DNA from: Escherichia phage vB_EcoM_PHB05
Length of the DNA: 64,000 nucleotides
Direction: 5' to 3' (one strand)
Sequence record: NC_052652.1
Of this stretch, positions 1 to 64,000 are shown one piece after another; the first letter of the stretch is position 1; every line of letters begins with the position of its first letter. A program made the position numbers and the translations under genes. The notes under the pieces were generated by a model. The model did not search any database, was not told the DNA's origin, and saw only the letters and a program-made list of their open reading frames with translations.

Positions 1-816
1 ACACCAGTGAAATTTTATGCATCCATTGCAATTGGTACAAAATGGAGTGAAATTCCAGTTACGTGTTCAGACGTTGGTTATAATCCAGTAGGTACAGAAA
101 GTATTACAGGTATTTCTTCAACGTTTACAGGCTTTTTAGATACAGGTAACTTCTATCCGTTCTCTCCAGGTACAGATGTTGAAACAGATGCAGAATTCCG
201 TTCTCGTTTCAATGATAATATGGATGAAGCTAATGCTGCTACTCGTGCTGCTATTGTTAAAGCTCTATTACTGACAGATGGTGTGACAAAGGTTAAGATT
301 TATGATAACCCTACACTACACGATCAGGAACATGCTCCAGCTATGACATTCCAGACTATTGTGTATGGTGGTACAGCAGAAGAAGTTGCACAGGTTATTT
401 ATAATACTAAGCCTATTAACACATTAACTTATGGTACGACAGCAATTACTATCGTAACAGAAGATGGTGGTCAAGAAGTAATTCGTTTTTCTCCTGGTGA
501 TAATGCGGAATACTCACTTAAACTGGTATATCAAACTGGTAATGGTAGTGTGTTAAGTACAACAGAAAGAGAAAATATTGTTTCTGCTCTTGCAAACTTA
601 CAGGCTTATTTTGAATTAGGGTCAACAGTAACTAACGACCAGATAAAAGGTGTAATTTATTCTGCACTTGCGTTCGGACGCTTGACTTCTCTCCGTGTTT
701 ATGTTAAACTTAATACTGAGGATGACAGTAAATATAATGAGGGAGATATCACTCCAGCGTACAATGTTGTACCATCCTTTGACCTTGATAATATTTCCTA
801 CGAGTACGGAGTCTAA
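1..816 (+). CDS. Virion structural protein, probable baseplate component; reading frame is open to the window edge so the 5' end may lie outside
   Basis: Track ORF 7..816 (GTG at 7), same frame has no stop back to position 1; sits directly upstream of tail-fibre and fibre-chaperone genes in a P2-like J-I-H-G order. Confidence 0.4.
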   Translation, partial: TPVKFYASIAIGTKWSEIPVTCSDVGYNPVGTESITGISSTFTGFLDTGNFYPFSPGTDVETDAEFRSRFNDNMDEANAATRAAIVKALLLTDGVTKVKIYDNPTLHDQEHAPAMTFQTIVYGGTAEEVAQVIYNTKPINTLTYGTTAITIVTEDGGQEVIRFSPGDNAEYSLKLVYQTGNGSVLSTTERENIVSALANLQAYFELGSTVTNDQIKGVIYSALAFGRLTSLRVYVKLNTEDDSKYNEGDITPAYNVVPSFDLDNISYEYGV

Positions 817-818
817 AA

Positions 819-1448
819 ATGGCAGTGAGTGTTGACCATGTGACAACGTGGGATAGTATCAATGAAGATGTTAAAGACCTACTGATTGAAGATTTTAAAT
901 CTTCTCCGAACATTGTCAAACTACTCTATATCATTTCTAGCGAAAAACAAAAGATAGATCAGGCAATGATCTATCTTGCCAAACACCGCTTAATCTCTAC
1001 TGCAACTGGTAAGTATTTAGATCTTATTGGTGAAGAGATGGGGATGGAGAGAAATGGTGCTACGGATGAAGAGTATCGTACAATATTAAAAATCAGGGCT
1101 TATCGTGTTGCGTCTTCTGGTACGCGAGATGATATCATTGATATGTTCGCTCGTTTTACAGGAACAGAAAAAGAAACGATCAATACATACGTTGGATTAA
1201 ATAAAACATTCGACGTATTCTTTTATAATTTGTGTCTACAATCCGATCAGGCAGTAGCACAGTTACTTAACGTTTTCCCGATCCTAAGTAGTTATCGCTT
1301 AGGTGCGAAAGCGGGTGCAGCCTTTGGTTTCACTTCCTATTATGCCACAAAGCCACCTCATGGTATAGGTGGTTTAGGTTCTCTTTACACAGAGGCTGAA
1401 GGAGATGATACAGGGCGAATGACTATGCTGATAGCTCAAATAGAATAA
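819..1448 (+). CDS. Virion structural protein (baseplate or fibre-proximal), 209 aa
   Basis: Tightly packed between the putative baseplate gene and the tail fibre gene; no catalytic motif recognised. Confidence 0.35.
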   Translation: MAVSVDHVTTWDSINEDVKDLLIEDFKSSPNIVKLLYIISSEKQKIDQAMIYLAKHRLISTATGKYLDLIGEEMGMERNGATDEEYRTILKIRAYRVASSGTRDDIIDMFARFTGTEKETINTYVGLNKTFDVFFYNLCLQSDQAVAQLLNVFPILSSYRLGAKAGAAFGFTSYYATKPPHGIGGLGSLYTEAEGDDTGRMTMLIAQIE

Positions 1449-1461
1449 GGAGTTACTCTTA

Positions 1462-2442
1462 ATGGCAAAGCCACAATACTACCCTGACTGGGCGACACAA
1501 ACAGTAACCCTCCCAGGAACGGGAAACACAAACAAGATTAGACCAAAAGAAACCATCCGTAATGTCGGTATGGACTTTGGTCAGATTATGACTTGTGAAG
1601 AAATGAACTGGATCTTAAACAATATTGGGTCTTGGATTCGCTATATGCAAGATGAATTCTTCCCAACATTGCCTACTACATATCTTCCTATAGTCGGTAC
1701 TAAAATTACAATGGCAGGTGATGCTACAGGTGAAGTTACATGGAACGGTAATGCTGCTGTAACATTGTCTATTCAAGTCGTAGATAACAGCCATAATCAC
1801 TTATCAGCTAACATTACAGACGCAACATCAAACCAAGTTGTAGGGAATGTCCTTGTTAAGCGTGATAATGGTGGTGCTATCTATGCAGGTGATATTTACA
1901 CTTGTGGTACAGGTGCTACAGATCCTGCAACATTATTTTTTAGAAACTATAACGGACAAACAGTAGGCAATATGTCTTCTGAACCAGGTGCAGGTGGTCA
2001 ACTCTATATTTATAGAATAAATCCATCTACTGGAGGAACATCTTGTGGAGTTCGTTTGTATGATGCAGGTTATGTTTTAATAGACAATCCTCGTTCTAAT
2101 TCTGGTCAAGACACTGGCAATGGTAATGCTCTTGTAAGATTAGATTATCTTAACTCAAGACTAAACTCATTGCAAAGTACATTGCAAAATAATATTAACA
2201 ACGTTAATAGCAACTTGCAAGGCCAAATTAATAACATTAACAATAGAGTTTCTTCTGTTGTGTCTTCTATCCGTCTAGGTACACGTATTAAAGCTGGTGT
2301 ATCTGAATCTCCTTTCTATGCTGGTCACGTGATCACAGGCTGGGGTTTTGGTGATAAGAAAGAACTTCGTGGTGCTTGGTATTGGTCTGCTCCGCTACAA
2401 TATTACATTAATGGTAGGTGGATAACAGTAACCAACGTTTAG
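1462..2442 (+). CDS. Tail fibre protein, 326 aa
   Basis: Gly/Asn/Thr-rich, Asn/Gln-rich coiled segment (LNSRLNSLQSTLQNNINNVNSNLQGQINNINN); immediately followed by a tail-fibre assembly chaperone. Confidence 0.5.
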   Translation: MAKPQYYPDWATQTVTLPGTGNTNKIRPKETIRNVGMDFGQIMTCEEMNWILNNIGSWIRYMQDEFFPTLPTTYLPIVGTKITMAGDATGEVTWNGNAAVTLSIQVVDNSHNHLSANITDATSNQVVGNVLVKRDNGGAIYAGDIYTCGTGATDPATLFFRNYNGQTVGNMSSEPGAGGQLYIYRINPSTGGTSCGVRLYDAGYVLIDNPRSNSGQDTGNGNALVRLDYLNSRLNSLQSTLQNNINNVNSNLQGQINNINNRVSSVVSSIRLGTRIKAGVSESPFYAGHVITGWGFGDKKELRGAWYWSAPLQYYINGRWITVTNV

Positions 2443-2454
2443 TAAGGAGAACAC

Positions 2455-3006
2455 ATGAAAAAAGATGTTATTTACACTGGCTTTGAACTATATCAACCAG
2501 AATTGACAGAAGAAAATGTCATGTATCTTTCAATAGGTGCTGGTTTTCTTAAAGATAAAGATGGTAATGATTGGTACGAAATTCAGAAATATTTATCCAA
2601 AAATTACCCTGATGCCTATTTCTTAACTCTAGATCACAACAATGTAGTTGTTGCAGCTACGAAAGATGTTTCTACATATTTTCCCGCTGGTCTTACTGTT
2701 CTTGTAACATACAATGTTCCAGATAAGATAGAAGAAGAAAGCAACCTAGGATCGTGGAGATATGACAATGGTAAGTTTGTTTCTCATAATGGGTTTGCAA
2801 TAGAAGATGCCAACCTTAAAATGGAAAAAGAATTAACTTGGGCCACAAATCAAATATCTGCAATTCAAGATTTAGAGGAATTACAAGGTTTATCTGAAGA
2901 ACAAAAAGATTGGTTAGGAAAAGTTAAACTATATCGTGCAACACTGATTCAAATTAACGTTGAAGATGCACCTAATATAACTTGGCCTACAAGACCTAAG
3001 AAATAG
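2455..3006 (+). CDS. Tail fibre assembly chaperone (Tfa-like)
   Basis: C-terminal signature typical of the phage tail-fibre assembly family: ISAIQDLEELQGLSEEQKDWLGKVKLYRATLIQINVEDAPNITWPTRP; RBS AGGAG upstream. Confidence 0.65.
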   Translation: MKKDVIYTGFELYQPELTEENVMYLSIGAGFLKDKDGNDWYEIQKYLSKNYPDAYFLTLDHNNVVVAATKDVSTYFPAGLTVLVTYNVPDKIEEESNLGSWRYDNGKFVSHNGFAIEDANLKMEKELTWATNQISAIQDLEELQGLSEEQKDWLGKVKLYRATLIQINVEDAPNITWPTRPKK

Positions 3007-3015
3007 GGGTAATGT

Positions 3016-3357
3016 ATGGAGCTAACAGAAGTATGGGATATCGCTAAAGAGGCGATTATCCCTCTTATTGGTGTAATCTGGGTGGTCTTCAAACAGAAGA
3101 TAGATGATATAGCAAGTGATTTGGATAAAATGGAAGACAAATACCGTGAACTAGAAAAGAAGTTGGTGTTTGTTGAATCCACTTATGCTACCAAAGCAGA
3201 ACTTGCTCAAATGCTTAACCAGATCAACTCTACATTAATGGCAAATAATACTGCCTTAGAACAGAAAATTGAAAAAATAATGGATTTAAAAAATGCTCCT
3301 GTTCAATTAATGCTAGAGGAGATTACGAAGCGCACACAAAGTAAGGACAAAAATTAA
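3016..3357 (+). CDS. Hypothetical small protein with N-terminal hydrophobic helix and coiled coil, 113 aa
   Basis: IIPLIGVIWVVF hydrophobic segment then charged helical region; ATG overlaps next gene start (TAATG at 3357). Confidence 0.35.
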   Translation: MELTEVWDIAKEAIIPLIGVIWVVFKQKIDDIASDLDKMEDKYRELEKKLVFVESTYATKAELAQMLNQINSTLMANNTALEQKIEKIMDLKNAPVQLMLEEITKRTQSKDKN

Positions 3358-5771
3358 TGGCGAATTTTCCAACATATCCTGCTACGACACTAGAACAAGG
3401 TGTTGATCTGGTTATATTCTCGTCTAACCAGATGCATGATGTTATTAACGGGGATGCTACAGCAACTGTAGAAACCGAAACAGGTTTAATACCTACACTG
3501 CGTAAAGCACTTGTTGATAACTTCTTCTTTAAGAGTCCTGTTGCTTGGTCAGCAGGATCAACTGAAACTGTATTTAACCAGTTACGTTATTTTGAAAACG
3601 GCATCTTGAGTGGGTACTACTATGCCCCATCTGCCACTACTGCGAACCCTGTACCTATGCAGGGTACACCTGTAGGAGACAGTAACTGGACTCTGTATGC
3701 TCTTAAAACTGAACAGTTAGCTTCAGATGTGTATCCTTGGTATTTTAAAGGTGCTACAGGGTATGAGACAGAAATCAGTCCTCCTTATATCTTTGATAAT
3801 GCTATTGTCACCATTAACGGTGTAATTCAGATTCAGGGTGAAGCATTTACTATCAAAGATAGTAAAATTATTCTGGCAGAACCATTAGGTTTAGATCCGT
3901 CTACTGGTCTACCTAACAAATTGTTTGCTTTTATTGGTAAAACAACAGCCTCTACTTCTTACGTAGAGAAAAACCTTTTGTCATCTACCACTGGTGCAGC
4001 AATGGTTGGTCTTCCATCTGGAGGCAATCTGTTACAAGCTCAATACTTTGTAACGCCTGAGCAGTTTGGTGCAATTGGTGATGGAGTTACCGATGATACT
4101 CAAGCAATTCTAAAAACCATTACTTTCGCTAACACGAATAACATTCAAGTACGTGCAGATAAGAATTATAGATTCACAAGCTCAATTGCTATGTCTGGTA
4201 TTCGTTGGTATGGTGGTACATTCACTGGTAACGGTGGAACAATGATTTCTACTGTGTCCTGTTGGATTGAAAACGTTCGCTTTGAAAAATGTTATGTTAA
4301 GATGTTAGGTGGTGATTGCCGATTCTATCGTAATATCTTCTCCAACGCAACATCTACAGCAGCATTCTTAATGCAAGCAATGACAAGTGAAGGTACGTTG
4401 GACTTCAGTTACAACGAGATGTATGGTTGTAAATATGCGATCCTGCAACAAGGTACTGGAGAAGTAATGACCTATGGGCGTTACTCTAACAACTACATTC
4501 ACGATATCAAAGGTGATGCTATTGAACTTAACGTAGTTCAAAGACACTACACTGAAGGTTTGATCATCGAGAATAACCACATTGCTAACGTAGATGCTTC
4601 TGGACAAGGTGCAAACTGGGGTATTGGTATTGGTGTAGCAGGTAGTGGCCCATATGGTGTTGATGCTCCTGATTCACAATATGTACGTAACTTCAGTATC
4701 GTTGGAAATAGAGTTTACAATTGCCGTCAATGTCTACACGTTGAAATGGGTAAAAACTTCACAATACGTGATAACGAAGTTTATCCTAACACAGCAGTTT
4801 CAACAGGTACAGGTTTAACTACTTGTGGTGTTGCATTATACGGATGCCAAGACTTTGAAGTTGATGGTTTAACTGGTTATCTGCTTAATGATCCGTCTGT
4901 TTCAACACGCATGGTCTTTATTGACTGGGGTGTTAACGGTGGAAGATATGCGGGGCCACCAATTAACTTTACAATTAAGAATTTGGATATTCCAGAATCT
5001 TCGATTGAGATTGCAACGGCTGGATCAGACGCCTGGGAAAACTCTACAATTGTTAGTAACATCAATTGTAATGATTTTAAATGGCGTGGGCTACCATCTA
5101 GCTCTACTTTTAATAATATTCGTTGCCGTAGTATTGACTTTATTGGTCAACACGGAAGCGGAGAAGGAAGTGGTGGCGGTTTCTATGCTCGCAGCCAATT
5201 CACTTATATGAAGTGGGTAGGATGTACAGCACTTAGCGGAGATGAAACAACAGTTTCTTTTGCTAAAATCTACACGGATCGTTGCGATCAGGTTGGAAAT
5301 AACTTTGGTGTTCCAACTGCTGTTGATGGTACAGGTCATCGTGGGCCAGTCTTAACCACTATTTCTGAACAATATTTTACAGATTATGATGAATTCCCAG
5401 GTGGGCGTGACTTCCCTACTGGAACAGTTATTCATTGTGCAAGCGGTAAAAAACACGTTGTTACAGTAGGTGGTGCTTTCTTTAGTAATAAAGAGAAAAT
5501 AAAAGCAACTGTTACAGGTCAAACCTATCTACAGTCTAATGCTTTAAACTGGGCTAGTAATGGCTACGCTAAAGCGGCAGGTACTAAGATTGTTATTCCA
5601 GGTGCAGGAGCAAATGGTGGCGATCTTGTGACAACTATAGCACGTGCTACATATGTGACAAATAGTTTGTACACAATAGATATTGCAGATCCAATTGTAA
5701 CACCTACAGCAGAGAATACACAAATTAAAGCTCTGAACCCTGTTACTTTTGTTACTGTCAATAATGCTTAA
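3357..5771 (+). CDS. Tailspike / receptor-binding protein with pectate-lyase-like right-handed beta-helix (putative polysaccharide depolymerase), 804 aa
   Basis: Motif QFGAIGDGVTDDTQAI characteristic of the pectate-lyase superfamily N-cap; repeated N/G/T-rich strands typical of a beta-helix. Confidence 0.6.
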   Translation: MANFPTYPATTLEQGVDLVIFSSNQMHDVINGDATATVETETGLIPTLRKALVDNFFFKSPVAWSAGSTETVFNQLRYFENGILSGYYYAPSATTANPVPMQGTPVGDSNWTLYALKTEQLASDVYPWYFKGATGYETEISPPYIFDNAIVTINGVIQIQGEAFTIKDSKIILAEPLGLDPSTGLPNKLFAFIGKTTASTSYVEKNLLSSTTGAAMVGLPSGGNLLQAQYFVTPEQFGAIGDGVTDDTQAILKTITFANTNNIQVRADKNYRFTSSIAMSGIRWYGGTFTGNGGTMISTVSCWIENVRFEKCYVKMLGGDCRFYRNIFSNATSTAAFLMQAMTSEGTLDFSYNEMYGCKYAILQQGTGEVMTYGRYSNNYIHDIKGDAIELNVVQRHYTEGLIIENNHIANVDASGQGANWGIGIGVAGSGPYGVDAPDSQYVRNFSIVGNRVYNCRQCLHVEMGKNFTIRDNEVYPNTAVSTGTGLTTCGVALYGCQDFEVDGLTGYLLNDPSVSTRMVFIDWGVNGGRYAGPPINFTIKNLDIPESSIEIATAGSDAWENSTIVSNINCNDFKWRGLPSSSTFNNIRCRSIDFIGQHGSGEGSGGGFYARSQFTYMKWVGCTALSGDETTVSFAKIYTDRCDQVGNNFGVPTAVDGTGHRGPVLTTISEQYFTDYDEFPGGRDFPTGTVIHCASGKKHVVTVGGAFFSNKEKIKATVTGQTYLQSNALNWASNGYAKAAGTKIVIPGAGANGGDLVTTIARATYVTNSLYTIDIADPIVTPTAENTQIKALNPVTFVTVNNA

Positions 5772-5774
5772 TTA

Positions 5775-5796
5775 AAAGGGGCGAAAGCCCCTTTAT
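5775..5796 (+). terminator. Rho-independent terminator hairpin (GGGGCGAAAGCCCC, T-run)
   Basis: GC stem with GAAA-type loop followed by TTTAT directly after the stop of the 804-aa gene. Confidence 0.6.
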
Positions 5797-5811
5797 AAAA
5801 GGAGTAGTAAA

Positions 5812-7782
5812 GTGATTTTAACACGTCCAAATAGTGCCATTGCAGACATGGTAGAGTCTCGCTATAGAAAGCGTAGAAGTTTTGCAAGTGGTTTTACCTT
5901 AAGAGATGCTCGTGAAGCATTGCTCTTTGAAGCTGACGGTAACTACTATCAGTGGAAAGGTTCTCTACCTAAAGTTGTACCTGCTAACTCTACTCCTACA
6001 TCCACTGGAGGGATTTCAGATACAGCTTGGAAAAATGTGGGTAATGCAGATGACATTGCTCAAATAGAATCAGAATTAGATGCTATTGAAGCTGAAATTG
6101 AAGATCTTAGAGAATCCATCCCAGAAGCTGGTAAATCAGCTTACCAGATTGCCGTAGACAATGGTTTCCAAGGTACTGAGACACAGTGGTTGGCTTCTTT
6201 AAAAGGTGATCCAGGTGCTCCATTAAAGCTATTAGGGACACTATCTAATACCAACCAATTACCTACAAGTGGAAACAATGCAGGGGATGCATGGATTGTA
6301 GGCGAGGATATGTATGCTTGGGATGGTACTGCTTGGAGAAAAGTAAACTCACAGGGGCCAGAAGGTAAATCTGCTTATGAAGTATGGCTTGCAGCAGGAA
6401 ATGAAGGTACAGAACTAGATTATCTTGCTTCAATTAAAGGTGATAAAGGGGAGCCTGGCCCAGAGGGGCCACAAGGTGTGCCAGGTAACAATGCTAATGG
6501 TTTTGATTACCAAGGCGCAGCTAATTCCGTTTCAGATCTTCCTTCTGCATCTCATGGAAACACATCTCAAGCATGGAGTGTTGGTACATATCTATACGTG
6601 TCAAACGGTGTAGAATGGATCAATATGGGCGCTATAGTGGGGCCAAAAGGAGATAAAGGCGACAAAGGAGATAAGGGTAACACTGGTGATTCAGCTTATC
6701 AAGTCTGGTTAAATGCTGGTAACGTTGGTACTATTGACGAATATATTGCCTCTCTGAAAGGAGAAAAAGGTGATAAGGGAGACAAGGGTGATCAAGGTGC
6801 ACAGGGTATACAAGGCTTGACGGGGCCAACTGGTGCAGGGTTGACCATTATTGACATTCTGACTAGCACTTCTGAACTGCCACAAACTGGGGAAGATGGT
6901 GATGGTTATCTGATCAATAATGAACTTTGGGTCTGGTTGCAAGGAGCCACAGAGTGGACAAATGTTGGTCGTTTAGCTGGTACTCCAATCACTGCAAAAG
7001 GACACGTTGCGTTTGCAAGTGCGCTTCCTCCTACAGCCAATTACGGTGATGCTTATCTGACGGAAGATACAGGTCATCTTTACATTTACACCTATAATGA
7101 ACAAACTCAAACTGCTGAATATGTAGATATGGGTAGTTTGAAAGGTGATAAGGGTGAAAAAGGTGAGAAAGGTGACGCTGGTACTAACGGTACAGACGGT
7201 GCAACTTGGATTGTTAAAACAACAGATCCAATCTCTAGTGATGGTAAACAAGGTGATTATGCCTTTAATATCTCCACTGGCGAAGTGTTCTTAAAAACAT
7301 CTGCAACTGTCTGGACTTCTCAAGGTACACTACCTAGTATCACAGATGCACCTAGTGATGGTAAGACTTATGCTCGTAAAGATGGGGCATGGGAAGAACT
7401 CACTAATTCTGTAGATGGTCAAGATATAGTTCCAACAAAAGTAACAACTAATTTTATAGAGGTTACAGCATATACCAATAATTCTGTTACAGGGGACTGG
7501 ACACCTCCAGGAACACATAACATGAATGTGTTGAATCTTACTGGTAACGCTACTATAAAAGCATGGCCTGGTGTCGAAGATAGTACAAAACCTAAACCAT
7601 TCTCTGCAATAGTTTATCTTATCCAAGATGCCACTGGAGGTCGTACTGTTACTTTAGATCCATCTTACAAAGTAATTGGTTCCAGTGATATTAATACAGA
7701 TCCTAACGGAGTAACAATACTACAACTAACATATTGTGGTGTTGGCGATTACGTGGATGCTATTGTTGCTAAACGCACATAA
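5812..7782 (+). CDS. Tail fibre protein with collagen-like Gly-X-Y repeats, 656 aa (GTG start)
   Basis: Four collagen-like runs, e.g. GDKGEPGPEGPQGVPG, GPKGDKGDKGDKGNTGD, GEKGDKGDKGDQGAQGIQGLTGPTGAG, GDKGEKGEKGDAGTNGTDG; RBS AAAGGAG 8 nt upstream. Confidence 0.6.
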   Translation: MILTRPNSAIADMVESRYRKRRSFASGFTLRDAREALLFEADGNYYQWKGSLPKVVPANSTPTSTGGISDTAWKNVGNADDIAQIESELDAIEAEIEDLRESIPEAGKSAYQIAVDNGFQGTETQWLASLKGDPGAPLKLLGTLSNTNQLPTSGNNAGDAWIVGEDMYAWDGTAWRKVNSQGPEGKSAYEVWLAAGNEGTELDYLASIKGDKGEPGPEGPQGVPGNNANGFDYQGAANSVSDLPSASHGNTSQAWSVGTYLYVSNGVEWINMGAIVGPKGDKGDKGDKGNTGDSAYQVWLNAGNVGTIDEYIASLKGEKGDKGDKGDQGAQGIQGLTGPTGAGLTIIDILTSTSELPQTGEDGDGYLINNELWVWLQGATEWTNVGRLAGTPITAKGHVAFASALPPTANYGDAYLTEDTGHLYIYTYNEQTQTAEYVDMGSLKGDKGEKGEKGDAGTNGTDGATWIVKTTDPISSDGKQGDYAFNISTGEVFLKTSATVWTSQGTLPSITDAPSDGKTYARKDGAWEELTNSVDGQDIVPTKVTTNFIEVTAYTNNSVTGDWTPPGTHNMNVLNLTGNATIKAWPGVEDSTKPKPFSAIVYLIQDATGGRTVTLDPSYKVIGSSDINTDPNGVTILQLTYCGVGDYVDAIVAKRT

Positions 7783-7785
7783 TCA

Positions 7786-7807
7786 AAGCCCCTTCGGGGG
7801 CTTATTA
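7786..7807 (+). terminator. Rho-independent terminator hairpin (AAAGCCCC TTCG GGGGCTT)
   Basis: UUCG-type tetraloop hairpin plus T-rich tail after the stop at 7782. Confidence 0.6.
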
Positions 7808-7821
7808 TTTAAGGAGATTAA

Positions 7822-10641
7822 ATGTATCCTATTCCTTTATTTATGTCAACAACATCAGCTTCAGTAGTAACAGCTACATCTATAACCACTTCCTCTATTG
7901 GTATTGCAATAGTTGGTAGTAAAAAGCAACTGACATACACAGTTTCACCAGAAGATGGTGCGTTATTTGATATAGCTTTTTCATCTTCAGATAATACCAA
8001 AATGGTTATAGATAATAATGGTATGATGGAGTTTGTTGCTGAAGGCGGTTTTGATGCAATAATGACAGCTAAAAATAATTTAGGTGCTGTCTTAACTGAT
8101 CAATCTGGTGGCTATGCTTCAGAATTAAGTGTGTACACTGAAAGTCTGTCTGCTATGGATGCAGGAACTACTCAACAATTGGTTGCTACAATCAGTCCAG
8201 AAGGTGCTAAAGACCTTCCAGACATGGTGATTACGTACACCACAACAGATCCAGAAGTAGCTACTGTAAGTCCTACAGGGTTAATAACTGCTCTTAAAGA
8301 TGGTAGTTGCCGTATAGGTTGTACTGCAACTTATCAAGGAACAGTGGTGGCCTCTGATAGTTCTTATTTAGGTGTTAATGCTGTTCCTGTTATTTCTAAT
8401 GTAACAGCCGTGGCAAACAGCTATGGAGACATTCGTGTTGCTTGGGATGTAGCTGATCCGCTAGATGGTGATACTTATACTGTAGAAGTATTAGATTTAA
8501 GTAATAACAGTGTCCAGTGGACTACAACAACCACGAATACTCATGCTTACTTTGATATCTCTGACTCTATTCCTCTTTATGGGTTTGCTCCAACATACCT
8601 TAAAATTAGCGTTAAGAGCACCAAAGCAGCACCCGTTATCTTTAATAACTCAATAGCTACAGATGATTCGTTCATTAAAGAAGTTATTGTCTTTGCTGGA
8701 CAAGATAACGTAAATGCACACTTTACAGAACTATCTGGTGCAAATAAAGCAGTAATGAGTAGCACAACAACCCGTAATGCATATGCTACGCAACGTGGTT
8801 TAGCAAATGCTGAAGTTCTTCCGTTAAATGCAGCTTCTGGATCATCAGCAGCAGATAAATATGCAGATGATAAAGCCGGAACAGGTACACCAGACAACTA
8901 CTGGTATGATCTGGATAACGCAGCAGATGGGCCATGCTTAACTAATTTTATCACTAAAGTCACACCTTATGCAAGTAAGGTTAAAGCAATTATTTGGGGA
9001 CAAGGTGAAAATGATGCTGTATCAGCATCTTCGACTGTTGCAGGTAGATACAGTAACACTACACGTTACCATGATGCTACGATAGCTATCTTTGATAAGA
9101 TGCGTACAATAGTTCCTGCTTCTCAAGCAAAAATTGTTTGGCAGATCCTAGGACGTTCTTATCTATATGGTGTAGAAGTTAATGGTGTGGATTGGCAGAA
9201 ATACAGAAATGTACAAAGAACCATCTCTACAGCACGTGACGATGTTATCATTGGTTCTTGGGTGGATGGTGCTGAACGCTACAGTGGTTATGTTTATGAA
9301 GAAGGTATTGATGGTCGTATCCATTATATTTCTTCTGTATACCAAACAGCAGCTACAAAACTTGCTAAATCAGCAGCAGACGGTACAGACTTAACATCAA
9401 CATCACCTGTTTGGGTTGATATGGCTGTTCCAACTGGAGCAACAGCTATTTCCCAAGCTAATCAAGATACAATTTTAGCATGGGATGCTCAAGGTTATAG
9501 TAAACACTACTTCCGTAATATTAACGTCTTAACAGCATCTGTATTAACTGAACAAACGCTTAATACGAACAGTTATACGTTTACCTATGCAGATCAAGTA
9601 GAACAATATGGTTTTGCAGCAGGTACTACGATATTTGATGTTGCATATTATGACGAAGCAAATGATGTGTTATCTCCTTTAGTACGTTTTAATGTTAGCG
9701 TTACAGCAGGAAAAGTAGAAGATAAACCTGTCGTGATGGACTATGATTTGACGCAAGAAACTCTTCCATCAGATGTTAAGGTTAATGGTGGGAACTCTTT
9801 TGCTCGTGCCTCTGGAGATATACTTGTAGCCACTAACACCTTGGTTGCTCCGTTGGAGTATGTTGGTACTACCCCTGTAGGTAGACGTGTAACAGCTAAC
9901 ACAGCTACACAAATTTTTGTCAACAACGCCTTAACAAGTGCAAGCCCGTGGGTAAAGACCAACTTAACTGTTGCAGCTTCATCTGATAAATCTCCGGCTG
10001 GAACTACTGCTAATGTATTCAAATTAACTCCGACTACAACCTCTGGTAGTCATATCTTAACTGCAACATATACTAACGCGTACAACATATCTGCCGGACG
10101 TAACTGGTCTGCCTCTGTTTTCTTGAAAGCGAACGGGATTACTAAGGCCAAACTAAGATTAAAAGCAGGAACTGAAGTTAATGAGGGTACTTTTGATTTA
10201 GCAGCAGGTACATTCACAGGAAGTGAAGCTAATATTATATCTATGGGCAACGGTTGGTATCGTGCTATTCTGCATAAAACAGGGATAGCCAAACAGTCCT
10301 CCATAAGTTTTGAAATAATTGCCTTGGATGCAACTGGTGCGGAGATTTTCGCTGGAGATGGTACTAGTAACCTTGCAGTTTGGTTGCCACAGCTTGAAGG
10401 TGCTTCTACAGGAGAAACATCAAAAGCTGGATCGCCTTATGTCTGCACATATCCTGGAAATTTAGGAGGAGTATCCTTCACTATACCAAGGAACGGACAT
10501 ACTGGTGTGGATGTTTACTATTCCAACGGAGACGTTGTTCGTGATGTATTCTCTGGCACAGCATCTACTTGGACAATAAACTACTCCAGCTTGTACGATT
10601 GGGGATCAGTCTTTATTACAGGTTTGAAATATTACGACTAA
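7822..10641 (+). CDS. Large tail fibre / receptor-binding protein with Ig-like (BIG2-type) segment and SGNH/sialate-O-acetylesterase-like carbohydrate esterase region, 939 aa
   Basis: BIG2-like stretch (ATVSPTGLITALKDGSCRIGCTATYQG); esterase-like blocks VFAGQDNVNAHF and AIIWGQGENDA resembling GQSN and W-QGE blocks of O-acetylesterases. Confidence 0.5.
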   Translation: MYPIPLFMSTTSASVVTATSITTSSIGIAIVGSKKQLTYTVSPEDGALFDIAFSSSDNTKMVIDNNGMMEFVAEGGFDAIMTAKNNLGAVLTDQSGGYASELSVYTESLSAMDAGTTQQLVATISPEGAKDLPDMVITYTTTDPEVATVSPTGLITALKDGSCRIGCTATYQGTVVASDSSYLGVNAVPVISNVTAVANSYGDIRVAWDVADPLDGDTYTVEVLDLSNNSVQWTTTTTNTHAYFDISDSIPLYGFAPTYLKISVKSTKAAPVIFNNSIATDDSFIKEVIVFAGQDNVNAHFTELSGANKAVMSSTTTRNAYATQRGLANAEVLPLNAASGSSAADKYADDKAGTGTPDNYWYDLDNAADGPCLTNFITKVTPYASKVKAIIWGQGENDAVSASSTVAGRYSNTTRYHDATIAIFDKMRTIVPASQAKIVWQILGRSYLYGVEVNGVDWQKYRNVQRTISTARDDVIIGSWVDGAERYSGYVYEEGIDGRIHYISSVYQTAATKLAKSAADGTDLTSTSPVWVDMAVPTGATAISQANQDTILAWDAQGYSKHYFRNINVLTASVLTEQTLNTNSYTFTYADQVEQYGFAAGTTIFDVAYYDEANDVLSPLVRFNVSVTAGKVEDKPVVMDYDLTQETLPSDVKVNGGNSFARASGDILVATNTLVAPLEYVGTTPVGRRVTANTATQIFVNNALTSASPWVKTNLTVAASSDKSPAGTTANVFKLTPTTTSGSHILTATYTNAYNISAGRNWSASVFLKANGITKAKLRLKAGTEVNEGTFDLAAGTFTGSEANIISMGNGWYRAILHKTGIAKQSSISFEIIALDATGAEIFAGDGTSNLAVWLPQLEGASTGETSKAGSPYVCTYPGNLGGVSFTIPRNGHTGVDVYYSNGDVVRDVFSGTASTWTINYSSLYDWGSVFITGLKYYD

Positions 10642-10643
10642 TA

Positions 10644-10676
10644 AAAAAGGAGCCATTAGGCTCCTTTTCTTTTATC
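10644..10676. terminator. Bidirectional terminator between convergent gene blocks (AAAAAAGGAGCC ATT AGGCTCCTTTTCTTTT)
   Basis: Perfect 8-bp stem flanked by A-run upstream and T-run downstream; lies between the + strand stop at 10641 and the - strand stop at 10677. Confidence 0.65.
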
Positions 10677-11108
10677 TTAATCAGTGAAAATTACGCTCAC
10701 ATCTTCTTTAGAGAAGAGTTTATGATCTTCACCTTTTGTCTCAAGAGTTTCATACAGGTTAAGAAGTTCTGAAACATCTTTCTCTACCAGTTTCTTCAAT
10801 GTTGCAATTTTCTGTTTGCGACTCTTAATACGTTCAGCTACGACCTTACGTTGGTATCCAGCAGTACGATAACCTGAGAAAGTTACACCAGTAAGACTTG
10901 CAGTTACAGGATCGTAGTGACGTTCAATCTGAAATTTATTAAAAGGTACAGCGTCATCACGAATAATCTTACCGCCATTACTTACTTGACGAAGACCAGT
11001 AACTTGTTCCAGTCGTGCCATAGAAATCTTTGGAGACAGACCAGAGTCCAGGTTCATACCGTTGTTAATCAGTGCTTTCAGGGTGATTTTGCTGTTCAGT
11101 GTACTCAT
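10677..11108 (-). CDS. Hypothetical protein, 143 aa (start may be the internal Met at 11057)
   Basis: Track ORF; overlaps the upstream methyltransferase stop by 44 nt unless the internal ATG is used. Confidence 0.4.
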   Translation of the reverse strand: MSTLNSKITLKALINNGMNLDSGLSPKISMARLEQVTGLRQVSNGGKIIRDDAVPFNKFQIERHYDPVTASLTGVTFSGYRTAGYQRKVVAERIKSRKQKIATLKKLVEKDVSELLNLYETLETKGEDHKLFSKEDVSVIFTD

Positions 11109-11796
11109 TTAGTCGTTCCTCCGCTTGCTTAAAAATATTTACATCGGCTTCACAGCCTAAGTATTCTCTACCTGTTAAAAGTGCCGCAACTTGTGTTGTT
11201 GCACTTCCAGAGAAGAAGTCTAAGACTACATCTCCTTCGTTGGTATGTATATTAATAAGGTCACAAAACAAAGTCAAGTGTTTTTGTGTTGGATGAAAAC
11301 GATCTGCTCCTTGATAGATAGGATACTCAAACACACCCTTATGGTAGGAAGCATTGAAGGTTGGCTTCGAACCTTTAACACAAACAATAGCCATCTCTTT
11401 AGCGTTACTAAGGTAGTTAACACCACTATTGATGGGTACAGGGTTTGTTTTAATCCATTCAATAGTACGGAACATACGAAAACCAAGCGGTTCAAGGATT
11501 TCACGTAGCTCCTGGATCTTCCAGATATCATACCAAACTATGCAAGTACCACCTTTTCTAAGCACCCTATAGGCTTCTTTGAATACTTCTTTAAAGTAAG
11601 GAATATCTACAACGTCCCAGTCACCAAAGTTGTAAGATACACGGAATCTATCCGTATTTTTTCCAGTAGGCTCTCCAGATTGAAAATTTGTGTCACGAGA
11701 AATAGCATATGGTGGGTCAGTAAGAATCAAATCTACACTATTGCTTTCGAGGGTTTGCAGGTAGTTTAATGCAGTGTTGTTTACAAATTCGCTCAT
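11065..11796 (-). CDS. DNA N6-adenine methyltransferase (amino-methyltransferase, motif IV before motif I), 243 aa
   Basis: Catalytic motif LILTDPPYAI (DPPY) near N-terminus and AdoMet motif VLDFFSGSATT near C-terminus. Confidence 0.7.
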   Translation of the reverse strand: MSEFVNNTALNYLQTLESNSVDLILTDPPYAISRDTNFQSGEPTGKNTDRFRVSYNFGDWDVVDIPYFKEVFKEAYRVLRKGGTCIVWYDIWKIQELREILEPLGFRMFRTIEWIKTNPVPINSGVNYLSNAKEMAIVCVKGSKPTFNASYHKGVFEYPIYQGADRFHPTQKHLTLFCDLINIHTNEGDVVLDFFSGSATTQVAALLTGREYLGCEADVNIFKQAEERLNEYTEQQNHPESTD

Positions 11797-11810
11797 TATA
11801 TCTCCTTCAA

Positions 11811-11835
11811 AGAAAAGGAGCCGTTAGGCTCCTTA
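11811..11835 (-). terminator. Terminator hairpin (AAGGAGCC GTTA GGCTCCTT)
   Basis: 8-bp GC-rich stem; on the - strand it is followed by a T-rich tract after the stop at 11857. Confidence 0.5.
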
Positions 11836-11856
11836 TATTCACACAATATTTAACTA

Positions 11857-12804
11857 TTAGAAACAGTGCAGGAAGTTTCGACCATATTGCAAACCAATAG
11901 GAGCAAACGGGATATCATCATCGAAATCTTGAACAACAGGTTCTGGTTCTTTCGGTGCTGGCTCTTTCTTCTCTACTTTTTTAGTTTCTTTCTTAACTTC
12001 TTGTACTGGGGTAGACATTCCACGGATAGCCGCAGCTACTTTATCAGACAAAGCAAGAACTTCACGAGCAGCTTCAATAATCTCTTCTGCCGTTACAGTT
12101 TTACCTGTATGATCACGACAAGCGTTAAGAATTGCGTGTCCAACTGAAGCACCAAGATCATAGTCAGTCACATCAACACCACGATCTTTAGCAATTTCAG
12201 CTTTCAGAGTAACAGTTGCAGATTGTACCACACCAGCCAAATCGAAAGCATCACCTTTCACACCAGCACGTAGAAGCTCCAGAGCGCCGTTTACAGCGTG
12301 TCCTGTTTCAATCCCTACGGTATCACGTTTTTTGTAGTTAGGCTTGTTACCGTCATTATTAGATGGCTTATTTCCACCTTTTGAAGAGGATTGCGCTTGC
12401 TGAACACCTTCTGTTGAAAGAATAGTGATTTTACCTTTAGAGGAGTTGTAGTATGTTTTGCCATTCCATTCAGAAGGTTTAACATCCATAGTTAGTTCTA
12501 CACCTTTTTCGATAGTAACCCACTTATCACCATCTTTAACTTGCAGGTTTTCATGTTCTGGGTGCAGTTTAACTTCACCTAAGCTAACCCAAACACCTTT
12601 ATCATCAGCACCAGCACCTTTCTCTTTAATAAGCAGAGATGCTTTGTGAGTTGATTCAATTTTCTTATCTGGCTGACCTGCAACCTTAATATAAGAAACT
12701 TTCATTTCATCAAACTTATCTAGTTTGACATATTCGACAATACCTTCAGCCCAGAATGCTTCTTTTTTAGTACGACGGTCGATTTCAGAATTAATTACTG
12801 GCAT
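11857..12804 (-). CDS. Putative DNA-binding / replication accessory protein carrying an SSB-like acidic motif (DFDDDIPF), 315 aa
   Basis: Motif DFDDDIPF matches the bacterial SSB C-terminal tail but here is followed by 15 further residues; Lys/Glu-rich linker; no clear OB-fold seen by eye. Confidence 0.35.
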   Translation of the reverse strand: MPVINSEIDRRTKKEAFWAEGIVEYVKLDKFDEMKVSYIKVAGQPDKKIESTHKASLLIKEKGAGADDKGVWVSLGEVKLHPEHENLQVKDGDKWVTIEKGVELTMDVKPSEWNGKTYYNSSKGKITILSTEGVQQAQSSSKGGNKPSNNDGNKPNYKKRDTVGIETGHAVNGALELLRAGVKGDAFDLAGVVQSATVTLKAEIAKDRGVDVTDYDLGASVGHAILNACRDHTGKTVTAEEIIEAAREVLALSDKVAAAIRGMSTPVQEVKKETKKVEKKEPAPKEPEPVVQDFDDDIPFAPIGLQYGRNFLHCF

Positions 12805-12820
12805 AAATTCTCCTCTATAA

Positions 12821-13219
12821 TTACATTACTTTAACACAAAACTCTCGTAAAAGAGTAGCGTCAGTTTCTTCCAACAGGTATTTACCAAGACCAATACCAA
12901 ATCCTATTTCACCACTTTCAAAATGGAGAATTTGTATCTTTTCTCCACCAAGGTTAATTACTTTTGCTTTTCCAGGATTGTCCAAAACATCTCGTATTGT
13001 GTCCTGTAGTAGCATAAGTTCACGTTTTGTGATAGTGGTTTCAGATATCTCTTTGTCTTCTACCCGCACTGTTAAACGGTTGTATCCACCAAAGAGACAT
13101 AGTATTTGAATAAAAAAGGTATTATCTTGAGGTTCAACATCTTTTTTAGTTAGTTCAAGACGATTAGTTTCTCTACTATAGAACGTCTCGACTAAGATTT
13201 TAGAACGATTGTCTGTCAT
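12821..13219 (-). CDS. Hypothetical protein, 132 aa
   Basis: Track ORF in co-directional packed array; no motif recognised. Confidence 0.4.
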   Translation of the reverse strand: MTDNRSKILVETFYSRETNRLELTKKDVEPQDNTFFIQILCLFGGYNRLTVRVEDKEISETTITKRELMLLQDTIRDVLDNPGKAKVINLGGEKIQILHFESGEIGFGIGLGKYLLEETDATLLREFCVKVM

Positions 13220-13262
13220 TCAAGTTCTCATAATAACACATAATTGTAAGGTTTGTCAACAC

Positions 13263-13877
13263 TTAAATCTTAAATTCTTCGTTGTTAAACGAATCCAGTG
13301 TACGTACTTCTGGTTCTTTGGGAATGAAAACGTCTTTTACAAAGCGGAACATAGGGAAACGTTCTGCCATTTTACGGACGTGTGCTTCTTTACCTGTGTA
13401 TCGGTGATTAATAGTGCAAATATTAGTCTTCAATGCAAAGTCAAAATCTGGATGATATACATAATTTTGACCATCCCAGTAACACAGGCAAATAGCTACG
13501 TCAAAGTTCCATACGATTTCACTGCGTACACCCTCTTCCATGATCATAAAGTTAAACTTAAGATCTTTATAGTATGCTTCAAATACCCATTTCAAATGTG
13601 GTAGTTCGGCATAAGTGTGTTCTGTTTGCTTAGTAAGTTGTTTAACATTACGTGCACCAACACCCAACATCAAAAATTTCTCTACCAGTACGGTTGTATT
13701 GTGGTTAGGCATACGCAAGTAAATGTCAATATCTTGCGCAGGTGTTTCTAATCGCCAGTCGCGTACAGCGCCGCCAGCTACAATTGCAAACGGATCTACC
13801 AGTTGGCACATACGTAATACTTCTAAAGCGCGTACTTTTTGATCTTCAATATTCATATTTTCTCCTATCGTGTCCAC
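13263..13877 (-). CDS. Nucleotidyltransferase (Pol-beta superfamily, CCA-adding / poly(A) polymerase head-domain-like), 204 aa
   Basis: Signature GGAVRD followed by DIDIYL (GGxVRD...DxD) typical of the tRNA nucleotidyltransferase/PAP head domain; protein is much shorter than full-length CCA enzymes. Confidence 0.5.
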   Translation of the reverse strand: MDTIGENMNIEDQKVRALEVLRMCQLVDPFAIVAGGAVRDWRLETPAQDIDIYLRMPNHNTTVLVEKFLMLGVGARNVKQLTKQTEHTYAELPHLKWVFEAYYKDLKFNFMIMEEGVRSEIVWNFDVAICLCYWDGQNYVYHPDFDFALKTNICTINHRYTGKEAHVRKMAERFPMFRFVKDVFIPKEPEVRTLDSFNNEEFKI

Positions 13878-14461
13878 TCTTTATGTTGTTCTACATGCTC
13901 AAGCATTTCATTATACAGTGCTTTAAGATGTGGAACAACTCTTTCATCTTCAGTTTCAAAGAATTTTGTAAGCTGTTCTGCTTTAGCTTTCAACCAGCAA
14001 AGATGCGCTTCAATTTCAGTATTAAAACGCCCCAGCGTTTTCATGCGACCGTCTACTTTTATATTGGCTTTGTATTTATTACGATCTTTTTCGTAACTAC
14101 AGCCTACCATAGTTCCATGAGATCTTTTACTTACTCTATAAGCTAAGAACTTATTAAGATCTCCTGTTACTAAAAGACAGGTATCGGGAGAGTAAACCCT
14201 CCCTCCTATAATATCTTTATCAAGTTCTAAGTTTTCCCAGTTTTCCCAAGTTTGCAACCAGGAGTAGAAATTTGAGAACAGTTTCCATTCTTCACAAACC
14301 GTCACCCCCTTATAACAAGGATCACGTTCTTGTTGGCAAGGGGAGTAACACCTCCCCAACATAGCCATCCATTTCATATAATGCGGCGTTAGTTTCTTAC
14401 TACCAGGTAGCGTACTCTCGCCTTGCAAATCATTAATACCTTCACCATATACGGTAAGCAT
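13865..14461 (-). CDS. AP2-domain DNA-binding protein, likely HNH-family homing-endonuclease-like, 198 aa
   Basis: C-terminal AP2-like pattern KYKANIKVDGRMKTLGRFNTEIEAHLCW; N-terminal W/Y/C-rich motif MKWMAMLGRCYSP...YKGVTVCEEW common in phage AP2/HNH proteins. Confidence 0.45.
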   Translation of the reverse strand: MLTVYGEGINDLQGESTLPGSKKLTPHYMKWMAMLGRCYSPCQQERDPCYKGVTVCEEWKLFSNFYSWLQTWENWENLELDKDIIGGRVYSPDTCLLVTGDLNKFLAYRVSKRSHGTMVGCSYEKDRNKYKANIKVDGRMKTLGRFNTEIEAHLCWLKAKAEQLTKFFETEDERVVPHLKALYNEMLEHVEQHKEWTR

Positions 14462-14488
14462 AAAAACTCCTTTAAAATCAAAGAGATG

Positions 14489-17068
14489 TCAGTGACAACT
14501 GGCCCATGAGTTACCAACATCGTAACCAGCAGTGAGAGGTACATTAAGATTGTAATACTCACCAGCTTTATTAACAGCGATAGATGCTAATTCTCCAGCA
14601 CGACTGTAGGCTGTAAACCAACCACCTTTCGGAGATTCATGTACGTTAGCCCAAATCTTGCCAGTACGTTTCTCTTCCTCTTCTTTCCAGGCGTTAACTT
14701 TATCCAAACATTCTTTATCAATTTTCTTTTGTTCTTCTGGATCATCAACTTGAGTCCAACCTAAAGATTCTTTAGAGAACCATTTAAAATGAACCAGATC
14801 ACGAGTTACTTCAAGCTGTGCTTCATCGTGATATGCAATCATTTGTTGAACGAATGACTTATTTTTCCAGTCATCAACAAAAAAGTCAACAGCTAATCCT
14901 TCTTCTTCGATAAGATCGTCGTAGATAACCATTGCTCTTTTTGCACAAATAACACCACCACTCTGGAACAGAGAGTTAAGTATTGCGTGTGCAGATCGTG
15001 TAGGTACTTTCCTACCATCAATACCCAGAATGTATTTCTTACCTGTTTTAACCCAGAAATCATGCAGACGTTCTTTAAGAAGTGCAAGAGGTTTTGCAGC
15101 TTCCCAGAAAGCATCGTATACAAGCTGTCCTGTATACATATCACTACCAATAGTTTTTGCTACTTTTGCAGCTTGAGCACCATAAGTAATACCATACTTA
15201 ACAGATTTAGCAGGGCTTCGTTCAAACTTACGACCAATAGTATCAGAAATACGTCGAGCCATCATTGTATGAACATCATTAGGTTTTTCCAACAACAGAG
15301 CATTACAATATTCGTGTGGTTCCTGCTCGTACCGCCAACAGTAGTGTGATTCTATTTTTGCCTCAAGAGAATCAAAGTCATAACCAATTTGGAAGTATTT
15401 TGGAACTTCTACACCAAATAAGTTACGCATTTCATATCCGTACAGAGATGTTACACGTGGGATATTTGCTACTAACCTATGTTTCATACGAGACGTAGCT
15501 GCATCACACGTTGCAGCAGGAGTTGGTATACGACCATCAGCCCTTACTGCCGCCAGATAACCTTTATCGTAATCCTCTTCATCTTCTTCCCAATCAGCGC
15601 CACCCCCTAGAATAGAGTTTCTACGATGTTTATACGTAAGATACTGCACAATCTGCGTAGCATAAGGAAACTTTTCACCTAGTGCTTCCAAGTTAGGACA
15701 AATATCCTTCTCTTGCCCTTTTGTAAAGGAAGGGTTAGTAAGCACTTTAACACCACGACCTTTAGCTTTAGCAATACGATCTCTTAGTTTCCATTCCAAA
15801 GTTTCTGGTGTGCACTCCAGATGATCACATCTGTCCTGGCAGAAGTTAGATGCTAATGTTTGATCAACATAGTCACGAATAGCTTTCTCCATTTGTGCTT
15901 CATCTTTCTTAATCTTAGTGCCAGATTTAAGAGTGATATCTTTATCTTTATATTCAGATGGACTCCAACCTAAACCAACTAACCAATTTTTAATATGTGT
16001 AGTGTCGTCTAAAGTAGCAGGCACTGTAGGATCACAAATAGGTTCTTCTGCTGGAATAGGTAGTTTAAACTCTTTACCTAATGCAAATAACCACCAACCA
16101 TCTTCTTTTTGTACAAGTTCACCAGAATGTTTCTCTGCAAACTTTATCATGTTACTTGAAGGCTCACCATTCTTTTTAAACTGGAGTTTAGGTGGAATGA
16201 ATGATTTCAAATAACCTTTAGTAGCAGGTTTAGGAGGTAGCACAGGTTCTGCCTCTAAACGACATGCTTCCATTCGAGCATCCAGATCACGAATATTATC
16301 TTCTGCTTGTTTCATATTGAAAGCAAAGCCACGGTGCTCTTGACGTGTAATAATATCAGCTACACGTTGTTCTAAGTTAAATGGTTCAGACCACTTATTA
16401 TAATCACCCCACTCTTCCATCAAATAACGGAACACTGCGGTGTTAGCTTTGTTATCGTAAATACAGTAATACAGCATATCTGCTGCAAATGTTCTAAATC
16501 TTTCAGTTTCAGGAATGTTTTTTCTAAAATCAATTTTAACATCCCCTCCAGCTTTCTTAGATAACTCTGCCAGACTATGACCACCGAAGCGATCAGGGTT
16601 TAGTGTCTTACTTAAGATCATAGTATCACAAATTTCAATGTTACTATTACCCCAAGTATTGTACTTAATACTGTAGTTGAGTTTAAAAAATAATTTAATT
16701 GCCAGTAAGTCGAAGTTAATGATGTTGTGTCCAACTACTTTGGTAATTTTATAGTTTGAATTACCTTTAAATTTACCTGTTCCATTTACAAAATCAGGAA
16801 AATCTTTAAGAGGGAAATGGGTATATTCTAAATGCTCATATTCCTCCAGTCGGTATTCATACTTTCCGTCAGTCTCAATATACGGACGACCATCGAAAAG
16901 ATATTTATCACCATCATGGAAAGCAATAATCTCTCCAGTATCATGACTTTCACACACAATACAGTGCATTGCAAAACTATCTTTTAAACGATATGGACTT
17001 GCCAAGTAATCTACACTTTCGTCATTAAGCAAGTTGTTACTTTCAATGTCGAAAGTAAAAGCTCCCAT
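14489..17068 (-). CDS. DNA polymerase, family A (T7 gp5-like) with 3'-5' exonuclease domain, 859 aa
   Basis: Exo motif FDIESNNL at N-terminus; block TMILSKTLNPDRFGGHSLAELS parallels T7 gp5 TLVLSRLIHSNL...GSHALEAWG; size and Lys/Tyr-rich palm region consistent with Pol I family. Confidence 0.85.
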   Translation of the reverse strand: MGAFTFDIESNNLLNDESVDYLASPYRLKDSFAMHCIVCESHDTGEIIAFHDGDKYLFDGRPYIETDGKYEYRLEEYEHLEYTHFPLKDFPDFVNGTGKFKGNSNYKITKVVGHNIINFDLLAIKLFFKLNYSIKYNTWGNSNIEICDTMILSKTLNPDRFGGHSLAELSKKAGGDVKIDFRKNIPETERFRTFAADMLYYCIYDNKANTAVFRYLMEEWGDYNKWSEPFNLEQRVADIITRQEHRGFAFNMKQAEDNIRDLDARMEACRLEAEPVLPPKPATKGYLKSFIPPKLQFKKNGEPSSNMIKFAEKHSGELVQKEDGWWLFALGKEFKLPIPAEEPICDPTVPATLDDTTHIKNWLVGLGWSPSEYKDKDITLKSGTKIKKDEAQMEKAIRDYVDQTLASNFCQDRCDHLECTPETLEWKLRDRIAKAKGRGVKVLTNPSFTKGQEKDICPNLEALGEKFPYATQIVQYLTYKHRRNSILGGGADWEEDEEDYDKGYLAAVRADGRIPTPAATCDAATSRMKHRLVANIPRVTSLYGYEMRNLFGVEVPKYFQIGYDFDSLEAKIESHYCWRYEQEPHEYCNALLLEKPNDVHTMMARRISDTIGRKFERSPAKSVKYGITYGAQAAKVAKTIGSDMYTGQLVYDAFWEAAKPLALLKERLHDFWVKTGKKYILGIDGRKVPTRSAHAILNSLFQSGGVICAKRAMVIYDDLIEEEGLAVDFFVDDWKNKSFVQQMIAYHDEAQLEVTRDLVHFKWFSKESLGWTQVDDPEEQKKIDKECLDKVNAWKEEEEKRTGKIWANVHESPKGGWFTAYSRAGELASIAVNKAGEYYNLNVPLTAGYDVGNSWASCH

Positions 17069-17135
17069 TCTCCCTCCTTAAAATATTTCTAAAGTCTTAA
17101 TTTGTTAATACTGTACCATAAATTAATTGTTTTGT

Positions 17136-17155
17136 AAAGGGGCTTTCGCCCCTTC
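17136..17155 (-). terminator. Terminator-like hairpin (AAAGGGGC TTTC GCCCCTT)
   Basis: 7-bp GC stem with tetraloop between the genes at 17159 and 17068. Confidence 0.4.
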
Positions 17156-17158
17156 TTG

Positions 17159-17554
17159 TTATTTATTGTCAGCACTTAATTGTACTTTAATAAGGCAATT
17201 AGGGACACCATTGGTATTTCTCAAGCCTACACGGTCAATTTTAACTGTTCCTGTTAAGCCACTAAAAGTGGAAACAATGTTATTAATGTTTTCATCCTTA
17301 CTAGCGATATCAAGAACAACTTTATCACTAACATTTTTCAGCATGCGATCTACAAGCTCTCCCACAAAACCACTGGTAGTTTGAATGAGAAGGTATAGGC
17401 AACCATCCTCAAACCACAAATGTTCGCCATAAGCATAACCGTATGGTTCTAACTCCGATCCATCTTGAAATTTAAACTTGGCAATAGTTTTCGTATAATC
17501 ATACCCTAACGCAGAAGGGGATACCCCATAGAGGATATTTTCGTTGTCTTTCAT
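17159..17554 (-). CDS. Hypothetical protein, 131 aa (start trimmed to the internal ATG with RBS)
   Basis: Track ORF 17159..17683 overlaps the primase-helicase gene; internal Met (MKDNENILYG) at 17554 has RBS AAGGAGAGAAAT and follows the upstream stop. Confidence 0.4.
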   Translation of the reverse strand: MKDNENILYGVSPSALGYDYTKTIAKFKFQDGSELEPYGYAYGEHLWFEDGCLYLLIQTTSGFVGELVDRMLKNVSDKVVLDIASKDENINNIVSTFSGLTGTVKIDRVGLRNTNGVPNCLIKVQLSADNK

Positions 17555-17564
17555 ATTTCTCTCC

Positions 17565-19337
17565 TTAATAAGAACCATCAGGAATATTCTCTGGGTTACT
17601 TGTGTATTGATCGTAATCGTGAAGTGTCGCTGTTTTAATCTCATAGAAGAAACTACCTGCTGCACCAGTCTCTGAGAACTCACGGTTCTTTAGGATGTAG
17701 CAATATGTGCGGTTACGTTCCATAGGATCTTCAGCTTGTTTATCACGCTCCAGCGCAATTGTGATACCAGCACCTTTAGCAAGGAAGCTACTACCCATTG
17801 CATCATCTTCTACAATATGTTCATTACTATTGTTAGAAGACTTTTTAACGTGTGAAATTACAACAATGGTAATTGCGTACTCTTTCATAATGCGTTTGAG
17901 CCACGTCGCAAGTTCCTCTTGTTGTGACACGTCCATACCAGAAAGCAAGTCAGAATAAGGGTCGATAACAAGAATGGTTACTCCGAAATAAATAATCATT
18001 TCCAGAACCTTCTCTTTAATCACATCTACGTTAGCTCCACGATCATCACAAACATAGAAACGTGGTGTTCCATCTTCTCGTTCGTAAAAATCACGAATCT
18101 TTTCTTCATTATCTTTTAAAATCTTTTCCTTCTCTTCTTTTGTTTTACGGTGAAGAGGGATGTGCAAGAATGAAGACAATAAGTTACGAGAATACTTCTT
18201 ATACGTTGCCTCCAAAGATAAAATACCAAGAGTATGTTCTGGGTGTGCAAGAATAATGTGCTTTGTAATCTCGTTAACCAACAGTGTTTTACCGATACTT
18301 GTTTTTGCAAGTATAACAGTAATTTCTTCTTCTACCAAGCCTCCACCTAACATATTAGAAGCAACACGCATGAATGGAGGAAGGGTGATCATTTTAGCTT
18401 CCAGGCATTCCAAGGCTGCTTCATACAGTACGTTAGAAGCATAAACACCAGCAGGTGTGTACAGTTTAGCTTTGAAAAAACGATCAAGAAAGTGATCAAT
18501 TTTTCCTTCTACTAGTGCCTGGTTAGGATCTTTAACATCCGTTAGTTCCATCACATAAACTTTATTACGTGGTAAGATTTTAACACATTTCTCAACTGCT
18601 GCACGTCCAGCTTCATCATTATCCATACACAGAACAATCTTTTTAAATTGATCTAAAAATTTATAACGATGTTGAAGCTGCTTATGCAGAGATGTTTCGC
18701 CACAAGTACCAGATACTACAGCAGGAACAGGATATTTACCGCCCTTGTTATAATCTTTTAGCATCTGTGTTGCAGCCAGCATATCGTGTTCACCACCAAC
18801 GATTAGAATAGTACCGCTGTGGTTACGATATTTAAACTCCCCAAAAAGATCACAATCCTTTCCTGTTTCACCAATAGGATGTGAAAAATCTTTTGGATCG
18901 ATACGTTGTTTATACCCAGCAATATTGTAATCTTTAGTTGTAGGGTATAATGTTGAAATTACTTCGCCAGTAGCTTCATCGTACATATAGCGTACACCGA
19001 AAGGTTTAGAGATATCTTCACGAATACCGCGATAACCTTTTGGATTAGTTCCAGTGCTGGCTTTTAGCTTATCATGTACTTCTGGATTAAACTCACTACC
19101 CAAGATATCCTCCTCTTCAATTTCTTCGCCGTGTGCATTTAACCATTTTTGATCAGGGATAGTAAAGCCACAAGAAAAACAATGTGCGCCTCGATGGTCT
19201 TCATCGGCATCTAAGCCATATACCATCAAATTGTTTTGTGATCGATCACGCCCTCCTTTCATACAACGAGGACACCCAGTATGTCCTTCTTGACTTAGGT
19301 CAATGTTATACCCATATTTATTTACAACATAAGACAC
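17565..19337 (-). CDS. Bifunctional DNA primase-helicase (T7 gp4-like: zinc-binding domain, TOPRIM, DnaB-family helicase), 590 aa
   Basis: Zinc ribbon CPRC...CFSC; TOPRIM block ILIVGGEHDMLA...CMDNDEAGR; Walker A AKTSIGKT and Walker B-like VIDPYSDL in C-terminal half. Confidence 0.85.
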   Translation of the reverse strand: MSYVVNKYGYNIDLSQEGHTGCPRCMKGGRDRSQNNLMVYGLDADEDHRGAHCFSCGFTIPDQKWLNAHGEEIEEEDILGSEFNPEVHDKLKASTGTNPKGYRGIREDISKPFGVRYMYDEATGEVISTLYPTTKDYNIAGYKQRIDPKDFSHPIGETGKDCDLFGEFKYRNHSGTILIVGGEHDMLAATQMLKDYNKGGKYPVPAVVSGTCGETSLHKQLQHRYKFLDQFKKIVLCMDNDEAGRAAVEKCVKILPRNKVYVMELTDVKDPNQALVEGKIDHFLDRFFKAKLYTPAGVYASNVLYEAALECLEAKMITLPPFMRVASNMLGGGLVEEEITVILAKTSIGKTLLVNEITKHIILAHPEHTLGILSLEATYKKYSRNLLSSFLHIPLHRKTKEEKEKILKDNEEKIRDFYEREDGTPRFYVCDDRGANVDVIKEKVLEMIIYFGVTILVIDPYSDLLSGMDVSQQEELATWLKRIMKEYAITIVVISHVKKSSNNSNEHIVEDDAMGSSFLAKGAGITIALERDKQAEDPMERNRTYCYILKNREFSETGAAGSFFYEIKTATLHDYDQYTSNPENIPDGSY

Positions 19338-19349
19338 ATGATTCTCCTA

Positions 19350-19619
19350 CTAAAATGATTCGTTTGTCTCCATAATATATTGCATTTCCAAATCTTCCAT
19401 ATGTTTCTTAAATTGGTAAACAATTTCCGATGGGGAAATATCTATATCAAAAAGTTCTTTTGTACCAGAATAGAACCTAATACCATCAACAATAAGGCCA
19501 CCATAATAATCCCAATCACTTTCTCGTGAAAAAGGATTAGGTTCTTCATAATAGTAATCTACTTCAACAATAATAGGTTCTTTATTATCTTGTTTATACT
19601 CAAAATCAAAAGTGTTCAT
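19350..19619 (-). CDS. Hypothetical protein, 89 aa
   Basis: Track ORF; acidic/aromatic, no motif recognised. Confidence 0.35.
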   Translation of the reverse strand: MNTFDFEYKQDNKEPIIVEVDYYYEEPNPFSRESDWDYYGGLIVDGIRFYSGTKELFDIDISPSEIVYQFKKHMEDLEMQYIMETNESF

Positions 19620-20563
19620 TATAAATCCTCGATAAGCAGTCTGCGGGTTTCATTTAAATCATCAATATTGTAGTTATCTCTTACATACTTAGCAAGAGCT
19701 AATCCTTTCTCAATACAAACATCAGGAGATTCGATTAAGTATTCTACAATATCTTTCCACTCTTTAACTGAATCAGCAAAGAAGATTAGATCTTTAAATT
19801 CTTCAGTATAGTAGTTCTCTCGTGGAGAACAAACGAGTGGCAAACCTTTAGCACCAGCCTCAAGAATTTTTAAATTACTTTTGGCATTATTAAAATGATT
19901 ATTTACTAATGGAGCTATGGAGATTTGATGACCATCGTATGCTTCCATATAACACTCATAAGGACGAATACCTTCATAAACACAATCTGGTTGAATCTCT
20001 TCTTTAATTTGCAACCATTGAGCACTACTTAACTCTTCGTGATCTCTACGAAATCCACATAACGTTAAATCTTTACCAAAAGTAGGAAGAATTGCTAAAT
20101 CATGTTTATGTGTTTCACTTCCCGCCCAAACCAGTGGGCTTTTAGAATAACGATCTTTAGTAAGAACAAACTGCCCTTCATCAAAAGGTAGTCCGTTAGG
20201 CACAATATGTACATTATCATTGTATTGGCTTAATTCAACCTTTAATGCTGGAGTTGTTGTAGTTACAAGATCGCTTCTTTCAAGGAACCATTTTAGGTCA
20301 TCTCGGATTTGATTTTCAAATAATCCTTCCAACATATGCCCTTCAGGAATAATTAAAGAATCATCCAGATCCATTACCAATTTAAACCCAAGTTGTTTAA
20401 GAGCCAGGAAACCTGGCTTTCCACGAGTTGGTACTCCATTGAACACAAAAATATTATGCTTAGGATTAATGGTCAGTTTGCGTTTATATGGCAAAATGAT
20501 TCTATGAAAATCACATACACTATACCTTTCATGTCCACGTGTGTCAAGAATAATATTAGGCAT
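19619..20563 (-). CDS. Glycosyltransferase-like protein (GT-B fold suspected), paralogue 1, 314 aa
   Basis: Clear paralogy with the adjacent gene (shared blocks DFHRI, DEGQF-LTKDRYS, ISIAPLVNN-FNN-KSNLKILEAGAKGLP); KILEAGAKGLP resembles the GT4 E-x7-E region. Confidence 0.5.
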   Translation of the reverse strand: MPNIILDTRGHERYSVCDFHRIILPYKRKLTINPKHNIFVFNGVPTRGKPGFLALKQLGFKLVMDLDDSLIIPEGHMLEGLFENQIRDDLKWFLERSDLVTTTTPALKVELSQYNDNVHIVPNGLPFDEGQFVLTKDRYSKSPLVWAGSETHKHDLAILPTFGKDLTLCGFRRDHEELSSAQWLQIKEEIQPDCVYEGIRPYECYMEAYDGHQISIAPLVNNHFNNAKSNLKILEAGAKGLPLVCSPRENYYTEEFKDLIFFADSVKEWKDIVEYLIESPDVCIEKGLALAKYVRDNYNIDDLNETRRLLIEDL

Positions 20564-20574
20564 ATGGCTCCTTG

Positions 20575-21549
20575 TTAAAGACTTTCAATAACTTGACGAC
20601 GCAGTTCATTGGCATCTGCAAGATTATAATTAAGACGAACGTGTTCTGCAAGCATCATACCACGATCTTCTGTGTATCTAGGGTTCCTCATTAGCTTGAC
20701 AACTTCATAATGCCAAGATGCTTTAGAATCTGCATAGATAACAGCCTTTGCATCTACCGGATTGAAGTACGGCAGCACAGGAGAACAGATAATAGGAAGA
20801 CCCTTTGCACCTGCTTCCAAAATCTTCAAATTGCTTTTACAGTTGTTGAAGTCATTATCTACCAGAGGAGCAATTGCAATACTGTGACCGTCATACACAG
20901 ACATATACTCACCTAAATTTTTAATAGCTGGTTTATACTGTGCATTTGGAATTTTACGTTTTACTTTAACCCACTCCGCAGTAGTTAGATACTGACTATT
21001 ATTTCCAACAGGTGCAGAAGGATACACTTCATACCCTGCAATTGTCAATAGTGTATCATCAAATGTATTAGCTACAAGAGATAAATCAGGTTCATGGCTT
21101 GCTCCTCCAGCCCAAATAATAGGCGTGTCAGAATAACGGTCTTTTGTCAAAGTAAATTGACCTTCATCGTAAGGTAGTGCGTTTCTAATAACGACAACAT
21201 TACGATTTAAATGACGAATTTTGTAAGCCAGGTATTCTGTTGTTACAGTAACAACATCTGCTAACTTAATCATCTCTACAATAGTCTTTGAGTGATTAGT
21301 AAATACGCCAGCCATATAATGTTCAGGATTAAGCGAATAAAAGTCATCTAAATCAACAATAATCTTAACACCTTGTGCCTTCAGGCGTTTAACTTCGTCT
21401 GATCCACGAGAATACACTCTATTAAAAACTAAAACGTCTTTCTTAGGCTTAAACGTATTTCCCGCAAATGGCATTACAATACGATGGTAATCACAACCAC
21501 TGCCTAACTTATTATCACACTTAAGTACAGGAGTATTAGGATTTACCAT
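20575..21549 (-). CDS. Glycosyltransferase-like protein, paralogue 2 (start at internal ATG with RBS GAGGAGG), 324 aa
   Basis: Paralogue of 19619..20563; track ORF extends to 21588 but the Met at 21549 has a strong RBS and minimises overlap. Confidence 0.5.
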   Translation of the reverse strand: MVNPNTPVLKCDNKLGSGCDYHRIVMPFAGNTFKPKKDVLVFNRVYSRGSDEVKRLKAQGVKIIVDLDDFYSLNPEHYMAGVFTNHSKTIVEMIKLADVVTVTTEYLAYKIRHLNRNVVVIRNALPYDEGQFTLTKDRYSDTPIIWAGGASHEPDLSLVANTFDDTLLTIAGYEVYPSAPVGNNSQYLTTAEWVKVKRKIPNAQYKPAIKNLGEYMSVYDGHSIAIAPLVDNDFNNCKSNLKILEAGAKGLPIICSPVLPYFNPVDAKAVIYADSKASWHYEVVKLMRNPRYTEDRGMMLAEHVRLNYNLADANELRRQVIESL

Positions 21550-22222
21550 ATTTTTGAGCCTCCTCATAAGAGATAAAAGTTTTACCATTGCGAAGATCCT
21601 CCAGTGATTGTTTATATTGTTCCCAGTTTACACCAATCCCCTGTTCTTTCTCTTCTTTTGACAGATTCGCAAAAGGTAAAGGATTATCTCCAAACACATC
21701 GTCAGGATGGATAAACGCCATAATTCGAATAGGACATGGTACGCCGTGAATACCTCGGTTCAAACCTGCCAGTGGAACGCGCTGAATCCACTCTGCATCC
21801 TCATACCCATAGCCGTGGGTGTATGAGCGGAAATAGCCAGCTTTCTCAATAACTGCACGGGAATACATACCAAACTGGCACATGCCTAGTTCCCAAATAA
21901 CCACTTCACCTTCAATACCTTTTACTTTATCTTTAAAGTATTCAGGCATACCAAAGAAATCCCAGCCATTTTCCTTAGCCTGTTTTACAAAATATGTTTC
22001 CCAACCTGTCACAACCGGATAGCAATCATCATCAAAAATAAACCAGTAATCATACCCTTCATCATAAAACTTTTTCATCAGTTCATTACGGGCATATGCA
22101 ACACCTTTTCGTTCCCGATCATACTGTACAACAAAAGTAGCATTAGGATCAGTCACAAGATAATCTTTAAGAGGACGCTTACCTACAGTAATAACACCAA
22201 CACCAATTTTTGTATTTTCCAA
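21536..22222 (-). CDS. Glycosyltransferase, GT-A fold (DxD type), 228 aa
   Basis: DxD motif in YWFIFDDDCYP preceded by hydrophobic strand; GYGYEDAEW downstream; typical small GT-A layout. Confidence 0.5.
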   Translation of the reverse strand: MENTKIGVGVITVGKRPLKDYLVTDPNATFVVQYDRERKGVAYARNELMKKFYDEGYDYWFIFDDDCYPVVTGWETYFVKQAKENGWDFFGMPEYFKDKVKGIEGEVVIWELGMCQFGMYSRAVIEKAGYFRSYTHGYGYEDAEWIQRVPLAGLNRGIHGVPCPIRIMAFIHPDDVFGDNPLPFANLSKEEKEQGIGVNWEQYKQSLEDLRNGKTFISYEEAQKYGKS

Positions 22223-22231
22223 AATAACTCC

Positions 22232-22795
22232 TTAAATAATTTTATTCATGTCTTGACAATGTAAAAGGTGTGAAACAGCTTTTCTAGGATCATCATTACC
22301 TAAACGGTATGTGTGAAATAAATATAACCCACGTAGTAAACCTAGCCTTTTATTGTTAGCGTGTAATGCTTTAGAGAAAATTATATCAAACTGTATTGAT
22401 CTTTCCTCAAAAGGGATTTCATTCCACAGACTCTTACGAAAGAGAAGAAAGAATCCTGCTAAGATAGCATCTGTAGGTACTTCCTCTATTGAGTTTCCCC
22501 ATTCTAGATGTGCTCTTTTTGCAATCTCAATGTGGTGTAATATATTTGGATCTTCACTTCTTTCATTATTAAATAATTGATATGTTGATCCCAATCTATT
22601 ACAAGATGCACCAAGAACATCAAAATCAGGATTTGAACGGACTATTGATTCCAACCAAGCAGGTTGTTCTGGAAGAAGAAACATTGTATCAATGTCTCTT
22701 AGGCAAATCCAACTATCTTCTGGTAAGACACTTATTGTGTCATTGATACCTTTTCCAATATCTCCAGAAAGATAGGGAGTTATGTGAAATATCAT
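22232..22795 (-). CDS. Hypothetical protein, possibly a further glycosyltransferase-like enzyme, 187 aa
   Basis: Track ORF adjacent to the GT cluster; acidic motif ICLRDIDTMF could be a DxD-like site (weak). Confidence 0.3.
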   Translation of the reverse strand: MIFHITPYLSGDIGKGINDTISVLPEDSWICLRDIDTMFLLPEQPAWLESIVRSNPDFDVLGASCNRLGSTYQLFNNERSEDPNILHHIEIAKRAHLEWGNSIEEVPTDAILAGFFLLFRKSLWNEIPFEERSIQFDIIFSKALHANNKRLGLLRGLYLFHTYRLGNDDPRKAVSHLLHCQDMNKII

Positions 22796-22852
22796 ACTCC
22801 CTCCGTATTATTACTTTAGCATTTTTAGACTAAAAAGTCCAAATGGTTTTAC

Positions 22853-23047
22853 CTATTGATTACGTTTTGCGAGTTCCATTTGGATAGCTAAACTGTGATC
22901 TCGTGCTTCCATATACTCTTTATATGTTTCATTAAGATGATCACGACAAACATCACGCAGTTTAATCAGTTTATCTGTAGGGATACCACTAAGATCATCC
23001 CAAGATTTTACAACTTCACCAGTATCATTGATCCCAATGGTTTTCAT
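22853..23047 (-). CDS. Hypothetical small protein, 64 aa
   Basis: Track ORF in packed co-directional array. Confidence 0.3.
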   Translation of the reverse strand: MKTIGINDTGEVVKSWDDLSGIPTDKLIKLRDVCRDHLNETYKEYMEARDHSLAIQMELAKRNQ

Positions 23048-23303
23048 CTACAACCTCCTTAATTGCTACAGCACAGTTTTTGCAGATACACTGCCCTTTA
23101 CCTTTAGAAATCTGGATGTAAGGTTCATTTTCATCTTCGCCCTTACGTGAGTCATATATTACAGAATTAAAGCACACAACGCAAATATTTTTTAAGATTG
23201 TATACTTATCAACTTTCTTTTTTGTTTTAAAGTTAACTTCAATAACATCAGCCATCAGTGTAACACTCCCAGTATGTTGTTTTGTGACATAACCATAGAA
23301 CAT
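23025..23303 (-). CDS. Hypothetical Cys-rich small protein (possible zinc ribbon), 92 aa
   Basis: CVVCFN ... CICKNCAV cysteine pairs. Confidence 0.3.
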   Translation of the reverse strand: MFYGYVTKQHTGSVTLMADVIEVNFKTKKKVDKYTILKNICVVCFNSVIYDSRKGEDENEPYIQISKGKGQCICKNCAVAIKEVVDENHWDQ

Positions 23304-23533
23304 TCAACATTATCGTGACTACGTGAAAAACGTTCCCAAACATCTTCATCGACTCGTAAAGCTATACAAGGATAGACGTTATCATTGATCATTTCAATTG
23401 AATAAACATCCACATTGTCTTCGTCTTCGATGAACATCATTGCAAACTGTTCTAAATGTTTCCTAATGTAATGTACATCCTCTTCTGTAAGACCAATAAC
23501 AAGATAACTTGCAACGATAACGCCATCTTTCAT
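23255..23533 (-). CDS. Hypothetical small protein, 92 aa
   Basis: Track ORF. Confidence 0.3.
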   Translation of the reverse strand: MKDGVIVASYLVIGLTEEDVHYIRKHLEQFAMMFIEDEDNVDVYSIEMINDNVYPCIALRVDEDVWERFSRSHDNVECSMVMSQNNILGVLH

Positions 23534-23543
23534 CTATATCTCC

Positions 23544-24053
23544 TTAGCGATAGAATTGATGTTCTTTGTAGCGGTACACTAGAACCATATCTTTTTCCCA
23601 GTGTGCTCTTATTGTAGATTTTTTAAAGTATAATGCTCCTTTTGTAATATCTAATGCAATTCGTAGTTCTGGAAAATGGTTATCGAGATAAAGTAGACGT
23701 TCTGCTATAGCCTTAGCTTCCTTCCACTTATCGTGTTCCATAACGTTGAATGTCTTCGTGTAAGAGAATTGTCCTTTCTGAAACAAAACTTCTTTTATAG
23801 TATCAGGGAAATATGAATCTCTAGCCCTATTCAATACTACATTACCAACAGCAGACATACCGCGCTTTCCTTGATTACGACTTTCTGCATAGATTGCACA
23901 AGCTAATAGATTTTCTTTACTATCACGCTTTGTACACTTGTGAACTACTTTAGCAGTTTTTACGTTTGCAGCTTCGGCTTGCGCCACAACAGGTGTAAAT
24001 GTAAAAGCAGTTAAGGATAGTAACGCAATTGCGACAAAGGTTTTTATTGACAA
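23544..24053 (-). CDS. Secreted cell-wall hydrolase (SleB/Hydrolase_2-like), candidate endolysin, 169 aa
   Basis: N-terminal signal peptide (MSIKTFVAIALLSLTAFTFTPVVAQA); motif LACAIYAESRNQ...GMSAVGNVVLNR typical of SleB-family cell wall hydrolases. Confidence 0.55.
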   Translation of the reverse strand: MSIKTFVAIALLSLTAFTFTPVVAQAEAANVKTAKVVHKCTKRDSKENLLACAIYAESRNQGKRGMSAVGNVVLNRARDSYFPDTIKEVLFQKGQFSYTKTFNVMEHDKWKEAKAIAERLLYLDNHFPELRIALDITKGALYFKKSTIRAHWEKDMVLVYRYKEHQFYR

Positions 24054-24117
24054 ACTTGCCTCCTATTTTGTTAAACGAACTTTTATTGTAACACAGAAGA
24101 GGCTGTTTTGCAAGTGG

Positions 24118-24138
24118 AGGGGGATAATCCCCCCTCTT
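24118..24138 (-). terminator. Terminator-like hairpin (GAGGGGGG ATAAT CCCCCCTC)
   Basis: 8-bp perfect G/C stem in the 93-nt gap between genes. Confidence 0.45.
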
Positions 24139-24146
24139 AGACTCTG

Positions 24147-24749
24147 TTAGATATTGTAAACCTTTGTATGAGTTACTACACCATCTTCTACAAAATCAAT
24201 ACGTTCTTGATCCGTAACTAGTGCAGACAACACTTTAAATTTAATTTTTACACGCTCAAAAGCTGGTTGACCATCTTTAAGATAATTATGTTCAGTTGTC
24301 ACTGTCTTGTTTACAAAATCAACTTTTGCTTTACCGTTTTCGCGTAAGTGGAATGTTTTTCCTGCTTTATACACAATTTCAACATTACCTTCGAGAGTAA
24401 TTCCTTCAAAAAGTTCACCCTCTTCTTCATTTTCTTCACTTTTGAACAGACGACGAAATTCTTCCATATCAAGATAAACAACACCTTCAGAATAATTATC
24501 AGTAAGATATGTCTTACCACCCATTAGCCCGAAATATTGCCAGATTGCCGAATAAACATCACTAGATGATCCAAGGGTTTCTCTGAGTTTAGTTCCACGA
24601 ATTACTTCATAAACTTCAAAATTGAAACCAGCCTGCAAAGCATCAAACAGCACATCACTAACTTCTAAAGCATAATCTTGATTGTGTTCAATATCTACAA
24701 GAAAATTGCCGCTACGAATAAGTTTTTGACCTTCTAAAGTAATACCCAT
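24147..24749 (-). CDS. Hypothetical protein, 200 aa
   Basis: Track ORF; acidic run EENEEEGELFEG; no motif recognised. Confidence 0.4.
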   Translation of the reverse strand: MGITLEGQKLIRSGNFLVDIEHNQDYALEVSDVLFDALQAGFNFEVYEVIRGTKLRETLGSSSDVYSAIWQYFGLMGGKTYLTDNYSEGVVYLDMEEFRRLFKSEENEEEGELFEGITLEGNVEIVYKAGKTFHLRENGKAKVDFVNKTVTTEHNYLKDGQPAFERVKIKFKVLSALVTDQERIDFVEDGVVTHTKVYNI

Positions 24750-24777
24750 TGTTTTCTCCTCTTTTATTTCAAATATG

Positions 24778-24793
24778 CGCCCCGAAGGGCGCT
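24778..24793 (-). terminator. Terminator-like hairpin (GCGCCC CGAA GGGCGC)
   Basis: 6-bp GC stem with tetraloop immediately downstream (on - strand) of the TerD-like gene. Confidence 0.45.
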
Positions 24794-24813
24794 ATGATTT
24801 ATTACTTGACTTA

Positions 24814-25410
24814 TTACTCGAACCAATCGTCGCCAGCGCCGAACGCTTTAACTACATCGTAAATGTCAAGCCCAGCTTTACCCACACCATACGCTTTCAG
24901 TTTCCATTCACTATCTTCCCGTACCAGGGAGGCAACGTGGCAAATGGTGTTACCTGCAAGTTCTGGAGCCAAGAAGTCAAAGTCCAGCAGTTCAACATTA
25001 CGTTCATCATCGAAGATTTTAAGGAAACCTTCGGTAGCGTGACCAAGGCGTTTCTTACCCGTTTCGTCATCAATAGTAATTACAAATGCAATTTCCTGTG
25101 CTTCAGCAGAGATATTATCCAGTGTAACATCAATCTGCTCCATCTGTCCTACACCGTCACGAACATCTTCACCTGCAAAAGTAGAACGTTCAGGATCAAA
25201 TTTCTGCGCGTAGCACACCAGGTGACGAGGAGACAACAGTTCCGGCAGACCAGATGCATTGTGTCGGCAAATCAGAGCACTAACATCCAGATCCAGTTTT
25301 TCGTTAGATTTCCAAGAGAATTCCAGACGAATGCGTTTCAGTGCTGGTGCAATCTTTTTCAGAGAAACTTTTTCACTAGAACCTTTTTTCAGGGAAATTT
25401 TCTGAGTCAT
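24814..25410 (-). CDS. terD: TerD-domain stress protein (tellurium-resistance TerD family), 198 aa
   Basis: N-terminal ISLKKGSSEKVSLKK strand pair, LDLDVSALICRHN block and acidic Ca-binding-like segment (FAGEDVRDGVGQMEQIDVTLD, ITIDDETG) as in TerD/TerE proteins. Confidence 0.65.
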   Translation of the reverse strand: MTQKISLKKGSSEKVSLKKIAPALKRIRLEFSWKSNEKLDLDVSALICRHNASGLPELLSPRHLVCYAQKFDPERSTFAGEDVRDGVGQMEQIDVTLDNISAEAQEIAFVITIDDETGKKRLGHATEGFLKIFDDERNVELLDFDFLAPELAGNTICHVASLVREDSEWKLKAYGVGKAGLDIYDVVKAFGAGDDWFE

Positions 25411-25482
25411 AATTTATTATCTCCTTTGTTGTTAATTTACGTTGTCTATTTTACTAATCTTTTCTACAAAGTCAAGCGTTTT

Positions 25483-26277
25483 TTACGCTTTTGCTCCGAA
25501 TTTTTTAACCCACTCACCAAACTCTTCGGATAACAGCTTATCGTAAAGTTCTTCATCAGACAAGGACAAATCTGCAATACCGATAAAATCAACATTATCG
25601 TATTCTTTTGCCAAGTCTTTCAGGAATTTAAAGTTTGCATTACCTACACCAACCATAAACCAGTAAACAGGCGTATTGCGGTGTTTGTTCAGTAAGCTAC
25701 GTACTGCTGAAGTATCCATGTTCTCCCCGTCAGTTTGGAAGAAAATCATTGCAGGAGTACGATCAACTTGTGCATCAGTATCTACAACCTGTTCTACAAC
25801 AGTACGTGTTACTTCTACAAGTTCTTTTTTACCAGTTAGTTTAGCAAGGAAACCCTTAGCCGGGACTTCTTCATACTCAACGACTTCGCGTGTAATATTT
25901 TTCATAGGTACACTACCGAAGTATGTATCATAGATCTCTTGCATTACTGGAGCATAAGCAGTACCACCGTTGATGCAAACATTAGACATGCAAGAGCCGA
26001 CATAATCATCATACACACCAGCCGTTGCAGGAGGCAGTTCAAAAGAAGAACTATTGAAAGCCCACATGTCAATCTGTGCATTATCATCAAACTTCATACC
26101 AAACGGCAGCAGTTTACCTACAAAATCACTAACAGTGCCATCACGATACAGCTCACACATACTACCCGAAATATCTAAGGCGCTACCGACACGAAGAACA
26201 ACATCGTTAATCTTTTTCTTACGCAGAGATACAGTAAGAGTTTCTTGACGTTTTTTAAGACTGATTTTATTGGACAT
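25483..26277 (-). CDS. von Willebrand factor A (vWA) domain protein with TerD-like N-terminal strand (TerY/TerF-like), 264 aa
   Basis: MIDAS motif VGSALDISGSM (DxSxS); N-terminus ISLKKRQETLTVSLRK mirrors the TerD N-terminus. Confidence 0.55.
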   Translation of the reverse strand: MSNKISLKKRQETLTVSLRKKKINDVVLRVGSALDISGSMCELYRDGTVSDFVGKLLPFGMKFDDNAQIDMWAFNSSSFELPPATAGVYDDYVGSCMSNVCINGGTAYAPVMQEIYDTYFGSVPMKNITREVVEYEEVPAKGFLAKLTGKKELVEVTRTVVEQVVDTDAQVDRTPAMIFFQTDGENMDTSAVRSLLNKHRNTPVYWFMVGVGNANFKFLKDLAKEYDNVDFIGIADLSLSDEELYDKLLSEEFGEWVKKFGAKA

Positions 26278-26278
26278 A

Positions 26279-26548
26279 TTATTTCTCCTTTCTGAGTGTA
26301 ATGTTAGTAACTTCTAAATCCACTTCTACTACTTCTGTATCATATAAAATACAGTTAAGTTGACCTCTTTGTGAACCGTTCAGACACATTGCTTGGTTTG
26401 TATTAACCTTAATAAACACTAAGTTTCTGAACGTATCTAAACCAGATTCTTGATAGGCAACATAATATACAAATGTATCACCTGCGTCAAGTTCTCCAAA
26501 ACATTTAGGTTCATCTGATTTGTCGTCTTTGATATTAAATTTAAGCAC
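26279..26548 (-). CDS. Hypothetical small protein, 89 aa
   Basis: Track ORF. Confidence 0.3.
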   Translation of the reverse strand: MLKFNIKDDKSDEPKCFGELDAGDTFVYYVAYQESGLDTFRNLVFIKVNTNQAMCLNGSQRGQLNCILYDTEVVEVDLEVTNITLRKEK

Positions 26549-27104
26549 TGTCTTCTCCTTTACCTGCTCTCCAGCCTAAATAGAAAGCCTCTCTGGTGAT
26601 CTTTTGCAACTCGTTTAAAGAGATAGTTACAACTAAATCATCTTCAATTTCTAGCTTTGAGTCTTCTTCTGTCTCAATGCAAGTATTATGCACTTTGTGG
26701 TAAGGATTGTCAACACGTTTAAATTTATTATTTTCAGTGCTGAAGAAGCAATCTGGATCTTCTTCTCCATCACCCCAGCCCTGGTTAGGGTCTTCTTCAG
26801 ATCTTTCTGTTGGGATCTCCCCTGTAAAGTGCTCTTCTAATACCATAGCGATACCATCCCCAGGATCGGAAGAGAACATCAAATTACAAACTTCTTCCCA
26901 AGGCATAGACCACTTGAATCTTTTACGATTGCCATGTTTATCTTCTTCGTTAGAGAAAACACTACCATAGCTATCATAATTGCCATACATCTCTTCAACA
27001 ACTTTACCACCTTTCAAAAGAAATAGGTAGCAAGGAGAGCCATCGAAAGAGGTAGAAAGAGCAGCATTACCAGACTCTTTGCACAAGAAACTAAAACACC
27101 CCAT
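26541..27104 (-). CDS. Hypothetical acidic protein, 187 aa, C-terminal motif shared with the next gene
   Basis: C-terminal LNELQKITREAFYLGWRAGKGEDS resembles N-terminal LTREELQTIMEDAFIDGWKQGQESD of 27104..27304. Confidence 0.35.
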   Translation of the reverse strand: MGCFSFLCKESGNAALSTSFDGSPCYLFLLKGGKVVEEMYGNYDSYGSVFSNEEDKHGNRKRFKWSMPWEEVCNLMFSSDPGDGIAMVLEEHFTGEIPTERSEEDPNQGWGDGEEDPDCFFSTENNKFKRVDNPYHKVHNTCIETEEDSKLEIEDDLVVTISLNELQKITREAFYLGWRAGKGEDSA

Positions 27105-27304
27105 TATACACCAGCCTTAAGATCAACTAAAGCCAAAGTTGTTTCAGAATGTGTTTGCTCGTCTACAGGTGCAGTCATATGATAATACAAAAAGTCTTCG
27201 GCATCATACCAATCTGACTCTTGACCTTGTTTCCAACCATCAATGAAAGCATCTTCCATAATGGTTTGTAATTCTTCACGAGTTAAGTGAATATCTTTAT
27301 TCAT
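27104..27304 (-). CDS. Hypothetical small protein sharing the AF-x-GW motif, 66 aa
   Basis: See previous entry; translationally coupled. Confidence 0.3.
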   Translation of the reverse strand: MNKDIHLTREELQTIMEDAFIDGWKQGQESDWYDAEDFLYYHMTAPVDEQTHSETTLALVDLKAGV

Positions 27305-27537
27305 TACACATTCTCCTCTTTTACCAATTCCATCGTTGAACTATCAAAACCATCTTTAGAAGAATAGGTATAGACAGAACGTAGTTCTCGCAGGACAGTA
27401 AACACATTAGGATCATCTAACCAAGCATCCTGGAGGAGAACATAACGATCTTCATTGTCGTACTGGACAGCGATCATAGAACCAGACAGTTTGTAAATTT
27501 TAATATTCATAATATATTTCTCCTTAAAGTAGACCAC
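27304..27537 (-). CDS. Hypothetical small protein, 77 aa
   Basis: Track ORF. Confidence 0.3.
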   Translation of the reverse strand: MVYFKEKYIMNIKIYKLSGSMIAVQYDNEDRYVLLQDAWLDDPNVFTVLRELRSVYTYSSKDGFDSSTMELVKEENV

Positions 27538-28627
27538 GTTTAACAGTTTGAATCATACCATCTTCAAGAGATTGCACTTCTTGAATGTAATCAATACGAG
27601 CAGCACGGGCTTCAGTGTTGATCCGATTAGTTTCTTCCAACATTTTAACTAAGTTTTCTTGATCGCGACGTAATGTTTCAATATCCAATACTTGACGATT
27701 AGCAAGTTGCGTAGCTTCAATTTGGTTTTGTGCAGCCAGATCACTACCCATTGCAATAGCAGCATTAAACTCATTCAGTACATTGTTCTGTGTATCGGCT
27801 GCTTTCTTCTGGCGTAGACTTTCAATATACATAGAAAAGTTTGCAGAGTAAGCAGGAATAACATTATTCACAATATTACGGGCTGATCGCATCAAACTTG
27901 CAGATACTTTCTGCATACTTTGTACACGTGGCCCCATCTGAACACACAGTAAACGCAAGGCTTTCAGGTCTGCAATACGAATTTCAAGCAGATCCATAGT
28001 ATCACGAGTACGTTGACGCTCTTCTACTTCATTTTCAGGTAGTGTATTAAGGCGAACTTCTTCTTTTTCATAAGTAGCTGTTAGAAGCTCTATATCCCTG
28101 TTTAAGCTAAGAGCATATTTTGCAATAGCCTCTTCTAAACGTTGCAGATATCGTAAAGAATCTTCTTCTTTTTTCAAGTCTGTTTGGAGTGTCTTTACCA
28201 AACCTTCAATACGATTATTGATGGTGTCAAATTCTCCAAACAAATCTTCTTTCATACCTAATACTTTCTTAACTAACTTACCTAAGCCTTTAGATTGTTT
28301 AATAGAGTTAGGATCAAGTTGCTTTGCTTGCTTAATAAGTGCAGTTAAACGTTCACTCATTTCATCTCCCTGAGATGAACGCTGGTGTTTAAGCACTTCA
28401 GCATTAAGGTTACGAAGAGTAAGTCCTGCATCAGCACCAACTTGTTCAATCTCTTCACGAGACATTGGAGGCAGCATTTGTACAGGTCGTGCAACAGCAG
28501 GGGCATATACAGGGCTTGCATCCATAGCACTTGGAGCAAACAAAGACTTACTTTTTTCTGTTGTTGCCGTGAATACACTCATTTCAGACGGTTTGCTTTT
28601 TACGGCACTGATAAAAGGACTGGACAT
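27524..28627 (-). CDS. telA: TelA-like toxic-anion-resistance family protein (coiled-coil), 367 aa
   Basis: Length, predicted all-helical coiled-coil architecture with E/R/L-rich heptads and position next to TerD/TerC genes match TelA/KlaA family; assignment by resemblance, not verified. Confidence 0.5.
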   Translation of the reverse strand: MSSPFISAVKSKPSEMSVFTATTEKSKSLFAPSAMDASPVYAPAVARPVQMLPPMSREEIEQVGADAGLTLRNLNAEVLKHQRSSQGDEMSERLTALIKQAKQLDPNSIKQSKGLGKLVKKVLGMKEDLFGEFDTINNRIEGLVKTLQTDLKKEEDSLRYLQRLEEAIAKYALSLNRDIELLTATYEKEEVRLNTLPENEVEERQRTRDTMDLLEIRIADLKALRLLCVQMGPRVQSMQKVSASLMRSARNIVNNVIPAYSANFSMYIESLRQKKAADTQNNVLNEFNAAIAMGSDLAAQNQIEATQLANRQVLDIETLRRDQENLVKMLEETNRINTEARAARIDYIQEVQSLEDGMIQTVKRGLL

Positions 28628-28695
28628 TCAATTTCCTCCATATTCTTTAGTAGATGGTGATACCTCTGTACCACCATCATAACACAAATTAAGTA

Positions 28696-29547
28696 TTAAA
28701 CAAACATATCTAAATAATTTGTAGTAATAAATGCTCCATCTGCTTCCAGATTAACATAACCAGTAGCATTAGTGGTTAAGAAATCCAGATCGAAGGACTC
28801 TTTAACACCCCGTACCTCAACACGAGAGATATCGAATACAGGTAGTGTAACAGCCTCTTCGTGCAATACCGTACCTTTGTAGGTTGCCTTAATGATAAAC
28901 TTGATATTACCCGTTCCCGCATCATACAAAACACTTTCAAACCCTTTGAGAGTATACTTATCACCAGAAGTGAAGTGCAAAGTTGCTTTGTTTACAGTAC
29001 GTTTTTTACGAGGAGTTCCTTTCACACGTTTATGATCACTACGTTTTTTGTATTTAGGAGTGAATACAAACGATACACTCTCAAGAAAGGTATCAACATC
29101 AAGGATTTCAATATCCTCTGTTGCAGCAAATTTTGAAGTCGTTGCATCAAAATGCTTTCCCCTGCGATCATACATAAAGATATCAAACCGATCTTCTAAA
29201 TCAAACAAATTATGTATCTTAATTTCAGAATGCTTGCACATTGCAGCAACCTTAAACTCTTCAAAACGTGGGTGTTCTACAAGCTCTTCAAGTTTTACAC
29301 CAAAGACAGTATATTGTTTCGAAGTTTTTTCTGGCGTTGGCATTACAGAAGCATAATCACCGATTGCGCTTTTAAAGCAAAATTGTTCTTGACCTGTATT
29401 TTTACCAACGAATTTACAGTATTCGTCATCGTGCATACTTTCTTTGGTAGTACCAACAAACTCAAAACCATCCTTATTCTTCTCAAGAATTTCTTGATTA
29501 AAGATCCAACCTTCCAGGCGATACACTTTACCAACTTCTAGTTTCAT
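28696..29547 (-). CDS. Hypothetical protein, 283 aa
   Basis: Track ORF between TelA-like and lipoprotein genes; basic KR-rich linker; no motif recognised. Confidence 0.4.
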   Translation of the reverse strand: MKLEVGKVYRLEGWIFNQEILEKNKDGFEFVGTTKESMHDDEYCKFVGKNTGQEQFCFKSAIGDYASVMPTPEKTSKQYTVFGVKLEELVEHPRFEEFKVAAMCKHSEIKIHNLFDLEDRFDIFMYDRRGKHFDATTSKFAATEDIEILDVDTFLESVSFVFTPKYKKRSDHKRVKGTPRKKRTVNKATLHFTSGDKYTLKGFESVLYDAGTGNIKFIIKATYKGTVLHEEAVTLPVFDISRVEVRGVKESFDLDFLTTNATGYVNLEADGAFITTNYLDMFV

Positions 29548-29582
29548 CTGTTCCTCCTTCTTATTTAATCTGTATTAAATTA

Positions 29583-30188
29583 TTAACGGCGACGTGAGCT
29601 ACTAAAACTACGTTTCGACGAAGAATAACTTTTCGAAGACTTACTATAAGAGCTAATAGGGCTTGAGTAAGACTTACGAGCAGAGTAATCACTATTCACT
29701 TTTGTTGTTGATGGGCGTGAATACGTTTGTACACTTTGCTGCTTAATTGTGTTTTGTTTAGTTGTTGTATATGTATTCCCTTGTTTATCATAAAAACTAT
29801 GCTTTTGTGTTGTATATGATTTACTGTTAGTTGTAGGAGCAGCGTTGTTATTAATAATTGTTGTATTGCTACCGCCATCTCTATAACCACCACCGCCACT
29901 ATTACCACTCAACATATGACCAAGAAGCATACCTGTAGCAAATTCACCTACACCAGAAGAACCACTACCGCCTCCTTGCACAACAACTGTTGAAGGCTGT
30001 GCAGGTGCTGCTTGAACAACTTGAGGTGCAGGTTGATTTACATATTGTTCATCTACCATCTGATTTGGTGTTTGTTGGTAACGTTGGTTTTGTACATTTT
30101 CAGAATCATCACAACCTACCAGCAATGCACTGCCTAAAACAACTGCAACAATAAAAGATTTAATGTTTTTCATTTGTAACCCTCTCAT
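29583..30188 (-). CDS. Lipoprotein with glycine-zipper segment and S/Y/Q/N-rich low-complexity tail, 201 aa
   Basis: Signal peptide plus lipobox (ALLVGC); GMLLGHMLSG glycine zipper; extreme S/Y/T/K-rich C-terminus. Confidence 0.55.
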   Translation of the reverse strand: MRGLQMKNIKSFIVAVVLGSALLVGCDDSENVQNQRYQQTPNQMVDEQYVNQPAPQVVQAAPAQPSTVVVQGGGSGSSGVGEFATGMLLGHMLSGNSGGGGYRDGGSNTTIINNNAAPTTNSKSYTTQKHSFYDKQGNTYTTTKQNTIKQQSVQTYSRPSTTKVNSDYSARKSYSSPISSYSKSSKSYSSSKRSFSSSRRR

Positions 30189-30366
30189 TTAAAGTCTCAA
30201 CACAATTTTTAAAATCTCTAGAGAAACAATACATCTGTTCTCCGTTCCTGTTGATAGTAATTGTATGGTTATCAATATATGTTGTCAATATAAAAATCAA
30301 ACAAAATAGCCCTAAAGCAAAACAAATATTTTCAAACAGAATCCAAAGAACACGTAAAACCACCAT
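30160..30366 (-). CDS. Small membrane protein, 68 aa
   Basis: Single hydrophobic helix (ICFALGLFCLIFILTTYI). Confidence 0.3.
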   Translation of the reverse strand: MVVLRVLWILFENICFALGLFCLIFILTTYIDNHTITINRNGEQMYCFSRDFKNCVETLNERVTNEKH

Positions 30367-30382
30367 CAGATCACCTCAACAA

Positions 30383-30398
30383 AGCCCCCGAAGGGGCT
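30383..30398 (-). terminator. Terminator-like hairpin (AGCCCC CGAA GGGGCT)
   Basis: GC stem with tetraloop between the TerC-like gene and downstream genes. Confidence 0.4.
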
Positions 30399-30405
30399 TA
30401 ATGAA

Positions 30406-31383
30406 TTAAGCAACAGCCTGGTCTTCTTTTTCAGGGAAGATTAAACTTGCAATAACACCCAGCCCCAGAGTACCTAACACAATATACATACTGATCGTCG
30501 GATCAATGTGTGCTGGCAGGAAACTCACTTTTGCGTGCAGAGTTTCTGCAAATGGGTGATACATCAGTTTTACACCCACAAATACCAGGACTACGATAAC
30601 TGCTTTCTCCAGATGAACCAAATATTTCAGTGCAACACTAAGGACAAAGAACAGAGCACGTAGACCTAAAATTGCACACAGCATTGAAGAAAATACAAGC
30701 AGAGGTTCTTGTGTCACTGCAATTACTGCTGGAACAGAATCTACTGCAAAGATTACGTCAACCATTTCCATTACAAACACACAAACCAATGCAGGAGTTG
30801 CTACACGAACACCATTTTTGATTGTGAAGAACTTCTCACCATCCATCTGATCAGATACAGGGAACAGCTTACGAACAATGCGAGTAGCCCAGTGTTTAGA
30901 GTAATCAACTTCTGCGTCATTATCTCCAGCGAATACCATTTTAGCTGCACAGAAAAGGATGATCGCACCGAAGAAGATATTAACATACCAGCCCAAACTC
31001 AACAAGTAAGTGCCTACTGCTACAAACACACCTCGGAAGACAATCGCACCTGCAATACCCCAAAGTAGAATCTTGTGCTGCAAGTGTGTGCTTTTAATAC
31101 CAAAACTTGCGAATACTGCCACAAATACTACTAAGTTATCTACAGAAAGAGATTTCTCCAACACATACCCACTCAAGAACAAGCTCGCAAAATCAGCACC
31201 GTGTTGGAAGTATACAAAACCATAGTAGGCTAATGATACCCCAATCCAGAAAATTGACCAGCCAATTGCAGATTTAAATGAAATTTCTTTGTTTTCTCTG
31301 TGTCCAAAGAAATCAATACAAATCGACAAGACTAAAATACCCACTAAAACAACCACATCAATAATTGGGAAACCCAGTTGCAT
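30406..31383 (-). CDS. terC: TerC-family integral membrane protein, 325 aa
   Basis: Multiple TM helices and hallmark motif LEKSLSVDNLVVFVAVFASFG of the TerC/Alx family. Confidence 0.7.
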   Translation of the reverse strand: MQLGFPIIDVVVLVGILVLSICIDFFGHRENKEISFKSAIGWSIFWIGVSLAYYGFVYFQHGADFASLFLSGYVLEKSLSVDNLVVFVAVFASFGIKSTHLQHKILLWGIAGAIVFRGVFVAVGTYLLSLGWYVNIFFGAIILFCAAKMVFAGDNDAEVDYSKHWATRIVRKLFPVSDQMDGEKFFTIKNGVRVATPALVCVFVMEMVDVIFAVDSVPAVIAVTQEPLLVFSSMLCAILGLRALFFVLSVALKYLVHLEKAVIVVLVFVGVKLMYHPFAETLHAKVSFLPAHIDPTISMYIVLGTLGLGVIASLIFPEKEDQAVA

Positions 31384-31401
31384 TCTTTTCTCCTCTTTAA
31401 T

Positions 31402-31420
31402 GCGGAGGACAATCCTCCGC
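31402..31420 (-). terminator. Hairpin (GCGGAGGA CAAT CCTCCGC) upstream of the TerC-like gene, possible terminator of the preceding transcript
   Basis: 7-bp stem in the 77-nt intergenic gap. Confidence 0.35.
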
Positions 31421-31460
31421 TCTATGTCGTATACTATAAACTGTTTTTAAAGAAAGTCAA

Positions 31461-31709
31461 CTAGTTCAGTTCTGTAATTTTAAGTTTATCTTCTTTGTTA
31501 ATGATAGGGAAAGCTACAGCATCACCTACATCATCAATAAAGCAAACAGCAAGACCACCTTCCACTTTGCTAACCTGACCATTAAAGGCGTGATACGGGG
31601 CAGGAACAATATCTCCATCTTCAAGGAGAATAGCCTCATAAACCTTACCAACAGTACAATCACGAGTGTTTATAAATTTTTCAAGCACTTCAACATTTAC
31701 TTTACGCAT
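31461..31709 (-). CDS. Hypothetical small protein, 82 aa
   Basis: Track ORF. Confidence 0.35.
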   Translation of the reverse strand: MRKVNVEVLEKFINTRDCTVGKVYEAILLEDGDIVPAPYHAFNGQVSKVEGGLAVCFIDDVGDAVAFPIINKEDKLKITELN

Positions 31710-31724
31710 ATAAAAAATCCTCTC

Positions 31725-31931
31725 TTATTTGTTAGATTGAAAGATACCACGAAGTACCGCAAGAATGAACGTCACACAGACTACACTCCAAAACGTTACA
31801 GGAACATGATGCCAGTCTAAACCGATAATGTCAATCATATAGTTGTATGCTAAAAGCAGTAGCCAACTAGGGATTAACACAATCAAGAACACAACAATAA
31901 AACAACCTAATACTGCTAAAACACCTGCCAT
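31725..31931 (-). CDS. Small membrane protein, 68 aa
   Basis: Two hydrophobic helices (LAVLGCFIVVFLIVLIPSWLLLLAY; VTFWSVVCVTFILAVL). Confidence 0.35.
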   Translation of the reverse strand: MAGVLAVLGCFIVVFLIVLIPSWLLLLAYNYMIDIIGLDWHHVPVTFWSVVCVTFILAVLRGIFQSNK

Positions 31932-31940
31932 ACTTTCTCC

Positions 31941-32657
31941 TTATTTCAGTTTGTAAACAATTACATTTAAACCTTTGTTCACTAGAGTTTCTTCGATCAT
32001 AAGTTTTACAATATTCCAAGAACCTCCAGCCAAACCACAACCAAGCATTGGTAAACCTACAATTTTACCGCCTGAAGATACAACATCGTCTCCCATACTA
32101 TCTAACGCATTGTAGATAGCTTCATAATTCAGGTCACGCTTACCTTCCTCACGACGACTATAACCATATTGTCCATATAAATTATAAATTGTCAAATTGT
32201 TTTCTGTATACTTAGTAAACGTACCTAATTTTTTATAATCACCACGTTTAGTGGCACAATCTGCTTTAAACGCACCAGGCCACTTGCTTTTAATTTTTGG
32301 TGCAATACCACTACCCATAGTGCAAAAACAGTTACAGCAGTGTGCTATAGCGTCTATATCGCCTCTCTCGGCTGCTGCTAAAAGATCACCGTATACCTCA
32401 ATGATACCTGCTGGATAACTTGTTACAATTTCATCTTCCCAATACATTTTCTCTACACCACCGATCAGTGCAAAGTTTTGTGTAATGCGATCATCAATAT
32501 AGTTAAGACCTGAAACATACACAGCATATTCATCCTGTGCTGTAATGCCTTGTACACGAATTCTTAAGACACCATCTTTATCTGTTGCTACGCGCCCAAA
32601 ATCTTTTTCTGTAATATTGGTGATAGGATCTCCGAAAGTCGTCACTTTATTAGACAT
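31941..32657 (-). CDS. Macro-domain protein (Poa1p-like ADP-ribose-derivative processing enzyme), 238 aa from internal start
   Basis: Motif IDAIAHCCNCFCTMGSGIA matches the H-x-CN...MG-GIA signature of Poa1-type macro domains; start set at the Met with RBS AAGGGG, giving an 8-nt overlap with the upstream gene. Confidence 0.5.
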   Translation of the reverse strand: MSNKVTTFGDPITNITEKDFGRVATDKDGVLRIRVQGITAQDEYAVYVSGLNYIDDRITQNFALIGGVEKMYWEDEIVTSYPAGIIEVYGDLLAAAERGDIDAIAHCCNCFCTMGSGIAPKIKSKWPGAFKADCATKRGDYKKLGTFTKYTENNLTIYNLYGQYGYSRREEGKRDLNYEAIYNALDSMGDDVVSSGGKIVGLPMLGCGLAGGSWNIVKLMIEETLVNKGLNVIVYKLK

Positions 32658-33507
32658 AATAATCCCCTTTAACATTAGATTTGTTGATAATGTTGCTTTC
32701 AAAAAATTGACGCAGGAAATCAAAGTTCTCTTTGTATTTTTCAATATTATTGTAACCTTCTGCAAGGCAACCAAAGAACAGTTGTTCTACATAATACAAA
32801 GGAAGTTGTGAAAGTGCAATTTTAAAATCAACTTCGCTTTGACTCATTAGATACTTAATAGGACGAACCAAACATTTAGCATCAGTTTCTTGCTTAATCA
32901 TTTTAATAAAAGCTGCCAAGTTATTGATATAGTTGAAGTTAAGCGCAGCTTCGGTGTTGGCTTCTGTACCTTCATACTTTGCAAAGTACAGGAAAAACGT
33001 ATCGTTTTCAACACCTTCTTTGTCTAAAATTTCAATAAGTTTTTCTTCGTGTGTTCCTGTAATATTAACATCATCAATGAAAATCAGAGTTTTATTACCC
33101 CAGAAATCACGATTGATAGAGAAAGTGTCACCATCAATCAAAGCCTTACGATCTTCTTTGCTAAGAAATCCATAATCATTGATATAACTCACTTTACGAT
33201 GAACGATATCCCACTCTACTGCTTTACCTCCTTTGATAGAGATTAGGTAGTTGAGGTGATCTACAAAATGTTCAGATAACACTGTAGCTGCATTTTTCAC
33301 ATAGTTGTATGGAGATGGAATAACAACAAAACTTTCATTTACTAGTCGTTCTTCATATTTAGAAAAGAAACTTTCAGCCAGAATGCGTCCCATTCTTTTT
33401 GCTGCCTGGTTACTACCAAACTTTAGTTTGGAATAATCTGCAATGTTAAATTTTGCTTCCTTCAGGTTAGTAAAAGTATTAGCAAAATGTTGAATTTGAT
33501 TACGCAT
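32650..33507 (-). CDS. Phosphoribosyltransferase (type I PRTase fold) family protein, 285 aa
   Basis: PRPP-binding motif TLIFIDDVNITGTHEEKL (hydrophobic strand, two acidic residues, TG-T). Confidence 0.55.
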   Translation of the reverse strand: MRNQIQHFANTFTNLKEAKFNIADYSKLKFGSNQAAKRMGRILAESFFSKYEERLVNESFVVIPSPYNYVKNAATVLSEHFVDHLNYLISIKGGKAVEWDIVHRKVSYINDYGFLSKEDRKALIDGDTFSINRDFWGNKTLIFIDDVNITGTHEEKLIEILDKEGVENDTFFLYFAKYEGTEANTEAALNFNYINNLAAFIKMIKQETDAKCLVRPIKYLMSQSEVDFKIALSQLPLYYVEQLFFGCLAEGYNNIEKYKENFDFLRQFFESNIINKSNVKGDYYV

Positions 33508-34156
33508 TAATAAGTTCCTCTTTTTTAAGTTTAGCCAACAAATCTTCTGGATTAATAATATGACAGAACTTCATCCCTATGTCAACAGCTTTTCCATCAT
33601 AGATCAAACTATCTCCAACGTGTAAAATCTCCTCTGGTGCGAGATCAAACGTTACCATTTCATCAAAAGAGAGTTTAAAAAACCTAGGATCTGGTTTACA
33701 CAAGCAAAACTCATCAGAAAAATGCATAAAGTCAAATGGTAATTTTGTTAAGCCAGAATATACAGCTAAGAAACTACCTGGTACAAAATTAGTATTGCTC
33801 TTAATACTCAAAGAATAGGTTGAACTTAGCTCTTCCAACTTCTTGCAAAGCTCATGGTTCAATATTGGAGGATGTTTTATAAACATTGCTAAACAGTCTC
33901 TTTTTAATCCATCCACTTTATCAAGATCAATGTTCAAACGAGTAGAAAGTGTTTCCCAAGCATTCCTAGACGTTCCACAAATGCCTTTTTCTGCTTTTAA
34001 ATCCAGGAGAGTTTTTACCTCTTTATATACGGTAGCTGCTTCTGCCTCAGAACAAGAGGTATACTCGGCAATAACCTTGTTGCGTTCTTCTGCATACAAA
34101 GGATTAGCAGTAATAAGAGTATTCCATACATCAAAAGAAATATGCTTAACAGTCAT
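33500..34156 (-). CDS. HAD-superfamily hydrolase-like protein (phosphatase/nucleotidase-like), 218 aa from internal start
   Basis: N-terminal ISFDVWNTLI (motif I-like, second Asp replaced) and C-terminal HVGDSLIYDGKAVDIG (motif IV-like); start at the Met with RBS GGAGG. Confidence 0.45.
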   Translation of the reverse strand: MTVKHISFDVWNTLITANPLYAEERNKVIAEYTSCSEAEAATVYKEVKTLLDLKAEKGICGTSRNAWETLSTRLNIDLDKVDGLKRDCLAMFIKHPPILNHELCKKLEELSSTYSLSIKSNTNFVPGSFLAVYSGLTKLPFDFMHFSDEFCLCKPDPRFFKLSFDEMVTFDLAPEEILHVGDSLIYDGKAVDIGMKFCHIINPEDLLAKLKKEELINA

Positions 34157-34325
34157 TTTTAATCCTCCGTCCAAAAGAATATCATCTGCTTAATTTTATT
34201 AATCTCTTGACGTAGTAACTTTCCAGCATGTGCTTGATCTTTAAGATTTGCAGCAAGAGTTTCAAGCTCCGTTAGTTTTTCCTGGATAGCTTTATATTCA
34301 TCATCTGTAAGCATTTTCTTCCCCT

Positions 34326-34529
34326 TTAGAATGGTAATCTTTGTATATCACTTATCCCCACACCAAGAAGTCTAGCAATATCCTTATCTAAAAGCAACTC
34401 TTTTTGTTCTAAAATGTTAATCAGATCTCCTAATACTTCTTTAATGTCACGATCATTTTTAGCAACGTGACCACCTGCTGTATCAACTTTATCTTTAAAA
34501 ACAAAATAATGATCCATAATACCCTCCAT
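34326..34529 (-). CDS. Hypothetical small protein, 67 aa
   Basis: Track ORF. Confidence 0.3.
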   Translation of the reverse strand: MEGIMDHYFVFKDKVDTAGGHVAKNDRDIKEVLGDLINILEQKELLLDKDIARLLGVGISDIQRLPF

Positions 34530-34536
34530 ATAAATA

Positions 34537-34560
34537 AAGGAGGCTTTCGCCTCCTTTTAT
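34537..34560. terminator. Terminator hairpin flanked by A- and T-runs (AAAGGAGGC TTTC GCCTCCTTTT)
   Basis: Perfect 7-bp stem, symmetric A/T flanks. Confidence 0.55.
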
Positions 34561-34563
34561 CAC

Positions 34564-35724
34564 TTAGTAAGAACGACCACCAAACACATACTCTGTGTAG
34601 TTTTTACGTTCTTTGTTTTTAATAACAACTTCAATGTTGTTACCTTTATCATCGGTGAACATAAAGTGATAACCGTCACCACCCATTGTACGAATGTGTT
34701 TTTCATCATACGTTAGCAAGATACGGTCTACACCCCAGTAGTAGTCACCTTCTTCATCTTTATCTTCTACGGTAACGATCCCTTCCATTTCAGGAAGATG
34801 CTCTTCTCCTGACTTATGATCTACAGCTACAACATAACGATTACCGCTAAACAAACCTTGTGCTGTCATACCGTCAATATCGGTATCTGACGAAACATCC
34901 CCTGTACGATCTACACCGTTAACTTTCAGAAGTTTAACTTCTTTTGCAGCATAGCGGTGTTCAGTAATACTGATACCCATTAATGCAAGTGCATCAGAGA
35001 ATTTGTCATTAGGGTAACGGTTAAGTTCTTCTACTAATGACTGAACAATATCAAAGTTCAAATCCACGGAGAGATTATAAAGCGTTTCAAAATCTGGTAA
35101 GAAGGCTTTGTTCTCCAGATTTTTAGCCAGATAATCATCCATAGTAGCTTTAGGTAGTTTCTTATAGCTAAAACTGTAGAAAATACGGCTAGGACGATTA
35201 CGCAAAAATTCTGATACATAACCATCATTTTTAGTCAATACAAACAGCTTGTCATAACCACCAACACCATCCAGCAGGGTAAGCAGACCATCTTGTGCAT
35301 CTTTTTCAGCATACAGTTTATCAAATTCATCGATCATAATCATCACAGGTTGTGTGATTTTAGACATAAAATTGATAAAGCCTTCACCATTAAAAGCACT
35401 ACCGATAGAAATAGTAGGAATACCCATTTCACGAAGAGCAGAAGACAGCATTTTAGCTTGCAAAGTTTTACCGCTACCTTTCGTACCCTCAAGGAGAACA
35501 CCTGTGTTTTTACCTTTGCGGCTAAGGAACGTCTTGATAATACGTTCTGATTTATCATCAGTATCACCGTATGTTACTGAAGGGACTTCCATATCGTTTT
35601 TAGGATACAGGAAGAACTCGCCACTTTGAGTAACACCTACACCAAAAGTTCCTGCTGGAATTTCTTCAATATCTGTACCAGACTTCTGACGCAGGAAGAT
35701 TTGATTGCCGAATACTGTAAACAT
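34564..35724 (-). CDS. P-loop AAA+-type ATPase, copy A (RFC/clamp-loader-like motif layout), 386 aa
   Basis: Walker A GTKGSGKT, Walker B MIMIDEFDK, sensor-1-like VLTKNDG, arginine motif NRPSRIFY; paralogue of 50489..51616. Confidence 0.6.
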   Translation of the reverse strand: MFTVFGNQIFLRQKSGTDIEEIPAGTFGVGVTQSGEFFLYPKNDMEVPSVTYGDTDDKSERIIKTFLSRKGKNTGVLLEGTKGSGKTLQAKMLSSALREMGIPTISIGSAFNGEGFINFMSKITQPVMIMIDEFDKLYAEKDAQDGLLTLLDGVGGYDKLFVLTKNDGYVSEFLRNRPSRIFYSFSYKKLPKATMDDYLAKNLENKAFLPDFETLYNLSVDLNFDIVQSLVEELNRYPNDKFSDALALMGISITEHRYAAKEVKLLKVNGVDRTGDVSSDTDIDGMTAQGLFSGNRYVVAVDHKSGEEHLPEMEGIVTVEDKDEEGDYYWGVDRILLTYDEKHIRTMGGDGYHFMFTDDKGNNIEVVIKNKERKNYTEYVFGGRSY

Positions 35725-35744
35725 AGTTTTCTCCTCTATTTAAT

Positions 35745-36215
35745 TTAGTCAGATTCCCAAATGTTGTCTTTCTTAACCCACATTCGTTGATTATCTGAAC
35801 CTCTATAACGTTTCGTTGTTGGTTGATTCATATCATACTTACCATCTATCACTATGTCAACCAGTTTTTTAATTTTCTCTGGAATTTCTTCAAAAAGATA
35901 TCCTGTATATAAGACAATATCTTTTTTGTTTCCAAAACAATCTCTTACCTTCTCAAGAACATACTCTACAGTGTCAATGTTCTCTTTGTCAAGAGGTTCA
36001 CCACCTAAAACTGTTAATCCTTTAATGAAAGGTCGAGATAAATCTTCCAAGATAAGATCTAATGTTTCAGCAGTGAACTCTTGTCCGTAGTTATACGACC
36101 AGGCTTTCTGGTTAAAGCAGCCACGGCAACCGTGGCTACAACCGCTCACCCACAAAGAGCATCTTACACCGTCACCGTTGAGCATGTCAACAGGTTCATA
36201 TCCGGCGTAATTCAA
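35745..36215 (-). CDS. nrdG: Anaerobic ribonucleotide reductase activating protein (radical SAM)
   Basis: Cys cluster CSLWVSGCSHGCRGC near N-terminus; 156 aa; translationally coupled downstream of nrdD. Confidence 0.8.
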   Translation of the reverse strand: MNYAGYEPVDMLNGDGVRCSLWVSGCSHGCRGCFNQKAWSYNYGQEFTAETLDLILEDLSRPFIKGLTVLGGEPLDKENIDTVEYVLEKVRDCFGNKKDIVLYTGYLFEEIPEKIKKLVDIVIDGKYDMNQPTTKRYRGSDNQRMWVKKDNIWESD

Positions 36216-38011
36216 AAATGTTTCTCCCTTTCTAGTACCTCTTGCATTTTACCTTTATTATAAGGGCGAGAGTTAGGAGCAGAAAGGTATCCTGACACTC
36301 TTCTGATCACAGATATGGATTCTTCTTCATGATTACCGCAACTTGGACACTCGAAGCCTTTAGCCGTTGCTTTAAATTCACCATGAAAACCACATTTGAA
36401 ACACTGATCTACAGGTTGGTTCACGCCAAAATAAGGAATTTTATTGTAGGCATAATCTACAAGAGTTTCCAGTGCTTGCAAGTTATTTTTAAGGTTTGGT
36501 GTTTCTACATAACCTATGTTCCCACCATTGCTAATTTGTGCAAAACCTTCCTCATAATCCCACTTTTGGAACGGGGTAGTGTGCATCCATACAGGTTGAT
36601 GGAAAGAGTTTGTCAAGTAGTCACGATCAATAGAGCCAGGATAGCGATCATTTAATGCTTTGGCAAATTTATAGCACAAGGATTCTGCTGGTGTTCCATA
36701 CAAACTAAAAGCTAAACCAGAACGTTCTTTAAATGTGCAACAGATATCCTTCATATATTGAAGGATGTTTTTACCCATTGCTTTTGGATTGGTGTTATTT
36801 GGGTATAAAATCTCCATAGCTTCTGCTAAACCTACATAACCGATACTAATAGAGGCATAACCACCTTCAAATAGTTTACCAATCTCTTCATTAGCTTCTA
36901 GTCGAGCTAAAGCCCCTTCCATAAACAATGTAGGGTTTTGAGATGCTTTGGTATGTCTAATACGGTTAACACGTAGCATATGCGCCTTATACGCCATCTC
37001 CATATGTTGTTCCAACAGTTCAGTAAATAAGATGCCCTTTTCACGGGACTCTGCTGCAATGATAGGTAAATTTAAAGAAACTACGCCTAAGTTGAAACGA
37101 CCATCATATTTTTCACCTTGCTCTGTTGCGTAGTATGACAAGAAACTACGGCAACCCATGCTTGTGACGCGACCATCTGAAGATCCTGTAACTTCTTTGT
37201 TTAAAGGTACAGAAATAAAATCAGGATAAATGCGTTCAGCACAACACTCCATTGCCAGTTGCTTCAAATCATAGTTTGGATCGCCAGCTTTCATGTTAAC
37301 ACCATCTTCCAAGAAGAAGATAACTTTAGGGAACACAGGAGTTACCCTATCTTTTCCTAAGCCTTGTTTGTGCACCATTAGGTAGTTTTTAGCGATCATT
37401 CTACCAAAAGCAGAGGTATCCAAGCCTAAACTAATTGTTATAAAAGGTGACTGACCATTTACACTCATTAGGGTGTTCACCTGGTAGATTAAAGTTTGCA
37501 TTGCATCATAAACCTGTTTATCTACCATACGCATAGCAATATCATAATCACCAACGTCAGCATAGATTTTATTAAAACTTGCTTTAACGTATTGACTAAG
37601 CCCAGTATCAATATGTGCACAAGTTTGTCCACCATATTGGCTAGAAGCTACTGCTTGAATAATTTGAGTTAGAACAGTAGTTGCTACACCGATAGATTTT
37701 GGTTTTTCAATATGTGCATTACCAATACGGAAACCGTTCTCAAGCATATCTTGGTAATTTACCAGGCAACAATTAGTTAAAGGTGAGAGTAAATAATCTA
37801 AATCGTGAATGTGACCATACCCGCTTTTATGCCATTCTGCTAGATCTTCCGGTAAAATATGGGTCATTGCCATGTGCTTGCTCAGGATACCTGCTAGTAA
37901 GTCTCGGTGAGTATTAACAATCATTGCAGGTTTGTTTGCATTTTCACGAGTAAATTCTTCGGATGTTTGTTCGAGGAATCCGATTACATCCTCATATAGT
38001 TTTTGGGTCAT
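36212..38011 (-). CDS. nrdD: Anaerobic ribonucleoside-triphosphate reductase (class III RNR)
   Basis: C-terminal Zn ribbon CFKCG...CPSCG and glycyl-radical motif RVSGYL; 599 aa. Confidence 0.85.
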   Translation of the reverse strand: MTQKLYEDVIGFLEQTSEEFTRENANKPAMIVNTHRDLLAGILSKHMAMTHILPEDLAEWHKSGYGHIHDLDYLLSPLTNCCLVNYQDMLENGFRIGNAHIEKPKSIGVATTVLTQIIQAVASSQYGGQTCAHIDTGLSQYVKASFNKIYADVGDYDIAMRMVDKQVYDAMQTLIYQVNTLMSVNGQSPFITISLGLDTSAFGRMIAKNYLMVHKQGLGKDRVTPVFPKVIFFLEDGVNMKAGDPNYDLKQLAMECCAERIYPDFISVPLNKEVTGSSDGRVTSMGCRSFLSYYATEQGEKYDGRFNLGVVSLNLPIIAAESREKGILFTELLEQHMEMAYKAHMLRVNRIRHTKASQNPTLFMEGALARLEANEEIGKLFEGGYASISIGYVGLAEAMEILYPNNTNPKAMGKNILQYMKDICCTFKERSGLAFSLYGTPAESLCYKFAKALNDRYPGSIDRDYLTNSFHQPVWMHTTPFQKWDYEEGFAQISNGGNIGYVETPNLKNNLQALETLVDYAYNKIPYFGVNQPVDQCFKCGFHGEFKATAKGFECPSCGNHEEESISVIRRVSGYLSAPNSRPYNKGKMQEVLEREKHF

Positions 38012-38038
38012 TAATCCTCCGTGGAAAATAAAAGCCAG

Positions 38039-38063
38039 CTTAATGCTGGCTTTAGGGTGGATC
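38039..38063 (-). terminator. Terminator-like hairpin (AAAGCCAGC TTAAT GCTGGCTTT)
   Basis: 9-bp stem upstream of the nrdD start, downstream of the 38101 gene stop. Confidence 0.45.
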
Positions 38064-38100
38064 TTTATTTTAAATCTTTTTCGTAAGATTGTCCTTGATC

Positions 38101-39051
38101 TTAGTCAAGGTTTTTGGTAATACGTGTACAACCATCAGAAGTCAAACCGTCAACTTGAGTTTCCCAAGTACCATGAATATTTCGGAACAATGTTGTTACA
38201 CCTTTTGGTTCATTAATAATGATTGCCATAACAAGTTTAGGATCGATAACAGACATAATCTTTTCCTCAATACCCTCTGTAATAACATTATTGCGCACAA
38301 TATTAATTGCATCTTCTTGTACAGTAAGAACACTTACGTTCTTAAGAGTATATACCTGCTGTGTAGTGTAAATGATACGAACATAACTTACAGAACGAGT
38401 AGGCACAGGTTTACGCGGTCGGCGAAAACGTGGTTTTGGTGAAGATTCAGTTTTACTTTCATCTTTTGAATAATACTCCTCAAACAGTTTAGTAAATGTT
38501 TTTACATCAACTACAAACCGATCTTTCCGATATGGAGAATTCTTATGTGCACCATTAATACCACTGTTTTCATCGAAGAAAGTAATGTTTTCTTCAGTTG
38601 AATACATTAGATAATGATCTGCATTTTTCCAATGTGGTTGTGGACAACGAGGATTACAAACGGAAAGCAGATAACTAATATCTTCTTCCGTGGCATCAGT
38701 ATCCAGGAAACACGTATTATGCACAGTCAGTTGTACTTTTTCAGCCATATCTTTTTCTTTATCCTCTTTAGCAAGATATTCAGTACGAATAATCTCCAGA
38801 AAATTTTCAGGTGTTACTTCCATAAATGTATATTCAGGATGAAGTTCCATATATTCAAATCCACAACCATCTAACTGCTGTAGAAAGTTAGGGTAGAAGA
38901 ACAAATCATTAACACTGTGAATCAGATCATTGATTTCTGCTTCAGTTGTGTAACCAAAACTCTTGTGAATTGCTTCGTTAAGAATATGCAGGATACCCAT
39001 CTCTTCTGCTGCTTTTTTAACTTCCAGTTTATTAGCGTAAAATGCAATCAT
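38101..39051 (-). CDS. Hypothetical protein, 316 aa
   Basis: Track ORF; no motif recognised. Confidence 0.4.
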   Translation of the reverse strand: MIAFYANKLEVKKAAEEMGILHILNEAIHKSFGYTTEAEINDLIHSVNDLFFYPNFLQQLDGCGFEYMELHPEYTFMEVTPENFLEIIRTEYLAKEDKEKDMAEKVQLTVHNTCFLDTDATEEDISYLLSVCNPRCPQPHWKNADHYLMYSTEENITFFDENSGINGAHKNSPYRKDRFVVDVKTFTKLFEEYYSKDESKTESSPKPRFRRPRKPVPTRSVSYVRIIYTTQQVYTLKNVSVLTVQEDAINIVRNNVITEGIEEKIMSVIDPKLVMAIIINEPKGVTTLFRNIHGTWETQVDGLTSDGCTRITKNLD

Positions 39052-39068
39052 TATGTTCTCCTTCTAAA

Positions 39069-39503
39069 TTAGTTTAAAATTTCTTTTGCAATGGTAGAAG
39101 CAAGTTTTCCATCATATTGATTCGGATACTCTGCTTTAAGGTGTTTCATCATATCTGGCATTTTCTTGCCTGTCAAGGCAAATTCTTCAGCAATAGCGCG
39201 AAGATCATCTTCAGATAGCATTTCTGGTAAATATTTTTCAAGAGTGGTGATATCACGCATAGCTCGCTCACATTTGCTAATAGAGGCATTAACTTTCTTA
39301 AGCGAGTCTAGTTCCTCTTTAGCGTGTGCAATACCAATCTTAACAATGTTAATCATAATATCGTCTTCTGATTTGTTTAGATTTGCCTTTTGAGTACGAG
39401 CAAGGTCAAACTCACCAATAATATTAGTTAACAAAGCAAAAGCACCCTTATCGGTTGTACGTGCTAAGATACGATCTGCTTTCATTTGTGTCACAATAGA
39501 CAT
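39069..39503 (-). CDS. GatB/YqeY-domain protein, 144 aa
   Basis: C-terminal block LEKYLPEMLSEDDLRAIAEEFALTGKK...DGKLASTIAKEILN matches the YqeY family pattern (EEYLP..LSEEE...GK.V...VK..L). Confidence 0.5.
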   Translation of the reverse strand: MSIVTQMKADRILARTTDKGAFALLTNIIGEFDLARTQKANLNKSEDDIMINIVKIGIAHAKEELDSLKKVNASISKCERAMRDITTLEKYLPEMLSEDDLRAIAEEFALTGKKMPDMMKHLKAEYPNQYDGKLASTIAKEILN

Positions 39504-39515
39504 TCTATTCTCCTT

Positions 39516-40088
39516 TTATTTGCTAATGCTTTGAATGTTATTTACAACACGGTTTATTGCCAGTGAAGCCCTAGGCTCTGCAATACCTGTTGCATAGATA
39601 TAAGGATGACCTCTTGGAGACTCCCTCATACCGAATGAACCTAATTCTAAACCATATTCATCCTCTACGTCAACCCCAATATTAGTGGGTACTAAATATG
39701 TTTTAACTCCATAGTAAGTAGAGAAGAAACAGCGCATAGCGTTAGCATACTCTTCAATTGTAGCATCAGGGTAGAACTCAATCAACTCCAATTTCAAGAA
39801 AATATTAAAATGGGTATCATCTAAATTTTCTTCTGTACGGTAACATGGCGTTAGTGCCATATACGGATTACCTGCTGCAAATTCAAAACCATCCTTCTCC
39901 ATTTGCAGGAAAGATTGTTCTGCACTAGCTACATAGTATTTACCGTTAGGATGCCCTAATGGGCGATCCTCTTTATTTTCTGGTAGTGTGTACGCCAGTA
40001 TATCAGCATCCACGAGATATGGAACTTCCAACATTTGTGCAAACCGACCATAGTAATCAATAGCTTGAGCTATTACTGCAACATTCAT
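39516..40088 (-). CDS. Class II aminoacyl-tRNA-synthetase-like catalytic core (stand-alone amino-acid ligase-like), 190 aa
   Basis: Motif-2-like CYRTEE...THFNIFLKLEL and motif-3-like GMRESPRGHPYIYATGIAEPR; no anticodon-binding domain. Confidence 0.4.
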   Translation of the reverse strand: MNVAVIAQAIDYYGRFAQMLEVPYLVDADILAYTLPENKEDRPLGHPNGKYYVASAEQSFLQMEKDGFEFAAGNPYMALTPCYRTEENLDDTHFNIFLKLELIEFYPDATIEEYANAMRCFFSTYYGVKTYLVPTNIGVDVEDEYGLELGSFGMRESPRGHPYIYATGIAEPRASLAINRVVNNIQSISK

Positions 40089-40336
40089 GATCGACCTCCA
40101 TTGCGGAATGCACGTTTAGTAATGTTTGACATAGTGATCAAATCTTGAAGCGTCATATCAGGAAAATGCTGTTCAAGAACACCTTCAACAGCGCCTACAA
40201 TATCTGATAACTCAATAAGTTGCATCAGCTTGCAATCTTGATCAATAGCATCCTGAAGTTCATAAAGCTCTTCTTGAATCTTAGCAACAGAACCATAGTC
40301 CTCTTTGCTAATCTCCTTCAAATGATACCCTGCCAC
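40085..40336 (-). CDS. MazG/HisE-like all-alpha nucleotide pyrophosphohydrolase, 83 aa
   Basis: Acidic helices IQEELYELQDAI and IELSDIVGAVEGVL resemble the E-x2-E...E-x2-D metal-binding pattern of MazG-like NTP-PPases. Confidence 0.4.
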   Translation of the reverse strand: MAGYHLKEISKEDYGSVAKIQEELYELQDAIDQDCKLMQLIELSDIVGAVEGVLEQHFPDMTLQDLITMSNITKRAFRNGGRS

Positions 40337-40346
40337 TTTAACCCCC

Positions 40347-43121
40347 TTAGTTTACCAGTTTATTTATATCTGGTAAAAGATTTATTTCACCTAAGAAATC
40401 ACCTTCACCTTCCTCTAGCCAACTCTCATATGCTTGTGCATGATTATAGTTACCATCAAAAGAATCTGCAACAAATTTTTCTACAGTTTTTCGAGATGTG
40501 CCAGCGCCAAATACACCAAGTTTAATACCATTGATCGGTAAAGTGGTGCTTGTGGGTACTTTCTCTGTTGCAACACGGTTGATATCTATAATCTCCTGTA
40601 CGGTTGTATTCCATTGTAAGCATTTAACACAACGGGTGTGCGCTACATACAGTAGGTTTCGCTCTGCCTCTTCTAGTCCTACCCATTCACCAGTCTTTTT
40701 ATCATAGTTGGAAGGAAAATCATTAGCAACAATAACCTGATCCCACTCCAAACCTTTAGACTTATGTGCTGTAGTCAGTGTGACTTTTGCTGTAGGAGAA
40801 TTTCTATGCGTTCTAAGTGTATGTGCTATAGTGTTTGCCTTACCAGAAACTACAATGTTTAACAAGCGTTTAGCATCTGGATCAGCCTCTGCACACTCAA
40901 CAAATTCATTCCAGTCTGCGTAAGGTAATACAGTTTCATGTTTTACTTTCTCAATATCTCCTCTCCGAAGAGCATTAACACTATCTACCATAGAGATAAA
41001 ATCCCTGGTATCTACGTTAATAATAATTTCTTCCCCATCTGCAATACGATCCATTGCCTCCATAAGCAAGGTTAAATTCTTGCGAAAGATGATAGTGTAA
41101 GGTTTTGTATAGTCTACAACATCTGATTTGTAGCTACCTACTACAGTATCAAAGCCTTTACCAACCAAAGGATGACGCAAAGGTTCTTTATCACTTAAAA
41201 TCATATTCGCAATGTTTGCCACTTTGGGGCCAAAACGGAAGCAAGCAGTTAATGGAAGCTCTGCCCCATACTTAGCTGTTTCAATCATCATATTAGAGCT
41301 ACCTCTAAATTGATAAATGCAGTTATGGCTAAGAATTTCATTGCCAAAGAAGTTAGCAGTATCCTCTACTTCAATATCATAATAGATACCATCACTATCT
41401 ACAATGTCCACAATTTCTTCTGCCGTTACAGTATCACCATCTTTTACCAACACAGACATGCCTTTAAACAAACCCGCTGCCGGAATTAAATTATATTTGG
41501 CAGTGTTCACAGAGGACATGCATTCTTTTAAAGATGCAAACGGAACTATTTCAAGGATCTTTTGTGCAAAACTCAATGCTTCACGATAAGAATTGAAATA
41601 TTTACGTACACGGTAACGACCTTCCAATTTAGCAACACTTACACTTACACCTGCTTCAATGAGTGAAGCATAGATTGGCATTTCACTTTCTGTCCACTCA
41701 AAGCTAACTTGTGTTCCTTTACAACCTTGTGCTCGCAAAGTCACTGTTAACATTTTTCTTGCATCTACTGTACAATTGATGCTGTGCCAATGTGGATAAG
41801 CAAAATGATAATCTTTATCCTCTAAAAGTTTAAAACCATTTTGTCCGAATTGTTCAAAGATATTGTTGATCCTTTCTTGATTAATACCGCGTGAACTTGC
41901 CTCAAATACACAAGTAGGAATGCCATATTGTAAACTGTATGCCATTTCTTTTTCCATAGCAGCTTCACGGTTTTCAACAATATCCAACACCCACAACTTC
42001 TGTGCTTTTTCAGAACGTGTACGTTGCCCCAGTTTAGAAAAACCTTCTTTATCATCGAATTTGTTAGTGATCCCTACTCGGAAACCTAAATCTTTTCTCC
42101 ACATTAGGTATACCACCATCTGATCATCTTTCAGAACATAAGGTGAAGCCCAAATACGATGGTTATGTGTCATATCTAAAGTCTTACCTTTAGCAGTAAT
42201 AATATTCCTACCTTTTGTACGTGTAGATAAAGTTTTATTTGTTACTTTTCTAAATGTAACTTTACCGTTAGAATAAGACTCTACCTTATCACCGATTTGC
42301 AGGTCTTTCATTGTAACCTGACCATTTTCGGTATTAAGTACCGTGTTTTCTGACACACATTGGAATTCATCACCAACTACCACAATTTGTTTGGCAGATT
42401 TAGCATTCCGCAGAATAGACAAGAATGCAGGGTTAACATCCTGGAATTCATCCCCAAAAATAATGTCATAACCAAGATCAGCACCAGACAATTCAAACAA
42501 TTTTACATAGGTGTCATGCGTCATCAAAGTATCTGTGTTAGGGTCAATGCGCTCTCGCCACAATTGTTTTGCATACTTAACTACTTCTGTAATTAGTTTG
42601 TGTTCGTTAATACCTTTTCTTTTAATATCTGCAAGATGTACACTAGGAAAATGTTTACGGCTGATAAAAGGATCATCCGAAAATTCAAACTTACCTACGG
42701 TTTGCTTGATCATTAAACCAATCATAGCACGAGTTAAAAGTGTTTTCCCTCGTTTATCAATAAGATTATTAATCTTAAATTTCTTTGCTATCTCACTACC
42801 TGTACCTGCAACGTTAACATACTGTCCTTCTGGTCGTGACAGTTTTGCACGTAAACGATGATCCAGGAATTGATAGCAAATGGAATGCAATGTACGGCAT
42901 TCTACATTTGGTGGCATCTTACGCCGTGCTTCTTCTGCCATGCTTTTATTGAAAGCTAAGTAAAGAATGCGATCTTCTGTACTGTTAGCCAGCAAATAAA
43001 GTGTTGACGTTTTTCCTGATCCAGATTTAGCTTGGATAGTTAAAAACCGATGATCTGGAAAAGCCTCCTTAATAGCTGTTTGCTCTTCTGTTGGAGTAAA
43101 ACTCAACTCTTTCTTAGCCAT
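40347..43121 (-). CDS. UvrD/PcrA-like SF1 DNA helicase precursor containing an intein in motif III, 924 aa from Met-14
   Basis: Walker A AKSGSGKT, motif II IIFGDEFQD, motif III split as VVVGDEFQ | intein | CIYQFRGSS; start at internal ATG to avoid overlap. Confidence 0.75.
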   Translation of the reverse strand: MAKKELSFTPTEEQTAIKEAFPDHRFLTIQAKSGSGKTSTLYLLANSTEDRILYLAFNKSMAEEARRKMPPNVECRTLHSICYQFLDHRLRAKLSRPEGQYVNVAGTGSEIAKKFKINNLIDKRGKTLLTRAMIGLMIKQTVGKFEFSDDPFISRKHFPSVHLADIKRKGINEHKLITEVVKYAKQLWRERIDPNTDTLMTHDTYVKLFELSGADLGYDIIFGDEFQDVNPAFLSILRNAKSAKQIVVVGDEFQCVSENTVLNTENGQVTMKDLQIGDKVESYSNGKVTFRKVTNKTLSTRTKGRNIITAKGKTLDMTHNHRIWASPYVLKDDQMVVYLMWRKDLGFRVGITNKFDDKEGFSKLGQRTRSEKAQKLWVLDIVENREAAMEKEMAYSLQYGIPTCVFEASSRGINQERINNIFEQFGQNGFKLLEDKDYHFAYPHWHSINCTVDARKMLTVTLRAQGCKGTQVSFEWTESEMPIYASLIEAGVSVSVAKLEGRYRVRKYFNSYREALSFAQKILEIVPFASLKECMSSVNTAKYNLIPAAGLFKGMSVLVKDGDTVTAEEIVDIVDSDGIYYDIEVEDTANFFGNEILSHNCIYQFRGSSNMMIETAKYGAELPLTACFRFGPKVANIANMILSDKEPLRHPLVGKGFDTVVGSYKSDVVDYTKPYTIIFRKNLTLLMEAMDRIADGEEIIINVDTRDFISMVDSVNALRRGDIEKVKHETVLPYADWNEFVECAEADPDAKRLLNIVVSGKANTIAHTLRTHRNSPTAKVTLTTAHKSKGLEWDQVIVANDFPSNYDKKTGEWVGLEEAERNLLYVAHTRCVKCLQWNTTVQEIIDINRVATEKVPTSTTLPINGIKLGVFGAGTSRKTVEKFVADSFDGNYNHAQAYESWLEEGEGDFLGEINLLPDINKLVN
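41322..42359 (-). mobile_element. Intein (about 346 aa) inserted in helicase motif III, with probable endonuclease-sized insert
   Basis: Begins with Cys (CVSENTVL), block B MTHNHRI, C-terminal block GIYYDIEVEDTANFFGNEILSHN followed by +1 Cys; flanking exteins rejoin into a canonical motif III. Confidence 0.7.
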
Positions 43122-43122
43122 T

Positions 43123-43599
43123 TCAACCTCTCTTAATTTGTTTAACAAGCATAGGAACAAAATCTCGTTTTAAAATTTGTTCAATAATATGATCAGGTAG
43201 CTGTTGGAAATTATAATTAAACGCTACTGTCTCACCTTTAGGTGTTTCTACCCGCACATATAGCATGTTACGAAGTTTATCCACTTGTGCTGTATATTCT
43301 AAACCACGTAATTGATGCATTGCAAACATCAAATCCTCAGTTTCAGTTTGGAATCTATCCCTTGTTTGCATCAAGGATAAGGCAAAAGGTAGATTTTCCC
43401 TAAGAGCCACCTTCTTAGGCACTAGTGAAGGGAAATACTCCCCAATAACTTCCTGTGTAAGCTGAATACACTCTTTTTCAAGCTGGTTTTGTTCCTTGAG
43501 TTCACAAACACTTTTTTGTAAAGTGTTAACCTCTTTTTGCAAAGCTGCTAGTTGAGCACTTAACTTTCTTTTTTGATTACGACCGAAACGTTTAGACAT
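43123..43599 (-). CDS. Hypothetical protein, 158 aa
   Basis: Track ORF; coiled-coil N-terminus. Confidence 0.4.
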   Translation of the reverse strand: MSKRFGRNQKRKLSAQLAALQKEVNTLQKSVCELKEQNQLEKECIQLTQEVIGEYFPSLVPKKVALRENLPFALSLMQTRDRFQTETEDLMFAMHQLRGLEYTAQVDKLRNMLYVRVETPKGETVAFNYNFQQLPDHIIEQILKRDFVPMLVKQIKRG

Positions 43600-43607
43600 A
43601 TTTCCCC

Positions 43608-44123
43608 CTAGTAAAACCCCTTAACAATTTGTATTAACTCGGCACAACGGTTGACCAACTTTTCATCGTACAATACACGTTGTGGCATATGTTGTATAAT
43701 ATACTCCATTTGCTCATGCCATGTCCACTTTTCTTTTTTGTCCGGGATAACATCACTAGCACGAGAATTATCTTTTAATGTTTGTATAATCCAATTGCTT
43801 GGAAAGTGCTCTCCACCTTTCTTAAATGGTTTATAGTGGCCTAGAGTGAATTGAGAATCCCCTGTTAGAGCACCCAATTTATTTAGATGGATAATCAAAC
43901 TACGAAACACATAATATTCATAGATGTTATCCACCGTATAGCAAGCATAATATTTCAAGATGCCCTTATCTCGCGGATACTTACCAACATCCAGATTACA
44001 CCAGTTGACATTTTCTGGATCATAGTGGTGTTCCTTAAGCCATATTTCTCTTTCATCAAAGTCTGGATATATTACCGCCCTGCTTACAGAGTCAACAAGT
44101 GGAGATTGAGCATCAAAAAACAT
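43608..44123 (-). CDS. Hypothetical protein, 171 aa
   Basis: Track ORF. Confidence 0.4.
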   Translation of the reverse strand: MFFDAQSPLVDSVSRAVIYPDFDEREIWLKEHHYDPENVNWCNLDVGKYPRDKGILKYYACYTVDNIYEYYVFRSLIIHLNKLGALTGDSQFTLGHYKPFKKGGEHFPSNWIIQTLKDNSRASDVIPDKKEKWTWHEQMEYIIQHMPQRVLYDEKLVNRCAELIQIVKGFY

Positions 44124-44145
44124 TATATTTTTCCTTATTGGTTTA

Positions 44146-44511
44146 TTAAACGTTTTCTAAATCTTTTAAGGCATTACCCAACGTTAGAACAATAACATCG
44201 TTTGCTGCCTCTTCCCCATTGATATTGGTGAAATTTGGTGTGACAAAAGTAACCATATAAAACTCGTCCACCTGGAAGACAGCAATAACACCGTCCATCT
44301 TAACATCTTGACGAAAGGAAAAACCAAGCATCTTCTCTTGCAAAGGCATATCCCCTTCCTTCATTACTGCCAGGGAGTTTTCAGGAATGTTATATTTATC
44401 TGCTCCGATGTAGATGTACGTAATGTTATCTTTATCGTGATGATACAGGGTTGCTTTTTCCATATCTAAACCTGACAGATCAAATACGTTAATTTCTTGT
44501 GTAGTCTTCAT
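44146..44511 (-). CDS. Hypothetical protein, 121 aa (internal start with RBS GGAGG)
   Basis: Track ORF 44146..44586 trimmed to the Met at 44511. Confidence 0.35.
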   Translation of the reverse strand: MKTTQEINVFDLSGLDMEKATLYHHDKDNITYIYIGADKYNIPENSLAVMKEGDMPLQEKMLGFSFRQDVKMDGVIAVFQVDEFYMVTFVTPNFTNINGEEAANDVIVLTLGNALKDLENV

Positions 44512-44875
44512 AAATATCCTCCCAAATCCAATAATCATCTGTGTAAGTAGGATGCCTTTTATCCCACTCTGTTCTAGCCCAAGCAACCGCTGCTACCAAC
44601 ACATCACCATGACAAGGTTGAGGTGCGCAGAAGCAAACTAAGTCTTTCCCTTCTAATTCTAACAAATCCTCAAGAGTGATTTTACCACAACGAATTTGTT
44701 CCCACAACCACTCTTTATATCTTTGTATAGTTGACCCTCGTGGTTCATCATCCTTTAACTTAAAAGGATTTGCAAACTTTGAGGCTTTTAACCCCATATG
44801 AGGCATAGCTTTGCCAATGTACACTGCACCTTCAGGTATTACTTTACCTAAGTGGTAAAAATTTAATACTTTCAT
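44489..44875 (-). CDS. DUF4326-like protein, 128 aa
   Basis: Motif GKDLVCFCAPQPCHGDVL (C-x-C-x-P-x2-CH) preceded by NPF, characteristic of DUF4326; start at MKVLNFYHLGK. Confidence 0.45.
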   Translation of the reverse strand: MKVLNFYHLGKVIPEGAVYIGKAMPHMGLKASKFANPFKLKDDEPRGSTIQRYKEWLWEQIRCGKITLEDLLELEGKDLVCFCAPQPCHGDVLVAAVAWARTEWDKRHPTYTDDYWIWEDIYEDYTRN

Positions 44876-44876
44876 A

Positions 44877-45227
44877 TTAACCCAAACACATCTGTGCAAT
44901 CAAGCCCTGTATAAATTTATTAGCTTCTTTACTGTCGTAGTCAGTCTCTTCTGGATATCCATCTTCATCGTACACAACTGTACCTTCAATATACCCTGCC
45001 TCAATTAAGGCGCGGATCATATCAAATTGCCAGCATGAGTTACCAAATGGACGTTTACCATTAAAACACTCTTCTTCTCTCCATAACGTAGAGAGTAGTT
45101 GTCGGAAATATTCCCGTACAGTGACAGTACCAAGATCTGAATCCTCAAACATAACATCCAAGGCATCAGGATTGCTTTTCTCTACATAAGGAATATATTT
45201 AACACCATTAATAGTTACATCAAGCAT
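44877..45227 (-). CDS. Hypothetical protein, 116 aa
   Basis: Track ORF. Confidence 0.35.
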   Translation of the reverse strand: MLDVTINGVKYIPYVEKSNPDALDVMFEDSDLGTVTVREYFRQLLSTLWREEECFNGKRPFGNSCWQFDMIRALIEAGYIEGTVVYDEDGYPEETDYDSKEANKFIQGLIAQMCLG

Positions 45228-45590
45228 TTATTTCTCCTTATCATCATATTCTAGGAACATATCTGCACGATATGCTTTACGCTCTTCAAACTTAGCAGGA
45301 TCTACAACAATAAGCAATACAAGGTTAACATCTAAATACTTCTTAACAAATAGAAATAAATCTTTTCCACAGTTAAAACCTACACCAGTATAGGCATCCC
45401 CATATTGATCTACTGATTTAATCTTCTTACTAACCGTACACTCTATGCTATTCTTTTCTTCTTGGTATAAGGCTTTCCCACCCCAATATGTAAAGAATTT
45501 AGTACCGTCAGCACCAAGTTTAAAACCCTCTGTTGCATGTCCAGCAAATGAAAGTAAACATAACCAAGTGATCATCAGGTACTTTAGCAT
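45228..45590 (-). CDS. Putative secreted protein, 120 aa
   Basis: Signal-peptide-like N-terminus MLKYLMITWLCLLSFAGHA at the internal start. Confidence 0.35.
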   Translation of the reverse strand: MLKYLMITWLCLLSFAGHATEGFKLGADGTKFFTYWGGKALYQEEKNSIECTVSKKIKSVDQYGDAYTGVGFNCGKDLFLFVKKYLDVNLVLLIVVDPAKFEERKAYRADMFLEYDDKEK

Positions 45591-45591
45591 T

Positions 45592-46074
45592 TTAACCACC
45601 CAATTGCAAATGTTTAGAAAGAACAATATCCCATTGATCACCACAACCGTTATCTATGCGGAACATAATGTACGTATCATCTTCTTCTACAACATATAAC
45701 ACCTCATAGGAATTACAACAGCCTTCCCAATTTTTAACAGCCTCTGGTGTATCATGTGTAAAAATTTCATTACCATCATATGACCAAAACAAAGGGGTGA
45801 GGTTTTCGAACGTCAGTGAAGTAGGGTTCACTTCATCTTTAACTGCTTCCTCATACTCCTTATGCGTTTGTACTGCTTTAGTTAGTGTACTCATGTCTAT
45901 CTCCTTTTCTCCTTCTTGACTATGGAGGATAGCGAACTCTCTAAACTCCACTTCACGCCATGTTTTCAGGTAGTGCTTTATAATTTTATCAACATCTGCC
46001 TGTTCAACATTACTTTTCAAGCAATAGTAATCATGGTCTTCACCCATTCTACCCCATATGCTATACATTGTCAT
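45592..46074 (-). CDS. Hypothetical protein, 160 aa
   Basis: Track ORF. Confidence 0.4.
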   Translation of the reverse strand: MTMYSIWGRMGEDHDYYCLKSNVEQADVDKIIKHYLKTWREVEFREFAILHSQEGEKEIDMSTLTKAVQTHKEYEEAVKDEVNPTSLTFENLTPLFWSYDGNEIFTHDTPEAVKNWEGCCNSYEVLYVVEEDDTYIMFRIDNGCGDQWDIVLSKHLQLGG

Positions 46075-46342
46075 CTGATTGATCCTTTACATTGTTCTTG
46101 GCATACACAGGAATAACATCATTATGATCTTTATTACTTTCATCTGTTAAAGCCCAAAACAACTTACCTGCTGGATGTTTAAAGATGTAAGCAATAGGTT
46201 CCTCTTCCTGGGCTTCTTTGCTACGGATACCATCCCGCCAGGCAAGCCAAGTGTAGATCATCACTTCTTGACGTTCTTCTTCGTTAGGCCACATATGTGG
46301 TGGAAAGTTTTTATCAAACCATTGCTTAAATTCTTCAGTCAT
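46061..46342 (-). CDS. Hypothetical protein, 93 aa
   Basis: Track ORF. Confidence 0.35.
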   Translation of the reverse strand: MTEEFKQWFDKNFPPHMWPNEEERQEVMIYTWLAWRDGIRSKEAQEEEPIAYIFKHPAGKLFWALTDESNKDHNDVIPVYAKNNVKDQSDDNV

Positions 46343-46517
46343 AGTCTACTCCTTGGCGTACAAAGTTAACTTCTGCTTCTTTCAGCTTTGACACTTCTAC
46401 ATAACCACCATGATCATCTTTAATCCATTCTTTTCCTTTACGGATGATAACAGGATACGTAGAGTGAGTAAGTTTAGGTACAGATCTTTTTGTTTTAGTG
46501 ATAGAAATGTTTTGCAT
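46335..46517 (-). CDS. Hypothetical small protein, 60 aa
   Basis: Track ORF. Confidence 0.3.
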   Translation of the reverse strand: MQNISITKTKRSVPKLTHSTYPVIIRKGKEWIKDDHGGYVEVSKLKEAEVNFVRQGVDYD

Positions 46518-46577
46518 AGTAGTCTCCTTAGTAAATTTTACATAGAGTCTAGATTATTTAGTAGGTAAAGTCAATAA

Positions 46578-46844
46578 TTAATTACTGTTAGATCTGTATT
46601 CTGTCTTCCATTCGCAATGGTAAACTTCAACAGGTTCTAACTTCCAGTGTTCAGGAACTAATTCAGGGCAATATCTACAAAAGAGAAATAGATAGATAAT
46701 TAAGACAGGTATTAAATAGTAAAATGGTATACGATCATAACCATACTTACGAGATAACATGTAGACATATAGATAGGGTATAACAATTAAACCTATAACT
46801 ATAAGTAAGAAGAGAAGTATAAACCTCAGTGTAGTAACATCCAT
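46578..46844 (-). CDS. Small membrane protein (two TM helices), 88 aa
   Basis: LRFILLFLLIVIGLIVIPYLYVYML and IPVLIIYLFLFC hydrophobic helices. Confidence 0.35.
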   Translation of the reverse strand: MDVTTLRFILLFLLIVIGLIVIPYLYVYMLSRKYGYDRIPFYYLIPVLIIYLFLFCRYCPELVPEHWKLEPVEVYHCEWKTEYRSNSN

Positions 46845-47008
46845 AGTATTCTCCTATACAGTAATATACTCTGTTCCTGCCCCTCCATGAGTGACAGGAA
46901 CAATATCTATAGAGAATACTAACTCGCTTCGCTCGTCACCTTTCAGGTTTAGGGTAGCATGTTTTTCTGAAAAAGTCAATACTCTCCACAAAACTTTACA
47001 AAATGTTT

Positions 47009-47281
47009 TTACATAGGTACAACAGAGTCTGTTTTGAAGTCGTACATATGATTTACACCTGTGATTTTTGACATAGAGATTGCACGTTTAGCACCTGCAA
47101 TTACCTGGTCTGTCTTCTTAATCTCTTCACGGAACTTACGTACAGTTAGAGAGAAGAAACGATGATCCATCCATTGACGATTCACACGATCACGCTTGAA
47201 GTGACGGAAATCTTCAATCTGTTTATTGCGCAATCGGCGCAGTACATGCAATAATTTATAGTAAGGGTGTTTATTTTTCAT
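47009..47281 (-). CDS. Hypothetical basic protein, 90 aa
   Basis: Arg/Lys-rich (RRLRNKQIEDFRHFKRDRVNRQW). Confidence 0.35.
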   Translation of the reverse strand: MKNKHPYYKLLHVLRRLRNKQIEDFRHFKRDRVNRQWMDHRFFSLTVRKFREEIKKTDQVIAGAKRAISMSKITGVNHMYDFKTDSVVPM

Positions 47282-47284
47282 AAT

Positions 47285-47713
47285 TTATTCTCCAAATCGA
47301 AAATCGTCAATATCATCAAACCATACACAATGGCGAGTCCTTTCTTTTTCTGTTGCAGACATTGTTTCAACAGCTTTAGGACTAAGCACAACAGGAATGT
47401 AACGAACAGGTCGTTCATAATAGTAGCCATACTTTTCTGTATTAGCTGCCTCAAAGACTTTACGGCGTTCTTCAAGATCTTCTATGGTGAATCCTACCAT
47501 ATAACCATCATGTTTGCTACCCCATCCTTCCTCACTTTCAACAATCGGGATATAAAAGCCGTTACGCGTCCCTGACGCTGGTTCTTCTTGAGCCTGAAGG
47601 CAAGCCTCCCATCCTGCTTTAAAGACGTTATAGAGCGATTTACGCACGTTATGAGTGCCGCTTTCGCTTGCTGGATAGAGTTCATTAAATTTGTCTTGGA
47701 TTTGTTGCGTCAT
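47285..47713 (-). CDS. Hypothetical protein, 142 aa
   Basis: Track ORF. Confidence 0.4.
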   Translation of the reverse strand: MTQQIQDKFNELYPASESGTHNVRKSLYNVFKAGWEACLQAQEEPASGTRNGFYIPIVESEEGWGSKHDGYMVGFTIEDLEERRKVFEAANTEKYGYYYERPVRYIPVVLSPKAVETMSATEKERTRHCVWFDDIDDFRFGE

Positions 47714-47856
47714 ACTCGCCCCTTAGTGATTATTTGACCAGCTAAACAAATAGCTTGTAGTACAATAAAGAAGTAGCCTAATTTTACACTACCTAATACC
47801 CAGAATGCAATGTTTGCAAACAAACAGAAAGCAATATTAAGTCTAAAGAATAACAT
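47710..47856 (-). CDS. Small hydrophobic peptide (about 48 aa), not in ORF track
   Basis: ATG at 47856 with RBS AAGGGG; translation MLFFRLNIAFCLFANIAFWVLGSVKLGYFFIVLQAICLAGQIITKGRV; stop overlaps next start (ATGA). Confidence 0.3.
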   Translation of the reverse strand: MLFFRLNIAFCLFANIAFWVLGSVKLGYFFIVLQAICLAGQIITKGRV

Positions 47857-48123
47857 TTAATCCCCTTCATATTTAGGTAAAGGCATATATGCCACAATAG
47901 GAGGGTAATCAAAGTGAAAATGATGGTTCACCACAATAATCTTACCAGACATACTTTTATGCACTTCACAATACCCTTTTCCACCATCTTCCATTACCAC
48001 CACATACTCACCTAGTGGGATATCGTATGGATCTTCTACTTTTACCCATCCTGTCATTTTGTAAACTCCTCGTAGTAAGGTAAAGCCTTGATCAGTTGTT
48101 CTGAAGTGCCATTTTGCACCCAC
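47857..48123 (-). CDS. Hypothetical protein, 88 aa
   Basis: Track ORF. Confidence 0.35.
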   Translation of the reverse strand: MGAKWHFRTTDQGFTLLRGVYKMTGWVKVEDPYDIPLGEYVVVMEDGGKGYCEVHKSMSGKIIVVNHHFHFDYPPIVAYMPLPKYEGD

Positions 48124-48189
48124 GTAACACCATTGTCAACAGAAACATACCCTTTTTTGTCAATAAATTTACGCAGACAGCCAGTGAAC

Positions 48190-48369
48190 TTATTTTTGTA
48201 GATCATTTCTTCTTTCCTTTTTGATTACAGCCCCATCACTCCCTTGCCAAACTTCCGATCTGAATTCCATCTCAAACCACTCACCACCGCAAAAACGGCT
48301 ATGTTCAACACGTCTATCTTCCTTCATTGCTTCTTTAGCTTCGATAGAAGTTAGTTCGATGTTTTGCAT
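48190..48369 (-). CDS. Hypothetical small protein, about 59 aa (first gene of the leftward block)
   Basis: Track ORF 48190..48543 trimmed to internal Met (MQNIELTS) with RBS AAAGGAG. Confidence 0.25.
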   Translation of the reverse strand: MQNIELTSIEAKEAMKEDRRVEHSRFCGGEWFEMEFRSEVWQGSDGAVIKKERRNDLQK

Positions 48370-48487
48370 TTGTTTTTCTCCTTTCATTTGGTGTGCGTTA
48401 ATCTTAACAAAATAAAAATGTATGTCAATACTTGATTTGAAATTAGTTTCTGGTACTCTGTGTGTATCGTAACAAAAGAGGTTAGAT

Positions 48488-48778
48488 ATGAACATCACAC
48501 TAGCAACTAAGAATATTACAGAAACTTTCGATGGTTTTGGCATTATTATTGCTGTTCATGGACATAACGAAAAATGGTTAGCCTCTTTTGAAGAGGACAA
48601 AGAACGCAATGTACGTTTGAATGCACCAATCAAAGTTTTACACCAGGTAGGTGAGAATAAGAAACAATGGAGATCATACAAAGAGTGGAACATTACAAAC
48701 GAATTAATACACAAACTTGACAAAGTGATAAACATGTTCGACAATGCACCAAGCAGTGCAAAACGTGTTTTACTATAA
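48488..48778 (+). CDS. Hypothetical protein, 96 aa
   Basis: Track ORF; first gene of rightward block. Confidence 0.4.
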   Translation: MNITLATKNITETFDGFGIIIAVHGHNEKWLASFEEDKERNVRLNAPIKVLHQVGENKKQWRSYKEWNITNELIHKLDKVINMFDNAPSSAKRVLL

Positions 48779-48789
48779 AGGAGAGTGAT

Positions 48790-49143
48790 ATGAAAATTGT
48801 ACACGATGAAATTCAATTTGAAGAGAGTGATCTTCTTGATCTGGATGTGACACTAAGTAAACTGATCTACAACGCACTTTCTGCATATCGTGCAAAAGTG
48901 ATAGCCACAAACAATGTTAAAATTCCTAGCGGGTTACTTCGTCGGATGTACCCACACGCTAAAGGTGACTATCTACCTTATATGGAAGAACGAGCAGCAA
49001 TACACTGGTTAGAAATTCTTGAAAAAATGGAGTCCTCTTTTAAGGATTCAACTCCACCTGAAGAAGTTAATGAAAAACAACGGCAAGAGCGTTTAGAAGG
49101 TCGTATTTTGTTTGCTAAGTATTTCCATAATTTGTGGAGCTAA
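48790..49143 (+). CDS. Hypothetical protein, 117 aa
   Basis: Track ORF, RBS AAGGAGAG upstream. Confidence 0.4.
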   Translation: MKIVHDEIQFEESDLLDLDVTLSKLIYNALSAYRAKVIATNNVKIPSGLLRRMYPHAKGDYLPYMEERAAIHWLEILEKMESSFKDSTPPEEVNEKQRQERLEGRILFAKYFHNLWS

Positions 49144-49241
49144 ACATATCTGGTAAAATCACTTATATGTTCTTAGTATACTTGTGTAAAGAAGTTATCT
49201 AACAGGTGTTGAGTGGACTATTAAATTAGGAGGGCTTTAAT

Positions 49242-49580
49242 ATGTTTAGTAAAGAAATGAGAGAAGTAATTGCCACTTTGGTAGTTGATCATGGTGTTGA
49301 AGTTGAGCGTCACGTTTGGAACGATGAACCTCCTTTCTTCGATTTGGCATCACGAGCTAAAAGTCATATGCACCTGCTGGAAGACGGTAATGAGTTTGTT
49401 CTCCGTATGCGTTATGATCGAGAGTTTCGAATTCCGCTTGACACTGAACCAGATGGTGTAGTAATGTGGTTGGCAGAACATTTCGCATACGATGCACTAC
49501 ATGGAAGAAGTTTTGGTAATGAGCGTTGGGATGCCATTTGTCGTAAGCATAATATTGAACCAGAGTACGGGAGTATGTAA
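49242..49580 (+). CDS. Hypothetical protein, 112 aa
   Basis: Track ORF. Confidence 0.4.
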   Translation: MFSKEMREVIATLVVDHGVEVERHVWNDEPPFFDLASRAKSHMHLLEDGNEFVLRMRYDREFRIPLDTEPDGVVMWLAEHFAYDALHGRSFGNERWDAICRKHNIEPEYGSM

Positions 49581-49831
49581 TGTTAAGTATCAAACCTAAA
49601 ATGATAACAGAAGACGAAGCAGACTTTATTTTCAAATGTGGGCGTGTATGGAGAGAATTCACAAAAGGGAATGAAGTGGTTGTTGTTGTCGAACACAAGA
49701 TATCTATCCAGGATCTGTTTGGACAATATGTTGATGTTATTAAATTAGGTATTGACAAGGGTTTAGTTGAGGTGTTAACATTAGATCAAGTTGAAGCAGA
49801 GCACCTCGATAAAGTGGTGGTTGAATTTTAA
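49580..49831 (+). CDS. Hypothetical protein, 83 aa
   Basis: Track ORF, start overlaps previous stop. Confidence 0.35.
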   Translation: MLSIKPKMITEDEADFIFKCGRVWREFTKGNEVVVVVEHKISIQDLFGQYVDVIKLGIDKGLVEVLTLDQVEAEHLDKVVVEF

Positions 49832-49851
49832 AATACAGACGGGAGAAAGGT

Positions 49852-50025
49852 ATGAGTTTCTTTGTTACAGTATTTATGGCTATCTGGATTGTAGTCTCAC
49901 TCGTTCTTTTCCTGGTGGGTTGTCTGGAAGAGATTAAGAAAGCGATTATTTGCGGTTTCTTTGGCTTTATTATCTCTCCTGCCTGGATGTGGTTCTTCAT
50001 TATGATTGGTTTCCTTAAAAGGTAA
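49852..50025 (+). CDS. Small membrane peptide (about 57 aa), not in ORF track; coordinates approximate (+/-1)
   Basis: RBS GGGAGAAAGG then ATG; translation MSFFVTVFMAIWIVVSLVLFLVGCLEEIKKAIICGFFGFIISPAWMWFFIMIGFLKR. Confidence 0.3.
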   Translation: MSFFVTVFMAIWIVVSLVLFLVGCLEEIKKAIICGFFGFIISPAWMWFFIMIGFLKR

Positions 50026-50039
50026 GTGAGGAATAAAGA

Positions 50040-50477
50040 ATGAGTAAAACAAACGCAATCGCAGATAAAGCAACGGATGTACTTCTGAACATGGTTAACG
50101 TCACTATTCAAACAATGAGTGATGTTGTAGAGTTTGGAAAACAACAAATTCCAGAAGTAATCCATCAATTACTAGTGTGGAAAGCAGTATCCGCAGGTTT
50201 ATGGCAACTTTTTAGTATTTGCTTTATGTTTATTACTTTTATTGCTGTGCGGAACCTCGTAAAAGCAATTAAAGATAAAGAATGCCTGTGGTCACGAGAT
50301 CGCTATGGTGAAGTATCTGCTTTACCTATTGTTGGTCTTGTTGTCTGTGCTTTCTTTTTCTTTTTAGGATTTGTTATTTTCTTTTCGAATTTTGATTGGC
50401 TAAAAATCATTATTGCACCAAAAGTGTATCTGATTGAATTTGCTGCTGATTTAATTCGTTCATCTCAACAAAAATAA
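50040..50477 (+). CDS. Membrane protein, 145 aa
   Basis: Two long hydrophobic helices (LWQLFSICFMFITFIAV; LPIVGLVVCAFFFFLGFVIFF). Confidence 0.4.
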   Translation: MSKTNAIADKATDVLLNMVNVTIQTMSDVVEFGKQQIPEVIHQLLVWKAVSAGLWQLFSICFMFITFIAVRNLVKAIKDKECLWSRDRYGEVSALPIVGLVVCAFFFFLGFVIFFSNFDWLKIIIAPKVYLIEFAADLIRSSQQK

Positions 50478-50488
50478 AAGGGGTTAAA

Positions 50489-51616
50489 ATGAAATACACG
50501 ATTTATGGTGATATTGTAAGTGTAAATAAAGATATGGGTGTGGAATCTAATTATCTTCCACCTGGATTCTATACTGTTAGTCGTGATCCCCTTGGCAATT
50601 ATTTTTTAAGCCGTGGTAATCTAACAGGTGTACCGGATGTTCTGTATGGTGAAACAGAAAAACGAGCAAATCACGTTATCCGTACATTCCATCGCCGGAG
50701 TGCACAAGGTAAAAATACAGGTTTGCTTCTGACAGGAACTAAGGGCAGTGGTAAAACTATGTTAGCCAAGCTCATTAGTCGTGACCTTGTAGAAGAAGGT
50801 ATTCCAACTATTATGGTTACTCAAGCCTACAGTGATGCTAATTTCATTGAACTTATTAGCAAGATCACCGACAAAGCAGTGATTATTTTTGACGAGTTTG
50901 ATAAAGTATATGAGAAGAAACAAGATCAAGAAGCACTTCTCACTTTGTTAGATGGTACTGGCAGTGGTAATAAACTGTTTATTCTAACTAAAAACAGTGG
51001 CTTTATCTCTGAATTCTTTCTAAATCGTCCTAGTCGTGTGTTTTATAATTTTAATTATGATAAAATCTCACTAGAAACTATGATTGACTATTTAGATAAA
51101 AACCTGGATAACAAAGCACACTTTGATAATTTCCAAAGACTTTGGGATGTAAGTTTAGAGTTGTCCTTTGATGTGATCCAAGGTATAGTAGAAGAACTTA
51201 ATTTCTACCCTGATTTATCCTTTAAAGAATGCATCTCTATGATGGGCGTTTCTTTGGGTGGTGGTAATAAATGGGATATCAGTAGCGTTATTATTAATGG
51301 AAAACTTCAGAAAGTTAGCTGGGTATCTAGTTGGCATAACTTTACACCTGCAATCTTTTTAGGTGGCTCGTGCACACTAGACGTGTACTTGTCATCTCCA
51401 AGTGATGCAGATTCTAAAGAAGCCCTTGCTAATAGCTCTTACGTGGTTTTTGATGATGAAGGCGATGCTCGAATTCCGTTGAATGCGACAAAAATGAAAG
51501 CAGACCTTATCACAGGCGGTAAAATCGTTGTGTTTAGTGATGATCCAGAAGATTCTTTCCGTATTGTTCTGGAACCAACTATCACCAATGGTGCAACTTT
51601 GGCAAGTGTGTTTTAA
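50489..51616 (+). CDS. P-loop AAA+-type ATPase, copy B (paralogue of 34564..35724), 375 aa
   Basis: Walker A GTKGSGKT, Walker B VIIFDEFDK, ILTKNSG, NRPSRVFY; N-terminal 80 aa and ATPase core align with copy A, C-terminal third diverges. Confidence 0.6.
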   Translation: MKYTIYGDIVSVNKDMGVESNYLPPGFYTVSRDPLGNYFLSRGNLTGVPDVLYGETEKRANHVIRTFHRRSAQGKNTGLLLTGTKGSGKTMLAKLISRDLVEEGIPTIMVTQAYSDANFIELISKITDKAVIIFDEFDKVYEKKQDQEALLTLLDGTGSGNKLFILTKNSGFISEFFLNRPSRVFYNFNYDKISLETMIDYLDKNLDNKAHFDNFQRLWDVSLELSFDVIQGIVEELNFYPDLSFKECISMMGVSLGGGNKWDISSVIINGKLQKVSWVSSWHNFTPAIFLGGSCTLDVYLSSPSDADSKEALANSSYVVFDDEGDARIPLNATKMKADLITGGKIVVFSDDPEDSFRIVLEPTITNGATLASVF

Positions 51617-51632
51617 GTAAGCCAGCAAATAA

Positions 51633-51656
51633 AAACCCGCTTCGGCGGGTTTTCTT
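51633..51656 (+). terminator. Rho-independent terminator (AAACCCGC TTCG GCGGGTTTTCTTG)
   Basis: 8-bp stem, UUCG loop, T-run. Confidence 0.65.
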
Positions 51657-51690
51657 GTATTGATGCCAGATTTAATAAAAGGAGTAGTAG

Positions 51691-52863
51691 ATGGTAGCAC
51701 TAAAATCATGGGAACAATATAAAGAAGAATTAATACCCCTTGCTAAAAATCACAATATTCAAATCTTGGGTTATGTTGGTGAATGGAAAGGGAACAAGAC
51801 TAAACTTAAGCTATCTTGCCCTAAACATGGAGAGTGGAACACCACGAACATTAATGATTTTAAGAAGGGACGTGGTTGTCCTATCTGTTCTGGTAAGAAG
51901 CCGTTAACATGGGAAACAGAATTGCCGATCTTGGAAGAGATAGCACAGAAGAGGGGGTATCAGGTGTTAGGGTACGTGGGAGAATGGAAAGGGAATAAAA
52001 CAAAACTTGATTTGTTGTGTCATTGTGGTAATAAATGGGATACTACAAGTATTAACAATTTTAAACGTGGTAGCGGTTGTCCACAATGTAAGAGGGAGAG
52101 ACAAACAATGTCCGACGATCAACATATTGCAGATTTCTTTTCTACAGGGGAATTTAAGGAAGGCACTATCTTCACCAATACAGGGAAACGTAACAAGCGT
52201 GATGCAGTATGGATGGTTGAGTGTCCTGTTTGCTCCCATGATGAATATGTTCAAGCAGGTGTTTGTGATGGTAAATTTTACTCTGCAGGACATAACCTTA
52301 AACAAGGGTATATTCCGTGTCGTTGTGGGAACTATCAGTATACAGAAGACCAGATCACCTATAGGGTAAAAAAGGAAGTAGAAGGGAAAGGGTATGTCTG
52401 GGTAGATTGGATTACCAAACCCTCTTCTATAGGTAAGTTTAAATATCTTTGTCTTGTGCATGGTGAGCAGATAGGGAGTGCTCGTAATTTATTAAGCCTC
52501 GGTCAAGGTTGTCCACAGTGTGCTGGTCATAATCAACAGCAATTATATATTAATATTGTTAAAGATAATGGTATTATAGTTGCTCTTAAGTTTGGTATAT
52601 CTAAAGATAGCGATAGACGATTAAACGGTCAAAATAGCCGTAATCTGTTTTTTATGGAGCGTATTTGTTTATATGATTTTAGCACAGTGAAACAATGTAG
52701 GGCTGCTGAAAGAGCTATAAAGAAAAAATTAAAAACTGGTATTTTAACGGCAAGAGAGTTGAAAGATGGTTATACAGAAACAGTAAGTGTTTCTGATTTG
52801 GAAAATCTTCAAAAAATTATTACACAATATGGTGGCAAATTAGTATACAGTAAGGAGGTGTAA
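51691..52863 (+). CDS. Tandem zinc-ribbon-repeat protein with C-terminal GIY-YIG/T5orf172-like domain (putative nuclease), 390 aa
   Basis: Repeated modules GYVGEWKGNKTKL-L-C-HGEW-TT-IN-FK-G-GCP-C (four copies, paired cysteines); C-terminal IVALKFGISKDSDRRL resembles the T5orf172 signature. Confidence 0.4.
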   Translation: MVALKSWEQYKEELIPLAKNHNIQILGYVGEWKGNKTKLKLSCPKHGEWNTTNINDFKKGRGCPICSGKKPLTWETELPILEEIAQKRGYQVLGYVGEWKGNKTKLDLLCHCGNKWDTTSINNFKRGSGCPQCKRERQTMSDDQHIADFFSTGEFKEGTIFTNTGKRNKRDAVWMVECPVCSHDEYVQAGVCDGKFYSAGHNLKQGYIPCRCGNYQYTEDQITYRVKKEVEGKGYVWVDWITKPSSIGKFKYLCLVHGEQIGSARNLLSLGQGCPQCAGHNQQQLYINIVKDNGIIVALKFGISKDSDRRLNGQNSRNLFFMERICLYDFSTVKQCRAAERAIKKKLKTGILTARELKDGYTETVSVSDLENLQKIITQYGGKLVYSKEV

Positions 52864-53415
52864 ATGCGGATTACTGATAAGTATGTGTTCTTCTTCTCGG
52901 CAAAAGATGAATTTAGCAACTGGTATCTATCATCTTTTATTGAACCTTTAGCACCCAAGTATAATAATTCTATTACAAGTTCTGTTGAATTTACTTGTGT
53001 GGAACAATATATGATGTGGAGAAAAGCATGTTTGTTTTATGATTACAGTATTGCATCTTCTATTTTAACCGGAGATCTAAGATATACAGGAGAAAAAGAA
53101 CAAGCATATTATAAACGACTAGGCAGATTAGTTAAAGATTATGATGAAGATACCTGGGCTTCTTTACGGGAGAAGATTGTCAAGCGTGGTTTGTATCTTA
53201 AATACACACAAAATGAAGATCTCAAAAATAAACTTATCGCTTACGCAGATAAGGAGTTCGTAGAGGCAAGCCCCTATGATTCTATTTATGGTATCAAAAT
53301 GGGGATGTGGGATCGGGACGTGGAAAATAAGGATTGTTGGAAAGGACAAAATCTTTTAGGAAAATGGCATACAGACCTTGCTGTTTATCTAAAATCACAA
53401 TCTGATATTTCCTGA
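52864..53415 (+). CDS. NADAR-domain protein (YbiA-like), 183 aa
   Basis: Motif FFFSAKDEFSNWYLSSF ... FTCVEQYMMWRKACLFYD matches the NADAR/DUF1768 signature (FF..SNW...F.S.EQ.mM..KA..F.D). Confidence 0.6.
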   Translation: MRITDKYVFFFSAKDEFSNWYLSSFIEPLAPKYNNSITSSVEFTCVEQYMMWRKACLFYDYSIASSILTGDLRYTGEKEQAYYKRLGRLVKDYDEDTWASLREKIVKRGLYLKYTQNEDLKNKLIAYADKEFVEASPYDSIYGIKMGMWDRDVENKDCWKGQNLLGKWHTDLAVYLKSQSDIS

Positions 53416-53631
53416 TATTTTGAAAATTTTTATTTTTATAAAAAGGGGTGTGGGTTTCATGTACGGAAATCCACCCTCTGAATAATATATCCAGAGTAAG
53501 TAGTATTCTATACCCTGTTAATAAAGTATTTAATTTGTTTGTTGGACTATGGTATCTGATCTTTAAAAGGCATACTATCTCTTAACTACTACTTATAACA
53601 GAACAGTAAAATCATTTTTATAAAAAGTACA

Positions 53632-53845
53632 AAATTATTTAAAGTTTTTACAGATTTTTGGATACAAATTTTGAAAATGAAAAGTTCAAGTTTGGTCAAA
53701 ATTATTTAAAGTTTTTGTACGTATTTCTATCCAGATTTTGAAAATGAAAACTTCAATTTTTTAAAAATTCCCCAGTTTATTTAAAGTTTTTTTGCCTTTT
53801 TCCGTAGAAAAATCAAAAATGAAAAGTTCAATTTCGTGTTTTTAT
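53632..53845. repeat. Three tandem direct repeats of about 68 bp (core ATTATTTAAAGTTTTT ... ATTTTGAAAATGAAAAGTTCAA)
   Basis: Core strings TATTTAAAGTTTTT and TTTTGAAAATGAAAAGTTCAA each recur three times at about 68-bp spacing. Confidence 0.6.
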
Positions 53846-53857
53846 GGGTATGCGTAT

Positions 53858-53975
53858 GATAATCATTCTCATTTGTAAATGAGAATCATTATCATTTAAT
53901 TATGTAAATGATAAGCATTCTCACTAAGAGAATGAGAATCATTAGCAAATGAGAATTTTTCTCATTTAGAGAATA
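53858..53975. promoter_or_regulatory. Array of Fur-box-like palindromes (AATGAGAAT C ATTCTCATT and GATAATCATT units)
   Basis: TGATAATCATTCTCATTTGTAAATGAGAATCATTATCATTT... contains several overlapping near-matches to the enterobacterial Fur box GATAATGATAATCATTATC. Confidence 0.45.
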
Positions 53976-54228
53976 ACGCGCAGGGGCGGTGTTTGTCTCG
54001 CGCTCCCGTGTCCCCTCGCCATACAATAAGAATAGCATAACCAACAACAAAAGCAAGCGATTATTTTTATCTTTACATTTCTTTACAAATTTATTTTGGA
54101 CGAGCTACCGGCGATCAACCTTCCAACCAGTGCCCCCTGGTATGTTAGCCCCGCCTTTACGCCGTGGGGGTGGCGTTTCCTCTTCTGTATGTAAAACAGT
54201 ATAAGCCCGATCCCTGGGCTTGTCAAGA

Positions 54229-54495
54229 TTATTTTTTGTTTTCTTGCCAGGAAAGGACACCTAACCAAAAATACATATCGCCCCGCGCCCCTGGCGGGAT
54301 CTTGCTTTCCCCGCCGCCACTGCAAGCCCATAAATAACCATTTACGAACGTATCAAAGTGATCTATCTCTTCCACCTTATGATCGCCCAGGTTGAGAACG
54401 GTTTCAACCTTTAAGCCCGTTGCGCTTGCTACCTGGTGCACCGTGCCGCCTTGCCAGCCCAATGAGTGCATGAGATGTAAAGGAGTATTTGTCAT
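54229..54495 (-). CDS. Early-block small protein (leftward gene of divergent promoter pair), 88 aa
   Basis: Track ORF; preceded on the - strand by a TTGCTA-17-TATTAT promoter, a GC stem-loop and AGAAAGGG RBS, the same cassette layout as the + strand early genes. Confidence 0.4.
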   Translation of the reverse strand: MTNTPLHLMHSLGWQGGTVHQVASATGLKVETVLNLGDHKVEEIDHFDTFVNGYLWACSGGGESKIPPGARGDMYFWLGVLSWQENKK

Positions 54496-54516
54496 GGTAT
54501 CGCCCTTTCTTTGATG

Positions 54517-54575
54517 TGCGCCCTGGTTGGCGCGGTAGAAAGATAATAGCCGTTTCCTTTATAGATAGCAAGCAA
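54517..54575 (-). promoter_or_regulatory. Leftward early promoter (TTGCTA -17- TATTAT) plus leader stem-loop (GCGCC AACCAG GGCGC)
   Basis: Read on the - strand; mirrors the + strand cassette architecture. Confidence 0.45.
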
Positions 54576-54605
54576 AAAAGAAATGAAAAAAAGATTAAAA
54601 AAATG

Positions 54606-54658
54606 GTTGACGTTCCTCACCTGGTAGCGTAGTATTCATCTTGTCGAGGGGGCAATAG
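54606..54658 (+). promoter_or_regulatory. Rightward early promoter (TTGACG -17- TAGTAT) plus leader hairpin (GGCA ATAG TGCC)
   Basis: Divergent from the previous promoter; followed by RBS and ATG at 54689. Confidence 0.5.
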
Positions 54659-54688
54659 TGCCGCTCATAACAGAAGAGAGAAATAATC

Positions 54689-54961
54689 ATGGCATCATAT
54701 AGCGCATCAATGATCGTAATGGGTATCACTGGTAAACCTATGCGCGGTGGCGGATCTTTCGCTAATATTAATATTGATGGGCGTTTATCCCTGGATGCAG
54801 CGATCACAGTGGCACGGGAAACATTTAAAAAAGAATGTAATTTCAATAAACAAGATTATCTCGGTTTCGCTATTGAAAAAACCGCGCGCTTTGTGGATTA
54901 TAAAAGCCCGAAAATGATTGATACTACACTAAAAGCGCAAGATGTAGCGTTTTTGCTTTAA
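54689..54961 (+). CDS. Early small protein, 90 aa
   Basis: Track ORF with promoter and RBS. Confidence 0.45.
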   Translation: MASYSASMIVMGITGKPMRGGGSFANINIDGRLSLDAAITVARETFKKECNFNKQDYLGFAIEKTARFVDYKSPKMIDTTLKAQDVAFLL

Positions 54962-54964
54962 GGC

Positions 54965-55025
54965 TTGACACTGAAAAATATTTTGGTAATATATACCACA
55001 TAAGGCGGGGAAATGGTTTCCCGCC
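54965..55025 (+). promoter_or_regulatory. Early promoter (TTGACA -17- TAATAT) followed by conserved leader stem-loop GGCGGGGAAATGGTTTCCCGCC
   Basis: Exact -35 consensus, 17-bp spacer, stem-loop at about 55004..55025, then CAAAGAAAGGG RBS and ATG 55048. Confidence 0.6.
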
Positions 55026-55047
55026 AAATCAAAGAAAGGGTAATGCA

Positions 55048-55410
55048 ATGAGCAAGCAAATCAATACTATCATGTTTAATCTGGTATCTTTCCGCGATGA
55101 CGTGAAAAACCTTTCGCGTGATGCAGTGGATGCACGGATCGAAAGCTATCGCACACAGATCGCAACGTTACCGCTGAAACGTGATCAACATGCCGCTAAT
55201 ATGATGCTTGATGCTATGATTAAAAAGATGATTCAATGTGATCTTACCATGGCTTATGAATATGCTGGCGATCTCTTTGTAACATATAGCAAGCCCGTTC
55301 CAGGTATGAGCACCACGGAAGAATTGCATGCCTTAAATCTGCGACAAGATGCATGGGATAACATGCGCCGTGTTATGGTATGGGTAGAAAGCGGTAAAAT
55401 TTACGAATAA
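55048..55410 (+). CDS. Early small protein, 120 aa
   Basis: Track ORF with cassette upstream. Confidence 0.45.
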   Translation: MSKQINTIMFNLVSFRDDVKNLSRDAVDARIESYRTQIATLPLKRDQHAANMMLDAMIKKMIQCDLTMAYEYAGDLFVTYSKPVPGMSTTEELHALNLRQDAWDNMRRVMVWVESGKIYE

Positions 55411-55416
55411 AAACGG

Positions 55417-55471
55417 TTGACATTGCACTAAAACCTGATAAGCTATCTTAAAGCGGGAATAGTTCCCGCTT
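55417..55471 (+). promoter_or_regulatory. Promoter-like TTGACA plus stem-loop AAGCGGGAATAGTTCCCGCTT
   Basis: -35 exact; -10 weak (TAAGCT); hairpin variant with compensatory changes. Confidence 0.4.
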
Positions 55472-55488
55472 ACATAGGATAAAACTTT

Positions 55489-55635
55489 ATGAAACAATAT
55501 GTAATGAGTATTCACACCAAAAACGGCGCTACTGTTACGACTCCGGCACGGTTTGCACTTGTAAACCGTTGCAAGAGACTAAAACGAGAGTTAAAAAATA
55601 ACCGTGCAACGGGCTTTAAACGCTGGGGAGGATAA
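55489..55635 (+). CDS. Small basic peptide (48 aa), not in ORF track
   Basis: ATG follows the stem-loop and AGGAT RBS; translation MKQYVMSIHTKNGATVTTPARFALVNRCKRLKRELKNNRATGFKRWGG. Confidence 0.3.
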   Translation: MKQYVMSIHTKNGATVTTPARFALVNRCKRLKRELKNNRATGFKRWGG

Positions 55636-55637
55636 TC

Positions 55638-55898
55638 TTGTTTTTTCTAAAAGTTTTTGATAATGTGATCGCTTTTGAACATGCTACAACGTTCGACCTG
55701 GCGAGATACGCTATCAGGTTTAAAGATAATGTTTATCCCCGTGCTGGCGGCGGTTACACTATTTTTAATCATCGCAACGCGCAACTGACTGATATAACTA
55801 ATCCAGGCCCTGGAGTGTATCGCATAGGCTGGCTACCGTCAAAAGACGCTGCAAGCATGTTTAAGGTATGTAAACTACTAACAGAAGAGGCGAACTAG
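55638..55898 (+). CDS. Early small protein, 86 aa (TTG start per ORF track)
   Basis: Track ORF; GGGGAGGA RBS 6 nt upstream of the TTG. Confidence 0.35.
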   Translation: MFFLKVFDNVIAFEHATTFDLARYAIRFKDNVYPRAGGGYTIFNHRNAQLTDITNPGPGVYRIGWLPSKDAASMFKVCKLLTEEAN

Positions 55899-55899
55899 C

Positions 55900-56445
55900 A
55901 TGGGGCGTGAATATGTGATCCAGTCCTGGGTAAAGCATGACGCAAATGATCCGCGCATAATACCAGATGACATGATCGATCACATGGTAGGGTATAGCGG
56001 GGAGCAGATAGGAAATCGAGCGGCAAAGAGCAACGGCAACACCAGGACGAGATCCGTTCGCCCTGGATGGCTGGCGAATGGTAATGCTGACATTGCAAGC
56101 GCCGCAGATCCAAGCGATGACGCTAAAAATAATCCCTTATACAGCATTGATCCGGCTTTTAAGGTGTTGGAAGAGTATCCCGCTAAATTAGCCGCACTAG
56201 ATAAGGCATACGCAGAAAAGCGCATGGCATGGACTGTATACAACACCGCTAAAATGGTGCTAGATGCAAAACTAATTAAAGCCCAGGAGAAGATCAATAA
56301 ACTTGTCACCATAGCGCAAGAGGAAGACCAGGAGGAAGAGGAAGAAATCATGCCTAACCTGGAAGAGGAAGAGATCCAGCCATACACGCCGACAGAAGAG
56401 GAAAAAATACAAGCCTTAAAAAATTATAAAAATTGTATTGTGTAA
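55900..56445 (+). CDS. Early protein with strongly acidic C-terminal tail, 181 aa
   Basis: C-terminus QEEDQEEEEEIMPNLEEEEIQPYTPTEEEKI; coiled-coil middle region. Confidence 0.45.
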   Translation: MGREYVIQSWVKHDANDPRIIPDDMIDHMVGYSGEQIGNRAAKSNGNTRTRSVRPGWLANGNADIASAADPSDDAKNNPLYSIDPAFKVLEEYPAKLAALDKAYAEKRMAWTVYNTAKMVLDAKLIKAQEKINKLVTIAQEEDQEEEEEIMPNLEEEEIQPYTPTEEEKIQALKNYKNCIV

Positions 56446-56448
56446 GGC

Positions 56449-56507
56449 TTGACATATGCAAACAAGCCCCGTAATATGTACCACATAGAGCGGGGCAACC
56501 CCCCTCA
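56449..56507 (+). promoter_or_regulatory. Early promoter (TTGACA -17- TAATAT) plus stem-loop variant (GAGCGGGG CAA CCCCCCTC)
   Basis: Cassette copy immediately upstream of the consensus promoter at 56528. Confidence 0.45.
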
Positions 56508-56527
56508 AAGGTGAAATAAAAAATCAC

Positions 56528-56555
56528 TTGACAACTGAAATCAGTAAGCTATAAT
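56528..56555 (+). promoter_or_regulatory. Consensus sigma70 promoter (TTGACA -16- TATAAT), no leader hairpin
   Basis: Both hexamers are exact consensus; about 37 nt upstream of ATG 56593. Confidence 0.6.
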
Positions 56556-56592
56556 GCTTATATAAATTGAAGCGTTACTAAGGAATAAAATC

Positions 56593-56958
56593 ATGGCTAA
56601 AAATATTAATGTTTCCGCTTATGCTACCATGGCTAACACGGCTAAAATTGAACTGTCCAGCATTGAAGCGGTGCATATTAGCGCCCGTCGCTGGTTTCAA
56701 AAATCTTATGGTAACACTTATTTCTCTTTGATGGTTGACGTTGAGATCGGCGGTAAACTGATTGAAGTCGTTAACGTTCCGTTTCAATATGGTTATGGTG
56801 ATCATTTTGATACCGTTGCCCTAGAAGAGTTTAGCAAGGTTATCAACCTGGAAGGTAAAGACTTTTCAAATTATGCTTACCTTTCCAGTTTTTGCCGTGA
56901 CAATGGGATCGCTGTATACAGCCATGCAAGCGATGTTAAACGTAAAAAAGATCTATAA
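56593..56958 (+). CDS. Early small protein, 121 aa
   Basis: Track ORF with AAGGAAT RBS. Confidence 0.45.
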   Translation: MAKNINVSAYATMANTAKIELSSIEAVHISARRWFQKSYGNTYFSLMVDVEIGGKLIEVVNVPFQYGYGDHFDTVALEEFSKVINLEGKDFSNYAYLSSFCRDNGIAVYSHASDVKRKKDL

Positions 56959-57047
56959 AAAGCATTGACAGCACGAATAAAAAGTGTAAAATGTTTCATA
57001 TCAGGACGGGGAACGGTTTCCCCCTCCTAACAAGGAGAGAAATAAAA

Positions 57048-57230
57048 ATGGCTAAATGCACTATCTGTAAGAAAGAAATAGTATTAGTTCCAAGTGCCCG
57101 TGAACGTGCCGCTAAGTTCGGTGGCAAACCGTCAGACTATACGAAAATGTTTACTACCCATGCAGCTTGCCAGGTAGCAAAACGTTCACAAGAAAGCGTA
57201 GAATTAATGCGTAAACTTTCCAAAAAATAA
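57048..57230 (+). CDS. Early small protein with CxxC...HxxC (possible zinc-binding), 60 aa
   Basis: Start at Met-20 of track ORF 56991..57230, just after stem-loop and AGGAGAG RBS; CTICKK ... HAACQ. Confidence 0.4.
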   Translation: MAKCTICKKEIVLVPSARERAAKFGGKPSDYTKMFTTHAACQVAKRSQESVELMRKLSKK

Positions 57231-57315
57231 TATTGACAAAGTATTTTATTATTATATAATGGTTTACATCGAGAGCGGGAATAGTTCCCGCCTCACTGAA
57301 AAAGAGATTAACATC

Positions 57316-57555
57316 ATGGCTAAATCTAAAATGTACAACGGTCACAAAAATAAAACTCATTGGAATGTAAGCCTTTGGATTAATAACGATCCAGGTTTTT
57401 ATAATATGGCAAAAGAATTTATAGCCGTGAACAACAATAAAGATAACGCCGCGCGTGAAATGATGTCATTACTTAACGAAATGGGCCAAAATACTACGCC
57501 AGATGGCTATAAATTCAGTAAAACCAGTATCCGCGCCGCTATGGTAGGAATGTAA
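57316..57555 (+). CDS. Early small protein, 79 aa
   Basis: Start at Met-20 of track ORF 57259..57555, after the stem-loop; RBS AAAGAGA. Confidence 0.4.
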   Translation: MAKSKMYNGHKNKTHWNVSLWINNDPGFYNMAKEFIAVNNNKDNAAREMMSLLNEMGQNTTPDGYKFSKTSIRAAMVGM

Positions 57556-57564
57556 TAAAAGCAG

Positions 57565-57624
57565 TTGACAACGTTTTTTAATCTGGTATAGTTTATCACA
57601 TAGGGCGGGAAATGGTTTCCCGCC
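57565..57624 (+). promoter_or_regulatory. Early promoter (TTGACA -16- TATAGT) plus stem-loop GGCGGGAAATGGTTTCCCGCC
   Basis: Cassette copy; ATG at 57647. Confidence 0.55.
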
Positions 57625-57646
57625 AAATGAAAGAAAGGTTATCATT

Positions 57647-57874
57647 ATGGCTATCGTTATTGTTCGCGTATCCGGCACGGTTGGAATCTCCCAGGTAGTA
57701 GCAGTTATCACCGAGAAGAAAGGGGATGATCTTCACTCCTCCTTGAATAGCTGGGCGGTCGCTAATTTCGGGCAATGGTCGAGCGTTGAGTATATCGAAT
57801 CCTACCAGGTGCCAACGATTAGCCTAACCGATCTGAATGTTGATCGCTTGTTGTGCCTGGATGGATTAAACTAA
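57647..57874 (+). CDS. Early small protein, 75 aa
   Basis: Track ORF with cassette. Confidence 0.45.
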   Translation: MAIVIVRVSGTVGISQVVAVITEKKGDDLHSSLNSWAVANFGQWSSVEYIESYQVPTISLTDLNVDRLLCLDGLN

Positions 57875-57961
57875 AAATAATCTTGACAAGATAACTAAAA
57901 TCAGTAAAATGTAATGCATAGGGCGGCAATAGTGCCGCTCATAGTAAGAGAGATTATCAAA

Positions 57962-58177
57962 ATGGCTAATATCCGCACACTGTTAAAAAATGCAAGTCAA
58001 GTTTTATTTTCAGATGACGAGTATTTCAACAAAGACATTACAGGCGTGAAAAATTTAAAAGACGTGAAGGATGTTATCGGTATCCGTGGATCTTTACGTA
58101 AAGGTGACATATACGGTAACAAGGTGCAATATAAACTATCAAAAGATTATGATTTTACTTTGACAATTATTTCATAA
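57962..58177 (+). CDS. Early small protein, 71 aa
   Basis: Start at Met-17 of track ORF 57914..58177, after promoter TTGACA (57883) and stem-loop GCGGCA ATAG TGCCGC. Confidence 0.4.
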   Translation: MANIRTLLKNASQVLFSDDEYFNKDITGVKNLKDVKDVIGIRGSLRKGDIYGNKVQYKLSKDYDFTLTIIS

Positions 58178-58266
58178 AACTACTTGCAAACCTGGTAAAA
58201 TAAAGTAAACTATATTCATTAAGGCGGTGGAATAGCCCACCGCCTAACAAAGAGAAGAGGAAACAT

Positions 58267-58437
58267 CATGATCACTTTCGCTACCCGTGAAGCCGCTCGC
58301 AACGTTGCACGTAAAGTTAACGCCGCCAACCTAGGCGCTACGCTTAAAGCCCCGGTGAAAGATGAATCAGGAAAATGGATCTTTCCTGGTCTGCGTCACG
58401 CTGATAAGCTGGGGACATTAACGTTAAAAAATAAATA
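58267..58437 (+). CDS. Early small basic protein (56 aa), not in ORF track
   Basis: Follows stem-loop GGCGGTGG AATAGC CCACCGCC and RBS AGAGGAAAC; frame checked start to stop. Confidence 0.35.
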
Positions 58438-58569
58438 ATATCCGCTTGACAGTAGCATCATTTATAAGTAAAGTAACAACAACGGCGGGAAAATTATTGG
58501 TTATATATTGCAAGCATGATCATAACTTTAGCAAAATATCATAAAGTAGCGTAATTAAGAGGAAGAAAC

Positions 58570-58707
58570 ATGAACGCATCACAGCAGATCGAAAAATTCA
58601 ACCGCAGCAAGGCGCGTAAAGATTGGAACGAAGAGATCACCAAAAAAGGTGACAAGCGGAACAAAACAAAGAGAGATCGCAGCACAAAAAGATACTGGAA
58701 CGAATAA
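58570..58707 (+). CDS. Small highly basic peptide (45 aa), not in ORF track
   Basis: RBS AAGAGGAAG then ATG; K/R-rich translation MNASQQIEKFNRSKARKDWNEEITKKGDKRNKTKRDRSTKRYWNE. Confidence 0.3.
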   Translation: MNASQQIEKFNRSKARKDWNEEITKKGDKRNKTKRDRSTKRYWNE

Positions 58708-58710
58708 CAA

Positions 58711-58737
58711 AAAAAGGGCGCAATAAGCGCCCTTTTA
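58711..58737 (+). terminator. Rho-independent terminator (AAAGGGCGC AATAA GCGCCCTTTT)
   Basis: 9-bp stem plus T-run. Confidence 0.6.
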
Positions 58738-58826
58738 GCTTATATAGAGGCTTGTTACCCATAGGCAATGGTAACGCCAGGGCAAGCCTATAAATCAACG
58801 TTAGACGGCTTTACAGGAGCTTTAAA

Positions 58827-59009
58827 ATGAGATTAGAAGAAATAAGCAAGGCACTAGCCCAGGGGCAAAGGTTAAACGCCCGTTATCGTGATCAATATGG
58901 CTTTATAACTAGCGGCGTGATCCTGGGGATTGAAGACAATAAGATTTTTATTGACACGTTGAAAAACGTTGTATATAGTGACAATATAATCTCAATAAAA
59001 CATATATGA
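58827..59009 (+). CDS. Early small protein, 60 aa
   Basis: Track ORF; RBS ACAGGAG. Confidence 0.4.
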   Translation: MRLEEISKALAQGQRLNARYRDQYGFITSGVILGIEDNKIFIDTLKNVVYSDNIISIKHI

Positions 59010-59017
59010 GGCAAGAA

Positions 59018-59419
59018 ATGAAAAAATTATTGATCGCTGGTTTAATCTCTTTTGGCATGGTTGGAACATCTAGCGCGGCGATATCCTCCACAGTAGCAGA
59101 ATTAAGCGCCGTTGATGCAATGGAAAACGTCATGATCATTAATAATGCGATCCCCGATGAAATCATGGAGGATTCACACATGATCGCTTATGGTGCTGTT
59201 ACACAATTAACGGCAAAAATAGATAAATCTATTGTTAATGGCTTAAATGAAGATGTACCATGTGAAATTATTACCAGTGTGCTAACGACTCAAAATTTTA
59301 CGCCGTGGCTAAAAAGTATTCAAAAGGTACACAGCACCGCCGCAGATCGTAGCAATGAAAAACTAGTGTCAGCACTTGCAACGTATACCCTAGCAAAATG
59401 TACCGAGATAAAAGGTTGA
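59018..59419 (+). CDS. Secreted/periplasmic small protein with signal peptide, 133 aa
   Basis: MKKLLIAGLISFGMVGTSSAA signal peptide; start at Met-5 of the track ORF with GAGG RBS. Confidence 0.45.
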   Translation: MKKLLIAGLISFGMVGTSSAAISSTVAELSAVDAMENVMIINNAIPDEIMEDSHMIAYGAVTQLTAKIDKSIVNGLNEDVPCEIITSVLTTQNFTPWLKSIQKVHSTAADRSNEKLVSALATYTLAKCTEIKG

Positions 59420-59466
59420 CAATATAGAAAGCACGTTATAAGATACACACAACAAAGGAGAACTAC

Positions 59467-59769
59467 ATGAACGGCATAGCTAAAACGTTTTTTCTTTTTT
59501 CTGGTGTAAATGATCCATCAATAAAAGTCGATAGTGTAAAAGAAAACAATACTATCACCGCTAAATTGTTTCAAGATGAAACAAATAACGTGCTAATCAT
59601 TAATCTTAAAGAAATAACGAAAGGTTATTATACTATTGCTTACCATGCGATCTATCATGCGGGTACTAGTGAGGAAGTGCAAACAAGCAACAACGAAAGC
59701 GCGGCGCTACCTGGTGATCTGGTGCTGGGCGTTATCAGTTCAATTGTCAATGATTTTTTTAAGGAGTAA
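59467..59769 (+). CDS. Early small protein, 100 aa
   Basis: Track ORF; promoter TTGACA at 59416 and RBS AAAGGAG. Confidence 0.45.
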   Translation: MNGIAKTFFLFSGVNDPSIKVDSVKENNTITAKLFQDETNNVLIINLKEITKGYYTIAYHAIYHAGTSEEVQTSNNESAALPGDLVLGVISSIVNDFFKE

Positions 59770-59773
59770 AACC

Positions 59774-59869
59774 ATGCCCTATTTACATTTATTTTTCGGT
59801 ATCTTATTGACAGGATCTTTTTTCTTCTGTATGCTTGTTTCTATTGTAAACCACGTTTTAAGACATTAA
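59774..59869 (+). CDS. Small hydrophobic peptide (31 aa)
   Basis: RBS AAGGAG 8 nt upstream; MPYLHLFFGILLTGSFFFCMLVSIVNHVLRH; part of track ORF 59636..59869. Confidence 0.3.
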   Translation: MPYLHLFFGILLTGSFFFCMLVSIVNHVLRH

Positions 59870-60098
59870 GGAAACAGCATGAAAATTATTCCCGTACAGT
59901 ATAGCGTAATAAATCCAGCATATGAGGAAGGAAGGAAAACAAGCATGGCTTTATGTTGTATTACTACTATAGCCATGTTATTATATATTGTGTTTTAATA
60001 GGTTTTATAGTTGTACGCTTTAAAGGCTTGACAATTTTTTGTTATGCTTTAAAATATATCTTGAAAACGGCAAAGGCCGCAAACAAAAGGGTAAAATT

Positions 60099-60422
60099 AT
60101 GAAATCTGTGATCGGTGTTTATTTGGATAACTCTGATTTTTTCTATCATCGTGCGCGTTTCCTTGATGCGATTGAAATGATAGAATCAGGCTTTAAAGAG
60201 TATCGCCTTGCACATGATGACCTGGAAGCATTACAGGGCAATAGTGTTTTTACATTGCAAGCTAAAGCACTATGTAAAAGCCGGATCGACATTGCGAGCA
60301 AAAAGATAGAACGCGGCATGTCCTGGTTACGCACCGCAGAAATTAACATGGGGCAATGGTACGGCGAAAACTTAGAAAATAAACTCACTTTTGTAAATGT
60401 AGAAAATATTAAAGATTATTGA
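60099..60422 (+). CDS. Early small protein, 107 aa
   Basis: Start at Met-21 of track ORF 60039..60422; promoter TTGACA at 60028. Confidence 0.4.
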   Translation: MKSVIGVYLDNSDFFYHRARFLDAIEMIESGFKEYRLAHDDLEALQGNSVFTLQAKALCKSRIDIASKKIERGMSWLRTAEINMGQWYGENLENKLTFVNVENIKDY

Positions 60423-60485
60423 TTGACAGCACACCTGATAAGTAATATATTGTATCTCATAGAGCGGGGAAATGGTTTCCCCGCC
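60423..60485 (+). promoter_or_regulatory. Early promoter (TTGACA -17- TATATT) plus stem-loop GCGGGGAAATGGTTTCCCCGC
   Basis: Cassette copy; ATG at 60505. Confidence 0.55.
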
Positions 60486-60504
60486 TTAACAGAAGAGATA
60501 AGAT

Positions 60505-60789
60505 ATGAAGATCACAAAAGCACTTTCCAACTATGCAGCACGTCGCGGCTTATGCTTATCCGTTGAAAACTTAGAGAAAGAAGATTTTTTGTGCTTTTGG
60601 GAGCTTGAGAATGATAATGAGTGGATCTTCTCTTATTCTATCTGCAAAGATCAAAATGGTTGCTTGTTAACCTGGCGCGGTAATATCTATTTGCCGGAAG
60701 AAATAAAACAAGAATTACCAGGCACGATCATGACTGAGAAACAGCTTAAGGAAGTGATCAATTTTGTAGGGCAAAACATTAAAAAATAA
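60505..60789 (+). CDS. Early small protein, 94 aa
   Basis: Track ORF with cassette. Confidence 0.45.
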   Translation: MKITKALSNYAARRGLCLSVENLEKEDFLCFWELENDNEWIFSYSICKDQNGCLLTWRGNIYLPEEIKQELPGTIMTEKQLKEVINFVGQNIKK

Positions 60790-60873
60790 TTTGACAGTAG
60801 GCAAACAACGTAGTAAAGTTTACCACATAGGGCGGGAAATGGTTTCCCGCTCACAGCAGAAGAGAAACAAATC

Positions 60874-61044
60874 ATGATCCCGACTATGTTTTACGTATCG
60901 CGCAAAGGTCACAATATTTTTTGGTCTGAAGATTTAAATGAAGCCATGACGTTTGCCCGTGATCGTGTTGCTATCGGTGGCGTTAATATTACCGTAACCG
61001 ATGAAAACGGCATTGAATACTATAACGGCGACGATGAAGAGTAA
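60874..61044 (+). CDS. Early small acidic protein (56 aa), not in ORF track
   Basis: Follows promoter TTGACA (60791) and stem-loop GGCGGGAAATGGTTTCCCGC; frame checked. Confidence 0.35.
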   Translation: MIPTMFYVSRKGHNIFWSEDLNEAMTFARDRVAIGGVNITVTDENGIEYYNGDDEE

Positions 61045-61092
61045 TTAATAAGGCGGGGGGAGTATTCCCCGCCATCAATAAAGAGGTAAATC

Positions 61093-61401
61093 ATGAAAAT
61101 ATCTTTGGACGTTGCAATCAAGGCCATCGAATCCGGTTACACCCTGGTAAAAGATGATAAGGCTAAAATAGTGCATCATGTTAACAAGGAAACAGGCGAA
61201 AGCATGATCACATATAAAGCCGCCTATTTTCTCCAATCAGTAGCAGATCCGCGCGTACAACGCCAGGTTACGGCGGCTATTGCTAAAAAATTATGTGCTT
61301 TACAGGGTACAAGTTTTAACGAGATCCCGCCGTGTTTTGACTGGGCGAGCTTGAAAAATAGTTTGACAATATGCGGTTATCTGGTAATATATACCACATA
61401 A
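61093..61401 (+). CDS. Early small protein, 102 aa
   Basis: Track ORF; preceded by stem-loop GGCGGGG GGAGTA TTCCCCGCC and AGAGG RBS. Confidence 0.45.
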   Translation: MKISLDVAIKAIESGYTLVKDDKAKIVHHVNKETGESMITYKAAYFLQSVADPRVQRQVTAAIAKKLCALQGTSFNEIPPCFDWASLKNSLTICGYLVIYTT

Positions 61402-61423
61402 GGCGGGGAAATGGTTTCCCGCC
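61364..61423 (+). promoter_or_regulatory. Early promoter (TTGACA -17- TAATAT) plus stem-loop GGCGGGGAAATGGTTTCCCGCC; promoter lies inside the 3' end of the preceding ORF
   Basis: Cassette copy nearly identical to the one at 54965. Confidence 0.55.
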
Positions 61424-61441
61424 AGAATAGAGAGAACTAAA

Positions 61442-61546
61442 ATGATTATTCTTACCATGATGTGCGCGGCGGTTATTATTCCTTTGATAACGCTTATTGT
61501 TTCTGAGATCGATGATCTTCTCTTTGAAAGAAGTTTAAAAAAGTAA
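61442..61546 (+). CDS. Small hydrophobic peptide (34 aa), not in ORF track
   Basis: MIILTMMCAAVIIPLITLIVSEIDDLLFERSLKK; follows cassette and RBS AGAGAGAA. Confidence 0.3.
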   Translation: MIILTMMCAAVIIPLITLIVSEIDDLLFERSLKK

Positions 61547-61626
61547 TTGACAACGGCTAATAAGCTGATAATATGTATCACATAGGGCGGGGCAATAAGG
61601 CAACGCCCACTAATGAGGGTAGCATC

Positions 61627-61731
61627 ATGTTAGAGAAAATTTTCACGGTTGTAATAGTGGGCCTGGCGTTATCGGTTGGAGTGATTGCAACTATGGCTAA
61701 CATGATCCTATCTTCCCACGGTATCGGCTAA
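61627..61731 (+). CDS. Small hydrophobic peptide (34 aa), not in ORF track
   Basis: MLEKIFTVVIVGLALSVGVIATMANMILSSHGIG; follows promoter TTGACA (61547) and stem-loop. Confidence 0.3.
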   Translation: MLEKIFTVVIVGLALSVGVIATMANMILSSHGIG

Positions 61732-61745
61732 AAGAGAAACACAAC

Positions 61746-62132
61746 ATGAAAACAGAAATCATTATTGAAATCATCAACGGTTATAAAGAAGCCTTTATTT
61801 TTGCTGAATCAGCAAGGGATCATGAAGGTAATTTTATTGATAACTTAGACGATTATGATTTTTCAGATCAAGCCCATCAACGGATCATTAATGACGTAGC
61901 GGCTTATTGTGATGCCAATGATGCTGCTATCTCTGAGGCAATGAGCGACGGCGCAACAGCAAACCAGATCGGGAATGATTTACATTTTACCCGTAACGGT
62001 CACGGCGTAGGTTTTTGGGATCGCCCTGAAATATACACTACTAACACCGCCAACCGCCTAACAAATGCAGCTAGATTAATGCCATCGGTGCATGCTTACA
62101 TTGGTGAAGATAATTTGATTTATATTGAATAA
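61746..62132 (+). CDS. Early small acidic protein, 128 aa
   Basis: Track ORF. Confidence 0.45.
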   Translation: MKTEIIIEIINGYKEAFIFAESARDHEGNFIDNLDDYDFSDQAHQRIINDVAAYCDANDAAISEAMSDGATANQIGNDLHFTRNGHGVGFWDRPEIYTTNTANRLTNAARLMPSVHAYIGEDNLIYIE

Positions 62133-62138
62133 AAAGTG

Positions 62139-62197
62139 TTGACACCGATCCCCAATATGGTATTATTTACCACGTAGGCGGGAAATGGTTTCCCGCC
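62139..62197 (+). promoter_or_regulatory. Early promoter (TTGACA -17- TATTAT) plus stem-loop GGCGGGAAATGGTTTCCCGCC
   Basis: Cassette copy; ATG at 62222. Confidence 0.55.
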
Positions 62198-62221
62198 AGG
62201 TAATCAAAAAAGGTAAACATT

Positions 62222-62611
62222 ATGCGCAACCTGGTTTCTGTTTCTAACGTTGAAAAATTTCAATCCTTGCAGGGTATCATTAACAACGTAGCGCCTTTTT
62301 TAGTCAATGGCTTGATTGCAAAGATGAAAAATAAACATCATGCGGCATGGTCTGCTTATTGCTTTGATAATGATGAAAAAGCGGCTGAAATGATGTTAAA
62401 TATGCTTTTGGATAGTGTAGAATCATCTTTACCGGAAAACATCGCAGAAGAGATCACCTATCGTTATAATATGGCGATCACTTACCAGGAGGTTGCGCAA
62501 TTCAACATGATGGATGATGACGAACAACAGGATCAAGAAATGTTCTGGGAGTATGCTGATCGTCAATCGGCTTTTGATGAAAAGTTAGCGATGTATTATA
62601 ATGAATATTAA
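62222..62611 (+). CDS. Early small acidic protein, 129 aa
   Basis: Track ORF with cassette. Confidence 0.45.
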   Translation: MRNLVSVSNVEKFQSLQGIINNVAPFLVNGLIAKMKNKHHAAWSAYCFDNDEKAAEMMLNMLLDSVESSLPENIAEEITYRYNMAITYQEVAQFNMMDDDEQQDQEMFWEYADRQSAFDEKLAMYYNEY

Positions 62612-62622
62612 TACACGGTAAA

Positions 62623-62653
62623 AGAAAGGGGCGCACTAAGCGCCCTTTTTTGT
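62623..62653 (+). terminator. Rho-independent terminator (AAAGGGGCGC ACTAA GCGCCCTTTTTTG)
   Basis: Perfect GC stem and T6 run closing the early block. Confidence 0.65.
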
Positions 62654-63189
62654 ATTCTTTTTTCACGATGGAAACAACACGTAAAAAATAGGCGTAAAGG
62701 TGGCGTAAAACCATCTAAAACCGACTGTAACCGCTTAAACAGGGTAACAATGAGTAATCACCTTACCAGGATGAAAAAGCTGTTATAAAGCTATTTAGAG
62801 CGTTTAAAGCACACAGGAAATAATTTGCTTTTTATCTTGCCTTTTATTCTGCTTTTGATTATTATTATGGAACGGGCGGCACCTGGGGACAGGGGAAGAT
62901 AATCACCGGAAGATCCCGCTATATATTGATAGCTTCTACCTATTAAACAACAAAACATCAAAGAAATAAACTATCAAATCTTTTTACCTAAATAAAGATG
63001 ATAACTTTTACCTATCAAAAACGTTCACCGAAAAAAGTGAATAGATCGCGGTATTGAGCTAATCAAGGAGCAGATGAATAACCATACCATGAAGATCATA
63101 AGGCGCTTACAGCGTGTTTTAGACCGCTTATTTTTAATTTCTTCATGCAACTATCTGGCAAAAACAGCCTTTTTCTTGTCTTTCCTCTT

Positions 63190-63260
63190 AAATAATAATC
63201 ATTCTCATTTATAGCTGATTATTTATGCAATAAACTGAATAATATAATAATGATAATCAT
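63190..63260. promoter_or_regulatory. Second Fur-box-like element (AATAATAATCATTCTCATTT ... AATGATAATCATTCTT)
   Basis: Same TAATCATTCTCATT core as at 53862; lies on the far side of the early block. Confidence 0.4.
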
Positions 63261-63616
63261 TCTTAACTTAAGGCCATCTAACCTATAAAATAATAAGCTA
63301 TCTAACTAAATTAAAGCTAATTATCTCACCTTTATTTATAACTTACTGTTATTATCTCATTGATAACCTTATATTAAACAACAATAACTAATATAAATCA
63401 TTACCAAACTAAATATAATCTATCTAACCTTTAAAACTATAACTATAATCTATCGAATTGTTGCACAAAGTAACTATTAAATTGTTAGTAACATTACTAA
63501 ATAATTAATATCCTATCTATTTATGATCTAATCTTTACCTTACTATCTATTACCTAAATAATCATTTCATACAATAATTATAACAAGAAATATAATTAGC
63601 AAGCGTATCATTAGCA

Positions 63617-63790
63617 GCCTATGCCGGACACATAGGCGGCTAATAATAACGCAACTACACATCCCACATAATAACCATCACCGATAGTTATTATTTGTGC
63701 TTATGTAGCTTGCAACAACTGCAAGCGCAACAATATACATGGTATATTGTATCCCTTACATTGTTGCGGTGCGTTATTATTAGCTAATGT
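63617..63790. repeat. Nested inverted repeats in AT-rich non-coding DNA
   Basis: Outer 13-bp arms CTAATAATAACGC / GCGTTATTATTAG, inner 9-bp arms CGCAACAAT / ATTGTTGCG, central palindrome CAATATACATGGTATATTG; plus hairpin GCCTATG-N7-CATAGGC. Confidence 0.5.
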
Positions 63791-64000
63791 TTGGAACATT
63801 GGCTATAATATAAGCTATCCAATAATAAACATAGGGAAAATGACACTGATGATCATAATGCGCCACCTTCCAGGGGGCGCTATGTGAACACAAAGAAACC
63901 TTTCTTGTCAAGAAAAATATTACCATTATTGCGCAAAATTATTTATATATGAATAGATGGTTTTTCATACTATTGCCCCCATATAGCTTATCATTTGTTG

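What the first reader, a model, noticed from the sequence alone, without database searches (positions are those of the whole stretch)
39069..40336. YqeY-domain protein, minimal class II aaRS-like ligase core and MazG-like pyrophosphatase in a row
Three co-directional genes encode a GatB/YqeY domain, a 190-aa protein with class II aminoacyl-tRNA-synthetase motif-2 and motif-3-like blocks but no anticodon-binding domain, and an 83-aa MazG/HisE-like pyrophosphohydrolase. A stand-alone class II core can act as an amino-acid:carrier ligase, and the neighbouring YqeY domain is associated with tRNA or aminoacylation. Located between nrdD and the helicase, the trio may form a small-molecule or tRNA-modifying pathway not described for phages.
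Basis: inference. Interest (0 to 1): 0.5.

Follow-up and report, generated by a model that had tools for sequence, protein, structure and literature searches.

The report
Phage mini-SerRS core with MazG-like partner
A phi92-like E. coli phage encodes a 190-residue stripped-down seryl-tRNA-synthetase catalytic core that almost always travels with, and is sometimes fused to, an 83-residue MazG/HisE-like protein, forming a widespread virus-only two-part enzyme whose function has not been tested; the neighbouring YqeY gene is only a lineage-specific addition.

Summary

The main new result is that the conserved unit is a pair, not a trio. In 83 of 86 loci the MazG-like domain is adjacent on the same strand or fused to the core. 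YqeY accompanies it only in the phi92 group, six Klebsiella phages and two metagenomic loci. The family is large (about 1,600 clusters at 50% identity; 271 isolated phages) and essentially virus-restricted.

The genes already carry inconsistent database names (seryl- or histidyl-tRNA synthetase, tRNA amidotransferase). I found no functional study.

Most likely it is a two-subunit serine-adenylating enzyme acting on a tRNA end or a nucleotide. The acceptor is unknown. Verdict: real, moderately interesting, a new variant of a known kind.

The parts
40085..40336 (-). 83-aa MazG/HisE-like all-alpha NTP-pyrophosphohydrolase-type subunit; the conserved partner of the core
40202..40273 (-). Metal-binding signature E22-E23-x-x-E26-x-x-D29 ... 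E42-x-x-D45 of the 83-aa protein
   Evidence: Invariant or nearly so in 107 unique sequences. HMMER aligns it onto the EExxE/ExxD helices of HisE and SSO3215. The spacing equals that of the Mg site of M. tuberculosis MazG, E119/E122/E138/D141 (PMC10014863).
40085..40088 (-). ATGA stop/start overlap between the 83-aa gene and the core gene, suggesting translational coupling
   Evidence: Read directly. Overlaps of -1 or -4 nt recur in most related loci.
39516..40088 (-). 190-aa minimal class II aaRS catalytic core, derived from SerRS
   Evidence: The family has 1,601 representatives at 50% identity.
39918..39926 (-). S55-A-E57, aligned with the T237-A-E239 (TxE) block of E. coli SerRS
   Evidence: HMMER and hhalign alignments. 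S55 and E57 are invariant in 265 of 265 sequences.
39786..39851 (-). Motif 2 (T80-P-C-Y-R84-T-E86 ... F97-L-K99-L-E101) with a shortened loop
   Evidence: Aligns with E. coli SerRS TPCFRSE...FDKVE. R84, F97, K99 and E101 are invariant. There are 11-12 residues between the Arg and the Phe, against 18 in E. coli SerRS.
39570..39593 (-). Motif 3 (A166-T167-G-I-A-E-P-R173)
   Evidence: Aligns with E. coli SerRS G-S391-G-L-A-V-G-R397. T167 and R173 are conserved in 264 of 265 sequences.
39069..39503 (-). 144-aa stand-alone YqeY (GatB C-terminal-like) protein; a lineage-specific neighbour rather than part of the conserved pair
   Evidence: Pfam YqeY above the cut-off; phrog_1460; 1ng6 at E 1e-4. Co-occurrence is limited to the phi92 group, six Klebsiella phages, L005 and L057.

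Best explanation
The 83-aa and 190-aa genes encode the two subunits of a virus-specific adenylate-forming enzyme. The 190-aa subunit is a SerRS catalytic domain reduced to its bare class II core. It most likely binds ATP and L-serine (or a very similar small amino acid) and forms an aminoacyl-adenylate. The 83-aa subunit is a truncated MazG/HisE-type helical module with an intact four-carboxylate Mg2+/nucleotide-phosphate site. It works in complex with the core. It either binds the nucleotide part of the acceptor or second substrate, or hydrolyses a nucleotide product.

The acceptor I consider most likely is the 3' end of a tRNA. In that case this would be a trans-assembled, arm-less seryl-tRNA-synthetase-like enzyme. 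In phi92-like phages the adjacent YqeY protein would then act as an extra tRNA-affinity factor.

Shown here: the folds, the homology, the invariant catalytic residues, the pairing and fusion, and the restriction to viruses. Inferred: complex formation, serine as substrate, tRNA as acceptor, and the role of YqeY.

For: Shared signatures with SerRS: VPYLV (identical), SAE/TAE, TPC[YF]R.E, F.K.E and G[TS]G[IL]A..R.

Catalytic residues are invariant in 265 unique homologs that go down to about 30% identity: S55, E57, R84, F97, K99, E101, E148, S151, T167 and R173. R84, E86 and R173 correspond to the class II 'arginine tweezers' plus the conserved acidic residue that grip the adenylate (PMC5919687).

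Partnership: the MazG-like domain is adjacent on the same strand or fused in 83 of 86 loci, and gene order occurs both ways. 6 loci and 9 of 194 database proteins are fusions, with 36-54% identity to the window's 83-aa protein. An ATGA overlap links the two genes in the window.

MazG-like site: E22, E23, E26, D29, E42 and D45 are invariant or nearly so.

Link to tRNA: 10 of 77 non-redundant loci have a tRNA gene within 1.5 kb, and 6 are flanked on both sides within 3 kb. Recurrent neighbours are RlaP in 9 of 78 loci and a CCA-adding enzyme in 5, and PTH2 sits directly upstream in L073. In Deinococcus GlnRS the YqeY domain raises affinity for tRNA (PMC1865053).

From established knowledge: SerRS does not read the anticodon, so the lack of an anticodon-binding domain is less of an obstacle than it would be for most aaRSs.
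Against: No biochemistry exists. The SerRS coiled-coil arm that binds the long variable arm of tRNASer is absent. The motif-2 loop, which contacts the acceptor stem in SerRS, is 6-7 residues shorter. Both subunits are acidic (window pI 4.5 and 4.6).

Ordinary tRNA charging needs no NTP-pyrophosphohydrolase-type site, so the partner's conserved carboxylates are not explained by this model. In Deinococcus, YqeY acted only in cis, and most phages with the pair have no YqeY. The window has no tRNA gene in 64 kb. I could not compute a background rate for tRNA proximity, so that enrichment is only a rough estimate.

The equivalence of E148/S151 with the SerRS E-x-x-S metal ligands rests on spacing and strand order. 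hhalign places E148 on a different Glu. The roles I assign to the SerRS serine-binding residues come from my recollection of the T. thermophilus structures, not from a paper I could read here.
Confidence: 0.45

Rival explanations
1. The pair makes or processes a small nucleotide compound rather than charging tRNA. The core forms seryl-AMP. The activated group then goes to a nucleotide held by the MazG-like subunit, giving an aminoacyl-nucleotide, or to an NTP, giving an Ap4N-type dinucleoside polyphosphate. Alternatively the MazG-like subunit hydrolyses such a product. The result would be a metabolite, a signal or a counter-defence molecule.
Against: No conserved third gene, such as a carrier protein, transferase or exporter, accompanies the pair. 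Neighbouring tRNA arrays and RNA-repair genes point to RNA instead. No product of this type is known from phages. There is no match to known defence or counter-defence models.
Confidence: 0.3
2. The core is a regulatory pseudo-synthetase, comparable to HisZ, SLIMP or the Pol gamma accessory subunit. It senses an amino acid or ATP and controls the MazG-like subunit. That subunit would be a house-cleaning or dNTP-pool pyrophosphatase serving DNA replication, since in the window it lies beside nrdD, nrdG and a helicase.
Against: Known pseudo-synthetases have lost their catalytic residues. SLIMP, for example, lost the adenylate-binding positions (PMC10570016). Here every catalytic position is invariant across 265 sequences, which argues for chemistry rather than binding alone. 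The nucleotide-metabolism context is not conserved outside the phi92 and rV5-like lineages. The sequence signatures are those of SerRS, not HisRS or HisZ.
Confidence: 0.12
3. The database labels are literally right. The 190-aa protein would be an ordinary seryl- or histidyl-tRNA synthetase, and YqeY a tRNA amidotransferase, which simply top up host translation.
For: GenBank and PHROG annotations, and real homology to the SerRS catalytic domain.
Against: The protein covers only E. coli SerRS residues 167-414, in shortened form, and lacks the tRNA-binding arm. No HisRS appears among the 35 profile hits to the PDB, and there is no anticodon-binding domain. The 144-aa YqeY protein contains only the YqeY domain and none of the GatB catalytic region. 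The labels contradict each other (seryl, histidyl, aspartyl/glutamyl).
Confidence: 0.05

Closest known systems
Bacterial-type seryl-tRNA synthetase (SerRS) catalytic domain
   Different: The phage protein has 190 residues against about 264 for the same region of E. coli SerRS (430 in total). It has no N-terminal coiled-coil tRNA-binding arm. Its motif-2 loop is 6-7 residues shorter and the hairpins between motifs 2 and 3 are trimmed. It has an obligate MazG-like partner that SerRS does not have.
Amino acid:[carrier protein] ligases (Bll0957/Atu2573 type; truncated SerRS homologs, PDB 3mey)
   Different: From established knowledge, those enzymes are about 300 aa, derive from the methanogen-type zinc-dependent SerRS, and sit next to a carrier-protein gene. 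The phage core matches bacterial-type SerRS best. It has no conserved carrier-protein neighbour and pairs with a MazG-like protein instead.
HisZ (HisRS paralog, regulatory subunit of ATP phosphoribosyltransferase) together with HisE
   Same: This is a class II core without an anticodon-binding domain that works as a subunit of a hetero-complex. HisE is the nearest solved relative of the 83-aa partner.
   Different: HisZ is catalytically inactive and partners with HisG, not HisE. The phage core keeps all its catalytic residues and has SerRS signatures, not HisRS ones. No HisG homolog was found among the recurring neighbour families.
EpmA/PoxA (GenX) and AsnA: class II cores that act on a protein or on ammonia
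   Different: They derive from LysRS and AspRS/AsnRS, are about 300-330 aa, and have different partners.
MazG / HisE / dimeric dUTPase all-alpha NTP pyrophosphohydrolases
   Same: The helical fold and the ExxE...ExxD four-carboxylate metal site are shared, with the same spacing as in M. tuberculosis MazG.
   Different: The phage protein has only three helices in 83 residues and falls below the Pfam cut-off. It has extra invariant residues (Y4, H5, K19, T73, F77, G80, R82) not accounted for by the MazG signature. It is bound genetically to an aaRS-like core.
YqeY domain of Deinococcus radiodurans GlnRS, and the GatB tail domain
   Same: A YqeY module associated with an aminoacylation enzyme, which there raises tRNA affinity (PMC1865053).
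   Different: There it is fused to the synthetase and works only in cis. Here it is a separate gene, present in only about a fifth of the phages that carry the pair.

Membership tests
Class II aminoacyl-tRNA synthetase catalytic-domain superfamily (190-aa protein) | Antiparallel beta-sheet catalytic fold flanked by helices | tested here: met
Class II aminoacyl-tRNA synthetase catalytic-domain superfamily (190-aa protein) | Motif 1 with its conserved proline | tested here: met
   VPYLV 22-26 is identical to E. coli SerRS 195-199. P23 is present in 252 of 265 sequences.
Class II aminoacyl-tRNA synthetase catalytic-domain superfamily (190-aa protein) | Motif 2 Arg (with an acidic residue at +2) and motif 3 Arg, the 'arginine tweezers' that bind the adenylate | tested here: met
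   R84 in 265 of 265, E86 as E or D in 249 of 265, and R173 in 264 of 265. Definition taken from PMC5919687.
Bona fide seryl-tRNA synthetase | SerRS-type catalytic signatures (TxE, TPCFRxE, FxKxE, ExxS, G[ST]GxAxxR) | tested here: met
   The ExxS equivalence (E148/S151) is inferred from spacing, because hhalign is ambiguous at that point.
Bona fide seryl-tRNA synthetase | N-terminal coiled-coil arm that binds the tRNASer variable arm | tested here: not met
   The protein begins about 20 residues before motif 1 and aligns only with E. coli SerRS 167-414. The median family length is 190 aa.
Bona fide seryl-tRNA synthetase | Full-length motif-2 loop that contacts the acceptor stem | tested here: not met
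   11-12 residues lie between the motif-2 Arg and Phe in 256 of 265 sequences, against 18 in E. coli SerRS.
Bona fide seryl-tRNA synthetase | Serine activation and serylation of tRNASer | not testable with these tools
   Needs ATP-PPi exchange and aminoacylation assays.
Histidyl-tRNA synthetase / HisZ (PHROG label for phrog_4806) | Sequence membership in the HisRS family, and an anticodon-binding domain in the case of HisRS | tested here: not met
Amino acid:[carrier protein] ligase | Adjacent carrier-protein gene that serves as the acceptor | tested here: not met
   Clustering of neighbours in 78 loci found no conserved family other than the MazG-like partner.
All-alpha NTP pyrophosphohydrolase superfamily, MazG/HisE/dimeric dUTPase (83-aa protein) | Helical-bundle fold of the superfamily | tested here: met
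All-alpha NTP pyrophosphohydrolase superfamily, MazG/HisE/dimeric dUTPase (83-aa protein) | Four acidic metal ligands, ExxE ... ExxD | tested here: met
   E23, E26, E42 and D45 (plus E22 and D29) are conserved in 103-106 of 107 sequences. They align with the motif in HisE and SSO3215. The spacing equals that of M. tuberculosis MazG E119/E122/E138/D141.
All-alpha NTP pyrophosphohydrolase superfamily, MazG/HisE/dimeric dUTPase (83-aa protein) | Score above the curated Pfam cut-off for PRA-PH or MazG | tested here: not met
   PRA-PH scores 14.9 bits against a cut-off of 21.3. The best family member reaches E 5e-4, and 15 of 22 members hit PRA-PH at E <= 1. This places it as a distant relative at superfamily level, not a member of either Pfam family.
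All-alpha NTP pyrophosphohydrolase superfamily, MazG/HisE/dimeric dUTPase (83-aa protein) | NTP to NMP + PPi hydrolysis | not testable with these tools
   Needs an enzyme assay.
YqeY / GatB C-terminal domain family (144-aa protein) | Pfam PF09424 above the gathering score, and similarity to solved YqeY structures | tested here: met
   30.3 bits against a cut-off of 27, covering profile positions 34-143 of 143. 1ng6 at E 1e-4 and 8xjg at E 0.01.
tRNA-dependent amidotransferase GatB (PHROG label 'tRNA amidotransferase') | GatB catalytic (cradle) domain | tested here: not met
   The 144-aa protein contains only the YqeY domain. No GatB catalytic-domain hit was found in Pfam or NCBIfam.

The most novel reading that the evidence does not exclude
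The pair is a previously unrecognised, virus-only kind of aminoacylating enzyme. It would be the smallest natural class II synthetase core (about 180-190 aa, still carrying the complete SerRS active site), made functional by a MazG-fold subunit in place of the usual RNA-binding domains. It would either charge tRNAs, possibly phage-encoded or damaged ones, in a new trans-assembled way, or synthesise a seryl-nucleotide or dinucleoside-polyphosphate compound used by large phages during infection.
Probability: 0.25. Interest if true: 0.8.

Novelty: new variant of a known kind. Interest (0 to 1): 0.58.

Why it matters
Class II synthetase paralogs that lost their tRNA-binding domains have repeatedly turned out to perform unexpected chemistry, for example AsnA, EpmA, HisZ and the carrier-protein ligases. 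This family is large: about 1,600 clusters at 50% identity and 271 isolated phages, from E. coli to Acinetobacter, Caulobacter and Microcystis hosts. It is restricted to viruses and keeps every catalytic residue in only 190 residues. It is tied by gene fusion to a MazG-fold protein, a combination I found described in none of the literature I could search.

If it is active, it would be a natural minimal class II enzyme, relevant to the debate on how small a functional synthetase can be. It would also add a new phage function linked to translation or nucleotides.

On the practical side, the current database names are mutually inconsistent and not supported as they stand: 'histidyl tRNA synthetase', 'seryl-tRNA synthetase', 'tRNA amidotransferase' and 'aspartyl/glutamyl-tRNA synthetase'. 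They should be replaced by neutral, domain-based names.

Tried and rejected
- **Direct searches with the single 190-aa sequence.** The search against PDB sequences found only chance hits, and NCBIfam found nothing. Profiles were needed.
- **Literature.** Searches for phage + seryl-tRNA synthetase + YqeY, phi92 + tRNA synthetase, MazG + aaRS + jumbo phage, and 'putative seryl-tRNA synthetase' + phage found no study of this module. Cusack et al. 1996, which gives the SerRS residue roles, is not held. The roles of the serine-binding residues therefore rest on my own knowledge.
- **Fold libraries.** The AFDB fold library was not available.
- **Accessory domains.** The extra domains fused to some partners (an HDH-motif domain of about 190 aa, and C-terminal extensions) have no Pfam match.
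- **Cellular homologs.** Only 4 hits were found in one genome for each of 185,579 species. All are on MAG contigs, with one search pattern used. A cellular origin or context could not be exploited.
- **Defence systems.** PADLOC gave no match.
- **The trio as one conserved pathway.** Rejected on co-occurrence.
- **HisZ/HisE-type origin.** Considered because of the PHROG label and the HisE hits. Rejected for the core because its sequence signatures are those of SerRS.
- **Modelling a fusion protein to see the interface.** Not attempted, because the structure tool returns no coordinates or contacts.
- **Middle of the hhalign alignment.** The region around E148 is ambiguous. I state both possible mappings.
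Full report
**1. What is in the sequence.**

The window is a phi92-like E. coli myovirus (Justusliebigvirus, Stephanstirmvirinae). The 3-kb stretch around the finding is 98.4-99.2% identical to phi92, JohannJBalmer (Bas62) and the other listed records, 54 in all at 95% identity or more.

- 40085-40336: 83 aa, GTG start preceded by AAGGGGG.
- 39516-40088: 190 aa.
- 39069-39503: 144 aa.

The stop of the 83-aa gene overlaps the start of the core gene (ATGA), with GGAGG just upstream. YqeY follows after 12 nt with its own AAGGAG site. Upstream is an intein-containing UvrD/Rep helicase. Downstream come a 316-aa ORF of unknown function, then nrdD and nrdG. The first terminator-like hairpin on this strand is at 38053-38031, after the 316-aa ORF (a consensus match only). 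The genes therefore look co-transcribed.

**2. The 190-aa protein is a minimal class II core derived from SerRS.**

The single sequence gives nothing significant in Pfam, NCBIfam or the PDB. PHROGs knows it as phrog_4806, labelled 'histidyl tRNA synthetase'.

A 47-sequence alignment of homologs (A1) used as a profile hits Aquifex SerRS at E 2.2e-5, then AspRS, further SerRSs, PylRS and AsnRS. No HisRS is among the hits. hhalign against E. coli SerRS gives 89.6% probability at E 1.9e-6. When extended, the alignment spans SerRS residues 167-414, from motif 1 to motif 3.

Signature blocks shared with E. coli SerRS:

| Phage core | E. coli SerRS |
|---|---|
| VPYLV 22-26 | VPYLV 195-199 (identical) |
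| S55-A-E57 | T237-A-E239 |
| T80-P-C-Y-R84-T-E86 | T264-P-C-F-R268-S-E270 |
| F97-L-K99-L-E101 | F287-D-K289-V-E291 |
| T167-G-I-A-E-P-R173 | S391-G-L-A-V-G-R397 |

E148-L-G-S151 has the same i/i+3 spacing as SerRS E355-I-S-S358, and it sits on the equivalent strand by order. hhalign instead places E148 on the Glu of the SerRS DLEVW block, so this one equivalence is an inference.

Across 265 unique family members, with identity down to about 30%, the following are invariant, allowing one gapped sequence: S55, E57, R84, F97, K99, E101, E148, S151, T167 and R173. C82, D140, P172 and Q58 are nearly invariant.

R84, E86 and R173 are the class II 'arginine tweezers' and the accompanying acidic residue that hold the adenylate (PMC5919687). 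From my own knowledge of the T. thermophilus SerRS complexes (Belrhali et al. 1994 and 1995), the counterparts of S55/E57, E101 and T167 bind the amino group and the hydroxyl of serine. I could not retrieve a paper to confirm the numbering, so I rate serine as the substrate as likely, not shown.

What is missing:
- The whole N-terminal coiled-coil arm.
- 6-7 residues of the motif-2 loop: 11-12 residues between Arg and Phe, against 18 in SerRS.
- Most of the hairpins between motifs 2 and 3.

The median family length is 190 aa.

**3. The 83-aa protein is a truncated MazG/HisE-type module.**

Alone it scores below the Pfam cut-off (PRA-PH 14.9 bits against 21.3). The evidence still converges:
- A 22-sequence profile has HisE (2a7w, 1yvw) and the MazG-like SSO3215 (1vmg) as its three best PDB hits (E 0.06-0.3). 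The alignment falls on the metal-binding helices.
- 15 of 22 members hit PRA-PH and 4 hit MazG.
- The AF2 model (pLDDT 90.3) has three helices.
- The six best Foldseek hits are all HisE or MazG family structures, with probability up to 0.92.

E22, E23, E26, D29 (D or E), E42 and D45 are conserved in 103-106 of 107 unique sequences. The E23/E26...E42/D45 spacing equals that of the Mg2+ site of M. tuberculosis MazG, E119/E122/E138/D141 (PMC10014863). Further invariant residues (Y4, H5, K19, T73, F77, G80, R82) are not explained by the MazG signature.

**4. The conserved unit is a pair, and it also exists as a fusion.**

An exhaustive profile search finds 1,601 representatives at 50% identity, 1,428 of them below E 1e-10. 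Most are 175-200 aa. Nine of the retrieved longer proteins (about 260-274 aa) carry a C-terminal domain that is 36-54% identical to the window's 83-aa protein.

I examined 86 loci: 80 from IMG/VR, plus the window, the GenBank record and four contigs found through distant homologs. The MazG-like domain is present in 83 of them, always on the same strand. It is usually directly upstream with a -1 or -4 nt overlap, directly downstream in 12 loci, and fused in 6. The three exceptions have no detectable partner within 1.5 kb even with HMMER's filters off.

Variable gene order combined with fusion is the classic signature of two subunits of one enzyme.

No third family is conserved. The most frequent further neighbours are an RlaP-type RNA-repair nucleotidyltransferase (9 of 78 loci) and a CCA-adding enzyme (5 of 78). 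A PTH2 peptidyl-tRNA hydrolase lies directly upstream of the core in L073.

**5. YqeY is real but lineage-specific.**

The 144-aa protein passes the Pfam YqeY cut-off and matches B. subtilis YqeY (1ng6, E 1e-4). Within 10 kb of the core it is found only in the phi92 group, L005 and L057.

Among isolated phages the core occurs in 271 genomes: Escherichia 110, Acinetobacter 61, Caulobacter 13, Pectobacterium 10, Cronobacter 8, Microcystis 8 and others. YqeY occurs in 116. Of these, 54 are phi92-like and 6 are Klebsiella phages. The remaining ones (Vibrio 44, Sinorhizobium 7, Pseudomonas 4 and a few others) belong to genera absent from the ten most frequent genera of the core list. I did not check those genomes individually.

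The closest relatives with the pair, the Phapecoctavirus group at about 82% identity, have no YqeY nearby.

**6. Distribution.**

The family is virus-restricted as far as I can see. There are four hits in one genome for each of 185,579 bacterial and archaeal species. All are on metagenome-assembled contigs, and two of them are about 80% identical to the phage gene (one search pattern only). Many carriers are large or jumbo phages, with contigs of 140-578 kb.

**7. Clues to function.**

tRNA genes lie within 10 kb in 23 of 77 non-redundant loci and within 1.5 kb in 10. They flank the module on both sides within 3 kb in 6 loci, where the pair sits inside a tRNA array. I could not compute a genome-wide background. 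My rough estimate is a several-fold enrichment at short range, and I treat it as suggestive only. The window itself has no tRNA gene.

Both subunits are acidic, which is not unusual for synthetase cores. In Deinococcus GlnRS the YqeY domain raises tRNA affinity, but only in cis (PMC1865053).

**8. Interpretation.**

The strict invariance of the whole adenylate site argues for a catalytically active enzyme, in contrast to pseudo-synthetases such as SLIMP, which lost these residues (PMC10570016). I therefore favour a two-subunit adenylate-forming enzyme that activates serine.

The acceptor is open:
- tRNA is favoured by the neighbourhood and by YqeY. From general knowledge, SerRS also ignores the anticodon.
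- tRNA is disfavoured by the missing arm, the short motif-2 loop and the unexplained catalytic-looking site of the partner.
- A nucleotide acceptor or product is the main rival, and it explains the partner better.
- A HisZ-like regulatory role is less likely.
- The literal database names are not tenable, because defining features of SerRS, HisRS and GatB were tested and not met (see the membership table).

**9. Novelty and verdict.**

The genes are known to databases. One GenBank record already calls the pair 'seryl-tRNA synthetase | putative MazG-type nucleotide pyrophosphohydrolase-like fold'. The bare observation is therefore not new.

The following appear not to have been described, within the limits of the literature I could search:
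- The near-obligate pairing and fusion.
- The SerRS-specific invariant active site in 190 residues.
- The restriction to viruses.
- The demotion of YqeY to a lineage-specific neighbour.

I file it as a new variant of a known kind (a class II aaRS paralog with a new partner architecture), with interest 0.58.

Noticed in passing
window 40347-43160 (-), intein about 41319-42359: The UvrD/Rep-type helicase directly upstream of the trio is interrupted by an intein. The Basel-collection record MZ501084 annotates it this way, and I mapped its coordinates onto the window. A helicase of the same family recurs near the core in 4 loci.
   Followed up: partly
window 38101-39051 (-): A 316-aa ORF lies between YqeY and nrdD and appears to be in the same transcription unit. 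PHROG phrog_15930 labels it 'ribonucleotide reductase' (E 3e-185), but it has no Pfam, NCBIfam or PADLOC hit. The label looks unsupported.
   Followed up: partly
L039 9070-10017, L047 8953-9858, L051 9163-9990, L052 10567-11436: In four jumbo-phage loci the MazG-like partner is fused to an unknown N-terminal domain of about 190 aa. It has a conserved H-D-H-containing motif, possibly a metal site, and no Pfam match. Other partners carry Zn-ribbon-like CxxC extensions (L041, L066) or C-terminal extensions of about 120 aa (L004, L025, L040).
   Followed up: partly
L073 9078-9521; 9 of 78 loci (e.g. L019 5241-6305); 5 of 78 loci (e.g. L016 4200-5516): RNA and tRNA-maintenance genes recur near the pair. 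PTH2 peptidyl-tRNA hydrolase sits directly upstream of the core in L073, one of the three loci without a MazG-like partner. RlaP nucleotidyltransferase and a CCA-adding enzyme also recur.
   Followed up: partly
L039 354-441, L047 2967-3123, L050 3980-4053, L057 14956-15030: tRNA genes with a CUA (amber-suppressor type) anticodon, which ARAGORN calls 'tRNA-Pyl', lie within 10 kb of the module in four loci. I did not test whether this relates to stop-codon recoding.
   Followed up: no
GenBank MG065639, MG065645, MG065656, MG065689 (hits H15-H18): Records named 'Campylobacter phage' with host C. jejuni are 98.7% identical to this E. coli phage over the 3-kb query. The host assignment looks doubtful.
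   Followed up: no
window 1-64000: GC skew is positive up to about 10 kb, negative from about 10 to 48 kb (where the trio lies), and positive again after about 48 kb. This is consistent with blocks of opposite transcription direction.
   Followed up: no
window-related cluster, e.g. L008 6900-7268: A DUF4326 protein of about 122 aa recurs within 6 kb of the core in 7 loci, including the window. Its function is unknown.
   Followed up: no

What the first reader, a model, noticed from the sequence alone, without database searches (positions are those of the whole stretch)
51691..52863. Four tandem zinc-ribbon modules fused to a GIY-YIG/T5orf172-like domain
The repeating unit GYVGEWKGNKTKL-L-C-HGEW-TT-IN-FK-G-GCP-C occurs in near-identical form twice and in degenerate form twice more, followed by a C-terminal segment resembling T5orf172-type nuclease domains. 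This could be a DNA-recognition array guiding a nuclease (homing endonuclease or anti-host nuclease).
Basis: seen in the sequence. Interest (0 to 1): 0.45.

Follow-up and report, generated by a model that had tools for sequence, protein, structure and literature searches.

The report
Phage zinc-finger-array GIY-YIG endonuclease
This gene of a phi92-like E. coli phage encodes four zinc-finger DNA-binding modules joined to a GIY-YIG-type (T5orf172) nuclease, a described class of putative phage homing endonucleases; its one notable local feature is that the finger array varies greatly between near-identical phages while everything around it is conserved.

Summary

The architecture is already published: Barth et al. 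2023 describe T5orf172 putative homing endonucleases with repeated CapR/DUF723/DUF4379 fingers. The protein is homologous to ICP1 gp165 (E 3e-23), and orthologs such as phi92 gene 222 are annotated "endonuclease".

Details found here:
- The family follows the pattern A(n)-B-A4-nuclease, with n = 1–4.
- Within Justusliebigvirus the gene appears fixed and intact. The finger array is 39–100% identical, mosaic, with 3, 4 or 5 modules; the flanking genes are 97–99.7% identical and the nuclease domain 87–98%.
- The divergence boundaries are sharp (51689 and about 52555).
- Two more distant relatives have an empty site at this locus, and one of them carries a homolog elsewhere.

Verdict: an uncharacterised member of a known kind. 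It is most likely a sequence-specific DNA endonuclease. Whether it is selfish or domesticated is unresolved.

The parts
51632..51653 (+). Intrinsic terminator hairpin (AAAACCCGC-TTCG-GCGGGTTTT followed by a T-rich tail) between the upstream ATPase gene and the endonuclease gene
   Evidence: A terminator is annotated at the same place in phage PATM. A GC hairpin followed by a T-run, read by eye and not scanned, follows the ATPase in the empty-site phages KP2025 and Tr1.
51678..51684 (+). Ribosome-binding site AAAGGAG, 6 nt before the ATG
   Evidence: Read directly from the sequence. An AGGAG RBS is annotated at the same place in phi92.
51691..52863 (+). Complete gene, 390 codons plus stop: a CapR-finger-array T5orf172 endonuclease, ortholog of phi92 gene 222
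51691..51900 (+). Module M1 (aa 1-70), A-type CapR finger. Zn ligands C43, H46, C63, C66 (CxxH...CxxC)
   Evidence: Pfam CapR 46.7 bits. Ligand positions. This module is deleted in frame in ESCO9 and phiWec187.
51901..52101 (+). Module M2 (aa 71-137), A-type CapR finger. Zn ligands C110, C112, C130, C133 (CxC...CxxC)
   Evidence: Pfam CapR 60.8 bits. 54% identical to M1. C130 and C133 are invariant and C110 is nearly invariant (at least 90%) across 61 homologs; C112 is not listed as conserved.
52102..52338 (+). Module M3 (aa 138-216), B-type CapR finger. Zn ligands C178, C181, C210, C212 (CxxC...CxC, the order reported for CapR)
   Evidence: Pfam CapR 52.4 bits. No pairwise similarity to the other modules. 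The four cysteines are conserved in at least 90% of homologs.
52339..52533 (+). Module M4 (aa 217-281), divergent A-type ('A4') CapR finger. Zn ligands C254, H257, C274, C277
   Evidence: Pfam CapR 20.9 bits, below the gathering threshold when scored alone. The ortholog HMM links it to M1 and M2 at 1e-15 to 1e-17. C277 is invariant; C254, H257 and C274 are conserved in at least 90%.
52534..52860 (+). T5orf172 (GIY-YIG superfamily) nuclease domain, aa 282-390. Invariant residues: Y286, K300, G302, R310, Q314, E340, D359, G360, E363, T364

Best explanation
The gene encodes a free-standing, sequence-specific DNA endonuclease of the T5orf172/CapR-finger class of putative phage homing endonucleases.

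Proposed mechanism:
1. Four independently folded Zn-binding CapR-type fingers, arranged as beads on a string (A-A-B-A4), together read an extended DNA target.
2. They deliver the C-terminal GIY-YIG-type domain to cut nearby. The active site is built from Y286, K300-x-G302, R310 and E340.
3. In mixed infections the enzyme cuts genomes of related phages that lack the gene or carry a different allele.
4. Recombinational repair from the nuclease-encoding genome then copies the gene, and with it the finger cassette, into the cut genome.
5. Repeated retargeting and cassette exchange would explain why the finger array is hypervariable and mosaic between otherwise near-identical phages. The conserved upstream ATPase/terminator region and the conserved nuclease-domain DNA would serve as recombination arms.

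Shown here: the domain composition, complete ligand sets, the nuclease fold, invariant motif residues, homology to named family members, the intergenic free-standing position, empty sites, and sharply bounded hypervariability.

Inferred: Zn binding, DNA binding, cleavage, the nature of the target, and the drive behaviour.

Confidence breakdown: about 0.8 that it is an active, DNA-targeted nuclease of this family, and about 0.45 that its present role is selfish homing or allele competition and not a domesticated function. The single figure given (0.6) is a compromise between the two.
For: Domain content and family:
- Four CapR domains and one T5orf172 domain. PHROG 681 'endonuclease', E 1e-86.
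- 14 of 17 diverse C-terminal domains hit T5orf172.

Nuclease fold and residues:
- C-terminal model pLDDT 94.4.
- Invariant residues in 61 homologs: Y286, K300, G302, R310, Q314, E340, D359, G360, E363, T364. The Zn ligands are conserved too, from at least 90% to invariant.

Homology to named members:
- ICP1 gp165, a putative homing endonuclease: E 3e-23.
- Phage T5 gene T5.141, 'endonuclease': E 8e-9.

Literature:
- CapR's DNA binding requires its four cysteines (PMC8096241).
- T5orf172 HEGs regularly carry repeated CapR/DUF723/DUF4379 fingers, and those repeats recombine. The T5orf172 nuclease Odn needs a conserved Glu (PMC10448857).

Free-standing and mobile on the long time scale:
- The gene lies between a terminator and the next gene.
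- It is absent from the cognate position in Tr1 and KP2025. There the ATPase terminator is followed directly by genes that lie downstream of the endonuclease in ESCO13.
- KP2025 carries a 47%-identical homolog about 20 kb away, in a different neighbourhood.

Cassette-like hypervariability:
- Mean pairwise nucleotide identity is 0.96-0.99 in the flanks, 0.74-0.85 from 51689 to about 52555, and 0.93-0.97 in the nuclease domain.
- Modules assort independently among phages.
- Justusliebigvirus orthologs have 3, 4 or 5 modules. The wider family follows A(n)-B-A4-T5.
Against: - In Justusliebigvirus the gene looks fixed. The counts match (54 records with a close ATPase, 54 with a homolog at 60% aa identity or more). 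All 13 copies inspected are intact ORFs. The classical homing cycle predicts sporadic presence and decayed copies.
- The nuclease domain is under purifying selection (dN/dS 0.25). That fits a maintained, useful function as well as it fits a selfish one.
- No target site could be identified.
- The T5orf172 Pfam score is borderline. There is no significant sequence link to a solved GIY-YIG enzyme.
- The equivalence of E340 with I-TevI E75 rests on topology only.
- The second GIY-YIG tyrosine is Lys (K300). From my own knowledge, not tested here, this is the usual T5orf172 form.
- Homing has not been demonstrated experimentally even for the ICP1 members of this family (PMC10448857).
Confidence: 0.6

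Rival explanations
1. Domesticated targeting nuclease. The same molecular machine is kept by the phage because it destroys something harmful or competing: a phage satellite or other mobile element (as ICP1 Odn cuts the PLE origin), a competing unrelated phage, or host DNA. The finger array then diversifies in an arms race with that target.
For: - The gene is apparently fixed and intact at one locus across the genus, and present at the same position in Phapecoctavirus.
- The nuclease domain is under purifying selection, with elevated dN/dS in the fingers (0.31-0.85, against 0.006-0.08 in the flanking genes).
- There is precedent. Odn is a domesticated T5orf172 nuclease, and close relatives of this phage (Inny, Muut, Mt1B1_P17) are proposed to carry Odn-like RepA_N-T5orf172 anti-satellite nucleases (PMC10448857).
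Against: - No nucleotide-level relative of the finger array exists in 5,426 complete E. coli genomes. The Odn-like genes, by contrast, share DNA with satellite repA (PMC10448857).
- dS is also raised 3- to 10-fold in the array. This points to import of old, divergent cassettes by recombination more than to point-mutational adaptation.
- There is no PADLOC match and no identified target.
- Nothing links the gene to host DNA degradation.
Confidence: 0.3
2. Mainly a DNA-binding regulator. The finger array binds phage promoters or operators, as the satellite protein CapR represses the ICP1 capsid operon, or as I-TevI autorepresses. The nuclease domain would be inactive or rarely used.
For: - CapR, the founding member of the finger domain, is a transcriptional repressor derived from such nucleases (PMC8096241).
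- Nuclease-less finger arrays exist among the homologs, for example P0079 and P0083.
Against: - The GIY-YIG-type residues Y286, K300, G302, R310 and E340 are invariant across 61 homologs down to 25% identity. The nuclease domain is the most conserved part of the protein.
- A regulator of a conserved phage promoter would not be expected to have a hypervariable, copy-number-variable DNA-binding array while the rest of the genome is about 98% identical.
Confidence: 0.07
3. [not shown]
For: - No solved structure matches the modules.
Against: - The best fold matches are true nucleases.
- The conserved residues coincide with catalytic positions.
- Family members act on DNA experimentally: CapR in EMSA (PMC8096241) and Odn in cleavage (PMC10448857).
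Confidence: 0.03

Closest known systems
ICP1 (Vibrio phage) T5orf172 putative homing endonucleases with CapR-homology domains, e.g. gp165 and gp174 (Netter 2021, PMC8096241; Barth 2023, PMC10448857)
   Same: - Same architecture: N-terminal repeated CapR-type Zn fingers and a C-terminal T5orf172 nuclease.
- Direct sequence homology: gp165 aligns to aa 1-319 at 28% identity, E 3e-23.
- Free-standing genes.
- In-frame gain and loss of finger repeats between isolates (compare the 228-bp gp174 deletion with the roughly 183-231-bp indels here).
   Different: - Different host and phage lineage.
- Here there is a single copy per 64-kb window and no paralogs, whereas ICP1 carries many.
- Here the gene is apparently fixed and intact across a genus and not sporadic.
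- A regular A(n)-B-A4 module pattern with two finger subtypes.
PLE CapR, the capsid repressor of the Vibrio cholerae phage satellite
   Same: Same Zn-finger domain family (Pfam PF21817). M3 shares CapR's CxxC...CxC ligand order.
   Different: CapR has no nuclease domain and acts as a transcriptional repressor. It is encoded by a satellite, not a phage.
[quoted passage not shown]
   Same: Same T5orf172 nuclease family. The E. coli examples occur in the same phage subfamily as this window (PMC10448857).
   Different: Their DNA-binding domain is RepA_N, captured from satellites, not CapR fingers. No host-resident DNA relative of this array was found.
Free-standing GIY-YIG homing endonucleases of T4-like phages (I-TevI, Seg proteins)
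   Different: - Domain order is reversed: in I-TevI the nuclease is N-terminal.
- The second Tyr of the motif is Lys here.
- DNA binding in I-TevI is by a helix-turn-helix plus a single Zn-finger linker, not a finger array.
- There is no significant sequence similarity.
SLX1 / At-HIGLE structure-specific GIY-YIG nucleases
   Different: These are eukaryotic and structure-specific, not sequence-specific. They pair with a RING/PHD domain and SLX4. Identity is 14-16% only.
Engineered zinc-finger nucleases and fast-evolving eukaryotic finger arrays (PRDM9, KRAB-ZNF). Analogy only, from general knowledge
   Same: Tandem Zn-finger modules give composite DNA specificity. Variation concentrates at particular finger positions on a fixed scaffold, and finger number varies.
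   Different: The finger fold is unrelated (not C2H2) and the modules are about 65-80 aa. No recognition code is known. The nuclease is fused naturally.

Membership tests
CapR homology domain (Pfam PF21817) | Match to the family HMM above the gathering score | tested here: met
   Whole protein 146.3 bits against a gathering threshold of 24.2, in 4 stretches. Scored alone: M1 46.7, M2 60.8, M3 52.4, and M4 20.9, which is below threshold alone.
CapR homology domain (Pfam PF21817) | Two conserved pairs of Zn ligands per domain (CxxC...CxC in CapR; PMC8096241) | tested here: met
   All four modules have four ligands. Eleven of the twelve ligands in M2-M4 are conserved in at least 90% of homologs (three invariant). 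C112 and the M1 ligands are not listed as conserved in the 61-sequence alignment. M3 has the CapR order. M1, M2 and M4 have C-x(1-2)-[CH]...CxxC.
CapR homology domain (Pfam PF21817) | Zn-dependent sequence-specific DNA binding | not testable with these tools
   Shown for CapR by EMSA with Cys-to-Ser mutants (PMC8096241). Not tested for this protein.
T5orf172 domain (Pfam PF10544; GIY-YIG clan) | Match to the family HMM above the gathering score | tested here: met
   20.9-22.9 bits against a gathering threshold of 20, aa 291-349 on profile positions 9/10-69 of 101, which is borderline. 14 of 17 diverse homologs also match, best E 1.6e-5. MUG113 matches in 11 of 17.
T5orf172 domain (Pfam PF10544; GIY-YIG clan) | GIY-YIG alpha/beta fold | tested here: met
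   [not shown]
T5orf172 domain (Pfam PF10544; GIY-YIG clan) | Conserved active-site residues (first Tyr, Arg, metal-binding Glu) | tested here: inconclusive
   Y286, K300-x-G302, R310 and E340 are invariant and lie on beta1, beta2, alpha1 and the helix after beta3. The only sequence alignment to I-TevI places G302 on G19 and R310 on R27, but it is not significant (E 0.13). The E340-to-E75 equivalence is by topology only.
T5orf172 domain (Pfam PF10544; GIY-YIG clan) | Endonuclease activity | not testable with these tools
   Shown for Odn (cited in PMC10448857). Not tested for this protein.
Homing endonuclease gene (free-standing HEG) | Free-standing ORF inserted between conserved genes | tested here: met
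   It lies between the ATPase terminator (51632-51653) and the NADAR gene, whose ATG directly follows its stop codon.
Homing endonuclease gene (free-standing HEG) | Presence/absence polymorphism at the locus among related genomes, and copies at other loci | tested here: inconclusive
   Met at the subfamily level: Tr1 and KP2025 lack it after the ATPase, and KP2025 has a homolog elsewhere. Not met within Justusliebigvirus or in the sampled Phapecoctavirus genomes, where it is always present.
Homing endonuclease gene (free-standing HEG) | Decayed or frameshifted copies, as expected from the invasion-decay cycle | tested here: not met
   All 13 inspected orthologs are intact ORFs. Only in-frame module gains and losses are seen.
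Homing endonuclease gene (free-standing HEG) | Cleaves the cognate HEG-less or variant allele and is copied into it (super-Mendelian inheritance) | not testable with these tools
   This needs cleavage mapping and co-infection crosses. It is unverified even for the ICP1 T5orf172 genes (PMC10448857).

The most novel reading that the evidence does not exclude
The locus may be a fixed 'cassette site' where co-infecting phi92-like phages fight allele against allele. Each finger array would direct the shared nuclease against rival arrays or their neighbourhood, so the gene persists by perpetual re-homing among alleles and not through invasion and decay. The CapR modules would be true specificity cassettes: one module reads a few base pairs, through the hypervariable positions on a fixed scaffold. 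That would make this a natural, evolvable zinc-finger nuclease with a recognition code that could be worked out.
Probability: 0.12. Interest if true: 0.7.

Novelty: new member of a known kind. Interest (0 to 1): 0.3.

Why it matters
On its own this is an ordinary annotation result. A 'hypothetical protein/endonuclease' of phi92-like coliphages belongs to the published T5orf172/CapR-finger class of putative homing endonucleases.

It has modest extra value as a clean natural experiment for that class. Dozens of sequenced phages are about 98% identical around the gene and keep the nuclease domain, yet they carry finger arrays that differ in number (3, 4 or 5) and in module identity (39-100%), with sharp boundaries.

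Such a panel, in a tractable E. coli phage group, could be used to test three open points:
- whether these enzymes really home;
- what they cut;
- whether CapR fingers recognise DNA in a modular, transferable way.

All three remain open for the whole family. The last would matter for engineering nucleases.

Tried and rejected
- Whole-chain Foldseek against the PDB gave only noise (best E 8.6e-3, TM about 0.1). The four flexibly linked small domains have no fixed mutual orientation. I remodelled the C-terminal domain alone, which worked.
- Profile-to-PDB sequence searches gave nothing useful. The full-length profile gave only weak matches to ribosomal protein bL31, another Cys4 Zn protein (E 0.013). 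The nuclease-domain profile gave only a chance match to RF1 (E 5).
- hhalign of the nuclease-domain profile against I-TevI (sequence verified) was not significant (E 0.13). The catalytic-residue mapping therefore rests on topology and conservation.
- A search for paralogs of any module or of the nuclease domain elsewhere in the 64-kb window found none.
- Tandem Repeats Finder found no DNA-level tandem repeat. The only DNA repeat is the 49-nt M1/M2 core at 78% identity. I therefore rejected 'recent duplication' for M1/M2.
- blastn of the finger-array DNA against 5,426 complete E. coli genomes found no match. This gives no support for recent exchange with a host-resident satellite or prophage.
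- PADLOC gave no hit for this protein.
- A search of the Barth et al. supplements for the ortholog accessions found only the genomes (Inny, Muut, Mt1B1_P17), not this protein.
- tRNA and Rfam scans of the non-coding stretch downstream found nothing.
- I considered and rejected 'M3 and M4 are decaying repeats'. Both keep complete, conserved ligand sets and are the constant part (B-A4) of the family architecture.
Full report
**Context**

The window comes from a phi92-like E. coli myophage (Justusliebigvirus, Stephanstirmvirinae). The 2.5 kb around the finding is 99.2% identical to phage JohannJBalmer and 92-99% identical to about 54 other records.

Upstream lies an AAA-type ATPase gene (50489..51616; PHROG 2376). 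Downstream, with its ATG directly after the stop codon, lies a NADAR-family gene (52864..53415).

**Checking the observation**

Pfam finds four stretches of the CapR homology domain (PF21817; whole protein E 3e-43) and a borderline T5orf172 match (PF10544, 20.9 bits against a cut-off of 20).

Scored one at a time, the modules give:

| Module | CapR bits (cut-off 24.2) |
|---|---|
| M1 | 46.7 |
| M2 | 60.8 |
| M3 | 52.4 |
| M4 | 20.9 |

The repeat is real, but it is not quite as described.

- M1 and M2 are 54% identical (E 1e-18; z = 25 against shuffles).
- M4 is a weaker relative of M1 (33%; E 2e-4; z = 7.5).
- M3 has no significant pairwise similarity to the others.

M3 is a different CapR subtype. 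Its ligands are in the order CxxC...CxC, which is the order reported for CapR (PMC8096241). M1, M2 and M4 have C-x(1-2)-[C/H]...CxxC.

All four modules keep four metal ligands. Eleven of the twelve ligands in M2-M4 are conserved in at least 90% of homologs, three of them invariant; C112 and the M1 ligands do not reach that level in the 61-sequence alignment. M3 and M4 are therefore not decayed.

The identical 14-residue core of M1 and M2 (LGYVGEWKGNKTKL) is encoded by DNA that is only 78% identical. Tandem Repeats Finder sees no DNA repeat. The identity is kept at the protein level and does not come from a recent duplication.

**The nuclease domain**

The full-length AlphaFold model is confident locally (mean pLDDT 90.2) but has a low pTM of 0.47, as expected for beads on a string. 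It gave no useful whole-chain Foldseek match.

The C-terminal 112 residues modelled alone gave pLDDT 94.4 and pTM 0.87, with beta-beta-alpha-beta-alpha topology.

The Mhr1/mL67 GIY-YIG-like proteins also appear.

In an alignment of 61 homologs reaching down to about 25% identity, the invariant residues of this domain are Y286, K300, G302, R310, Q314, E340, D359, G360, E363 and T364.

By position in the model these correspond to:

- the GIY tyrosine on beta1;
- the YIG turn on beta2, with Lys in place of the second Tyr (the usual T5orf172 form, from my own knowledge);
- the Arg on alpha1;
- a Glu on the helix after beta3.

I infer that this Glu (E340) is the counterpart of the metal-binding E75 of I-TevI. 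The only sequence alignment to I-TevI puts G302 on G19 and R310 on R27, the expected register, but it is not statistically significant.

Fourteen of 17 diverse homologs independently match T5orf172.

**What is already known**

CapR is the capsid repressor of the V. cholerae satellite PLE. Its DNA binding requires four cysteines. It was recognised as derived from the N-terminal domains of ICP1 T5orf172 putative homing endonucleases (PMC8096241).

Barth et al. 2023 (PMC10448857) surveyed 229 T5orf172 genes:

- 87% carried CapR, DUF723 or DUF4379 (printed 'DUF4397' in parts of the paper) Zn fingers.
- Many carried several, described as 'beads on a string'.
- They documented in-frame repeat deletions and domain swapping between genes.
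- Homing itself was not verified experimentally.

My protein is directly homologous to ICP1 gp165 (aa 1-319, E 3e-23), one of those named genes. It is also homologous to a phage T5 'endonuclease' that likewise follows a terminator between two conserved genes.

RefSeq annotates orthologs as 'endonuclease' (phi92 gene 222, muut, alia). UniRef names one 'CapR homology domain-containing protein'.

The kind of thing is therefore known. This particular ortholog group has not been characterised. I did not find it by accession in the paper's supplements, although the genomes of Inny, Muut and Mt1B1_P17 are in its data set.

**What the comparison with relatives adds**

*(a) Architecture.* Across 75 homologs the pattern is regular: A(n)-B-A4-T5 with n = 1-4. 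The B-A4-nuclease core is constant and the number of N-terminal A modules varies. Thirty proteins have 3 modules, 31 have 4, seven have 5 and five have 6.

*(b) Sharply bounded hypervariability.* I compared nine Justusliebigvirus genomes.

| Region | aa identity to the window | dN/dS | dS |
|---|---|---|---|
| ATPase | 99.5-99.7% | 0.006 | 0.08 |
| NADAR | 96.7-99.5% | 0.08 | 0.11 |
| Endonuclease (whole) | 70-98% | – | – |
| Finger modules M1-M4 | see (c) | 0.31-0.85 | 0.29-0.82 |
| Nuclease domain | 87-98% (11 genomes) | 0.25 | 0.13 |

Mean pairwise nucleotide identity is 0.96-0.99 up to the start codon. It falls to 0.74-0.85 from 51689 to about 52555, the end of M4. It recovers to 0.93-0.97 in the nuclease domain and beyond.

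The raised dS shows that much of the divergence is imported, old sequence. Recombination explains it better than local point mutation.

*(c) Mosaicism.* Modules assort independently among phages:

- phi92 and PATM keep M1/M2 at 73-78% but M3/M4 at only 39-47%.
- muut has M1 at 57% and M2-M4 at 82-91%.
- PD114 has M2 at 42%.

*(d) Module number within the genus.* Orthologs have 3 modules (ESCO9 and phiWec187, through an in-frame loss spanning the M1/M2 repeat), 4 modules (this window, phi92, muut) or 5 modules (J-01, cardinal, alia, PaulScherrer).

*(e) Where variation falls within a module.* Variation is concentrated at a dozen positions around and between the two Zn knuckles. The ligands and the hydrophobic scaffold are fixed. 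That table pools A and A4 modules, so it overstates the variation.

**Mobility**

Within Justusliebigvirus the gene appears fixed. Fifty-four records have a close ATPase (at least 80% nt identity), and 54 have an endonuclease homolog at 60% aa identity or more. This is a match of counts, not a one-to-one check.

It occupies the same position after the ATPase in Phapecoctavirus (ESCO13, nepoznato). All 13 copies I inspected are intact.

At greater distance there are clean empty sites. In Citrobacter phage Tr1 (Stephanstirmvirinae) and Klebsiella phage KP2025, the ATPase (71-75% aa identity) and its terminator are followed directly by small genes. In ESCO13 those same genes lie downstream of the endonuclease.

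KP2025 carries a 47%-identical homolog about 20 kb away, among unrelated small genes.

The gene is therefore an intergenic insertion that has moved on the long time scale. It does not show the sporadic presence and decay expected of a classical homing cycle on the short one.

**Expression context**

A canonical intrinsic terminator (51632-51653) precedes the gene, followed by a strong RBS (AAAGGAG, 51678-51684). No convincing sigma-70 promoter lies between them. Expression probably depends on read-through or on a phage-specific promoter. That is inference.

**Interpretation**

The best-supported molecular function is a sequence-specific DNA endonuclease. A four-finger array selects the target and a C-terminal GIY-YIG-type domain cuts nearby (confidence about 0.8).

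The biological role is less certain.

- I favour homing or allele competition in mixed infections. The conserved flanks and the conserved nuclease-domain DNA would act as recombination arms for exchange of the finger cassette. This explains the sharp boundaries, the mosaicism, the raised dS and the empty sites.
- The fixed, intact state of the gene and purifying selection on the nuclease fit a domesticated weapon against satellites or competitors almost as well, on the model of Odn.
- Against that rival, I found no host-resident DNA relative of the array in 5,426 E. coli genomes and no PADLOC match.
- A purely regulatory, nuclease-dead role is unlikely, given the invariant active-site residues.

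**Verdict**

The finding is a new, uncharacterised member of a published family, not a new kind of system.

Its interest lies in the sharply bounded hypervariable finger array in an otherwise near-identical set of coliphages. That panel could be used to test homing, target choice and finger modularity for the whole family.

Noticed in passing
window 52864-53415 (+): The gene directly after the endonuclease, with its ATG immediately following the stop codon, is a NADAR-family protein (Pfam PF08719, E 3.4e-36). It also matches the PADLOC candidate-defence model PDC-M42C (E 1.9e-34). Some records annotate it as a YbiA-like N-glycosidase. It may reverse ADP-ribosylation (my inference).
   Followed up: partly
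window 50489-51616 (+): The upstream AAA-type ATPase (PHROG 2376) is annotated variously as 'ATPase', 'FtsH-like protease', 'GTP cyclohydrolase II' and 'replicative helicase' in different records. It is almost invariant within the genus (99.5-99.7% aa; dN/dS 0.006), in sharp contrast to its neighbour.
   Followed up: partly
GenBank MG065689.1 and MG065639.1 (hits H111 and H113): Records named 'Campylobacter phage A110a/A150' (host C. jejuni) are 92-95% identical at DNA level to this E. coli Justusliebigvirus region. The host or organism labels are probably wrong, or the samples were contaminated.
   Followed up: no
window 53416-54600: A mostly non-coding stretch of about 1 kb follows the NADAR gene. 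It has several terminator-like hairpins (54151-54298) and a strong sigma-70-like promoter on the minus strand (54226-54198, 11 of 12 matches). GC rises to 0.43 at 54001-56000. Phage inny has a repeat_region annotated at the equivalent place. tRNA and Rfam scans found nothing.
   Followed up: partly
proteins P0025 (669 aa) and P0036 (547 aa): P0025 reads A-B-A4-T5-A4-B-A4-T5, which looks like two such nucleases fused head to tail, or a mis-called gene pair. P0036 reads A-B-A4-A-B-A4-T5, a duplication of the whole three-finger unit.
   Followed up: no
L013 (phage cardinal, PQ567651.1) 301-3454: In this record the ATPase and NADAR genes are each split into two ORFs, while the endonuclease between them is intact (465 aa). 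The splits are probably sequencing errors in the flanks.
   Followed up: no
window ~48000: GC skew changes sign near 48 kb (negative from about 10 to 48 kb, positive after). This coincides with a switch from minus-strand to plus-strand ORFs, so it marks a divergent transcription boundary about 3.7 kb upstream of the finding.
   Followed up: no
proteins P0093, P0097, P0099, P0105, P0115, P0117 and P0119: More distant homologs of the finger modules (DUF4379) are listed with other Pfam domains (PF22799, PF18741) and without T5orf172. The fingers may therefore be combined with other effector domains outside phages.
   Followed up: no
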